NCBI GenBank assembly: GCA_964016885.1
Contig: OZ024745.1
Span: forward strand, 52,886,001-52,950,000
DNA from: Eledone cirrhosa
Taxonomy: Eukaryota
Direction: 5' to 3'
Length of the DNA stretch: 64,000 nucleotides
Numbering within the stretch: the stretch's first letter is position 1; each line of letters starts with the position of its first letter. The notes beneath the pieces were generated by a model. The model was not told the origin of the DNA, made no database searches, and saw nothing but the letters and a program-made list of their open reading frames with translations. Of the stretch, positions 1-64,000 are shown piece by piece. The position numbers were made by a program, and so were the translations under genes.

Positions 1-3
1 ATG

Positions 4-51
<48 letters not shown>

Positions 52-133
52 AAGAGAGGGAGAGAGAGAGAGAGAGAGGGAGAGAGAGAGAGAGCGAGAA
101 TTTGTGTGCGAATGAGAGAGAGAGAGAGTGAGA
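1..133. repeat. (TA)n-(GA)n compound microsatellite
   Basis: Directly visible dinucleotide runs. Confidence 0.95.
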
Positions 134-439
134 GGAAGAATGATATATTAGAGGGATTGTATAAAGTAAAGTATAGAGAAAACTATGAGCTTTTAGTAAT
201 GCGCAAGGGGTTGTATCACTTGTACTCTACAATCATGTGCTCTACAATCACTATACCTTGAATACATTGGGATTAATAAATATAGTTTAATACTTCGTGG
301 TAATTTGTATATCATCCTTTGAAAATGTTATTTGATCCCAAGAAATTCTCCGCTTAAACACGTATAATTTGGACATAGATACAAAAATTTACAGCTTCTA
401 TGCATACACTAAAGACAGTAAGATTAATGTATGGTATTG

Positions 440-1200
440 ATTTGTGCATTTCATTTTGTGTATCTAATGATAATTGATACTGTTGATTTTGTGTTCCACT
501 AATCCTTATACCCCATCTGGATGTCTCCTTAACAATCAACAGTTTCTCACAGTCTTAAAATGTTTAAATGTGTGATCAGCTTTACTGTGTGGTTGAACGG
601 TTCATAAACATTTGGATATATGTGCATTAATACACCTTTCTCCCTGCTACTAATTGATAACTAGTTACAACTGAAGGTTTAGTAAGATGAAATGCATATA
701 GATTGTAACATTATGTCATCCGTTTTCCATCTATACCCAGTAAGGTATGCATTCCAAACGTAAATGTCAGAATGTATGTCAATTTGGGCTCTACTTTGCT
801 GCCATTGTCACTGGCTTTCTATCTAAATATCAATTCTTCTATGCTTCTCAATTATATACATCTAATATCATTGGATTTATGACCAAGTCAACTATATATT
901 TCTTTAAATATTGGATTATTTCTGACTACGCAGGTTATAGAATCCGTATGCTGATCTCTATTTGTTCTTGGTGTCATTAGCAATGTTAATTGGGAAACGA
1001 ATTTGATTGCAACTGATATCCACTATCTAGCATTCATTACTCATCATAATATTGATTTAACATACAAATGATTACGCTATACCCTGCTATATATACCAGT
1101 CAAATTTCCTTCAAATCACCTTCTACCCACTTAAAACGTCTGTATACTAATATAGATCTCATGCCAATATTTCTGATAACACTCAGAATGTTCTATAATT
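440..1200 (-). mobile_element. Highly decayed RTE-clade LINE reverse transcriptase remnant
   Basis: Minus-strand fragments in RT order: GIDGKRMT*CYNLY (like GIDGKDIRIIQNLY) and GIRISG..NQQYQLSLDT (like GIKIGGRNINNLRYADDT). Many stops and frameshifts; boundaries approximate. Confidence 0.4.
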
Positions 1201-1530
1201 GTAATTATTTGCAACAGAGATCTGCCCACAGAAAGTTTAACTGCAGCTAAGCAACAGCTGTAAAAGAAAATTTTAAATTAAAACTGAAAATTTCGTCGGA
1301 ATTAATCTCGCAAACCTAAATGCATTACTCCCTACTTCTAATGCAAATGTAGGTGCTGTAATAAACTATGTAAATTCTTATATCACTATATTTTTAACTT
1401 TATGAAATAATTTCTGATTATGAATACGCATTCTGGCTGAGACGTAAATACATAAATAAGAATATAGTTTTTGTCACTGAGAGTAGAAATCATTTAATAT
1501 TATTGATATTTGCTGTGTGTGCAAGATAAT

Positions 1531-1700
1531 GGATTGGCAGAATCAGTAGGGCGACAGACAACAAGCTTTGCCACATAGAGTTACATTCCTGTACGTTCTG
1601 ATTTCAAATCCAACCGAGGTTAGCTTTGCTTTTTATTCTTACGGGTGTCGATAAAATATTTACCAGAAACACACTGGTGTCGATTTAATCTATTCCCCTC
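1531..1700 (+). mobile_element. Decayed tRNA-derived SINE, same family type as 9188 and 32242
   Basis: ggattggcagaatc..tagggcg head, TTCAAATCC B-box-like motif, then gaggttagctttgc...gtcgataaaata..accag central domain. Confidence 0.6.
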
Positions 1701-4700
1701 CGAAATTATTAGCGTTGTATAAACCAAAATTTGGTGTATGTTTTACGATTGTAGATACGGAATTTTGTTCTATATACATCTAAGCAAGATATTTCAATAT
1801 ATTCTACTTCTGCCAAATAATCGTTCTCTGAAGAATTTGACACAACGCACATATAATTCTATATCCATTCAAAGCTCTAAATTTGGAAAATATTGTTTCT
1901 ATTACATATCAAATTTTACTTTGCAATAAGAATCATTGCTGCCAAGATCATCACAACATTACAGCCAACCATTGTAAAACGTTTGATACAATAGATGCAA
2001 ATATTTACTGGATTTTAATGTAACACGACTGAGACTTGGCACCCATTAATATATTTAGACGATATATTCTGGTTGAAATTTGGTGCTATACATCTTTCCA
2101 ATGTCATTTCATTACGAACAGGTCTTATATATGTATTTGATCTGCGGTTGGTATATAATTTGATTTAAATTACATAAAGCACATGTTCCAACAATAACTG
2201 CATGCGTATATCTTATCCACACTTTCAATATTGTGTCTGCTGTTGAAATCCGGTGCATGTCTGAGCCATATACATAGTGATTCGGTTATATTAGTTAATT
2301 TGAGAAGATATTGAAGTACCATAGCATATTTCCTGAGTGTAGTTGACTAGATCTCACTTGAAATATATTTCGGTTGTTAAAGTTATGTTACCCACGCCTG
2401 CGTCTCTTTGGCAATAGTGAGTACTAAATACAGATGTATATCTCGCTCAGAAAGAGTTAAATACGTAAATGACTGTCGAAAGACCAAAGACATTATTTAA
2501 AATAATAAATGTCATGAATGTTTCTCATTGTATCTTCCTCTAAATATGTTTGACGTTTCCCAATAGAAAGGAAATTGTGTTTGCAATATTAAATGTCACG
2601 AGTTCCTGACAGAACTGCTTCACTCCGATCATAAATTAATGTTTTACAATTTATAAGCTTTCTATCTTACATGTTTTTCTTTTACGGAAATAATATACGA
2701 TATGTCTGCCACAGAAGAACATTATATTACGCCTTATTCATTGGTAATAATATTTTTTCTGTTATTTTCTTTAACTTCAAATGCCCTCAGTTGTGTTATG
2801 AAATGCTCAAACTTTGGGAAATAATATCAATTTCAGTGTCACTTTTTTTAATGTTTAGATTGGTTTTATTCAGTTCAACAATAATGAAAGGTTATATCGT
2901 AACTATAGAGACTTGCTTGTGAATACAAACACGAATTGGTATGTTTATGTTATGAGATTAAAAACAGTTCTGTAGAGAATCTAGCATTCAGTCACTTTCA
3001 TAATTCTCTAAACAATATTTACCACTATATTAACATAGACGTTTATGGAGAATACACACAACTCAATTCCACCTTGTGTGCTATAATCATTTTCGATTGT
3101 AAGCCTACAGGTTGTGGGTAATGGTAATTTAAACCAGATAAGCGAAGCTTCGTTTAAAACTATTTGGATGATAACTATTCATGTAACGTGTCAATGAACA
3201 TTAAACATCAGATGTCGAGAATGTTTCGTTTAACATTTAATCTAGATATATAACACAAGGATAATATTATTTGTTGGACAACAGGAACAGCATTAATCTT
3301 TAATTTGACAGGAACACAAGTTTGTATTACTCTACCTGTCAATTTAATTACTAACTTTTGTCACATATCTCAAGTATTATATTAATATGTTTTCCTTTAC
3401 GATAAATGACATTTTAAATATAAATATAAATTTTCCTGAAAATATTCCGAATTACTTTCATATACACTTTGTAATGTTACACGCAAATACATCATCATAT
3501 GTAAGCAAGTATATATATGTATATGAGCATGTATGTATGTATGTATGTATGTATGTATGTATGTATGTATGTATGTATGTATTATCACCTGATTTGTCAT
3601 TGCCGAGGTCGGAGTCGGTCTGAGAATCTATTCTGTACTAAAATTCTTCAAACGGATTCAGCCCCATATAGACCCTAACAACATAATCTCATTTTCCCTC
3701 CTTTCCATTGTTGAGATTTTTGCAACTGTCTGTGAGAAGGGACAAAGGTGAGTTACTGTCACCTTAAAATCATTTGTTCATAGTGAATAGACCCCTTCGG
3801 TGTCTTTCCTCAAGATTGTATAGACGCAAATATCTAGATATCTTCATTGAAATAACACCTACTTCATTACTAAACAAGAGCTCATGCCCTAGCTTGCTTC
3901 TGGACGTCTTCCTTTTGTAACTGTCAGTCTTTACACTGTTGTACAAGCTGTTGTTGTTTATCAACCCAGCGTGAACATTGTTGAGAGCCGTAATCTAATC
4001 TGTATAATCAAAGTGGCATTATATATTATCAAAAGTACTTTTGGCGATAGAAAGACAGCGAGACGTACAGTTTGACAGTCTGGAGATACGTAGTTCTTGA
4101 CCTGCACTTAAGGTTGTTTCTCGTCAAACTAGACAGTGCTTATATTTGGTTACTCCATTGGTGTCTGACTAGCGCCACTATGATCAGCCCTATTCACCAG
4201 ATTTCTGGAAAGGTTTAGTAATGGTGACGTAAAGATTGCATTCCTCATATCTGTCTGACTAGCTTGACACAGCTGATCGGTGTCCATTTATGAGCTCGAC
4301 ATAACAGAGGCAACAAAAACAAAAATGATAATACCAAAAATTCAAATCAACTTAGGTAGTTGGAATATGTGAATATGTTGACAATGCAAATGGATTATCT
4401 CATTGCAAACGTGACCCCTTAAATTTCAACCCTTAGCAGTAATGAACAAGCTTGATATAACTCAACCACACACATGAAATATAGAGGGATCATGTCCCAA
4501 CATGGATGCACCCAGGACCCCGATAGGAGCACTTAATTACGCAAATATGATATTACCGATGTCTAATGTCAATTCTATGCGGGATTTTGAGTGCTGAAAT
4601 GACTAGTATTGAGGAAGAGAAAATACATTTAGCAATAAAGCCTGCTACAAGAAATCATCACACTATTAAGTTTCTAAAACGCTTTGATTTTAGTTAGCTG

Positions 4701-5959
4701 AGATCTCCACAAATTCAAATCACTTTGCGCGAACGTATTACTACCATCATTGACTCTTCTTTATAGTCTGTACTCAGATGGGGTCTTGCCAATACAACAC
4801 ATCCAACTCCTCGAACCACACCAGCGAAAATCAAGGATTTGTTTGTTGAGGATGTTGAGGGGATAAAAGCTATATTGTTGAAGAAGAATGACAGGTTGTA
4901 AATGTTGCCAAAAAGGCATATCGAGAGAAATGATATCTCTACTATCAGAAAGTTTCAAAATACCAAACCTAATGCTCAGCGTATATGTAAAGACAATCTG
5001 TTCAAAACTTCCATGAACCTTAATTTGATGAATTTACCCCGTGGACCAGTATCCACTAAAATAACACCACGTATATCGACGAATGGTACAAATCTAGCAG
5101 ACATGGTTCGCAATAGTTAAAGGATGCTAGGGATATTTCAATGATGTATTGAATAGTGATTACTTTAATTTAGTTAGAGCTGCAGGAAAGCATGATAAAA
5201 AAAAACTTAAACTATTCTTAAATACATATATTCTGATTTACAAGAAATAATTGCTCAAATATCTGGAAACAGGTTTAATCTTACAATTTATTCGATGTCA
5301 TATTTATTATAGATCAGGCTATAGGATTGTTCAAGTTTATGCTTCCAGGTGTGACAACAATAAATCCGGAATGCTTCGAAACATATTTCTTGTACTTGTG
5401 AAAATAAAACACACATTATAAATTACTTCCCTGGTCTGTCTTGTTTATTTTTTTATTCACACCACATAATTATTTCTAAATTGCCTTTAATGTTACCCTG
5501 CAGGAAATATATTAACACTGAAGTCAATTTTAACTCTTCTGAGGACGTTTATGTTACACATATAATTTAGTATTGATTAAAATCGATACATCTTGATCTT
5601 ACTCATGTAAAGTATTCCCTTCACGTGTATAATAACATATATCATGGAGTTCTTGAAGGAGAATACTCGCAAAAGAAGATTCTGTGGGCAATGCGCATTA
5701 TTGTCTCATTTCATTCGGCATAATTCTACGATACTTTACTCGAAAAGGAATAAAAGTTAAGTTCATAGCCCCTCAAAACGCCTGGAGTAATTTATCAATG
5801 TAGATATAATACCAATATAATGATAACTGTATATTCTTGATATATTTCATCCAAAAGTTATAAAACTTCTGCACTTCGATTTATATCGGCTAATGCAGAA
5901 ATAACCTGAAGGTAGATATATCACATATGAAAGGTGTTAGATTGTATGCTTATATGCAT

Positions 5960-6097
<138 letters not shown>

Positions 6098-6478
6098 TGA
6101 ATATGAATAAAAATAGACAAGGGGTAAAATGTCCTCATCAGTAGTCTGCTGTTTATCGTTGGTATTTTGACGCATTAAAGACTAGATACCCAAAATCAGT
6201 GCGAGCGATAACTCAATTAAGATATCGGGACAGGGGGAAAACAGAGGGAAGGAAACAAACACATGGTGGTATGCAACGTAAAGAGAGGAAAATAGAGACA
6301 AGTCAATGAATCCTGTGGGCTTAAGTCCGACAAATCAAATTGACGAGTAGAAATAGACACGTCCGAGCCGCGAGAAGATTGAGAGAGGAAAGAATTTCAA
6401 GCAGCTCAGACAGGAGGAAGTGAGAGAGATACATATATATTTATATATATATATAAATATATATACATATATATATAC

Positions 6479-6509
<31 letters not shown>

Positions 6510-7630
6510 CATAAATATGTGTGGGGCGTGTGGATTGGGGGTGGGTGGGGTTTGCTGGTGTTACGCACTCTTATGTATTTACGTCCACATAAGTTAGGAG
6601 CCTGTGGGATCAGTGATTACGTACTGTAATCTTAGAGCACGTTACTTAATTACATATTTATAATTTAATCATTGAATACTAAGTTGTTACCATTGTTTCC
6701 TGTCTTCTTTCAGAGAATCTATAGCTGCTGGTGTGCAGTTCTGTTTGCTTTATGGCAAATTTCTCACGTTAGATAATTCTGCTCTTATTTCCTATCATAC
6801 TATAAAACAACTATGATTATTTTTATAGCCGTAGAGGAAGAAATTCTTCAAATTCAATTGTATTTGGTAAAGTTTAGAGTTCATTGAGAGTATTATTTAA
6901 TTTTTGTCGTTATTTAATACTATCTGTCATATGATTCGCCAGCTATTCATGAATTTCTTTAAAATCTGATATGTTGTCTAACGTTCATTACGTAACCCCA
7001 ACCTTTCGATAACTGGAGGAAGTATAGCTAATTTCAAATGTATGGTTGTTGTGTGACACATAACATTCGGTATTCAGAAGTGTGCAAAATAAGATTTTGT
7101 TTATCATACAAAATTGCCTGGTAGCACACTACTTTAAAATATATATTATTTATTCATTACAAAATTGTTTCGGTACTGCACATTTTCGAATGTAATCTAA
7201 ATTTCTCATTACATTTATTGTATCATTTGGTGCAACATTTCATGTTGGATTGATATGATTAGCATGATTAGGATTGATATGATTAGCATGGCATGGGTGT
7301 AAATGAGATACCACTGCACGAGCGAAAATACTGCCACAGCATAAGTGCATCAGCACTATACCATGTGGTCCATGGCTTTAAAATGGTCTGAATAAAATAC
7401 ACATAGATATTGGGTTCGTAAACATAGCATTTTTATGGTATTTTATATAAATGACGCCCGAATGGCTGAAAAGCAAATATGTTAGCGCATTTGAACCTAG
7501 ACGTTAGCAGTTATGATGAAATATTGCGAGGGTTTAATCAAACAGGTTTATAGATTTGGACTTTGAAAACAGGCGAAAATATTTATTTTTTTCGTCACCT
7601 ATTTTCAAAATCCAGCAGTTGCAAGTAGTG

Positions 7631-7674
7631 ATCGTCCTGACGAGAACCCGTCTAGTTCGAAATGCATTGACGAT
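7631..7674 (+). ncRNA. Minimal type I hammerhead ribozyme
   Basis: atcgtc-CTGACGA-gaac(ccgtcta)gttc-GAAA-tgca-TT-gacgat: perfect 6-bp stem I, 4-bp stem II, palindromic stem III, complete core, AUU cleavage triplet. Confidence 0.8.
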
Positions 7675-8555
7675 TATTCCCCTTGCTTCTGCCGAATGTT
7701 GATGTTAGCTACCATTGTTTTTCATAGCTATAACTTTCTAAATATTTATTTATAAACATACTATATTTCTTTACAAATATGAAAATCAAATACCTCATAA
7801 TATTTATTTGAATTAATCTATTTTGCTCAAAACAGCGATCCACTGCAAGTCTTTCTAATTTTTGGGATAGATTTCTACATTCTTCATCTTTTCCCTCAAT
7901 ACATGCTTAAACATCTTCTTTTGCTCGATCTGTTTCTTTTTTCTCTTAATAAGTTCCCCATAAAACAATTGCTTGTGAAGATGACATGTGGTTCTATGTA
8001 TTCCCTATAATAAACAGGCGAAACTCCGGAGTAATAAGAAACAGTATTTAGCCTTAGTAAGATGAATATTAAAACTCTACTTCGATATTGAGTACACCTT
8101 TCTCTCAACCGTCAACCACATGCGGATATATATATATAAATGTATATACAAAGTGACTGGTTCTTACGTAAAGGTGTACATATATATCATCTTTTATATA
8201 TTCTGATTCACGCATCAAGAATTGTTATGATCGTTAGTCATATGCTCAGCTTTGTATTTCAGATTCACATACATATAGTTATTCAGAATTACACCTATAT
8301 ATACAACAATATACAGTCACCCTGTCACCCAACAAACACAAATCTATATTTTCTTGCGTTATTTTATAACGATATTATTTCTAACCTATTTTTCACTGTT
8401 TCAAATTACTAGTTTTTTGTTATCATTCACAAATTTTCATTTAGTCAATAACATTTTCATAATTTTATACATTTTAACTTTATTGCATTAATTTGTTTAT
8501 TTTATCTATAATATTTGTATAATTTGTACACACACACACACACACAAATAGACAC

Positions 8556-8634
<79 letters not shown>

Positions 8635-9187
8635 TTTAAATTCAACTCCTTGCTTGTTGTTCATACATTGTTCTTTCAATTCAATATTTTTCTATGTCGT
8701 TCTACAACCAATTATTGTTTGTTTATTTCCACAGACGATATAGTACGTACAATATTTATTCTAATAGCTGAGAGGTAAAACATCATACGCAATATAATTA
8801 TACGCGTCAATTCTTTTGATTTGGTATTTTTACATAGAACACATATATATACAGGTACAGATGTGTGCGTGTATATACGCATACTCATTGGAGTGTCTTT
8901 GTATATAATACATACACACACACACTGATATATATATAGGTGTATGTGTGTGTTTATCATTTGATAATTGATTCTGCTCACTTTGTGTAGTCCCACAGGT
9001 AACATCATATTCTAGAACAATAAGGTGCAGTTTTTCAAACAATACAACAACAGAAAGAGCAGCATCGCAATCATGAAACATCACAAAGAATATCAGGAAT
9101 GCATACGTTTATATATATTTAGATATATAATATAGCATACACAATGTGTATGTGTATTCCACATATATTTTCATATATAGATATATA

Positions 9188-9373
9188 ATTGTTTCTACTT
9201 TTGGCACAAGGCCAGCAATTACCCAGTGTATTGCTGGTACTTTATTTTATCAACCCCGCAAGGATGAAAGGCAAAGTTAACCTCGGCGGGATTTGAATTC
9301 AGAATGGCAAGGGCCGTAACTCTATGCGTCAAAGCATGGCGTCCGACCCTCTACCGATACTGCCAATCCACCG
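9188..9373 (-). mobile_element. tRNA-derived SINE
   Basis: Reverse complement reads head...TTCAAATCCCGCCGAGGTTAACTTTGCCTTTCATCC...GATAAAATAAAGTACCAG...GGCCTTGTGCCAA..AGAAACAAT. A closely similar copy is at 32242-32430. Confidence 0.85.
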
Positions 9374-9939
9374 ATATATAATGTTGTCAAATATTATGTG
9401 TGGAAGTATTACCTAAATCAATGCAATTTTATAGTTTTACCCGGTGATTTATTTTCTAGAAGCTCCAGTTAACGACCTGATTGGAAAGCCAGCAGTCCAT
9501 CTGAGGAAGGAGCCCCGCTTGTTGGGGTGACGCTGGCCATCGTCCGCGGTAATTGTTTTGCGACCATGTCCGTGCGGCGCAGCCCGAACTCGTGGTTGCC
9601 TGGGCCTAGAGCCCATTACCCTCCTTTTTCCCCTCCCATTCTTCTGTGATCCTAGTTCTCTTGCCTTCGCCTTCTTTTTATTTTTTTTATTATTTGTAGT
9701 GATGTTATTATTTGAAATAGATTGATTTACCAATATTATTTTTATTTTTATTTATAAAAGATTTTTGCTATTTTGTTATTTAATCTATTTGATACACATT
9801 TCATCTCCTGAATCCAAATAATGTATATAATTAATCTTAGTCTTAATTGTGAGAATCAAAATAGTAGTCTTAAATTATCAAACGATAAATTTAGTGATGG
9901 TTTTATATCTAACAATTATTTACCTACTTTCATTTTTTC

Positions 9940-10039
<100 letters not shown>

Positions 10040-11742
10040 AGTATAGTTACAGTCATGTATCAACTTAACATTTAGTCTTTCAAATGAATCAAGTTTACGA
10101 TCTGATTCGGTTTCAATTCTGTAGGATATGTTTTTTCATCTCATTTTCAGTGCAAGAATTAAATGTGGAGGCATGAATAACAGTGAATTTGAAAAGGACA
10201 ACATAGTTGAACAATCCAAGTATTGAACGGGGCCATATTTCCCACTGATCTAGGAACCATAGCCGGTTGTGCTCTCGCCGCAAAAGATGTGGAGCTTCAT
10301 TTTTAATTTTATCTTGTCTTTATTTTCGTGTTGTTTCTTTTCAGAAAGTATTCCAATCCATCTTATTATTACACATTTAACAGATGTTTTCTAAGTGTTG
10401 TACTTTTATTGCATCTACACGATTTCCAGACATTTATGTCGATGTAGACCCTACTCAACTGTAAATCATCTGGTATCTTCTCTTTGGTATCATCTCGCTT
10501 TACAGAAATCGCAAAAACTGAGTGTAAAGGTGACGAAGAACCAAGATTCAACAACTGACCATAGACTACAGCTGTTTTACGCCGCCCCATGTAGTACTGA
10601 TATATACGTGGTTGTGTCAAACTATCTTTCGTGCTAGTTTCTTTGTTTAGAAGAACAAGAAAAGTAAACTACATTACTTAACCCTATCAATCGAGTTGGT
10701 GTCTTACCAAACAGAGACATTCATTTCTATTTCCCTTAGAATGTATGAAGAAGACCGTGCTTGCATACGCGATGCAAAGTGGGGATATATAGTATTTTTG
10801 CCAGCCACCCTCACCGTCGCCTACTAATATATCTCATATTTTGTAACATTTAACAGCTATGTTTGTATCCTTGATTCTGTTCATACAAACCTACGATTTT
10901 TCTTGCATCATTTCTCCCGAAACCTTTATTGGGCCCGGCCTAAACACCCAACTCCTCCAGCACTTTTACAACAACACTCTTGTACTACCAATTCACCAAC
11001 ACGACCATAGAAACAAATTTATTTTACTAACGCTAATCAATTATAGTAACACACCACTCATGCATCAACACACATGAACAACACCCAACTCCCACCAACA
11101 AAACCACCTAAATCGATCAAATATACACATTTATTCCTAACGCTACTAAGTAACTAACTAATCAAACTAACACATTTAACTATACTACACTAAGTCTAAA
11201 CTGCTTTACTGCTAGTATACACGCTCACACGCACTCTAATACCACCGCCACAAAATAGGCAGAACAGCTTGCTCTCACGGTGAGCCAGTATCACTAACCT
11301 ACCCCTTCATTCTTTGTCGCCACATATTCACCTAATGCCACTTCCGTGTTTAGTATGCCAAGCACAGTCACGCATTCGGCAATTACTCTGTCACCTTCCT
11401 GAAATCGTCCAGCTTTGACCGCTACCCTCCATTATTTCCCGTATGTTGCGTTTCCAGATAGCCATACAGTCTGATGCACTCACACGATTAAACACATTCA
11501 CATAGACAGAGTAATAACATCCCTTATATCTGAGGGGCACTCATATATGATATAACGTTCAGCCATCCTGGTTTTGCCCGATAATAACTAAAGTAACAGG
11601 CATATATGCCCTATGCTGGTTGAAGTTTGAAATCTTAGGTAGCATGCATGTGTATCGAGATCTTATTCATATAACATATTTTGGCTCAGTATATCACATA
11701 GATGGCAATTTTCCGTGATCTATTACTTCGGAAACTTTTGGC

Positions 11743-11891
<149 letters not shown>

Positions 11892-12201
11892 AGAAACAGA
11901 CTTATAGAGGGATAAGTATGCATATATATTAAATGAAAATCATCCATATCAATAAAATATTATGTTCTACACTATTTTTTTAGTGTATGTTGAAGAAATT
12001 TTGACGAATAATTCTGAAATCACATGTATCTCACTTTGGTGGCGCCATTTTTATCAATGTGCATATTATTGTGTGGATTGTACATATACCCTTCCATAAA
12101 TATGCGCACACACACACATACACACATTGTACGTGAACATATGTATATATGCATGAGTGTCGTTTTATATACATTTACATGTATATGTTATAGTATGTAA
12201 T

Positions 12202-12246
<45 letters not shown>

Positions 12247-13329
12247 GTGTGTGTGTGTGTGTGTAAGTGTGTATGTGTGTATGTGTGTGTGTGATTGCAT
12301 TTGTGAATTTCTGATTATGTGAGCATGTGTGTAGATGTGTGTCAGTAAATACTTGTGAGTTTGTGCATGCGCGTCTATATTTTATTTCTTTTGTGTTTAT
12401 GCATATGATATATTATATCCTGTAATCCAGTTGGTGCATATAGAATTCAATATTACAAGATAAGGGGGGGATCTTTTTTTTTACTATTTCTAATTTTTTG
12501 TTTGGTTTATTATATTTTTACGGGAAATTATCTTTCCTTTTTTCTTCGTTATGCATGAGTATGAAAATCAAATTTCCAATGTTCTTTTTCCTGCCAACTT
12601 GTGTGCGCTACATTTATTATCAAAAGGAGAAAATATCGATTTATTCCATAGATTAGAGCTTACACCCCAAGATTGAAGTCAGCCACCTTGCTTACAATGC
12701 ATAAATAAACTACTAAATTAAATTAAACGAAAACGTAAATACATGTTAGTAGAAATACGTTCATAATTTTATTAAAAGATTTATGTGGTTTTGCTTTGCT
12801 TTTATTACAGTATAGGAAAATTACTAATATTTTGTTACAGCTTCTAAATATTAGGAATACGAAGGTCTTTGTTGGTTTTAATGACCAGAAATTATAGTTA
12901 CATCTAAAGGCTAGGAAGTTTTTTATTGAAATACTCATATAGATTAATCAAAGCAAGCCATTATTTACTCTATCGGCAATCGAAGCCATACTATGTCATA
13001 CATATAAACGATGTTATATATCTTTGTATATATCAGAGTAGTAAGGATTGAGTCAGAAAAGTTTTTGATGGATGGAGTAAAGAAATAGAATATCTTCTGA
13101 ATCTATTCATTCGAGAATTTATATTAAGCTGTATCGAACCAATAAAAACAATAAAACGCAGGTAATTCCTAATTATGCACAGCAACAAACAATGTATGTG
13201 TTACAAACAGAGAAATACTAGTAGAAAATTAAAGTACTGTATCTTAGGAAAGCAGAAGTGGTCGATTGAGACTAATACAAATTGCTATCGCAAAATTAGG
13301 AAAATATGAATACATATATATATATACAT

Positions 13330-13517
13330 AACGAAGGAAGGGTGGTAAGGAACCAGATGGACCATAACGCACCAGAGTACTCAATACTTAGGGTAGTAGA
13401 GTTGGTAATAGGAAAAAGTTTAACCCCGACGGTATAGCTCAAGCCGTTTCGACTGCTATTTCTGAACTCACTCAGAAACAGCTTGAGCTCTGCCGTTGGG
13501 GTTAAACATTTTCCTAT
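13330..13517 (-). mobile_element. Short (TA)n-embedded repeat with terminal fold-back hairpin
   Basis: Homologous in opposite orientation to 27617-27756. Arms 13408-13450 and 13475-13517 are inverted copies. (TA)n on both sides. Confidence 0.7.
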
Positions 13518-15054
13518 ATATATATATATATATACACACAATGAACAATTAAACCAGGACTTCAGATGGAATTTACAACATCATTAGTTTTACGCATGGT
13601 TCTATGAATTAGATAAAGTTTAAAGATAGAATTAGTTAAAGTAACAAATCCATTTCTAATATTTCAGTACAGTCTATGTATCTTGAAGGCTACTGATGAA
13701 AGAAATAATATCAGATTGGTGCATGTAGTATTTAATTAACTGGGAATATTTAACTACATGTTTCTACTTCATTTTCCTGCGAGAAACACACTTAAGACTA
13801 ATAAAAATAGTTATATTCTTTATATCCCCTCTAAGGTCCTTAAAAGTTACTTTCCTTTCTCCTCATCTCACGGAAATCAATTTCTTTCTTTCAATAAGAT
13901 ATGTCATGAATTAGAAGAGAAAAAGGTTTTCCTCGTATACCTACCCGAGGATATATTCAAAATCTGGTTGTATAACATAATGAGCTGATACAAGGAGGCA
14001 AGTATAATGAATCCAAATTTTGTAGTAGAAAATGGAATACACATAACCATTTTGCTGGATCGGGTTTATGCTATACATTTGGATATTCTGTCCAAGATAT
14101 ATATCGCATTATACATTTAATATATAATTCCCGCAAGGCAAGCAGACCTGGGTATTTAGTAGAGTGTCTAATTAGAAAAGAAATGAGAACTAGGGAACAG
14201 AAATAATAAAGTGTTATGCAAAGGTTGCTGAAGTGCCTAATATGGAGACCATGTCATATTTTCGCCAGCATAAATTTACAGAAGGCAGTCAGAGAATGCT
14301 TCGGTGTGTTTTTCTGTCATTTCCATTGAAAGAAGACAAATTCTCTCGTAGAAATTTACATTATTGTTTTATAACTAAAAACTATCCGAGACGAAAGTGT
14401 TATAATTACATAATATTAGCTTCGAATTACATGTAAATATACAGTACCCAGGTCCAAATTTGTGTTATTACAGATTACACAATGACGCAGAAGTCCATAC
14501 GAATATGGATGTGAGTTGGTGTTATGGTGAATCATTTTCGTGGGAACTATGTGGAGATGAGGTTAGTTTCATATTTATACTCTACATTATATATTATATA
14601 TATACTCTAGACTATATTTGTGCTATTTGATTATAGGAGTTCTCAAGTTTGCCATTTGAAGGCTCCTCCCACAACACGTGCATATGAGTGGCTTGTGAAA
14701 GCAGCACAACCTGTGTACGAGTGTGCACACAGTAAAGTAAGAGTAAGTAATGGGTTAAGTGATGAATTCAAAAATCATGTCCGGCTTCCTCACTAAATAT
14801 CTATTTGTTATACTTCTCCGGGAAATAGCAGAGGAGTTTCAGACAGGCTGTCTACGAGAACTTTGTATGGTGCTTAAAAGCCGATATAGTTTGAGATCAG
14901 TGACCTCGCAAATAAACGCCTACCTTCGAACACGGGACACCAGTGGACTGAAGAAACATGAAATGAAACAACATGCTCAAGGACACAACGCGCCGTCTAG
15001 CTCAGGAATCGAACATGAAGTCATGACTCTAAGGCATAGACTATTATATATATC

Positions 15055-15366
15055 ACTTTGATCACCTTGACCGACCAGTCTGTTGGGCACCATTCGGCGC
15101 CGCTGGTCACAGCACATGCTGTTTTAGCCATACGATGACGCCATGCCACTGCCTGGGCGGGCAGGCCGTAAGTCTAAAGTCTGTCTTAAGACAGAAGGCT
15201 CATTTGGCCTGTGCTTATCCAGGTTTCCTGGCGTGAAGCGACTGAGAGTACAAGACTCCACCCTGGACAGGGCGCCAGTCCATCGCAGGGTTAAACCTCC
15301 AGCTATTGCTGGTACTCATTTTCAGGTGAGTAAACTGGAGCAACGTGAAATAAAGTGTCTTGCTCA
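15055..15366 (-). mobile_element. SINE, head truncated by (TA)n
   Basis: ccagtccatcgcagggtt...gctggtactcattttcaggtgagtaaactggagcaacgtgaaataaagtgtcttgctca resembles a Nin/Deu-type SINE central domain in reverse. The gtgaaataaagtgtcttgctca segment recurs at 49130. Confidence 0.7.
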
Positions 15367-15405
15367 TATATATATATATGTATACATATATATATATATA
15401 TATAC

Positions 15406-15495
<90 letters not shown>

Positions 15496-15516
15496 TATGA
15501 AGAGAGACTGCTAGAT

Positions 15517-15606
15517 TCCTCGACTACGTAGTTTCGTGGCATAAACAAAAACAATATATCATAAAGATATAGAGTCCTTGCGAGGTCTGCCGACTTATCA
15601 AGAGGA
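15517..15606 (-). ncRNA. Type I hammerhead ribozyme, U3-A8 core variant (copy 1)
   Basis: Minus strand: tcctc-TTGATAA-gt(c)ggca-[long loop]-tgccac-GAAAC-tacgta-GTC-gagga. Confidence 0.7.
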
Positions 15607-16111
15607 TACCTCGTTTTACTAGTCTCAAGAACGCGTCTACACGACGTGAGAAAGAATCCCAAAAGGCCGAGGGGGAGATAGTCACGCGATATAACGGTCG
15701 AGAAACAGAGCTAAGCCTCTTATAACCCCGAAGAAAATACCACGGAGGCGGAGGGGGTATTTATATCGAGGCCGTAGAAGAGGTGGTGAAGAAGGCGAGA
15801 AGTATGAGTAATGGAAGCTTTCCAGCTGTCCCCACACTTCAAAGATTGCTCGACCAGAGGGAGTTATTAACAATATATTTAGAAACACACAGATACATGC
15901 GGACACACACATATATACATGAATGCATCCGCACCCAACTGTGAGTTAAGGGTGCCAACTTCACCGATGTTGCTCAATGAATGACTGGGACAGACCAATT
16001 CAGTTGAACTAGACTGAACCAGTATCAGAGTTAAAAATACATTATGAAGAGAGAAGAAACATTTAGATATAATTAGTAATAAAATGTATCATACCTAAAC
16101 TGCTCCTAGAT

Positions 16112-16201
16112 TCCTCGACTACGTAGTTTCGTGGCATAAACAAAAACAATATATCATAAAGATATAGAGTCCTTGCGAGGTCTGCCGACTTATCAAGAGG
16201 A
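16112..16201 (-). ncRNA. Type I hammerhead ribozyme, U3-A8 core variant (copy 2)
   Basis: Identical to 15517-15606. Confidence 0.7.
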
Positions 16202-16660
16202 TACCTCATTTTACTAGTCTCAAGAACGCGTCTACACGACGTGAGAAAGAATCCCAAAAGGCGGAGGGGGAGATAGTCACGCGATATAACGGTCGAGAAA
16301 CAGAGCTAAGCCTCTTATGATATATTGTTTTTCTTTATGCCACGAGGGATGGCGTGGGATGGCGTCATCGTATGGCTAAAACAGCATGTGATGTGACCAG
16401 CGGTGCTGAATGGCGCGAGACAGACTGGTCGGTCAAGGTGATCAAGGTGATATATATAATAGTCTATGCCTTCGAGTCATGACTGCATGTTCGATACCTG
16501 ACCTAGACTGCGCGTTGTGTCCCGTGTTCGAAGATAGGCGTTTATATGCCAAGTCACTGATCTCAAACTCTATCGGCTTTTAAGCACCATAAACAGTTCT
16601 CGTAGACAGCCTGTCTGAAACTCCTCAGATTCCTGATGATTCCTGAAACTCCTCAGATTC

Positions 16661-16785
16661 CTGATGATTTCTCAAGAATGAAACAGTTCTAGTCCTATAG
16701 AATCTCATCTGTATTAAAACTTTTATACTATGCTATGTATTGAGTACCTTACTTACTGTGGTTACCTCCGATTCAACCCGGAATA

Positions 16786-16788
<3 letters not shown>
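16661..16788 (+). mobile_element. Short (TA)n-associated repeat beginning with a 5'-truncated HHR-like motif
   Basis: CTGATGA-tttc(tcaa)gaat-GAAAC...GTC, then ATTAAA, TTGAGTAC and (TA)n. A closely similar copy is at 63775-63901 on the minus strand. Confidence 0.75.
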
Positions 16789-16853
<65 letters not shown>

Positions 16854-16895
16854 ATACATATATACTCATATATACACATGTATATATGAGTATAA

Positions 16896-16928
<33 letters not shown>

Positions 16929-19900
16929 TACACATGTATATATATATGCTTGTGATCTTTAATAATATTGCAATATGCATTTTTTTTATATTTTGATATA
17001 TATACAAGTTGTCAATTTCAAACAATAAAATATGTGAGAACGTGTATATATTATTTTCGTAATAATCTTCTGTGATCCCAATTTGATTTCGTATTGTCTT
17101 TTCTGGTCGAAAGGTCACGTCAATAACAATTTCCCTTTATAAGAAGCAATATTTAGCTTATTTGCAATATGGATGGCATATATATCTGTCAGTACAAATG
17201 ACAGCTATAATACTTCTGTAAGTAAAGATCTTATATGAAATGCATTCTTCCGTCGAAGTACTAACAAATAAATATTAAAACCAAGTGATATTTGCTGTTT
17301 TATGAATATCGTTTTTTTATGAAATAAAATAGTATTGCCGACATAAAAAGGGCAAATCAGAATTGAAAATTGATGTAAGGTAATCAATTATTTAATATAT
17401 ATCGACTTAACTGCGGCTCTACCAGATTGAGGTTATGAACCTAAAATGTATACAGCTTGTCATATGAGAAATAAATGTAGTTGTTGTTTACTATTCACAC
17501 AAAAAGGAAAACCTTCAAGTTTAGAATGCGTATAAGAAAGTTAAATGATCGATGATAAATTATGCTTGAAGACCTTTCAATTAAATCTGATAGTATTTCC
17601 ACGTACATTTCCTTGGTTTTCTTACGTGTAATGACAGTTTATTTCATTCCAATTTAATTCTGAACAAAGCAAACCAAATATAATTTTTAAAAATTGATTA
17701 AACACTTGCTAAATCTATATTTTTGCCCTCTAAATTTATATCAAACGCACACCATTAAACTAAAACTAATCACGTAATCTTTAGATAATCTTCTTTATTA
17801 AATCACAATTAATCTTCTTTGATTACACTATGTATCTCCTTATACAGTTTCTTTTAGATATTTCTTCTCTTCACTGCTAATGTTCACTAATACCTATTTC
17901 TGTTTAGGCAGACCTAATCTGCACGTTCAACATACGTTCAACTATAGAAAACTACATTTTTGTAATCCACATAAGATATGCTATGCAACTTAATTCAGAT
18001 TTCTCTGAATGAAAATCATAGCAAAAATATTAAAAAAATAGAAACATAAAGTACAGCGGATGACACCTTTGGGAAACTAATTTTCCGAGCATTATTCACC
18101 TAATGTTATAAGCTACATGGTTGTGATAAAGACAAATCAAATTTGCAAAAACTTTGAACAAAATACTTACTAGCAATAAATTATTCAGAAACAATAAGTA
18201 CAGTACTCATACTCGTTACTATAGTGAGCTGCGTCTCGGTATGGGTTGCCGAATACTGTCATGATATAATAAAATATAGTATGCTGAGCAGGATTTCTTT
18301 AGAAAGTGTATTATCCACCTATTATTTGGTTGATATTCCTATACTATAACGATAAATATTCTTCATATTTTCCAAACGTTCTGTCATGTCTGTACTACTG
18401 TTTGAATCGGTTTAAGTAGCCATAGCGGTTGCGATTGCGCTTTCGTGTTACGTCTATAATAATTTGGAATGACATTTAGCCTGAATTGATACCCTACTAC
18501 ACAAATACATTCTCGAATAATAAAAAATATTATTTTAACGTAACACATTTTAAAGTAGATGAAATAGTTTTAGGATAGATTATTATATATTTAATTGTTT
18601 TCTGTACATTATAGACCACACTTGTATATTGTATTCATTGCATGGTAGCATAACTTCCAGATGAATGCTTCCTGCATTTGACAAGTAATCAAATAAGGTA
18701 AATATGTACATCTCGTATCTTTGATACTCTAAATTTGATCAAAATCATATGTATAGTTAACAAGCAATTTCATATATCCGGAGTATAGAAATGGGGTGCC
18801 AGAAATATAATATAAAAAATAGGAAAATAGAATACGCAGATTGAAATTTTCTTTTGTTTGAGAAGATAATATTATGTAACGTATTTCGAATACGAAGTTG
18901 TAAGGACATTCTTGAATTAAAATATTAAGATTGAATGAATAACCCCTTGAACTTTGAACATTTAACATATGAAGATAGATAGAAGAAAATATGAAAAAGA
19001 TGGATATAAACACAGCATATATACAGGGGAGTTATGTGGAAATGGGGTCTATTGATTTTACAGATAATAATGGAACAAAACCACATGAAACAAAATGTTT
19101 TTGGCATGTGTATTTTGAAGGCAAACATAATAAAGAGGGAGGATAAATAATGGTGCAAGTTTGGTAATAAGATGCCACATTGTGAATCGAGAAAGTAGAA
19201 AACAACAATTCTTACGAAATAAAATGTTATCTTAAATCTCATGGAACCGAAAATATTTAAATGATAGGTTCATAGACTAAAATAAGGTGGTTTATTATCT
19301 TCCAAAGTAATCATGTTATAGAAGTAAATATTTTACAAAGTCACCCCTTTTCTCTCTTGTGTTTGGATTCTAAATATAGGCATAGCGCAAAATTGGCTTT
19401 GTAATTCGTTACATATTACCTATACATCAACGGATTGACATACGTGAAACCATGGTCTTGTATTTGTCATGCATATTTCTTGAGCCATCTTATTACCATT
19501 CATAAAATGCCAGAATAAATTACTCTACGTCTTTATAATACATCAAGTTCTCTCCCTGTCACTTCTCCTTTCCTTTCCCATTACAACACTCGTTTACTCT
19601 CCCTATCTCTCAATCTTTCAAGTATATGTGACAAAGATTTAAATGAGAACTCAATACATATAAATAGTTTTAATCTCTTGAGAATCTACATTTATCATCA
19701 TAGTGAGCATTACATTGCATTGCTTGTTTCACTCTCTAGTTAGATTAATACAGGGTGGCAGAAGTTTACGAAGTTACAAGTTCATATTTTTAAAACACCT
19801 AAATAGAGGATTGGTAGCATTGTTCTTCACTTGGAACTATACCATGTAATTAGGATAATTGTTAATCATATTTCATAGACAGAATTGTTTAATTATGTAT

Positions 19901-21174
19901 TATTATATTTCCATTACATACTGTTTCGTTATGTTCATTCAAGTATATATCAACATAACCCGACACGCATATGCACGACGTATTGGCTAAGTAGGGTATG
20001 TTTAAAGGAATATTATTTAACCGAGCTGAAATACTGCGTAATATAGTTAATGTAGTTAATTAAAATATATAAAAATTTTAAAATGAAAATATAAATATAA
20101 CGCGTTCCGTTTTAGACAACTCTCAAATGCCTTTTATGTAGTTAATTGAGTGTTTTAAGTTGTTATCAAATTAAGTATTATCAAATTAAAAATAAGACAA
20201 ATTATTTTTATACATACGGTTTTATGTCTATATGAATAAAGGTTTGCGTTATGGATAATTTTACAGTCATAAATTATTCCGTTACTCTAAGAATTTTTGG
20301 GAAAATATGAAAATTCCGCAACGCAAATGACTGTAATAATACCCGATCACAATAAATAAAGTTTGAGTAAATTGGGTAAAGTAAATATAGAGATGCAAAA
20401 ATTAGACAGAGGTGCCTATGACAAATTGAACAGCGTATCTCTATAATGAATTATATTATATATATTAAAGATATTTTGCAGGGTATTAAAACACAAACGT
20501 GGTTTAGGAATGTTTTTTTGATAATTAATTGAGTATGTGTGTTTGTGTGTGTGAGTTATTTAAGTGACAAATGCAGAATGTTTTGCACCATTTATTAAAA
20601 GACAATCATATGTAGCTCCATATATATGTTCAGGATCATTTTTGAACGGAGAATATGACTAACAAGAGACCGGAATTTAGTGATGAAGGCAGACAGTTTC
20701 AAGTAATTAAGAAAACTTTCCTGGGAAAGAATATTGTCTCTAGTTCGGAAGTGAGGTACACTTATGTACAAGTTTGGCGAGGTGAATGTTGCTTCATTAG
20801 CATACCTTTGAACTCCTTGACACTGAATGCGAACAAATATATTTAAGAGTTAACTAATTGGTTTGCTAAGTTCATTGGCCTATTTGAAATAAAAGAGAAA
20901 CATAATTAAAGGGGCTTATAGAATGAATTTGATTAAAATATCGATGAAATACTCAATGCAGCAAAAAGAGTTATAAATGATTAAAATTCCACTTACAAAA
21001 TCCAAAAGTCAATTCTTAGCAAATTTAAATTAGAGAAGCGAATAATTTCCAGATTTTAAAATAAATTAGTTTAACAAACAAAGCATTCAGCCCAGTTCTC
21101 TTAGTAAAGTAATGTATTTTGTTGACAATAGTGATTTTATCCAATACAATCATACATTTAAATTAATTTTACGT

Positions 21175-21302
<128 letters not shown>

Positions 21303-21610
21303 AAGGGAGTATAACTTGAACTTACTGCAGGTTCAACCGGGTGAGCACTCGATGTTTAGGTTCGCTTCTGTGTTCAGGTGTAGAACTATACAGAGTAATA
21401 ACAAGGTCGATTGTTTACTCCTACATTTATTGGTAGGTGACGTGCGTTTCGCCACAGATCAGCTCATGGTTCGATCTGTATCGATCTTTACCGACTCTAT
21501 AATCGGCAGCTCGACGGACCCTTTAAACCATGAGCTGATCAGTGGCGAAACGCGCGTCACCTACCAATAAATGTAATGAAAGAGTAACCAATCGTCTTTG
21601 TTAACCTTTC
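21303..21610. mobile_element. (TA)n-flanked element with inverted arms carrying the 3' half of an HHR and AATAAA (Penelope pLTR-like)
   Basis: Arms 21399-21471 and 21526-21603 are inverted. Each reads ATGA-gct(..)ggc-GAAAC-gc(g/a)c-GTC-acctacc-AATAAA. Confidence 0.65.
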
Positions 21611-21629
21611 AATATATATATATATATAA

Positions 21630-22252
21630 ATGTAAAAAATGAAATTTCATTTCTCACTCTTATTACGGCTGATACTTAAATATAAGTATGTATATGTACA
21701 TACATATATGTATACATATGTATATACATACATGCATATATATATATATATATATATGTGTACGTATGGGTTTCCCGAACATTTATTATAATGCTCGGTT
21801 TGTTTGTAAACAAACAGCCCGAATTATTAGCCGTACAGTGTCGGCAACAATCTTTGCCCTTTTGTTCAACACTAACTAAGGAACGATGAACTAGTTTCTA
21901 GCTTATTAGCTGTCATCAGCATCGTATACCTTCCTGTCAGTCGATTGAACGTTTGAAAGTATATACTTTCCTTATGCATATTAACGGCTGAGCAACCTAA
22001 TTAACATATCGAGTGAGTTAGTCGGCTGGGTGTACCGAAAACGATAAAGGGAAAAAATGAAATTGCATTTCTCACTCTTATTACGGCTGATACATAAATA
22101 TAAGTATGTATACGTACATACATATATGTATACATACGTACAGTAGTATGTATATATATACATACATGCACACATATATATATATGTGTACGTATGGGCT
22201 TACTGAACGTTTATTATAATGCTCGGTTTGTTTGTAAACAAACAGTCCGAAT

Positions 22253-22255
<3 letters not shown>
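21630..22255 (-). mobile_element. ~1.4 units of a ~425-bp HHR-containing repeat, relative of the 468-bp array
   Basis: Internal duplication (ctcactct at 21653 and 22071). Reverse-complement homology to 27060-27577 and 27841-29178. (TA)n on both sides. Confidence 0.85.
21883..21925 (-). ncRNA. Minimal type I hammerhead ribozyme
   Basis: Minus strand: acgatg-CTGATGA-c.agct(aata)agct.a-GAAA-ctag-TT-catcgt. Confidence 0.8.
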
Positions 22256-22286
<31 letters not shown>

Positions 22287-22288
22287 CC

Positions 22289-22352
<64 letters not shown>

Positions 22353-22365
22353 TAGAGAGAGAGAG

Positions 22366-22435
22366 AAGAAGAAGAAGAAGAAGAAGAAGATAAAGAAGAA
22401 GAAGAAGAAGAAGAAGAAGAAGAAGAAGAAGAAGA
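22366..22435. repeat. (GAA)n microsatellite
   Basis: Directly visible. Confidence 0.9.
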
Positions 22436-23199
22436 GAGAACGCGAAAGAAAGAGAAAGAGAGATGGACTCGTCCCCCCCCCCCCCCCTATGACATGCCGA
22501 GACACACTTCCGGATTTGTCAACAGAAATCTGATATTTCTAATATGATTAATAATGTTTGTTTTACCGAAGTTTAATGTATATATGTATTTTTGATTTTT
22601 CTATTACGAATATTTGTTTTCCTTTAGATTATCAAAATATCCCGAATGACAAAATGCTCTGTAATAAATAAAAATGGGTTTAAGTAAATATAATTTGCTT
22701 TAGGTCTTGCGTAAGGTTTCATATGATGAAATTACTCTCAAAAACACAATCAGATCAAAATTATTGTGATAAACTCGCAGTATAAAATATATTTTTGCCG
22801 GTGCACAACATTCTCTGTATTATCGAATAAGGAGGGTTTCCCAAAAGGAAAATAAGTACTGAATGGTATAATTAATTCAATACACGTCTTTAAAGCATTA
22901 CCAATCATGTTTCTTTATTTGCTTTTCGAGAAAAACTACAAACCCTTCATCTCAATTCTACTTTTGAAAAGCAGAACTGCGAAACTGGTAAAGGAACCAA
23001 ATAAATATATATTTAAAAAAAAAAGACTCCAGTGGCACTTTCGATTTCATCTTTTTTTCCTTATAATTTCACTCGTGTAGGACACCTCGTTTTTTTTTCA
23101 TTTTGTTAAAAAACCTCACTTTCTAATATATATATCTTATCTTATATATAAAGTGAAGTTGGGCGTTGTTTGTTTGTTTGGTGTCCCGAACTTGCAGGC

Positions 23200-23550
23200 T
23201 ACACCGTTCATCCGATTTTCATGAAACCTGACATATATATAAAACTCGACGCGTAGATTGGAATAGGCTGCTTGCAATTGGGCCCCCCAGAAGCCAAAAG
23301 TCGATATTTTCAAAATTCGACCGATTTCGATGAAACTCGAGGCAACTGTGTACTTTGATCCGGGGATGAACGTGGGCTACAGTAAATTTTCAAAAATTCG
23401 ATAATTGGATCACCAGAAGCAAAAATCGATATTTACGAAATTTGTCCGATTCCAATGAAATTTGACGTAGGTATGTATTTTGATATTTTGATGCGGGGAT
23501 CAACATGGGGTACTTGCAAATTTCAAAGACCCGAGAATCGGACCCCAGAG
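23200..23550 (+). repeat. Three diverged ~110-125-bp subrepeats
   Basis: ccgatt..atgaaa motif recurs at about 23212, 23321 and 23447. Confidence 0.7.
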
Positions 23551-23839
23551 TCAAAATTCCGGCAACCCCAAAACGTTATTCTTCTTGCTTCTATTTGTCG
23601 CGACTCCCGCCATGCAAAATACGTTCAATCTATTAGGATTATCCACCGTAAGTCTCTTTAAATTAACGCTCACCATATTCAACAAACCTTTTTATGCCGA
23701 TTCTTCCATTTCTTATATAAGGACTATCAAGACTATACCGCCGCGCATCATCCTGTGTTGCGCCCAGTCTTCTAAAGCGATCAACGAGCCTCCATGCACT
23801 CTCTTCCTTCCCGTGGTCCCACTACCGTAGCATAATGAG

Positions 23840-25500
23840 GCATCCGTCAACCCCTCCCCTCTCCCTTCTCTGCACGCCGTCGACCCACTGCATCGTTGTG
23901 CATCACCATGCGCATCTCTGCACTGTCAGACGCAATTCATTCCGCGGTCCTTTCGATTGCCTGCCCTCCGTGGTCCCTAAGGACTGCCACAGCTGAACAT
24001 GCCGAATCCCTGCCACCGTCCACCCCTGCTCATTTCCATTGCCTACACTACGGGAGAGCTCAAGACTTCCATGCCTGACCAAGCCGCATCCCTGCTATCG
24101 TCAACCCCTGCCCTCTCCCTTCCCTGTACGCCGCCGTCCCACTGCATCGTCATGCTTCACCATGCCGCATTACTGCCCTGTCGACCACCAGCCCCTCCTC
24201 AGCCCTTTATTTTGCCTGCCCACCGTGCTCCTTCAAGACTGCCATGCCTAACCAAGCCGCATCCATGCCACCATCAAGTCCTGCCCTCTCCCTTCCCTGC
24301 ACGCCCACGTCCCATTTCATCGTCATGCCTCACCATGCCGCAGCCATGATCTGTCAGCCGTCATACCCTCCCCTGCTCTCTCCCTTGCCCGCACGCCTTG
24401 GTCCTTCACGAGTGCCATGGCTCACCATGCGGAATCCCTGCAACCGTCAATCCCGGCCATATCCCTTCCCTGCACGCCGTCGACCCACTACATCGTTAGG
24501 CCTCACCATGCTGCATCCATGATCTGTCAGCCGACATCCCCTCCTCAGCCCTTTATTTTGCCTGCCCGCCGTGCTCCTTCAAGACTGCCATGCCTAACCA
24601 AGCCGCATCCCTGCCACCGTCAACCCTGCCCTCTCCCTTGCCCGCACGCCATGGTCCCTCACGACTGCCATGGCTCACTATGCGGCATTCCTGCCCTGTC
24701 AGCAACTTGCTCAAATGTCATCAGCATGGTTTATTCCTGCGCCGCACAGAACCGCCCATTATCTCAAACCAAAGACAGCACCGAACATGAAGACGATCTT
24801 GTATAAGTCTTTTTACATTCATTTTGACCTTATTTAAAAAAATTAAACAAAAATGTATCCCTTTCTCCTCCAAAACCTACCGATCATGTATGGCCGATAA
24901 ACATCCTGCCTTGCACCCAGTTTTCTCAAACAATCATCGTGCCCCCCGGTGCTCTCTACATTCCCGAGGTGCAACTCAATTGGCATGCCACATTCACGCC
25001 CTGTCAGCCGCTATGCACCCTGCCCTTTCGTCATGCCTCATCATGTTGCATCCCTGCCCTGTCAGCCTCCATCCACTCCCCGACCCTTTCCACTGCCTAG
25101 GCATGGCAGTCTTGCTGACCAAGTCGCATCCCTGCCACCGTCAACCCCTGCCCTCTCCGTTCCCTACACGCTGTCGTCCCACTACATTGTCATGTATCAC
25201 CATGCCGCATCAATGCTCTGTCAGCCGCCATCCCCTCCTCGGCCCTTTCTTTTTCCTGCCCGCAGTGCTCCTTCAAGACTGCCATGGCTCAACATGCGGC
25301 ATCCTTGCCAGCGTCCACACCTGCCCTCATCCTTGCCTGCTGGCCGTCGTCCCACTGCATCGTCATGCGTCAGGATGCAGCATCCATGCACTGTCAGCCA
25401 CCATCCCCTCCTCGGCCCTTTCTTTTGCCTGACCGCCGTGCTCCTTCAAGACTCCCATGGCTACCTATGCCGCATCAATTCATTGCCATCCGCTTAAACG
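23840..25500 (+). repeat. C-rich diverged minisatellite, ~173-bp unit
   Basis: caagactgccatg..accaagccgcatcc-type motif recurs at ~24061, 24235, 24408 and 24581. The MPNQAAS ORF starts at 24244 and 24590 are 346 bp apart. Confidence 0.85.
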
Positions 25501-27059
25501 TCATCAGCATGGCTTACTGTTGCCCCATTTGACCACCGATTTTCGCAGGCTAAATACAATACTAACGTGCACGATAATCCATAGTAAATCTTTTTAATTA
25601 CATGTTCATCATGCAAATCAAAGGATGAATATCAACTCTTTCATTTCTCCTGACATGCCTTTCTGTCAATTATGGCCGAGAAGCATCCTGTGTAGCATCG
25701 CGTCTTCTCAAGCGATCAGCGTGCCTTCCACTGTCCTCACAATTGACTCACAACGCCGCATCTATTCCCTGCGACGCCCCTAAACATCATCAGCATGGCT
25801 TATTTTTCTGCCGCGTTTAACCGGCCCTCATTCTAGGCCATAAACAAGAAAACCGCACGATGATGCTGCGTAAGTCTATTTAAATTAATGGTCAAAATGT
25901 TCAGCAAAACAATTGTACCAACTCTTCCTCTTCACCTCCAAGGCCTATCCATTACATCTTAGAGGTTGGGATTCGCAATTTCTACGATTTCAATATGGAC
26001 ACAACAGTCCGTCAGGTTTTTCGGCACATGTTGTTCCGATAGGAATATCAACGTGATTTTCACTTAATTCGTAAGTGTTCAGTCTTCCCTATGCTTTTAT
26101 TTGTTATTGATACAACACCGACTAGAATCATCTAACTTCAGTTTGTAGATTAGACACGAATCACAAGGAAAATAATCCTCTGAAATACAACCCCACCAAA
26201 TTCTTTGGTCTACCTAGATTTCAATGGCTATATCCTTTGCTTTTGTACGGTTGTACATTTGACAATGTAGCAAATCATTATTCCACTTGATTCTTACTTT
26301 TCAGCTATGAATTGGGCAGTGCCTTAAAATCTCGGTTTATTTGCGTGCAGTTTTTGGGTATCTTATGAATAGAGAATCGAAAACCCTTTTTCTCATAACC
26401 TGATACATGCGTTACACATGCTCCATGGATGTTTGTGGACTATTTTTTCAAAATACCAATATCACAGATTGGAGCACAAAAAGAAACGTTTGTTCTTCAT
26501 TTATTTCGGTTAAAGCTTCCTGCTGGAATTTAGCGCAGACCCGTTTAAATTCAGCGCCTTATAACCCAGAGTGTAACCGGGTACACCAGCTAGAAAGACA
26601 AATGGAAACATTGTTTCCTCGGTCCGATTTGACGAAAGTCGATATAGTTTCACAACAAATTAACAAACCATACTTGAAGACACGTTGAGGCTGTTGCAAA
26701 GGGCAATAACCTTAAACACAATTTTGATCAACTTTTTTTCACCTATAGCAAATTTACCGAGACAGGTTTTTAGCTACTCAAATCTACTTCAGAGGTCACG
26801 CATTCATGTAAAAAATCAATAAAACTGAAGCGGGATTCGACTTTGCGCAAAAAACAAGGCAGAGTTGCACATGGGACAACTTTTTACAGGAACGACCGAT
26901 TTTCTTGAAAACTATCGCAAAAGACTCGCCATTATGCCGCGGTTCAGATAAACTCCCTTTTATTTCTTATTCTGCACATCTGAGCGCCAAAATTGTAAAA
27001 AGAAAAAAACTGTGAAAAAAATCGATTTTTTTTTTTTCTCTTTAAAATCGATTTTTTCT

Positions 27060-27577
27060 TTAAAAATACATATATGTAAGTATGCACGCATATATATATA
27101 CATACTACTGTACGTCTGTATACATATATGTATGTACGTGTACATACTTATATTTAAGTAACAGCCGTACTAAGAGTGGGAAATGAAATTTCGTTTCATT
27201 TTTTCCGTTTATCGTTTTCGGTGCACCGGGCCGATTAACCCACTCCACTCGATATGCAAATTGGGCTACTCAGCCGTTAATATGCATAAGGTAAGTATAT
27301 ACGTTCAACAATCTGACAGGAAGGTATACGTTGCTGACGATAGCTAATGGGCTTGAAACTAGTACAGCGTTCCTTTGTCAGTGTTGAACAAACGAGCAAC
27401 GATGGTTGCTGGACACTACGGCTTAATACGGGATGATTGTTTACAAACACACCGAGCATTATAATAAATGTTCGGTGAATTCATACGTACATATATGTAT
27501 GTGTGCATGTATGTATATATATATACATACTACTGTACGTCTCTATACATATATGTATGTACGTGTACATACTTACA
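27060..27577 (+). mobile_element. ~1.2 units of the ~425-bp HHR-containing repeat
   Basis: catactactgtacgtct recurs at 27101 and 27526. Homologous to 21630-22255 (inverted) and to the 468-bp array. Confidence 0.85.
27328..27370 (+). ncRNA. Minimal type I hammerhead ribozyme
   Basis: acgttg-CTGACGA-t.agct(aatg)ggct.t-GAAA-ctag-TA-cagcgt. Confidence 0.75.
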
Positions 27578-27616
27578 TATATATATATATTTAGTCCAGA
27601 ATATATATATATATTT

Positions 27617-27754
27617 TAGTCCAGAATTAGCCGTCGAAACTTCTTGAGCTCAGCCGTCGGGGTCCTACTCGTTCCTATTACCCACTCTACTACCCTAAGT
27701 ATTGAGTACTTTGGTGCGTTATGGTCCACCTGGTTCCTTACCACATTTCCTCCG

Positions 27755-27756
<2 letters not shown>
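27617..27756 (+). mobile_element. Second copy of the 13330 repeat family, ending at (TA)n
   Basis: Shares ctctactaccctaagtattgagtact.tggtgcgttatggtcca.ctggttccttaccac with the reverse complement of 13345-13401. Confidence 0.75.
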
Positions 27757-27832
<76 letters not shown>

Positions 27833-27895
27833 CGGAGGAAATTTTCATAAGGAAAGTATATACTTTCGAACGTTCAACTATCTGGCAGATGGGTA

Positions 27896-27940
27896 AACGG
27901 TGCTGATGATAGCTAACAAGCTTGAAACTAGTACATCGTT
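27896..27940 (+). ncRNA. Minimal type I hammerhead ribozyme (array unit 1)
   Basis: aacggtg-CTGATGA-t.agct(aaca)agct.t-GAAA-ctag-TA-catcgtt: 7-bp stem I with one G.U, GUA cleavage triplet. Confidence 0.8.
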
Positions 27941-28363
27941 CCTGTGTCAGTGTTGAACAAAAAGGTGACGTGGTTGCCTTAACACCGTATGGCATAAATT
28001 CAGGCTGTTCAGTTTGTTTACAAACGAACAAAGCGACGTTATAATAAGCGCCGCTAAACTGATACGTGCATATATGTATGTGTACCTGTATGCATATGTA
28101 TATATATATGTATATATATATATGTGCATGCTACTGTACGTCTGTATACATATATGTATGTACGTATACATGCATACTTACATTTAAGTAAGTGCCATAC
28201 TAAGAGTGAGAAATGAAATTTCGTTTTCATTTTGTTTCAATTTATCGTTTTCGGTATGCCTGACCGATTTAACTCACTCAATATGCAAATTAGGCTGCTC
28301 AGCCGTTAATTTTCATAAGGAAAGTATATACTTTCGAACGTTCAACTATCTGGCAGATGGGTA

Positions 28364-28408
28364 AACGGTGCTGATGATAGCTAACAAGCTTGAAACTAGT
28401 ACATCGTT
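28364..28408 (+). ncRNA. Minimal type I hammerhead ribozyme (array unit 2)
   Basis: Identical to 27896-27940. Confidence 0.8.
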
Positions 28409-28831
28409 CCTGTGTCAGTGTTGAACAAAAAGGTGACGTGGTTGCCTTAACACCGTATGGCATAAATTCAGGCTGTTCAGTTTGTTTACAAACGAACAAA
28501 GCGACGTTATAATAAGCGCCGCTAAACTGATACGTGCATATATGTATGTGTACCTGTATGCATATGTATATATATATGTATATATATATATGTGCATGCT
28601 ACTGTACGTCTGTATACATATATGTATGTACGTATACATGCATACTTACATTTAAGTAAGTGCCATACTAAGAGTGAGAAATGAAATTTCGTTTTCATTT
28701 TGTTTCAATTTATCGTTTTCGGTATGCCTGACCGATTTAACTCACTCAATATGCAAATTAGGCTGCTCAGCCGTTAATTTTCATAAGGAAAGTATATACT
28801 TTCGAACGTTCAACTATCTGGCAGATGGGTA

Positions 28832-28876
28832 AACGGTGCTGATGATAGCTAACAAGCTTGAAACTAGTACATCGTT
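28832..28876 (+). ncRNA. Minimal type I hammerhead ribozyme (array unit 3)
   Basis: Identical to 27896-27940. Confidence 0.8.
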
Positions 28877-29178
28877 CCTGTGTCAGTGTTGAACAAAAAG
28901 GTGACGTGGTTGCCTTAACACCGTATGGCATAAATTCAGGCTGTTCAGTTTGTTTACAAACGAACAAAGCGACGTTATAATAAGCGCCGCTAAACTGATA
29001 CGTGCATATATGTATGTGTACCTGTATGCATATGTATATATATATGTATATATATATATGTGCATGCTACTGTACGTCTGTATACATATATGTATGTACG
29101 TATACATGCATACTTACATTTAAGTAAGTGCCATACTAAGAGTGAGAAATGAAATTTCGTTTACATTTTGTTTCAATT

Positions 29179-29209
<31 letters not shown>

Positions 29210-30244
29210 TAGAAATTTAATTCTGCAAAAGCACTATACATATTTCGGGAACCGTCTGCTATTGATATAACACAAAATTAACAGGCAGACCCGGAAACAA
29301 ATCAGCCCACTGTTTTCTATTTTCTATTTTTTTCCATCTCCATTCTTCCATTCTATGTTTGGTTTCAACGTAATCCTGTTACATAATTCATGTAAATAAT
29401 CCCTCTAGAAACCATATAGTCTTGTATCATAATAAGTAGAGTGCTTTCGTGTGATTAAAATTCTAAAGCAAATGTTCCAGTCATGTTATCTGTTCTTTTA
29501 ATGAATACTTTACTCTGTCAAATCAGCGACCACTGGATACCACATCTATGACGGATGATTTGCATAACATTGAGTTTTTCAATTGAATTTTGCCTCATCT
29601 CTTACCAACCCGAACGACAATTTCTACCTATTGGTAAAAAGCCTATATATATATATATATACACACACACAAACATATATATATATATATATATACAAAA
29701 ATGTGTGGGTGTGTTCGTTTGTGTGCATGCCTCCTGGGATGCAATATGAATTACGAAGATGGTGAGCAAAATCATATATGGTAACAAGTGTCTGACAAAT
29801 ATATATTACGTTGTTGTGTACGTCCAACATGGAGCTATTTGTAGTGTTCAACAACTATAACGTGGAGGCAATGAGAAATGTTTAATGTAGTTGAAAATAC
29901 TGAAGACAATGGGGTAACTGTATGAGATATGAGAAAGGGGAAAGGGCGAAATAAAGAAAGAAGGATAGAATAGAAAAATGAAGAAATTAAATTAGAAAAG
30001 AAGGATGATTAATTGAAGCGTGAGAACGGTTGGATGTAATGTTTATAATATTGTACTGAATAGTTAATATTAGAGATATTGTAATATTATTCGCACTTTA
30101 TTTCTTGTAATTCCGACATATCTTGCATGCTGGAGTTACAAGTAAATTAAATTACATTCTGTGGATGAGGCACTACACAGACATCAATCGAGGTCGAATT
30201 AGATTTACTCTGACTTAGTAGAATAGCAATTCCGTTACATTGAA

Positions 30245-30650
30245 ACCTTTTGATTTGAAACTTTGGATTAAGTTCTTGGCGATTAATATATATCATGGAA
30301 GAACTGGCCAATCAGTCCAGCTGACCAGAAATGATTACACCTTTTGATTTCTAAAAGTTTGATTGGAAATCTCGGCAATTAATAACACAGAGAATTAGCC
30401 AGCTGTCAAGTTGACCAGAAATGCGTTACAAACAACGTGTATGCTTATTATATTACTAAATATATGCATGGTTGCAGCGAGAGTATACGTTGTCTATTAA
30501 TGTCTTTCATGTATGCCTTATCACCGGACATGCGTTACATGCAATGTATGCTTATGATGTTAGTAAACACATTTATGTGCATCATAAATACAGGATGTAT
30601 CTTAAAGCAGTTTAAATATGTACCTTGTCACCGGAAGTGCGTTACTTGTT
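30245..30650 (+). repeat. Diverged ~90-108-bp tandem repeats
   Basis: acc(a/g)ga..tg(cg)ttac motif at about 30324, 30414, 30523 and 30630. ccttttgattt...ggc.attaata occurs at 30246 and 30341. Confidence 0.6.
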
Positions 30651-32241
30651 AAATAGTACTATGAAGTCCGTAAATGTAAACTTTATTGAAATATGAATGA
30701 AATTCATGTTCCTTAATCGCTCGTAGGATCTCTATGAAATGCTTCATCCTTTTGTTATACGTTTGAGTGGCGACTCATCCAAGTGGAACCCATTTTTCGC
30801 CAGACTATTGATTATACCTTGGAATTATAGATACGTGGAACGAAATGGCTTGACCGTTAAGCAATCTTTTGTGCAGGCTCGGATCATCAAAAACATATTA
30901 TCTCTCTACATCGTTTACACCATAAAACAATATGTAAGATAGTTGTTCTGTAAGTCAACATGTTAGGTTCTGTATACGGCAAATAATATCGAATTTCCTG
31001 TCTATAGTTAAATCGTAAAAGGCGTGTCGTCTTGTTTCCTATCGACCTGAAAAAAACTTGGTATTTAGAAATGGAATGTAAGATTTATATATAATTATAT
31101 ATTGGCTCCAAAATGGTTACAGAGAAAATAGAAAATTATAATGTAAATACATTTTCAACAAACATGAACACCCTTATTAAATTGAAATACTAATGGAGCA
31201 AGTATCCCAACTTACTAACAATTTGGGCTTACCATTTTCTATTGTTTGCCTCTCAACCATTATAACAATACATTATTCAATACTATTCAAAACTTTATTA
31301 AGTTCTAAAATTTGCACATCACTCATTCCTATTGAATTCATTTACTCCCACAAGGTCCATATCTGTCACATTCTATAGACGTTGTCGATACCTCATCACA
31401 CTTCACACTGAATGTACAAGTCTACTTTATATTCTGTATATTTATCAATTGTCTGACTTTACCATCATTTACTTAAATCTAACCAAATAACCTATTCCCT
31501 TAGCTAAGCTTACATCTTAATTACTTTCTCACTGTTTAGTTTAGACTAATTTTGTGAAACTGTTTTACATTTATTCCACAATGTTCCAGGATTCTTGTTT
31601 CTGAGAAGGAATTTGCATATTGATTAGTCATCTTTATGCAAGAAAGACTCTGTTTATTGGCTCTCCCCAAGCTCTCTGAGTCAGAGTGAATTTTGTTTTT
31701 CATTTGATGCTACTCTTTAAAGCATGATGATGATATAAATTTTTTCCTTCATTCTTTAACTTTCATTCTCACCTATATTTAAGCTATTTTATAGAACTGC
31801 TATCTTGCTTTGGGTTTCCTAGATATTTTGGTTCTAAGATTTTCTGACATATAGAAATCCTATTTCTTGTAAAGTGCAATTGAAAGAACTTGCACTAATA
31901 TTTGGCACATTAATTAAAATTTAGCCCCAATCTAGAATTCATTGACTTATTAAATACGGATGTAGCTGTAATATATTGAGATTTTGTGGTATTGTCTCTT
32001 TTTTACTTCAGATATATGCACACAATTATATACGTTATGAATAAACACATAGGCAAATATAACATAAAACTGATGCAGCAATGGCAAACAAAAAGAGAAA
32101 TGAGAAGTTTACATTGTTTCGAGTGTATTAAATATGGACTATTACTAATGGATTACAAATTTCAGATTTATCAACAATGGAAAATGCCACATATTTCGAT
32201 TCATATTCAGTTCTAAAAAGAGCCGAATAACGTTTAATTTA

Positions 32242-32430
32242 ATTGTTTCTACTTATTTGGCACAAGGCCAGCAATTACCAGAACATTACTGGTACTTTAT
32301 TTTATCAACCACTTAAGGATGAAAGGCAAATATAACCTCGGCGGGATTTGAACTCAGAATGACAAGGGCCGTAACTCTATGCGTCAAAACAGGGCGTCCG
32401 ACCCTCTACCGATACTACCGATTTACCGCC
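32242..32430 (-). mobile_element. tRNA-derived SINE, same family as 9188-9373
   Basis: Aligns directly to 9188-9373. B-box GAGTTCAAATCC on the minus strand. Confidence 0.85.
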
Positions 32431-33656
32431 CTTTACATTTAATTTAATGTAGGTACATATATGTCATTATCCCCAAGAGTAATACATGTTAATTATTTAA
32501 ATTCTAACTTTTAATGTTAATGTTTCCTTTTGTATTATATATATTCAATTCACAACATACAATATCTAATGTGTAGGAAGGTATAAGTCTTTTGCCATGG
32601 CATTTAATAGCAAAAAAATGATAGATACCAATCTTTCGCATTGGAACACGTTTCTACATGCTATTGTCGATTCACATAGATAATCATTGATTCAGTTACT
32701 GCCATCAATGAATTATATTACCTTTTAGATGCTTTGTAATATCAATGGGAGAATTCGAACTACTGATATGTAGATTCATTGTCCGGAATATTAATCCCAA
32801 GAACATCTACGGTGTTTCGTATATAATATAACAAAAGCAGCCTGTGTTTGGAGAGCATACACTAAAGTTGATGTGTAATATTCATAGATTACCGAACATA
32901 ACTTATACATTTCTACATTTAGCTTGATACATTTCGTTCTATACTTGAATATTTCATGTTAACCCGATGACAGAGAAATGGTTCGTTCTGAAAATAAATC
33001 TTTACAAGACGTTAAATTGAACAGCGACATAAAAAAGAGCAGTGGAATAGAAATAAAACAACAAAATAACAACAACAACGTATAATATATATTAAGGAAA
33101 CAAAAGCTGAAATAATTCAGAAGATTGCTAAATGGAAATTGTGACAACGAAGCCAAATAATGAGAAAATTCAGATAAGAGTTCTGAATTGGACAAATAAT
33201 GTTTTAGTTGTTTAACATATATTTAGTTTATTGGAAATTTCCAACGGAATGATAAACGTGTACAAAATTTTCTAATGCTTCTTTTAGCAAATTCTAGCAC
33301 TAAACGTAGTAAACCGTTTAATACCGAAACGTTAATCCCGGAAACACGTTGGGGGAAGCAAAACGAATATTCAAAAACGAACAATGTTAGCCATTTCTAT
33401 AAAATTAATACGGAATTGAATTACGGGGAATAAAGTGTACTTCTAAAAGCGTAGGAATGATATTTAAAGTAAATTAATTATACACCCAAGAATATATTCA
33501 TTGTCTCACTATTCACTCAATTTTATTTAATATTTCAACAACTCCGTCTAACTTACATAGATGTATGCTGGTGTGTAGTGTGTGTGTGTGTATGTTTGTG
33601 TGTGTGTGTGCGCGCGTGTGTGTGTATGTATGTGTGTGTATGTATGTGTATGTGTG

Positions 33657-33689
<33 letters not shown>

Positions 33690-33937
33690 CGGTGTGTGTG
33701 TGTGTGTGCATGTGAGAACAAACAAGTGTATGTTTGAGTGTGAATAAGTAGGGAAGCGTTAGGCGTTGAAATACGGAAAATAGCATAATGTTCATTCCAT
33801 TTGAAACTGAAATAGCAACCTATGACGATTGATTTGGAAATATCAGCTTCAAATGAAATATAATGTCTTTATATACACTTACACCTTTACATACACACAA
33901 ACATACATGCGCGCTCACACACTCATCTATGCGTGTG

Positions 33938-33971
<34 letters not shown>

Positions 33972-34910
33972 GGTGTGTGCGTGGGTGTATGTGTGTGTGC
34001 GCGTGTGTGTGTGTTTGAATGTATGTACGCTCATACATGCATGTGCCTATAAGAGAGGTGGTGTGTGTACGTGTGTATGCGCGTGAGTCTGTATGTTACT
34101 TTCTTTTATCGATCGGGAGAATCCTTTCTGTGGTTGGCATTTTAATCTTTCCCATATTGAAAACTTTATATTTAGCGGATATGTTTTAGCATCTGTTCAT
34201 GATGGTGATTATATCATAACCATTATTCTGTCATAATCTACATCATCAGTCAGAACCAGCAGAGTTTGGTTTATTCATATTCCTTTTACGGATGAGATAT
34301 AAAGGATCTCTCTCTTACTTCTGAATGGCGATTGCGTATCTTTCTAGGTAGCATATGTCGATTGGAGTTATTTCCACTTGTGAATGATATATTTCCAAGC
34401 GTATATGTTATGTGTACATGCATGTATTTCTTCAAAGAGGTTGAGTATTTCTCAAAATTATACTTTGCGTAGGTCTGCCAAAATAGTATTGGGCCTCAGA
34501 AGATAACTTTACACATATATTGCCGAATTAGGAAGACTCCACTTACTCTCAAGCTATTATTATTTTCACTTCCACGTACACAACATATAATTATCAATTT
34601 GATGTTATCTAAGCGATATGAGGGAGCATTCAAACATCGTTTGTACTTAGGTTATGTCTTTGCCTCCTCCATGCAAACTCACACAGGTCATTTTAAGGTC
34701 ATGGTCATAGTCTTAGTTCCAGTCAATCGCCTAATAGCTTGAAACTAACACGTGTACAGCAAATGTGTAATAGAATATCTACTTATTAAAGACCATATTT
34801 AATATTTGCCATAATCCTGTGATACATGCAATAAACAAATATGAACCAAATTCATTACTCAATCCCTCGGGAATGGATATTTTTTTTATACAGCTTGGGG
34901 TTATCGACAA

Positions 34911-34956
34911 AAATTCGTTGTAATCTCTGACTTTTGTCAGAGATTACAACGAATTT
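34911..34956. repeat. Perfect 21-bp inverted repeat with a 4-nt loop
   Basis: aaattcgttgtaatctctgac-tttt-gtcagagattacaacgaattt. Confidence 0.95.
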
Positions 34957-35247
34957 ACTTGCTCGACGAGATCAAGTCTAGGCACCCAGAATGTTAACGT
35001 CAGTACGTAATTCTATTCCTTAATATAGTAGTTCATTCAGTCACATATATTTTAATAGCATCTGAAATAGTAAGTGGTACGTTGGTAGCAGAGAATACAC
35101 TAGTATCTTTTTTAGAGTACAGCCTCAAATAACTTCCGATAATTTAGCTTTAATAACTGTGTTGTCGTCAGCTGTGCTACTACACATTTTACAGAAAAAT
35201 ATTTTGACACAGTGCTACCAAAAAAGCTTCTTCTACAACGACAAAGA

Positions 35248-35313
<66 letters not shown>

Positions 35314-35479
35314 GTCCATTCATATATATAAGTGGATAAGTATATGAGTATGGATGTTCCGATAAAATTCAGTCCTACACGCATGCGCAAATCTGTACAC
35401 AAACATACACATATGTGCGTATATATATATATATGTGTGTGTGGATATGTATATATGTACCTCTCTTTCTCTCTCTTTC

Positions 35480-35510
<31 letters not shown>

Positions 35511-35565
35511 ATGTGTGTGTGTATAGATATATAAGCAATATACATATATATATATATATGTACGT

Positions 35566-35602
<37 letters not shown>

Positions 35603-35715
35603 TATATTTGTGTAAGCATAAATACATACATACACACACACATATCACACATATACATATATATGTGTGTGTGTGCATGTGTGTGTATAGATATATAAGC
35701 AATATACATACACAC

Positions 35716-35792
<77 letters not shown>

Positions 35793-35870
35793 TATATATA
35801 TTTGTGTAAGCATAAATACATACATACACACACACATATCACACAAATATATATATGTGTGTGTGTTTGT
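35480..35870 (+). repeat. Tandem duplication of a microsatellite-rich unit (~165-200 bp, 2 copies)
   Basis: gtatagatatataagcaatatacata and tttgtgtaagcataaatacatacatacacacacacatatcacaca each occur twice. Confidence 0.8.
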
Positions 35871-36566
35871 GTGCATGTGTGTGTGTGTGTATATGTGTGC
35901 ATGTGTGTGAGTGTGCGCGCATGTGGGTGTGGGTATGTATGTATGTATTTATGCGTACACTAATATGTATATATTTGTGCGTATGTATTTGTATTCGTGG
36001 ATTTATCTGCATATGTGTGTAAGCATATATTTGCGTATGTATATTTGTATATATGCCGCACGAAGAAGAGAATCGAAGAGGAAAATGCTACAACATATAA
36101 TTTTCACAAAAGACGTTGAACAATTTGGCCGTTGAACCATTAAACAAATTGGTAATTATAGGGTAGGACCACAATTTGAAAACCAGAAAAGAGAAAAGTT
36201 AATTGCTGGGTCAGCATAGAAGTTATTTGCCGTAATCTATTGGTGAATTGATTGATTTAAGCTCGGCATGTAGCTTCATAATGTTTTTCTCGCCAACACT
36301 ATAAAGCTGTCCACACAGCTTTCCAGATGTTTGTCGCCATCATTTTGCCTGACAAAATTGCTACCCAAGTATTATGATCAACTTTGATGAAGAGAGACAT
36401 TTGTAAAAGTATGGGAAACGACATTACGTTAGAGTTAAGTATGTTTAACGTATATTACATGAGCAATATACCTCATGTAAAAATGTTGCCATATATACAT
36501 ATATATGTATGTTTGAATACTGATATTGGGGTTTTCCAATATATAACTTGCTTCTTCTCTCCATTA

Positions 36567-36597
<31 letters not shown>

Positions 36598-38081
36598 TAC
36601 GTGGGCTTTGGCGTTGGTGTAGAGCAGTGATATCAGGTCCACTATGTTCTTGGGGATTCCATAAGCCTGTAAGATCTTCATTAGGCAGCGACGGTTCACA
36701 GAATCAAAGGCCTTCCTAAAGTCAATGAAAACCATGACCGCAGGAAGGCACTTTGCTCTAGCTCCCTCTAATATTCTCCTCAGCATCAGGATGTGACTGA
36801 TGGTTGATCTTCTATCTCTGAAGCCGTTCTGGTTGTCCCTGAGCTTCTTCTCAGACTGGATCCTGGTAAGAATCATCCTGTTGAGAGTTTTTGCCACAAG
36901 TAACGTGAGTGACATCCCCTTGTAGTTGTTGGTGTTAGAGGGATCTCCCTTCTTTGGCACTGGGACGATGTTACTGATCCACTGATTCAGGGCAACTCCT
37001 CTCTCCAGTGCCTGGTTACAGAACCCCAGGATGATATCATCAAAATCACACCTCTTCATCACCTCTGATGCCACTTCATCTTCTCCATGAGCCTTGCCCT
37101 CCTTGATCTTCTTCTTGGCTCTCTGAAGCTCCTCTCTGGTGAAGTCATTTACACCTGATGTGATGACAGAGTTCTTTGAGATACTGGTTGGAGTGCACCA
37201 GGGAGATACATTGGCCCCCTACCTTTTTATCATCGTAGTGGACTATTGTATGCGCCTTGCACTGGAGAAACACCAGGACTCTGGCTTTACTGTAGCACCG
37301 GCTCAGAGCAGGAGATTTAAGGCGAAAAACATATCGGATGATGCATTTGCCGACGACATGGTTTTGGTGACAAATACAGTGAAGGAGGCAGAGGATTTGA
37401 TGCAGGAGGTTGAAACTGTGTCGATGAGTGTGGGGCTGAGAATGAATGAGACTAAAACAAAATATCTGGTAGAGAATGGTGAGAAACCAGCGGGGATCAC
37501 TAATGTAGGCGGGAAGCCGCTAGAATTGGTTGAGGACTTCCTGTATTTGGGAGCAAAGATTGGTAATATTGTAGTTGATGTGGTTGAGAGGAAGAGCAAA
37601 GCCTGGGTGGCGTGCCACAGCTAGAGATCGGTGTGGAGTCGGACCTTCGTAAAGACCTTAAAATCCGCCTCTTCATTGCTGTAGTGGAGTCTGTGCTGCT
37701 GTACGGGTCTGAGACTTGGAAACTGACCAAGAAACTCACTCAAATGGTGGATGGGTGCTACACGAGAATGGTGAGGATGGCTCTGAACATTAATCAGTAT
37801 ACACTGAGGATGAAAACTCGGAGCTGTATGGGAGCCTCCCAAAAGCCAGCTCAAAAGTGACACAGAGGAGACTGAGGTCAGCTGGACATGCTCACCGACA
37901 TCCGGAGTTGACATTGCACTCAGTGCTCCTGTGGGAGCCCCTACATGGACACACTGGAAGAGGAAGACCAAGGTTAACGTATGTTGATGCCCTAAGGACA
38001 TGGCAGTTATAATGAGGGGCCTGATACCGCTGGAGAGAACTCGTCCATGGATCTCGGGAATTTTACTCGCCCTAGAAGAAG
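36598..38081 (+). mobile_element. RTE-clade LINE, 5'-truncated and 5'-inverted, 9-bp TSD ATATACAGA
   Basis: Minus 37149->36598 gives FTREELQRAKKKIKEGKAHGED..VPVPKKGD..NQNGFR..FIDFRKAFDSV..LYTNAKAHV. Plus from 37151 continues TPDVMTEFFEILVGVHQGDTLAPYLF..FADD..FLYLG..LLYGSETW. Short (GAA)n tail. TSD at 36589-36597 and 38082-38090. Confidence 0.93.
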
Positions 38082-38083
38082 AT

Positions 38084-38087
<4 letters not shown>

Positions 38088-38176
<89 letters not shown>

Positions 38177-38192
38177 GACACAGAGAGAGAGA
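38088..38192. repeat. (GA)n microsatellite
   Basis: Directly visible. Confidence 0.95.
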
Positions 38193-38896
38193 ATAATTTC
38201 ATCACAAGCATTCTTTGGAATTTATTTCTTTTGTAAATTTAAAATTATGCCAATCAACTTAACTATCCAAAATTAATTCAAATATCCAAGTAAAACGGAG
38301 ACGGTGTGACGGAATATACTATAAATCATAACTTTCAATGTTTATAGTATTTTTAAAAACGGGGTGAATTACTAGAAAGAACTGTCAAAGTGGCTGAGTT
38401 CTAAATGTGTGGAGACATGCTCCTGATTTCTACTGAAGATAGCGGCGGGGTTGTTGCAAATTCTAATTCATCTTACAGTTCGCGTCCCGGACTCGGCCGG
38501 GACACATTTCTACGAGTTTACATGCAAGTCTATTTAACGTTTCGAAACGTATCTGTGGCACAAACCTGTAATAGAAAACAATGATTCGTATAATCTGGAG
38601 AAACCTGACGAATCATACACATCCAAATATTTCAAGCAACCAGTAGCAATAATCTTACAGTAAAGAGATAAGATAACGTAATGCAATGACTCAGAACTTT
38701 TGATCCGTACGCATCATAGCATTATGAATTCTGAACACCGCCATGAAAGCATCTTTTGGTGTAGAAAGCTTTTGGATTTACGAGTAGAGGCATAAAGAAA
38801 TTTGAGGAATTTTCTATTCTTTTAGCATCCTATATAAAACAAACCGGTCTTTAGACATCATGACTTACCGCATAGATGGGATTCATGATTCTCACA

Positions 38897-38901
<5 letters not shown>

Positions 38902-38971
<70 letters not shown>

Positions 38972-38986
38972 ACACACGCACGCACG

Positions 38987-39067
<81 letters not shown>

Positions 39068-39074
39068 CACACAC
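38902..39074. repeat. (CA)n microsatellite
   Basis: Directly visible. Confidence 0.95.
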
Positions 39075-40308
39075 GCGCGCGTTCAAAAAGAGGTTTTAGA
39101 AATATCATAAATTACGACCCTATTTTCGAGGAGATATTAACATATCTAAAAAGGAAGGAAATGACAGTTAAACATAGATTTAATACCATACATATTCAGG
39201 TTAATGATTCAGGTAACGGTTATAGTATACTTTATGTTCACGAAATAAAGATAAATTCTACCTCAGATTCAAACTCTCAACGTAAAATAATGACTCAAAG
39301 ACAATAGCAACAATTTTATCGAGAGTTAATTCATACACAGTTCGAATTGACGATCATCTCAGCAAGTTATAATGTCACCCTATGAAACCGAGGTAAACGC
39401 CCTTTTGCTTTTATAATTATTATGTTATTATTTTAAAAGAACGATAAACTTCCTACGCTATCATTAAATATATGACTGGAGGAACGAAAATTGACTAACA
39501 TACCGTTTTATATTTACATTAACGGGCTTCCTTATACTGATTTCATAAAACTGATGACAACGTACGTAGCCAGTAATCGAACTTGAATATAGTCTGAGTT
39601 AGATATTCAAATTGAATATAGTCCAACTTAACGCTTAAAATAAAGTTATTTCAAATAACGTATATATCTGGATAACACGGATGAAGTTGTTTGGTTACAC
39701 AAATTCATGAAGTAAAAGCGTGAGACTAAAACTTGGAATATACGTAGATATCATATGAAAGCACATACGATATATTAGTGTAAAGATACAAGTCTCGCAA
39801 TAAACCCCTTAAACTATAACCCTATTCACAACTATCTCAGTAGCCGTATGAGAATGTCAGACACCTTTTCCTTTAAATGTATCCGACATCTGTGACATTT
39901 ACTAACTCGTTACTGACCTAGCTGTGTCATGAACACTGCTTAAAATATTCATAATGAGATTTCTGTATGTTGTTTATACATACACATGTCGTATATTCAT
40001 CAGAATACTAGTCACTTTAGGTCTACTATTAATTTACCATATATGGTAAAGTTAGCAATATATGCTAATAAAAATCATTAACCGATGTTTTACTTGTATT
40101 ATTTAGTATTTAGTATTTTGCCGAGACGACTTCTACAATGAGTTATGCAGCTTTAACATTCTAAAAGTTTCGTGGTTTTTTTCTCCTAATAGCAATTACC
40201 ATCCCGCATCAGTACAGTACCGATGTACTAAAGTGAAGTGTACAATTATATTAGTTTTGGAGTGATCGAATCGATCGACAAGATCCTAGACCTCATTCGT
40301 TTCCATTG

Positions 40309-40427
<119 letters not shown>

Positions 40428-40927
40428 TATAGGAATAATTATGTATATATTCATAGAAACATGATGTGTGTGTGTGTGCATGAGGTGTTTGTGTTTTATT
40501 GTGTGATCGTGTGGCTATAATCTATTTCCCAAAGTATCTGATAATTCTCTATTGAATAGTGATTTAATTGCCTTGACTAAATTTTTAACTATTAACAATT
40601 ATACTGTTTTGCATCATTGAGCGTAAACGTTTCTAATTGCCGAAACAACGAAATCTCGAACGAAATCGGAGTTATGTAAACAGTGAGTTCGGAAATATTT
40701 CAGACTGAAGGAAACATCAGAAGCATATGAGAGGGAGAATTGGAGAATGAAGAAGGGTGAATTGGATACAGAGGTATATTGAGAAATTATCCAATGCAGC
40801 AGACACCGATTTACTAAGAATATTGTAAAGAAAGCAACTGGCATGTAGACTTCTTGACATATCATTTAGTAAATTGCATTTGACGGGTAGAACAGTAGAC
40901 ACGAATGTGTTCATATATATATGTATG

Positions 40928-41044
<117 letters not shown>

Positions 41045-43376
41045 TTGCGCGTTTGTGTATGTGTGCGTTTGTGTATGTGTGCGTCTGGAAGACCTGACTA
41101 CTCTCCACTGTCAATTTTTTTATTGATATGTTAATATAGCAGTTTGTTTTCAAAAATAACCTCCTAAAGCACTCCATGTTTCCAGCGTTTCCAGGCCCTC
41201 ACTGCCTCATCATCAGATGGAATGATCGTAGCATTCATTATATGCGTACGAATTCAAGCAATTTTGTTCTTAAATTTACCATCCATCACAATCCATATGG
41301 GAACCTATATCTCGTTGTAAACATCAGGATTGAAAAAGAAAAAAAGTAACAATGTATTGAGCATCTGTGTATACAACGCAATCAAGTGTATATGCTTACA
41401 TAGAGGCAGCACATTTCCACGCCCCTTTCAGTATTAATTTATATTTGAATTATCTTCTTCAAATGAATCACTTTATAATGAAAATCTTGAAATTAAGCAA
41501 TTATTAAAAGTTAATCTATATTCAAATAGATTAGTAGATCAAGGTATATAGGCAAACATATAATACTTCATATACTTCAAGCCACGTAGCTATTAACTCA
41601 TACACGAACTGTAATTAAAGTATATTACATGAATAAAATGCATACAATATACAGGAGAGAATAATACATAATTTAAACCACATAAATCTATACCGAGAAT
41701 GCATTAGCAATAAAATTATTCTAGAAAAGCTCGTCAATCAAAGCCTTCCTTATTAACAACAAACCCTAATCATTCAAACGCGTGAACAATCCACAAATGA
41801 GAATTTAAAAATGTATTTAACCAATTGTTAAATTGGCCAGATAAATACCACACGTGCTAGAGGTCTCGACAACAAGGACCAATTGAAATACGCTACACTA
41901 ACCACCAAAAACCAAAAGTTGATGGGGCTACAATAACGGCCAATACGTATGTGTTGTATAAAATCACAGAAAAACACACGCGCATGCTTATGGAATTAAT
42001 ACTTATATCGCAATATGGCACATAGATCAGTATCCAGCATAGTGTCAGTCACATGAGCAGAAGACAAACGACATGAGCACGTAATTTGTCACGATAATTT
42101 TCTTTAGTTAAGGCAGGCATTCTGTTTACTTGCAGATTTGACATCACTCTTGTATAATCGAAATGTCATATGAATTGTGTCCAAAACTCTCCAACGATGC
42201 AAACCCCACTTAGACAATGTCTGAAACAAATCTGTTTTCCATCGGTGCAGAATCGACAATAGCTTTAGAAGTCGTTACATACATATTAAAACTGTTTTCA
42301 ATCAGATACCTAAACATATTCGAAACAATCTGAATACATGCCACAGAAACACAAAAATTGATCTCTGATAATATAACACTGACCGGCAAATCAGAGCTAA
42401 AAAGAAAACAGCAACATCCAAAGACAATTTCATCCACCACAGGAATTCAAATCAGGATGAGAATCGCATACGAAACGGTAGAATTGCAAAGTTGACAAAC
42501 GTTATAACATATTCTGAAATCTATCTCCTGAAATACAGTGTTGACCTGCAGTGGGAGTACTAAATAGCAACAAATTCTCAGTCGGCTGAAATACAAAATC
42601 GTAATTTGAAAAGTTCTGATTGATAAAACTGACATCTTGGGAAACTGACTCACGGTTTTATGAATATGTTCAACTCGATGAAGCTCATAACTCATCAGAT
42701 GTTCCTAATCTTTTGTCAGATATATCACACTTCCTTAAGAAAAGCATGAACAGAAAAAGAAATTAAATATTGGTAAAAGCATAGAGGTTGATCAAATTCA
42801 TTCTAGATTTGCAAAAGTTAGCATTAGACTAACAGAATAATTAGTTACTACACTATTTAACCTGATTCTATTAACTAGAAGTTGCAGCCCGATTTTCAAC
42901 CTAATTTGAATAACTCTACTAATGCACTCATGTGATTTTAAGCAGCCACCGTTATATTAGGATTAAGATAATTATATTTTTAATAAATATATAATATATT
43001 ATGCATGACGTATTTTTTGGATTAATGGTGATGTTTCGATAATTGGGAATGGAAAACATTTAACCAATAAACAGCCGCGATTTCAATACAAGATCGCCTC
43101 ACTAAACTATATTTTCTTTATGTAAACATGCCATTTCCGACTGTTCTTCGCCGTTCAAGGTCACAGAATAAGGTGATTTTGTTCATTTTTCTATTGAGAA
43201 GAGGTTATTGTAGTTTATTGTTGGCAGCATGCAGACATCCTTCATACGAGGAGAAGAAACATTTGTCACTTGTTGCGGTTTTTTCTGATGCTGTTAAGTT
43301 TGGCATATGTCCTATTGGGTGGGGTAGTTGTCATAGGATTGGAAACAGTAGTGCAGAGAGTGATATTTATCTATTC

Positions 43377-43567
43377 CTCCAGTAAGGCGGAACGGCATGA
43401 CGTATATTGCTTTACTACATTTGTAGTTCTACTGTTTTCTCCAGTAAGGCGGAACGGCATGACGTATATTGCTTTACTACATTTGTAGTTCTACTGTTTT
43501 CTCCAGTAAGGCGGAACGGCATGACGTGTATTGCTTTACTACATTTGTAGTTCTACTGTTTTCTCCA
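43377..43567 (+). repeat. 62-bp tandem repeat, 3 near-identical copies
   Basis: ctccagtaaggcggaacggcatgacgtatattgctttactacatttgtagttctactgtttt at 43377, 43439 and 43501, with one substitution. Confidence 0.95.
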
Positions 43568-46484
43568 CAAACCTCAAAGCGAAATTGTTCATGTATACTG
43601 GATTTATTATCATTTGCGATCATCCTCTGAACTTCAAGGAACACTACTGTTTTCTTTCAATTTGGTAGTGGAATAATTCAATTCCATCAGCATTGCTATT
43701 ATTCTGGCCTGATCCTTTGCAAATATTCGGTGGGGATCCGGAATTTGGTCAAATGGCGTCAGTTGTAGATAGATAATTGCATACTCCAGGGGCACTTATT
43801 TATTTTTTTAAGCCTATTAGCTTACCACTCACATCTATACATGGACCCTGTCTTGTTTTCTACAATTATAAACGAATGTTTAGTATCACACCTCCTCAAA
43901 CCATGTTTTAACTTTCACTTAGAATAGGGCATTGCAGTCGTCACTCTCTCTTATTTAGACTTTAGCCGAGAATGATTTTTTGGGGTACCTTTAGTCTCTC
44001 TAGTGGAGATTGTATTTTCATATTTCACTCGCTCCCGTCTCCTGTCCATTTGTTGTGCTGTCAAGTCAATAGAAATGCAAAAATGAATATTTTTAGTTGG
44101 GTATTTTATCATAACTACGAATCACATTTGCGTTTCTGTTGTTTCTAATTATATATGGTGTTGTTATTATCATTAGCATTGCTATAAATATTGTTTTCAG
44201 CATGTTGTATTATAATCGATAGCTTCTCTTGGACTTTTCATTCCTTGAATTACCTTGTTTGCATGGAAATAGATGCCCTAGCCGGAGATACTAGAAATTA
44301 TTTCTCTCTCGTCCTTATTCACCTTGCTTCTGGTATTTTTCCTTTCAACGTTGGGGCTTTTTTGCATGTCAAATATTAAATATGTTCCACACGTACCCAT
44401 GTTTTCATTTCGCTATGAAAAATATTTCTTTCAAAATACAAATATGTCTCGACAACAAGGAGAATCTAATACAACAGAACTTTCCACTAAAATGTAAATG
44501 GTATGTTGCCTCAGGGAGCGTCAATAACTGTTAGTAGCAACACAATTAGTTTCGAGAATATTTAGACAACAAATGAGCTAGCAATTTCGTGCATAGTCAA
44601 CGACAAAAATAAAATATTCCAGTTTTTAGTAAGACTGACTCCTGCTTAATATTTAAAAGAAATATGAGGAATTAGGGGGGGGGGGGGGGGGGGCATTGCT
44701 GAAAATGTTCGATTATTCCTTTCAGGCCTTTCTTATGATCACGCAACTCTGGAATAGCATAATGACCAACATATTTCACATATAGACCCACCGGACAACA
44801 AGTTAGGGATAACTTCCGTTTCCAAAGCCTGTCCAGAATATCCCACATAATTGTCGACACACCAATTGAAGAACAAGAGAATCAATTTGAATGGTGATAT
44901 CTGCTACTGTTTATTTTTTTTTATTCATATCTTTATAGTTTTCAAGAATAGGTAAAAGGCAGAAATAAACACAGTTCAATATTTATATGCTGTTAGATAA
45001 TAAGCCAAATGACCAGTCCGTTCGGCTCATCAAACAAAATGCTTTCTAAGCTGTTCAACATCTAATGTCAATCAGGAAACATATTGTTTAAACCACGGTC
45101 AAACATATTATTACGGATACTACTCCTGATAAATTATCACGGAATATGATTGATCTGATTATTGATTTATAGATTATTTTTAGAAACCAGTTGTAATTGT
45201 ATTATCACATTAAATTCTGTGCATTTCTACTATCTCTCCAAATATGACCACACGAACGCAGCCACCGCCCGCAACTGTAACATCTAAGCACAAAACATTT
45301 AGATACAACTCTTTGTGTTCCATTTGCTTGTTTCTTTCAATCATTGAACACTGTAATGTCTACCGTATGATTTAGAATTTGCTGATGGTAGGCAGTTCAT
45401 TTTTTTTTTTATGTGCATTATTTTTTATAATGATTACTGTGCAAAACAAAAAAAAATGTTTCTCAATTTATGTTATATTTTACGTTCATAATTATATTTT
45501 TTGTAAATTAGTTCTACGTGAACCAGCTCACTTCAATATGTCATGTGCTAAGTGATCTAAATTTGTTTTCTCTTTTAAATCGCATGACTATAATTCAGAT
45601 ATTTTAGCAAAAAACCAATCGCTCTTCACTTTTTAAAAGAATAAGGTTAATGGACATCGACCACCGATTTTAACTTGTTTTACATGTGTTAATATTAACG
45701 CTGCAATATTGTGTTCTAGTTAGTGGTGTAGGTTAAGATTACCTTCACCTCCTTTACTTATATGTTAGCTATTCTAGACATATCAACTCGGGTTTTCCGT
45801 TTCTCAGAGGTACTGAAACGAAATTGAAATTATGCAATTTGTCCCACTGTCTCTCTATTAGATGGTAGACTTTAGAAATGCTTAGATGCAGATTCCTGCA
45901 GTTGGAGCATCAAGCGACTTATTTTTTCGATATCTTGTCCACAGAAGTGAAACACATATATAATGATTAACATCCAAAGACCCTTGCAAAATATTTACAA
46001 TTAGAGCAGGAAACCTATCTTGGCTTCTCGTTTTAAAAATGAAATTATTCTATAATGAGTTAGTTTAATGATTCAAAATTTAATTTCTAATCTGTATATT
46101 GTTAGTTTTAAAGTTCCAACTGTTTTTAGAATCGATCCTGATAAGACGAATATGAATGTTCGTCTCGTTTATGTGTGAGTGTTTGAGATTGTGTGTATGT
46201 GCGTGCGTGTGACTTTCAAGAAAATTACCAATAATTTCTTATTATTCAAAATATCTTTCTATGATCGTTTCAATCTATGAGGATAAGTTTAAAATTAATT
46301 ACTAATCAAATGATTAATTAATTTTGCGATAATCATAAAGACTACTCATCAATTATTCCTCTTTCTTTAATGCGGAATTTGCACAGGTAATTATTATCAG
46401 TGTGTTTCTTTCCAGTATTTATCTTTTTAAAGATGACCTTCTCCTTCTTTACGTAGATCTAGAAACATTTGTGCTCTATACATA

Positions 46485-46735
46485 TATTCATCTTGTGCCA
46501 TCACAGTTTCAGTGTTTGACGAACCATCACGTTCCACACTGTTCGATCTGGGACGAGATCTCATACTTATGCGGCATTGATGTTCAAATTGTCAAAAAAG
46601 GATCTCTTTGGCGATATCTCGCACGCTTCCCAGTTATTTTACTGGTAATGGAATGCTTTTCCAGCATGCCTTTCCTGTTGGCATGTCTTCGGAACATTAG
46701 TTTATACATATCCCATCGGTTTAATACACGCAGGC
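46485..46735 (-). mobile_element. 3' end fragment of an RTE (BovB-like) LINE
   Basis: [33 protein letters not shown] then DRTVWNVMV resembles the RTE C-terminus (L.F.GH..R...LE....G...GKR.RGR.R / DR..WR.M). Confidence 0.7.
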
Positions 46736-46771
<36 letters not shown>

Positions 46772-46853
46772 GTATATATATATACGTGTGTGTGGGGGTG
46801 GGTGGAGGGTGTATATAATATATATATATATATATATACATACATATATACAT

Positions 46854-46900
<47 letters not shown>

Positions 46901-47388
46901 TACACATACACACACACATATATATGTGTGTGTGTCTGTGTTTGTGTGTGCGCGTATGTGTGTATCAAAGTGAGTGTCTGAAAATCTTAAAATATAGAAA
47001 AATGAATATGTTTTTGTTTATGCGGAATTCTATATAATCGATTTTTGAGAAAATCGTGGGTGAAAACAATTTATGTAAAAAAAGAAAACACCTCATGTTC
47101 GACGGATTCTGGCAAATATGTCTTCTATGAAATAGCATCTGGAGGAAACATTATAGAAGAATTGTCCTCTAAATTTTATTATTGCTATTCTGTTTAAATC
47201 GAGCAACCATTTTGTTTTTCCATAATTATATGTGAGCTGGACAATGTCCAGATGCTTCCAATAATAATAAAAAAAAACATAGTATATGCAATATGTCGTA
47301 ATGTATGAAATTATCTTTAATCTTATCTCTGCTTGTACGTTGTCATAGGGCTTTATATATAATGTATAAAAACATACACATACATATA

Positions 47389-47422
<34 letters not shown>

Positions 47423-47589
47423 ATAAATATATGTATATAAATATACATGTATATATATATAAAAATATATATATATATATATACATATATATATACATAT
47501 ATATACATATATATATACATATATGTATATATATATATATATGTATGTATATATTTATATATATATATAATGTTCAACAACCAGAATAA

Positions 47590-48500
47590 GAAAAACAAAC
47601 AAAAAATGTATTCAATTTGATATTGCCAGCTACTATTCTTCTATTTCGCCTTCACTTCTCAACAATGCTTTTAAATATTCTGACATCACCACAGATGAAC
47701 TTCACATCATTCTCACCGCAAGAAAAACCATCTTAGAATTCAACAATGAACACTGGACTAGAGCTGATACCTCCATCAACTTTGATATCACAATGGGTCC
47801 TTCCGATTCATCGCAATTGACTGATTTGATTGGTAGTTTTATTTTGAATGCTTTAAATCGGAAAATTCCTCAACTTCGTGGTGGAATTTATCGTGACGAT
47901 GGAGTTTTCACTATCTTAAATTGCAATTTAGTTAACCTTAATATTATTAAGAACAATATACGTGATCTCCTTAAGCAACATAACTTTAAAATCGAATTTG
48001 ATACCAACGTCAAACTAGCTAACTTCTTGGATATATCCCTTAATCTGACACTGGCCTATATTACCCTTACCATAAAAACAATGAGAATCTAAATTATGTT
48101 AATTTTAAATCTAACCGCCCCACTAACATTAAAAATGCTATAGTTAGTAATATTGGAAAAAGAATATCAAACATATCCTCTAATAAAAATATAATAGATG
48201 CTAACGCCAATTACTATAATAATGCGCTTTCTAAAGCCGGTTATCCTGATAAAATTAAATACAGTAAAGAAACCAATCCTAGAAGGTCTTACAGTAAAAT
48301 AATTAATTATGAACATTCCAATAACTTAAATAAAAGACCTAGATACAAAAATATAATCTGGTATAATGCTCCTTTCTCTATTTCTATTAATAATAATATT
48401 CCTAAACTATTCTTTAGGGCCTTGGATAAATGCTTCCCTCCCTCACATATCTATAGTAACATATTTAACAAACATACAATAAAATATATATACAACAAAT
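47590..48500 (+). mobile_element. Penelope-like element RT fragment, frameshifted, GIY-YIG domain absent
   Basis: [40 protein letters not shown], then after a frameshift YVNFKSNRP..RISNISSN..YNNALSKAGY..NIIWYNAPFS..FP..HIYSNIFNKHTIK. This is typical PLE RT and thumb sequence. Starts next to (TA)n. Confidence 0.85.
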
Positions 48501-49124
48501 GTTCACGGTACAATCAGAAGAAAACCTAATTTGGGTGAAATTTTGGCCGCTTACACAAACTGGTGACACTTATTTGGATGTTTCATATAGTGACGTTGCA
48601 ATTAAATGTTCTAGGGGGATGGACATCTTAACCGTTCTTTGGACGAGTTTTATACAAAGATGCGAATTTATTCGGTACTTTAATACATTATCCTCATGAG
48701 AGTGATAATATAGTTAAAGAGAAATATACAAGGAGCCCATATTAACTTCCAACATGATGAGAACTTATTCAACATAAGACGTCTTGAGCTACCACTATGT
48801 TTATATCTGAAGAGATGATTAATTTACATAATCTAATGATCGTGTTATAGTGTATCACAATGCTGAAGATTTCAAGCTAACGGCACGGGAGACGATATGA
48901 TTCATGATGGAATTAATCTGCGAATTGAAACTTGTGGTGGAAAAGCCCGTCGCTTAGGTATACTTTATAGTGTAGGAAGCCAGATGGTTGGATATGGAGT
49001 ACTAAGTTAAATAAAGATATAAAGGATCGATCGACTTTCGTCAAATCGGACCGAGGAAACAATGTTTTCGTCGGTCTTTCCAGTTGCTAATACTATCTAT
49101 CGGTCGCAACTCCAGGTAGAAGGT

Positions 49125-49240
49125 CCAACGTGAAATAAAGTGTCTTGCTCAAGGACATAACGCATTACTCGTTCCAGGAATCGAACTCACAACCTCAAGA
49201 TTGCGAATTCAATTCTCTAAACACTCAGCCACACACCTTC
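49125..49240 (-). mobile_element. SINE 5' head fragment (tRNA-like)
   Basis: Minus strand has A-box-like TGGCTGAGTGTT and B-box GAGTTCGATTCC, followed by tgtccttgagcaagacacttta. Confidence 0.75.
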
Positions 49241-49688
49241 ACAAATAAAGGCATTAATAATCTTAAATTTCATATATATATGAGTGGCAGCAGCAAGGCT
49301 AACCATATGTTTATTGTATATAAACGTATAACATATGTTTCAAATATGTTCTCATATATACAATGCTTAAATGGGCTACCGTCAATTAAATATAACTAGA
49401 CAAAATCGCATGCCATGCAAATTATCATCAAGCAAAATTTTATATAGACTCTACTATATTTCATGCCAGTACTGTGTGCTATCGATTCAAATTTACGGCG
49501 TAGGTCAACTGTCCACCTATATATATATATATGTATATATATTTTGAGTATATGTTGGTTGTATACCAACACCAAAGTATGCAGTGTGGAGCACTCGACG
49601 CAGTGCGCAGGTTGGTTTGGTTACTCCGGAGTAATGTAAAATAAAGTTAAATAAAAAGTCAAATGTTTAAAATTTAGCTTCGTTTATT

Positions 49689-49743
49689 ACTGCTATATAT
49701 ATTTCAGTGACAGCCATCTTTGGCTGTGACCTCTTCAGGCAGT
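49689..49743 (-). ncRNA. Type I hammerhead ribozyme followed by AATAAA
   Basis: Minus strand: actgc-CTGAAGA-ggt.c.acagcca(aaga)tggctgt.c.act-GAAA-tatata-TA-gcagt-AATAAA. Confidence 0.8.
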
Positions 49744-49902
49744 CCGAATTAGTGTGGTATAGACAAGTACATATGTTGTTGAGGTGTATAATTTTGTCAA
49801 TACTCTGATATGCCCAGTTCCTGTTTGGGTTGTTATTTCACTGAGGAACTGGAATCATATGAAGTATATATATATATACAAACACACAGATATACATTTG
49901 TT

Positions 49903-49937
<35 letters not shown>

Positions 49938-50008
49938 ATGTGTGTGTGTGTGTGTGTGCGCGTGCGGGTAAGTGTGTATGCGTGTGGGTGGCTGTGTGTG
50001 TGTGTGTG

Positions 50009-50279
50009 TGCAAAAACTAAATAGAAATGAAAACGCAAACAACACAGTATAATGAGCAAATTAGTTTACCGATTGATATACGCGGAAAAGCATCTTAACA
50101 TTTCGGTCACAAGTCTTTCATCAGGGTTTAGTGTGAGAAATAAACCATGAAAGAGAGAGTGAGAAGCGGAAAGTATGGAAAAAATTATTTGAAAAAACAT
50201 CACATATAGTCAGTCAGCCATTCTTATATAGACACACACACACACACACACACACATACACACACACACACACACACAT

Positions 50280-50353
<74 letters not shown>

Positions 50354-50580
50354 GCATCTGCGTCTATATAAGAATGGCTGACTGACTACATGTGATATTT
50401 TTTCAAATAATTTTTTCCATACTTTCTGCTTCTCACTCTCTCTTTCATGGTTTATTTCTCACGCTAAATACTGATGAAAGACTTGTGACCGAAATGTTAA
50501 GATGCTTTTCCGAGTATATCAAACAGTATTTTGCTCATTATACTGTGCTGTTTGCGTTTTCATTCTAATTAGTTTTTGCA
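50009..50580. repeat. ~220-bp inverted repeat around a (CA)n(TA)n(TG)n spacer
   Basis: 50009-50233 and 50362-50580 are reverse complements. Each arm has CTGATGA-aagacttgtgacc-GAAA, a degenerate HHR core. Confidence 0.92.
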
Positions 50581-51865
50581 TACACACAGACACGCACACG
50601 CATACACACATATACACACACGCACGCACACACACACACATATATATATACACACACAAATGTATAATCTGTGTGTATGTGTGTGTGTTTGTTTACGTGC
50701 GTGTGTATTCAAGAGTATGTTTATGCGTTCCTATTTGTATGTATCTTTACAGTGTGACATTCGTGTGTGTCATTGATAAACAAATACAAAGATGCCAAGT
50801 ATATAGTAGCCAAAATCATAAAATCGATTCTTAATTTTTCCAAATGTATTCGTCTAATACATATTATAAACTTCTGGCGTATATAAACATGAATGTGCTT
50901 CATACATTTCTCATTTGGCTTTCGTTAATATTTTCTTTTTTTATTATTAATATTTTTTCGGAGAGTGAGATAGAAACGTGTCCTTTTCCTTAGAGAAATA
51001 ATTTACCCAGCCATAGAAGAGAACAAACTATAATGTGTTGAATGTTACGGTTAGTTATTATACAATATAATGTATGTTCAAACAAGGTATCATTAATGCA
51101 GTGGTTAGACAAGCTAGAATAATTGCAAGATATCTGTCCAATGACACCCTACCGCTTTCATATAAGAAGTCTGCGTTGCACATATCGTCAATGATGTTCA
51201 AAAAGTTTGAATGATGAAGATTCGATTAGATTTGGAAAAATATCTGCTCAATTTTGTTTTGAATTGTTAATATCAACAACGACCCAAGGAATGTATGTAG
51301 TGAAAAATACATTAATTTATTACCAACGGGAGCTGAGCGGAGCTATTTATAACAAGGAGACGAAACATGCATAGTTTATCTTATCGTTAGATTATTTAAA
51401 TGCCATGTACACTATCATACATCTACTTTTGAATATGCAAGAAACGCTTTTAACTGTACATCGATTAATGGCGCTGAAGATGTTGCGCATGACAGATTCC
51501 AGCCCAACTGAAACCATTCTGCATATTACTTAGCAGTTTATTCTTTCTTGGAAAGTTATCAGCTTCTCATAAATAATTTCTCCCATGAACTCGTTGATAT
51601 ATGACGTCAGGTAGACTGGTTGTGTGTGACTTGATATTTGCTCTTCGTCCTTCTTACGTAATAGAGGTCATCACGGTGTCTTAGTCAAGGTGTTCTTGTT
51701 TCATTATCTGCAGGAATTTAGCCCAGCAGTCCTTTCATATCGTTCATATGTCAGGCCATTTTAAAATAATTCACTCAATCTCGTTCATTGTACATATTCC
51801 GTGTGCATCAAATGTTATTCACGTGAAATCCATATGTAATGAGAGAAACCCACACACACACACAG

Positions 51866-51944
<79 letters not shown>

Positions 51945-52183
51945 TATATAATATGTGTGTGTGTGTGTGTGTGTATACATAACTTTGGATAAACTATAGA
52001 AATATTGATAAAGTTATTTCGATATCGCCATATGGTTGCACAACTTAAAAGCTGCCACTTATATATCTGGTTATGCAACTGAATTAGAGAAATAAAATAG
52101 AAACGGAGATACAGATTGCACACAGTTAACTGCATTGCTTTTGCATTGCATACTCTCACACACAAACAAACATACTTATATAT

Positions 52184-52338
<155 letters not shown>

Positions 52339-52589
52339 TGTGTGTCGGTGTCTTTGTGTGTGTATGAATGTGTGTGATTGTACACATTTTCAAATCTGTC
52401 GGGTTTTGACATTTTTTCTTTATCTAACCACACCTTGCTGCATTGCAATATATTTTTACGAGTGGTGAATATCAATGCAAATGAAATTAAATGAATGATT
52501 TCCATTCCTCCGATATAAATTTCGTCACTCAACATGTTGTGGCTCAAATGCTACCTCATAAATTATGGGCTGCCGTCCGATAGGTTCTT

Positions 52590-53426
52590 TTAAACCTATA
52601 GTTTCAAATTGACCTAGCTGGATTCCAAAACATCCCTAACCTCATTCACCTACTAGCTATCATGACTCTACACGTAGTCACTGCAGGAAAAAAGGCACCC
52701 TGCCATTTGTGCTTAGAGACAAACCATCTGAGAGTTTGTTCCCCTCTAGAGGGAAGGGTAACCACAGGTCCCCTTTGCTACCAACACAGGGATATCAATA
52801 GCCACAACAACAGCTGCGGCACCAACATCTGTAGCAGCAGCAACAACTCCAGAAGCAACATCAACATCAACAACACTAGGAATATCAGTAGCAGATTGAC
52901 CAGGAAATCAGGAAATCCAACAATGCCACCAAGAGCAGTAACAAAGACATTTCTATTTACCAAGGGCAACAAAAAGAATTATAAAAAACCCCCAGGGAGA
53001 CTCCCACATCAGCTCTCTCTCTCCCACTCTTCAATACACACACACACACATACACATACACAGACGCAGACGCAGACACACACACACACACACACACACC
53101 TAACACAGCCATCTGAGCCAAATGACTCAGACATAGACAACATCCCTTCTCGCAGCGAGGAAGATGTGGATACCGAAAAGCCAAAGAAAGAAAAGAGAAA
53201 ACATCATACTCTATTCAACCAGCAAAACACACTCACACCAAACAGAGCTGCAGCTCCAGCTACAACAACTCTAACACTAACATCACTTCCGGCAACACTA
53301 ACACCATTAACTAAACAACTGACAGTAAAACTAATACACACAACTAAAGCAAATGCAGACAGTAATACACATTCAAGAACAATGACACATACACTCATAC
53401 GCACGCACCAAACTTTGTGCTACTGA
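52590..53426 (+). mobile_element. Possible degenerate L1/Tx1-type ORF1 fragment
   Basis: FQNIPNLIHL..LHVVTAGKKAPCHLCLETNHLRVC resembles an ORF1 zinc knuckle context and is followed by low-complexity N/T-rich sequence. The last Cys spacing is off. Confidence 0.4.
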
Positions 53427-53854
53427 AAAGGGCAAATGAAAATCTGATGTCCCCGGTAGCACATAGGGAGATCGAAATGTTTAGTACGTAGAAACAGTGG
53501 TAGAAATGTTTGGTTCAAATACTTTCAAGGTACACCAAACCTTATTAATATCTCTACAGAAATGCAAAAGCATTATGTACTGGAAATCAAACGGATCAAC
53601 ATATTGTTGTTTTTGTTTCAGATCACTCAAAATAGATATTTGTTGCAGATGTCGTGCAAATCAAGTATGTCAATGTGTCCATCAACTTTTAAGACTAAAA
53701 TATAAGAGGTTAGAAATATTTTACTGCTATTTGTTGCATACTTTGCCAGTTGTTTGATACTGAAGTCAGTCACATACTGAGAAAACAAAAACGATTTCTG
53801 ATACAGGTAAAAAATTACAAAGTATAAATCGATTTATTAATTTTATTAATATTA

Positions 53855-53890
<36 letters not shown>

Positions 53891-53891
<1 letters not shown>

Positions 53892-55828
53892 AGTTGCATT
53901 TATCTTGCTTTATGTTCATACGAGTTATCACCAAGTCACAACCAGTGACCTCAAGAGACAACAAGGTCCGCCATGTTCAAGAAAGAACTTACATACTCAC
54001 ACATGCATCTTTAGTGTTTAGACTTGTGATGTACTTATATTGACAGAATCTTCCTTAGTATATGGGCAGTTCCCATTAGTACTATCTATTGTATTTCTCC
54101 TATACGCGGGTTTCCTGGGATTTGCGATAAGTAATCATTAGACCCCTTAGGTATCATTCCCAGAGCGCCTACAACCACTGGTATTGTTTTAGTTCTCAAT
54201 TTCCACATTTTTCCAATTTCTATCTCCAGGTCCTTATACTTGCTCAATTTTTCAAATGTTTTTATAGATACATTCTTGTCTATTGGAACAGACATATCAA
54301 TTAGCAGGCATACCATCTTTTTAAAGTCCTTCAATATTATATCAGGTCTATTTGCATCTATTTTTCGGTCTGTTTGGATGCTAAAGTTCCACAAGATTGA
54401 GATGTGATCTTTTTCAAGTATGGGAGGTGGTTGATGCTCCCACTAATTCTTTTGATGGGGCAAGTCAAAATGCTTACACATTATCCAATGTATGTATTGT
54501 GCAGCTCTGTCATGCCTGTTTAGGTATTCGGTTGGAGCTATAGGACTGCACATTGAAATTATATGGTCAATGGTCTCTGGTTGTTTTTTGCATACACTGC
54601 ATCCATTTTTTATTATGTTGGGTTGGTAATTTTTTGTTGGCAGACACTGATCTTGTGCTGATATAATCAGTCCTTCAGTCTCCGATTTCAGTCCAGAGGA
54701 TGGGTTAAAGTTTTGTCAACATCAGGATTGTTAGCTCGCTCTGGGTATTTTCCATACAGACGCTTTTGTTGCCATTTCTTAGCCAGTTTCTGTAGCAGTT
54801 CTTTCTTTGCAGTTACTTTTACCTGCTTTGCTTTTTCTGTGTTTTACATTTCAGCAGTAAATGGGACTTCTGAAATTTGTAGTCCATTACTGTATCTTTG
54901 TGCATCTTTTGTAACGGAATATTGTCTTTTGATGCTTTCGTGTTTCAAAACGAGTTTGATCATCCAATCATGAGATTCCCTTAGATATGTAGATAATCCA
55001 ATTGTTGCAGTTTTCAACGCAATGTCTAACTGGATTAACCCACGTCCTCCTTCTTTCCTAGGGAGATATATTATATCTATATCTGCCTTAGGGTGATGCA
55101 TTCTGTGCATGGTTAAGAATTTTCGAATTTTTGTATCGAGCCTACGGATCTCTGTGCTTGACCAGTTGATGACATTGTAACTGTAGGTTACTACTGGTAT
55201 GGCAAGCGTGTTTATGGCATCGATCCTATTCCTTGCATTCAATTCCGTTCTTAAGATTGCTCTTACTCTGCGGTAACATTCCTTCCTTATCCTTTCCCTC
55301 ATTGTCGAGTGCTTGATTCCGTCTCCTTCACAAACACCTAGATATTTGTAAGTTTTTTCTTGATCAAGTTCTCTTATCACGTTCCCCCGATCAAGATTAA
55401 TGTCTGAACTCTTCAGCAGCTTTCCTCTGGTGAACGTTGCTTTGGCGCATTTATCTAGTCCAAACTTCATTTTAATGTCATCACTGAACTGCTCCACAGT
55501 GGATAATAGACCTTGCAATTGTTCATCATTTTTTGCAAATAGTTTCAGGTCATCCATGTAGAACAAGTGATTAATGGTTTTGTCATAGACTTTATATCCA
55601 TGTTTTGTTTCATTGAGCATTTTACTTAATGGTATAAGTGCGATGCAGAATAAAAGCGGTGATAAAGAGTCACCCTGAAAAATTCCACAATTAATATTAA
55701 CTTCTCTAGCTTCCAGTGATTTTGTTTCACTATTCAAAAGGAGTGTCGTTTTCCATGTCTTCATACTGAATGACAAAAACCTCCTGACAACGGGGGATAT
55801 TTTGAAAATCTCTAAACATTTTCCAATC
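53891..55828 (-). mobile_element. Dong/R4-type RLE non-LTR retrotransposon, 5'-truncated, inserted in (TAA)n
   Basis: RT: GIFQGDSLSPLLF..HLFYMDDLKLF..YKYLG..YLPRKEGGRGL. Zinc knuckle: CSVCKKQPETIDHIISMC. RLE: RHD..NRPDII..LLIDMSVP..EKLSKYKDL..PVVVGALG. The ORF ends at ~54035 with several stops and frameshifts. (TTA)n at both 53859-53890 and 55829-55890. Confidence 0.9.
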
Positions 55829-55890
<62 letters not shown>

Positions 55891-55891
55891 T

Positions 55892-55950
<59 letters not shown>
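55829..55950. repeat. (TTA)n-(GTA)n compound microsatellite
   Basis: Directly visible. Confidence 0.95.
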
Positions 55951-55951
<1 letters not shown>

Positions 55952-56298
55952 ATGGTGGTGGTAGAAAAAGTAGTAGTGAACAGGTCAGCGCCTCAGCAAC
56001 GGTCAAATAAAATTAATAGTCATAGTAAAGTGTAAAGAGTTCTTAATGTGAATAATGAGGAAGTAGCCCTTGCTATTTAGCTTCAAAGATTTCTCACAGG
56101 TGTAGCCAATCGTTTGGCGCCGAATAATTTGCTTCATTGAGTCATATGATTCCGAATAATATGTCGAAAGTGTAAATATATGAGACATTTCTTTGGCAAA
56201 ACTTCTCTGTAGAGGAAAAATCAATGTTTAATGAAAGTTTCGAAGGTGTAAGATTGGGGAAAGTGCCTCTCTCTCTCTTTATATATATAAACACATGC

Positions 56299-56392
<94 letters not shown>

Positions 56393-56428
56393 GACACACA
56401 CACCCATGCACACACGCACATACACACA

Positions 56429-56475
<47 letters not shown>

Positions 56476-56848
56476 GTGTGTGTATGTGTGTGTATGTATA
56501 GTAATGTATCGTTTGTGGTTTTCTGTATGTGACTGAAGCTGGGGAATTATCGAAATACAGCCGAACAGACGTAGAGGAATGCATGCATCTGTATGTATAG
56601 AAAAATCGATATACGTGTGTATATATTGACGCCTGTTTGTGTGCCATTTATTAAACACATGTTCCGACACATGAATGCTTATATGTATAGGCCCGAGTAC
56701 GTCAGAGTACGCATTCCTGTCTGATAAATTATGTGTATATGTACTTATGCCAGTTGTAGCAAATCTTTATATATTAGGGCGTATGTATGTATATATATAT
56801 ATATATATGTGGGGGGGGGGTATATTTATATATATATGTGTGTGTCTT

Positions 56849-56896
<48 letters not shown>

Positions 56897-56926
56897 CAAA
56901 TACATCCACATATATCTATATCTATA

Positions 56927-57018
<92 letters not shown>

Positions 57019-57213
57019 CGTGTGAAATATATCTTCATAGATACTAATATTATTGTATACTGATCTTCTTGTGTGTATGGGGGGGGGGGGATATTCGGTG
57101 CATATGTATGTATAAATAGCGTTGATGTAGTTTAATGCGTATAAATAATTAAGTGCAAATCATATATACATATACATACATATTTACACACGGCCACACA
57201 CAAACAAATACAT

Positions 57214-57271
<58 letters not shown>

Positions 57272-57573
57272 TTGTCTGTGTTTGGGTGCGTTTGTCTTTG
57301 TATGTGCGTCTGTGTGTCACAGTGTGCGTTTCTGTGTTCCCTTGTGTATTTTTGTATGCGAAGAGTGCGAAAGTGTGAGACACAATTATATGTGAATTTG
57401 TATGTCATTTGTATGTATGAATACGTGTATCTGAGGTTAACACAGATATACATATATATTTATATGTAAATTGATATGAATTATACGGAAACTCATGCAC
57501 ACATACATCTGATTCGTGTTATGTCAAACAAAACTCCGTGTATCAAAATACAGGAACACTAATACTGTATGTA

Positions 57574-57696
<123 letters not shown>

Positions 57697-58134
57697 GTGT
57701 GTGTGTGTCTGTGTGCGTGTATATATATATATATTGGATCACTCCCTCACACGTAAACACACACAAATACATATATATGTATATGTTTATATGCTTGTGT
57801 ATGTAGGTGTGTGTGTGTAGTCTTATTCAATTATATGTCCAAGTTAAGATCGTTATTACTTAAGTTCAAAGAAGAAAGGCAATAGATATTTGGCAACAAG
57901 TTTGACTGCAATGGCAACTTGAGAGATCAAGATCAGAAACAGAATATCATGTCTGTAATTCACTTTTAGAACAATTAAGGCTTCCTTCTCTCAAAACGTT
58001 TTCTGTACCTCAAAGCCACATCTTTAGCTCATATAGGGTCTGTTTTCACGGTCCCTCTCTGTCTCTACACCCCCCCTCTCTCTCTCTCTCTGTCTCTGTA
58101 AATATATATACATGTATTTATATATATATATATA

Positions 58135-59223
58135 TATATATCCAAAATTAATTTAATTAAATTAAATTATGGAGTCATGTCCGAGACATGCGCCATATCC
58201 ACTGTAGTATAAGCTCAAAGATTCCAATGAATAGATCCGAGCATTTTATATCAACTAGAAATTGATTGACATATATATATATTTAAAATAAACACATGAA
58301 ACAATCACAGGGGATAATTTGTAATGTGTGTAAAAACACACAGCTAGGTAGGAAACTAATTAGATCTTCAAATATTACCTTTTAAAAAATGATTAATCTT
58401 CCTTGTATATATTTCATTAAAGAAATATATTTTACCATTAATTCGTAAAGTAGCAGTAGTCAAATCCCGAATCTTCAGCAAGGGAGAAGATTTGAATGAA
58501 ATATATACAAGGAAGATTAATCATTTTTTAAAAGGTAATATTTGAAGCTCTAGTTAAACTTTAATTAGTTACCTATCTAGCTATGTGTGATTACACACTT
58601 TACAAATTATCCCATGTGATTGTTTCATGTGTTTATTTTAAATATATATATATGTCAATCAATTTCTAGTTGATATAAAATGCTCGGATCTATTCATTGG
58701 AATCTTTGAGCTTATTCTACGGTGGGTATGGCGCATGTCTCGCACATGACTCCCTTAATTTAATTTAATTTAATTAATTTTGGATATATACACGGCTCCT
58801 TAATTGTAGAGCTAACTCAGTTGAAAGGACTCGGCTGCTATTTATAGCTGTCGATCACCCTATTCACGCCACTGGGATGACGCTAGCATGTTGTTAGTAG
58901 TTTTAGAATTGCAACATGTGCGATGGGTCACTTGCAGATTTGCATTTGATGTGTAAACACAGATAGTTAAATCTTCTTCCCTGCTGAATAATCGGAATTT
59001 GAGTAGTGTGACTTTACAGATTAATGGTGAAATATATTTCTTTAATGAAATATATACAAGGAAGATTAATCATGTTTTAAAAGGTAATATTTGAAGCTCT
59101 AGTTAAACTTTAATTAGTTACCTACCTAGCTATGTGTGATTACACACTTTACAAATTTTATCCCCTGTGATTGTTTCATATGTTTATTTTAAATATATAT
59201 ATATATGTCAATCAATTTCTAGT

Positions 59224-59230
<7 letters not shown>
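58135..59230. repeat. Three-copy ~260-360-bp repeat: one inverted and two direct copies
   Basis: 58135-58418 is inverted relative to 58495-58790. 58969-59230 is the reverse complement of ~58246-58493. (TA)n at both outer ends. Confidence 0.9.
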
Positions 59231-59292
<62 letters not shown>

Positions 59293-61849
59293 AAAATTGA
59301 AGAATAACATGGTCAGCTGGATTACCTATAACAATAAATTGTTGTCCCATATATATATATATATACATCTTCATACATGTATATATACACTTAATTATTA
59401 TATATATTTAAAAGTTGGTACATCTGTCGTTGTTATAGAAGATACATTTGATTTCTATATATTTTCTGTTGCTACTTTATATTGTTTGTGAGCAGTCAAA
59501 GTTGTAATCTCACAGAAATCACAGCTACTTAAAAGTATACATTTGTTCAATTTTTTTTTCATTATTCAGTTTCTTTAGTACAGCTTTCCCTCACGAAGTC
59601 TTATTATCATTAATGTTCAAGAATTTGTTAATGTCCAATTACTATATTAACCCCTCCTCTTTTTCAGCTGGACGTGCTGTATGACTAAAGTACTTTTGAA
59701 ATTGTTCGCTAAAATCCTTCACATTACTGACGAGAATATTCAGAATATAACATCATTGAATAAATATGAATACAAAATCCCGCACCCTCCTCACCTAGAC
59801 TATAGTTTTCAATGGCCAACCTAAAAACATAAAATTAAATTATACAAGCGCTGACCTTTAGGATCATCCCAATAACTATCTATTTGCGGCTAGGTCAACG
59901 GTGAGCCCGACAAGTGATAGCAAGTTAATTGGGTGTCGTTTTGTATCGCCCAATGGCATGTCGTTAGCAATAACTCTTCACCTTTCTCGTAGGACTTCGG
60001 CGTATACCTGTTCTAAAGTATCATGATTATATTTTATTTTTTCGGTTGTTTGCTACAGCGCGAATTAAAATAACGATGTTCTGCCAGATAACCGGTTGTG
60101 CAGTACTTAATTCGGTCCCCTTTTGCATGCCTAATTGGGTCAGTGTAACCCATCAAGTGAGATGAGATAAACGTGACCTATGTAGACACTACTAGCACCA
60201 AATATGTTGAATGCTGTCGATATCAGGAATTTTCTAGATCTCGAGGTTGCTTAAATAATGTCTCACATCAGATATTGAATTGATCCAGGGATATTTAATT
60301 TTTATTTATATTGTATTGATGATATATTTTCATCTACCTAAACATTAATGTTTTTCATCTTAACCTCGTTTTGGAAAAGGGTTCATCTCATTGTTTCTAA
60401 TGTTTCTTATGAGGGCATCGTATTTGTTAATAAATATCTCCCCATAAAGTGTATGTGGGTTGTTTCTATTGCGTGGTTTCGAGATAATTCTAGACGTTTC
60501 AAATCCATGATTTATATTGAGTATGATTTTCGTTTTGTTTTAAGCATTTGAATGTTACCTATCGCAATTGTTCATAGCATATATATTTTGTTACGTTTTT
60601 CCAGAATATTTATATAATGTCATCTGGGATATTTCGTTCGTTTGCTACATAGATGATTTCTCTGCTACAATGTTCCCTCTAAATTGACTTCTATATTTTA
60701 TAATGATGAGATTATTATTCAAACCTTCATTATATTTCTGTTTCTGTAAAAGAATATTGATATTTGTTAGAATCACTTATATCATAATGTATTGAAAGTT
60801 TATAACACCCATTTACTTTTCTATGTAGTACATAAACTACGTTGGGTTTTAAGTGAGGCTTTTAAATCATTGTTTTCGTATGGTTTATTTCAATTATCAT
60901 ACAAAGGATGCCAGTAGTAAATGTCTTTGTGCAGTGCCAGTCAGCACTATTTTCTGTATCTCTTGCAGAGATAGCTTTCCATGTATCTGGGCCATATATT
61001 TTCAGTTCCTTTTATTTTTATCATTCCAAGTGCGCCGACTATCGCTTGTACATGCTTTATGACGTCCCATTTTCTCAATTTCAATTGTCAGATCTTTATA
61101 TTTGCAGAGCATTCGAGGTGATGTTAAGAGCTAACGGAAATGTTCATGTCAATTATATGCTTTATCTTTATGGTCCTTCACAATTATATCAAATATGTTG
61201 GAGTTAATTGTTCTGTCAGTGTTCAAGGGAAGATCCCAAAAGATTGTCACACTCACCCCTCCTGTTACTGAATATGGGTGATGGTTGTGCCATTTTCCTC
61301 GATGTTTATACGGAAAAACCTGAATATTATCATTATTATGATTTTTATTATGATTTTTGCCATACTACTATTATTGTAATTAACATAAATAGCATATTTT
61401 ACAGCATCAGTCTGTAAATTGTCACTCTCACGCTTTCCTGATATCACTACATTCCTAAACCAATGGTATCAGATGCTCTCTGTGTCCATTTGGATGAATG
61501 ATTGTTGATTCCTTTTCTTCTTCTAAAAATGGCATTATATTACTGGTTAACATGGGGTATAAATTCTGGAAGTAATTTTACAATAGTCTTGAGATAACAT
61601 GAAATAATGTTAAATTTATTCCATTCGTCTCTCATGTCTTTTAGTTGTTGATTAGTAATCTCATCACCTTATCCTCATTGTAGCGATGTATCATGAAACA
61701 CCAAGTTATAAATAATCCTACAAATTACTAATGAAGATTGTATACGTCCAGGAAAATTAGCTTTATAATCAAACTGATAACAATTTAAGTGAAGTTTTCA
61801 TAACATCAAACCAGTCCACGGGAATGTTCCAACAAATCTCTCTCTCCCC

Positions 61850-61886
<37 letters not shown>

Positions 61887-61887
61887 A

Positions 61888-62345
61888 ATGAGACTGGCTG
61901 GAGTCACCAAAAATATTTAAAATACAAACTACAAATTTTCACCTTCGAAATAATCCCCCCCTCGAATCTAGCACACTTTTCCATACTTCTCTGCCTTGCC
62001 TCCATTCACTCATGGAGGCATTCTCCCAAGATCCTCCACATCTCCGTTGTCACAGCCTTCTTGATGGCTTCCATGTCCAGAAAACCGATCGTACTCGAAG
62101 ATCCTTGGCTCGCCGCCGATGTAGACTCTCACTAGAAAGTCTCCTTCAGTTTCAAGACGCTCAAAAATTTCCAGACACACATGCATGTGATTCTACTTCT
62201 GCTCAACGTTCAGCAGCCTCGGCATTATCTACACATAGATCTTCCGCATGCTCAAATATTCGGTAATGATGTTCCAAACGCTATGATGATTCATTCCCAG
62301 CTCACTTGTGATCATTAGAACAGTCTGCCGATAATCGCTTCATCT
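61888..62345 (-). mobile_element. Internally deleted mariner transposon relic
   Basis: RQTVLMITSELGM..VWNIITEYLSMRKIYV*IMPRLL..EQK..RLETEGDFLVRVYIGGEPRIFEYD is joined directly to FLDMEAIKKAVTTE..QRSMEKCAR..DYFEGE. TIR-like remnant aatgagactg next to (TA)n. Confidence 0.85.
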
Positions 62346-63416
62346 CTGTACAATTTTCCGTAATATTCCGAGTGCTTCTAAGGGAGTGCTTCCCCATACG
62401 GACCATAAACTACGGGTTGTTTCATTGCTCTGTGCCCGACGGTCAAATGTTGAGGAGATAACGAAAGCACATAAAAACGCATACAATAGCTGCAAAGAGT
62501 TGCGATTGCTGTTATGTACTCCCGGTCACACGGTGACGTAAACGGTGAATCCCTATGCCACTGATAGCTCACACAGCACACTAAGTCCTGTTGCGTTTCT
62601 GACACACCTCGTATGTAGTGTACGCTATCATTTCTCCGTGTAGCACCTTAGTGTCACAGAACTCATCAGGCTTATTTATTTCATCAGCCTCATTTGGGTG
62701 GTGAAACACATTTATATTTCTCTTTCGATACTTCACTTATCCCTTGGGGGTCTGTGGTCAGTGATCTATTTTTATGGAAAAGTGGCCCTACCCTGATTCT
62801 ACTGAGGTGATTTATTTTGCAAATTTAAAGAATTTAGGGTTTGTCTTAATACCTACTAGCATCTATTTCTTTGCTCCTCATTTGATGGATGAATCTGAGT
62901 TTAGTTTCAATTCCAAACAGAATTTGTTACAAAGTGTATTCCCCGTTGTTCTTTAGTTCTATATTTATCCAGTTTGAGAACTTTGTTCTCCGTCACATGA
63001 GGATGTTTCTACATGTAAATTTCACCCAGTTTGTCCGTAACGACAGCATTGAACATCACAATGAAAGTTAAACACGCATGTAGCACATATAATATGACAC
63101 ACATGGGTGAAGGAATTTAATGAAATTCAAATTCCGACAGCAACGTTCATTCTAATGTGATAGAATTGCTTTCTGTAAAGAAGCATCAGCACATGCTAAT
63201 TTCCTCCACAAAGAGGATGATTCTATGCAGGTCTTGAAATGTTTCAGGTGAATTTATGAACTTTATTCTTTGAAATACACTAAAAGGAAATTCTAAAAGT
63301 ATTATGTATATAATTCCAAAAAATAGATTACATTAGTCGTGTCTGTAAAGTAATATTTAAAGACGGATACCTATTATACGGGGTTGGTGTAGAATTAACT
63401 TCTTCCGTTGTTTCTG

Positions 63417-63472
<56 letters not shown>

Positions 63473-63704
63473 ACAATCACCAGGCAGACGAATGCGAGAA
63501 TGTTCTCCAACCCAAGTTAACCAGGAATCTTTAAAATTCTTCCCACCGAAGTTAACAAAGAACTTACGGGATCTACGAACTTATAATATTATAATATTAT
63601 AAAATTAAATCAGAAAGATTGTTTTAAACACTACAAGTGAAGTCATTCTTTTCCTTTTTTTCAAATATACCTAACTGTACCAAGGATCTCACACATTTTC
63701 CAAA

Positions 63705-63774
<70 letters not shown>

Positions 63775-63900
63775 GTTATTCCGGGTTGAATCGGAGGTAA
63801 CCACAGTAAGTAAGGTACTCAATACATAGCAGAGTATAAAAGTTTTAATATAGATGAGATTCTACAGGACTAGAACTGTTTCATTCATTAGAAATCATCA

Positions 63901-63901
<1 letters not shown>
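63775..63901 (-). mobile_element. Second copy of the 16661-16788 repeat, embedded in (TA)n
   Basis: Reverse-complement match to 16661-16788, with (TA)n on both sides. Confidence 0.8.
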
Positions 63902-63984
<83 letters not shown>

Positions 63985-64000
63985 GTGTGTGTTTGGGAGT

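What the first reader, a model, noticed from the sequence alone, without database searches (positions are those of the whole stretch)
21883..27940. Covariation across three diverged copies supports the HHR fold and shows a non-canonical stem II closing pair
Seen: one stem I position is A-U in the 21883 copy (acgatg/catcgt), U.G in the 27328 copy (acgttg/cagcgt) and G.U in the array (acggtg/catcgt). The other changes fall at N7 (U/C), around loop 2 (aata/aatg/aaca, plus one A-to-G giving a U.G pair) and at H17 (U/A), while CUGA.GA and GAAA-CUAG-U are invariant. The 10.1-11.1 pair, normally G-C, is U/U, U/U and C/A. Inference: selection on RNA structure in the source lineages, with a tolerated or attenuating mismatch.
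Basis: partly seen in the sequence, partly recalled or inferred. Interest (0 to 1): 0.75.

Follow-up and report, generated by a model that had tools for sequence, protein, structure and literature searches.

The report
Retrozyme hammerheads with drifting closing mismatch
These are hammerhead-shaped, likely self-cutting RNA motifs in a very abundant jumping repeat of a known kind; related families in the same genome show that the fold was conserved, while one normally fixed base pair stayed mismatched (U with U, C with A, A with A) through large expansions, likely because the mismatch is tolerated.

Summary
The letters are as described, but three copies do not show covariation: one two-sided change, matched by 158 of 500 shuffles. 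The motifs are type I hammerheads of a non-coding tandem repeat (retrozyme) with about 26,000 genomic matches. In 125 insertions the flagged stem I change is one event via U.U intermediates, and the loop A-to-G is private to one copy. The inference still holds on better data: homologous sister families (flanks 44-66% identical) give two-sided changes in 7 of 10 predicted pairs, and shared variants avoid core and stems (p about 0.03, unbiased sample) while single copies decay neutrally. The 10.1-11.1 position is U.U (about 96% of this family), C.A (about 830 copies), A.A (697 matches) or G-C (9,498 matches). U.U is published, including in axolotl retrozymes; C.A and A.A were not found in four searches. 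Pair-restoring mutants occur only at background level, so the mismatch is tolerated; selected attenuation is not shown. Cleavage is untested. The scan has noted such retrozymes elsewhere in this genome before.

The parts
21626..22254 (-). Retrozyme insertion of the C.A / U17 subfamily, about 1.5 units, TA repeats on both sides
21883..21925 (-). Type I hammerhead motif: C3 at 21919, C10.1 at 21912, A11.1 at 21899, U17 at 21889 (predicted cut between 21889 and 21888); stem I pair 2.3-1.3 A-U
27066..27585 (+). Retrozyme insertion of the U.U / A17 subfamily with stem I U.G, slightly over one unit
27328..27370 (+). Type I hammerhead motif: C3 at 27334, U10.1 at 27341, U11.1 at 27354, A17 at 27364; private loop 2 changes
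27840..29181 (+). Tandem array, period 468, 2.9 copies, 99% matches, young U.U / A17 subfamily with stem I G.U; ends at the family's fixed 3' end in (TA)n
27897..27939 (+). Type I hammerhead motif, array copy 1: C3 27903, U10.1 27910, U11.1 27923, palindromic helix III 27927-27932, A17 27933 (predicted cut 27933/27934)
28365..28407 (+). Hammerhead motif, array copy 2 (identical)
28833..28875 (+). Hammerhead motif, array copy 3 (identical)
27882..27950 (+). Extended stem I with internal loop 1 around the first array hammerhead (predicted)
29146..29181 (+). Short hairpin and fixed 3' end of the element, joined to (TA)n; likely internal start site of reverse transcription
   Evidence: analogy PMC11167929
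28283..28290 (+). Octamer-like motif 88 bases upstream of C3 (also 27254-27261 and 28751-28758), kept in the sister families; function untested

Best explanation
The five motifs are type I hammerhead sequences in a non-coding tandem repeat with about 26,000 genomic copies, likely a Penelope-mobilised retrozyme whose ribozyme fold was kept by selection in source copies and whose 10.1-11.1 mismatch is likely tolerated rather than required. Shown: core, three helices, copy numbers, tandem and head-to-head layout, fixed 3' end in (TA)n, subfamily structure, compensatory changes between sister families, neutral decay of single copies. Inferred: multimeric transcripts fold as double hammerheads through the palindromic helix III and cut after position 17 to give unit-length RNA; this is likely circularised and reverse-transcribed in trans by a Penelope-like RT/endonuclease from a fixed internal site. 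Inferred: helix II is held by three Watson-Crick pairs, a loop-closing pair and the loop 1-loop 2 contact, so a 1x1 mismatch beside A9.G12 leaves enough cleavage for the cycle; the position drifted through A.A, C.A, C.C/U.C and U.U, and U.U (reported as the best mispair) with A17 gave the largest expansion.
For: Copy numbers 26,148 and 24,723 by a flank-only pattern, controls 0. Sister families homologous along the unit: G-C family 9,498 matches, A.A family 697 matches, 96 of the first 100 A.A with both positions free in the pattern, flank identity 0.44-0.66. RNAalifold on 34 copies predicts helices I and II unaided, 7 of 10 pairs with two-sided changes, and leaves 10.1-11.1 open; covariation score 0.459 against 0.04-0.16 for slid registers; 10.1-11.1 paired in 6 of 34. 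Shared variants in the ribozyme-blind sample of 52 insertions: core 0 of 11, stems 2-3 of 20, flanks 30-35 of 133, Fisher p 0.024-0.035. Private changes core 5 of 572, flanks 68 of 4773, p 0.34. Pair-restoring single mutants not amplified: 176 A17 copies with 11.1 not U, first 100 U.G 32, U-A 29, U.C 26; first 100 of 1,109 with 10.1 not U: G.U 6, A-U 3, G-C 0. Natural U10.1.U11.1 in PMC3088659 and in about 60,000 axolotl retrozyme copies that cleave, better as dimers (PMC7229834).
Against: No cleavage or expression data. Rfam gives no match at gathering score (Hammerhead_HH9 18.5 bits against 52). Core alone is only borderline in the unbiased sample (p 0.04-0.07). The sister families were found with patterns that fix the core, so core identity between families is not independent evidence, and the 34 rows were picked as intact copies, which inflates the share paired. 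Isolated motifs fold with the core sequestered and at z only -1.5 to -1.75. For the C.A subfamily a competing hairpin lowers predicted helix II to 0.25. No autonomous partner was found. In a lizard Penelope element hammerhead cleavage was not needed for insertion in vitro (PMC11167929).
Confidence: 0.62

Rival explanations
1. The mismatch is selected as a brake: cleavage must be slow enough for multimeric or circular RNA to survive, and 10.1-11.1 is tuned together with position 17 (G-C with U17, U.U with A17, A.A with C17 or U17).
For: The position stays mismatched in four families or subfamilies across 35-45% flank divergence although single changes to A-U, U-A, G.U or U.G arise constantly and never spread. 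The two large young families pair G-C with mostly U17 and U.U with A17; GUC and GUA are cited as the fastest sites (PMC3138052 passages).
Against: A four-step path through mismatches alone has probability about 0.15 with equal rates (my arithmetic). The G-C family is young and abundant (9,498 matches), and some of its copies carry C17 (3 of 6 rows from two loci), so a canonical pair is no obstacle. C.A/U17 and A.A/U17 combine two predicted weak traits and still spread. Non-amplification is also what neutrality with few source copies gives.
Confidence: 0.2
2. The fold is conserved but the mismatched versions barely cut on their own: the motif is a protein-assisted or protein-binding structure used by the Penelope protein.
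For: The lizard Penelope hammerhead cleaves only with its protein and is dispensable for insertion in vitro (PMC11167929). C.A copies are predicted to misfold. A.A has no precedent in my searches.
Against: All 11 core positions lack shared variants and N7, the free core position, varies, as in active hammerheads. Retrozyme hammerheads of coral, mussel and axolotl, including the U.U type, cleave without protein.
Confidence: 0.12
3. There is no mismatch pair: the first nucleotide after A9 is the extra bulged base known from Penelope minimal hammerheads and helix II starts one pair later.
For: An unpaired base between 9 and 10.1 is common in Penelope hammerheads (PMC4209133); in the A.A family the next pair is G-C.
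Against: It needs a second extra base before G12. The A9-to-G12 distance is 14 in every family, including the G-C one, where the same two columns pair, and the HH9 model aligns them to 10.1 and 11.1 without gaps. In the U.U family the next pair is A-U, not G-C.
Confidence: 0.06

Closest known systems
Metazoan non-LTR retrozymes, in particular axolotl Rtz_353 with HHR_Amex2 (Cervera and de la Pena 2020, PMC7229834; parts 1-3 of 6 and passages read, supplement unreadable)
   Same: Type I hammerhead in short AT-rich tandem units, no ORF, very high copy number, weak helix III, U.U at the base of helix II in one of two co-existing families, self-paired unit.
   Different: Units of 410-500 bases; palindromic helix III with a 2-base loop; A17 or U17; related families with C.A and A.A closing positions; RNA and cleavage not shown here.
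Natural U10.1-U11.1 hammerheads (Perreault et al. 2011, PMC3088659; section 8 and passages read, supplements searched with no hit; Ruffner et al. 1990 seen only as cited there)
   Same: Same mismatch at the same position, said to be the most active mispair.
   Different: C.A, C.C and A.A are not mentioned in the section read.
Dolichopoda pDo500 satellite hammerheads (PMC2837043, passages read)
   Same: Same analysis and result: hammerhead more conserved than the rest of a repeat, compensatory changes in stems I and II, N7 free.
   Different: There changes at 10.1-11.1 are compensatory; here the position stays unpaired.
Hammerheads in pLTRs of Penelope-like elements (PMC4209133, parts 1-2 of 4 read; PMC11167929, parts 1-2 of 4 read; bioRxiv 10.64898/2026.07.22.740005, abstract and first part of Results read)
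   Same: Palindromic helix III, fixed internal 3' end at a hairpin, AT-rich targets, tandem and inverted copies; retrozymes proposed as non-autonomous derivatives of such elements.
   Different: No RT ORF in or joined to the unit as a partner; canonical 6-bp helix I and 14-base helix II arm, not the minimal type with its conserved G10.1-C11.1.

Membership tests
Type I hammerhead ribozyme | Core C3 U4 G5 A6 N7 G8 A9, G12 A13 A14, A15.1-U16.1, H17 | tested here: met
   All five window copies; intact in 47 of 52 ribozyme-blind insertions
Type I hammerhead ribozyme | Helices I, II and III around the core, helix I open | tested here: met
   Helices I and II covary across the clan; helix III is 2 bp as monomer, 6-bp palindrome as dimer, duplex -4.8 kcal/mol, palindrome kept with other letters in one A.A subfamily
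Type I hammerhead ribozyme | G10.1-C11.1 (consensus trait with published exceptions, not strictly defining) | tested here: not met
   U.U or C.A in the window; G-C only in the sister family; exceptions
Type I hammerhead ribozyme | Loop 1-loop 2 tertiary contact | tested here: inconclusive
   Internal loop after 6 bp of helix I and 6-base loop 2 with invariant first three bases in 34 rows; contact itself not testable
Type I hammerhead ribozyme | Site-specific self-cleavage 3' of H17 | not testable with these tools
   No assay; no raw RNA reads listed
Rfam hammerhead families (clan CL00010) | Score at or above the gathering threshold | tested here: not met
   0 hits in the window; HH9 18.5 bits against 52, E 0.019. 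Not filed under an Rfam family.
Metazoan non-LTR retrozyme | Short tandem units, one type I hammerhead each, low GC, no ORF | tested here: met
   Period 468, mostly 410-500 in loci; GC 0.34-0.36 around the array; only a low-complexity open frame of 120 or more codons there
Metazoan non-LTR retrozyme | Dispersed high copy number | tested here: met
   26,148 matches
Metazoan non-LTR retrozyme | Highly self-paired unit RNA | tested here: met
   Circular fold -152.7 against -105.0 +/- 6.3 in 60 shuffles; partly due to the AT-rich palindromic tract
Metazoan non-LTR retrozyme | Expressed as linear and circular unit-length RNA | not testable with these tools
   No RNA holder listed
Minimal hammerhead of Penelope pLTRs | Helix II of 7-8 bp with an extra base after A9, short helix I, conserved G10.1-C11.1 | tested here: not met
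pLTR of an autonomous Penelope-like element | RT-endonuclease ORF continuous with the repeat | tested here: inconclusive
   In 298 sequences (1.35 Mb) RT fragments of varied identity lie near copies; the two read were separate, truncated pieces after the element's 3' end; no genome-wide partner search made

The most novel reading that the evidence does not exclude
One retrozyme clan provides a natural allelic series at the most conserved helical pair of the hammerhead (G-C, U.U, C.A, C.C, A.A), and the mismatch is actively kept as a rate brake that is balanced against the cleavage-site base, so that retrozyme success depends on an intermediate cleavage rate; A10.1.A11.1 and C10.1.A11.1 would be the first amplified natural hammerheads with these mispairs.
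Probability: 0.2. Interest if true: 0.58.

Novelty: new variant of a known kind. Interest (0 to 1): 0.3.

Why it matters
The element and the U.U pair are known kinds, so the finding as written is ordinary. What is of use is the series found behind it: homologous families with G-C, U.U, C.A and A.A at 10.1-11.1 and A, U or C at 17, each with a measured genomic success (about 9,500, 25,000, 830 and at least 700 copies). It lets one test with a dozen short transcripts how much cleavage a retrozyme needs, and it warns that descriptors or covariance models that demand G10.1-C11.1 miss most hammerheads of such a genome (Rfam found none of five here).

Tried and rejected
DNA search of the own genome returned nothing because common words are skipped; patterns were used instead. 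Pattern scan of metagenome contigs: 0. No RNA holder listed; contigs of six runs of unknown kind show the same variable positions (stem I pair, N7, loop 2, extended stem) but say nothing on expression, and the 468-base 'goes back' joints are what a tandem DNA array gives. Rfam E-value scan of 21000-29500 gave AT-rich miRNA look-alikes among the 150 of 192 rows shown, rejected as low complexity. Patterns for further sister families: 1 hit, 9 hits that were nearly all mutants of the G-C family, 759 and 44 hits; of 53 such loci examined, most were unrelated decayed motifs, and two led to the A.A family. The P of 7e-7 for core identity across families was rejected because the families were found through the core. 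The tblastn used the wrong strand of the RT remnant and is void; redone (my notebook also gives that remnant the wrong strand). The palindrome energy was on a shifted slice; redone. Stem I probabilities were not used. The deep mutational scan of a hammerhead (PMC9901934, passages and supplement list seen) holds no readable table for 10.1-11.1 doubles. Two papers were not held. The octamer-promoter analogy to newt satellite 2 is recalled and found no passage. The root of the clan tree is not resolved, so whether G-C was lost or regained is open.
Full report
Observation. A descriptor scan of the window finds five motifs of one family: C3 at 21919(-), 27334(+), 27903, 28371 and 28839(+). The last three lie in a 468-base array of 2.9 copies at 27840-29181. 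As covariation this is not significant. One of 15 pairs changes on both sides and 158 of 500 shuffles do as well; 151 of 203 flank columns are invariant in the same three copies.

What the element is. The window lies in a 3.0-Gb genome. A 30-base family pattern matches 26,148 times and a pattern anchored only in the flanks 24,723 times, with 0 for reversed controls. Only the first 100 places are listed per search, so my sample comes mostly from contig 1: 150 loci merged to 106 segments (742 kb) plus the window gave 295 hits, 205 covering the ribozyme; 154 were near full length and collapsed to 125 independent insertions. Periods are mostly 410-500; head-to-head neighbours outnumber tail-to-tail 59 to 1; 33 of 177 runs end within ten bases of one site after a short hairpin, mostly into (TA)n, while 124 end where the unmodelled TA-rich part begins and could not be placed. 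There is no coding frame and the unit folds strongly as a circle (z -7.5, partly low complexity). This matches metazoan non-LTR retrozymes (PMC7229834) with Penelope-type ends (PMC8557442 passages; PMC11167929; bioRxiv 10.64898/2026.07.22.740005). Earlier notes of this scan describe such arrays elsewhere in this genome and call it cephalopod-like; I did not test the taxon.

The flagged stem I pair. Among 125 insertions it is G.U 52, U.G 48, A-U 15, U.U 4, other 6. On a tree built from sites outside the ribozyme, U.G is one clade with U.U copies at its base, so the two-sided change happened once, through a mismatch that itself spread. Its mutual information (0.77, rank 3 of 1035) is matched by unpaired columns (0.86, 0.76, 0.75), that is by shared descent. 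The loop 2 A-to-G is in 1 of 205 copies.

Selection within the family. Variants shared by many insertions avoid the ribozyme: core plus stems 2-3 of 35 sites against 23-31% of 133 flank sites (p 0.005-0.012; this set is partly ascertained through the core). In the 52 insertions found by the flank-only pattern: core 0 of 11, stems 2-3 of 20, flanks 30-35 of 133, p 0.024-0.035; core alone p 0.04-0.07. Private changes are not significantly depleted (core 5 of 572, stems 14 of 1092, flanks 68 of 4773; p 0.34) and 5 of 52 copies have a damaged core. This is the pattern expected if only source copies are selected.

Sister families give the real covariation. A pattern for G10.1-C11.1 found 9,498 matches of a young family with 466-469-base units, alignable along the whole unit. 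A third family has A10.1 and A11.1 (481 and 697 matches; 96 of the first 100 are A.A, counted by hand), in two types: helix III closed by a tetraloop with C17 (19 of 27), and a different palindrome with U17 (10 of 10) whose flanks share this family's anchors. It is older (about 9% from its consensus against 1.4-3.3%). Flank identities between families are 0.44-0.66. On 34 selected intact copies RNAalifold predicts helices I and II, 7 of 10 pairs with two-sided changes, and leaves 10.1-11.1 open. With the hammerhead structure given, the covariation score is 0.459 against 0.04-0.16 for slid registers; 0 of 500 shuffles reach it, but the two measures that count pairs or types are not above shuffles (223 and 373 of 500). 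Rows are related and were picked by patterns, so these are a handful of events, not 34; the complementarity of the sister families' stems was not demanded by the patterns that found them.

The closing position. Of the copies with 10.1 not U (1,109), the first 100 are C.A 75, C.U 6, G.U 6, C.C 4, C.G 3, A-U 3, G.A 3, G-C 0 (hand count): about 830 C.A copies, nearly all with U17, against about 25,000 U.U with A17. The C.A group has no near-identical copies (minimum 1.5% from its neighbours) and few arrays (1 of 51 runs with three or more, against 8 of 99). C.C and U.C copies lie near its base. In the clan tree the C.A group sits where the A.A, G-C and U.U branches meet; the U.U clade has weak support (80/95) and the root is open. 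Single changes that would restore a pair exist at about 0.2% each, like the non-restoring U.C, and none has spread. Folding predicts helix II at 0.92-1.0 in all groups but 0.25 in C.A, where A11.1 and U17 allow a hairpin that traps G12, so C.A is predicted to be the weakest.

Mechanism. Shown: anatomy, numbers, conservation pattern. Inferred from related systems: transcription through tandem units, double-hammerhead folding via the palindromic helix III, cleavage after position 17, circularisation, and copying by a Penelope-like enzyme from the fixed internal site into (TA)n. No partner element was identified. The mismatch is most simply tolerated. A selected brake remains possible but a mismatch-only path of four steps has probability about 0.15 by my arithmetic, and the canonical G-C family is thriving.

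Known and new. U10.1.U11.1 is described in natural hammerheads and said to be the most active mispair (PMC3088659 section 8, citing Ruffner 1990, which I did not read), and in about 60,000 axolotl retrozyme copies that cleave 22% in one hour as monomers and better as dimers (PMC7229834). Selection on a hammerhead in a repeat family was shown for cave crickets (PMC2837043). C.A or A.A at this position did not appear in searches or in the passages read; much of the classical hammerhead literature is outside the library and some supplements were unreadable. An unchecked note reports C.A at the base of helix II in other families of this genome.

Verdict. Observation partly confirmed; interpretation partly supported. 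A retrozyme of a known kind with a known U.U variant, plus a modest new series of closing mismatches. Interest 0.3.

Noticed in passing
window 27254-27261, 28283-28290, 28751-28758 (+): Octamer-like motif 80-100 bases upstream of C3, kept in the U.U, C.A, G-C and one A.A family (for example 32 of 40, 16 of 32, 18 of 25, 19 of 31 copies) and lost in the 21883 copy. Candidate internal promoter element; analogy to newt satellite 2 is recalled only.
   Followed up: partly
L256-L297 (G000, several contigs): Older sister family with A10.1.A11.1; one type has a monomer-style helix III with tetraloop and C17, and its stem I pair 2.4-1.4 varies as G-C 8, U-A 7, A-U 2 of 27.
   Followed up: yes
L151-L170 (G000 C1): Young sister family with canonical G10.1-C11.1, long tandem arrays, and a U-A / A-U swap at the second pair of helix II between its two subfamilies.
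   Followed up: yes
L090:1243-1260 (-): A C.A copy ends at the family's fixed 3' site and is joined, without a TA tract, to a 5'-truncated Penelope-like RT fragment on the same strand; either a template switch or a nested insertion. One case.
   Followed up: partly
window 47571-48529 (+): Frame-shifted remnant with RT-like motifs that resemble Penelope-like elements by recall; no Pfam RT hit; relatives are frequent near family copies.
   Followed up: partly
window 49738 (-) and 7637 (+): Two hammerhead-like motifs of other families: one with a long helix II closed by G.U, one with G-C and a different palindrome.
   Followed up: no
window 21415-21580: Inverted repeat whose right arm resembles a hammerhead with a palindromic helix III but has C in place of G8.
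   Followed up: no
window 23840-25480: GC-rich 173-base tandem repeats with strong strand skew between the two retrozyme insertions; unrelated to them.
   Followed up: no
window 49921-50666 and 58135-58790: Long imperfect palindromes, about 85% identical arms.
   Followed up: no
window 54844-55992 (-) and 36445-37624: LINE-type RT remnants; the first matches RVT_1 (E 4e-16), the second is in two pieces on opposite strands.
   Followed up: no
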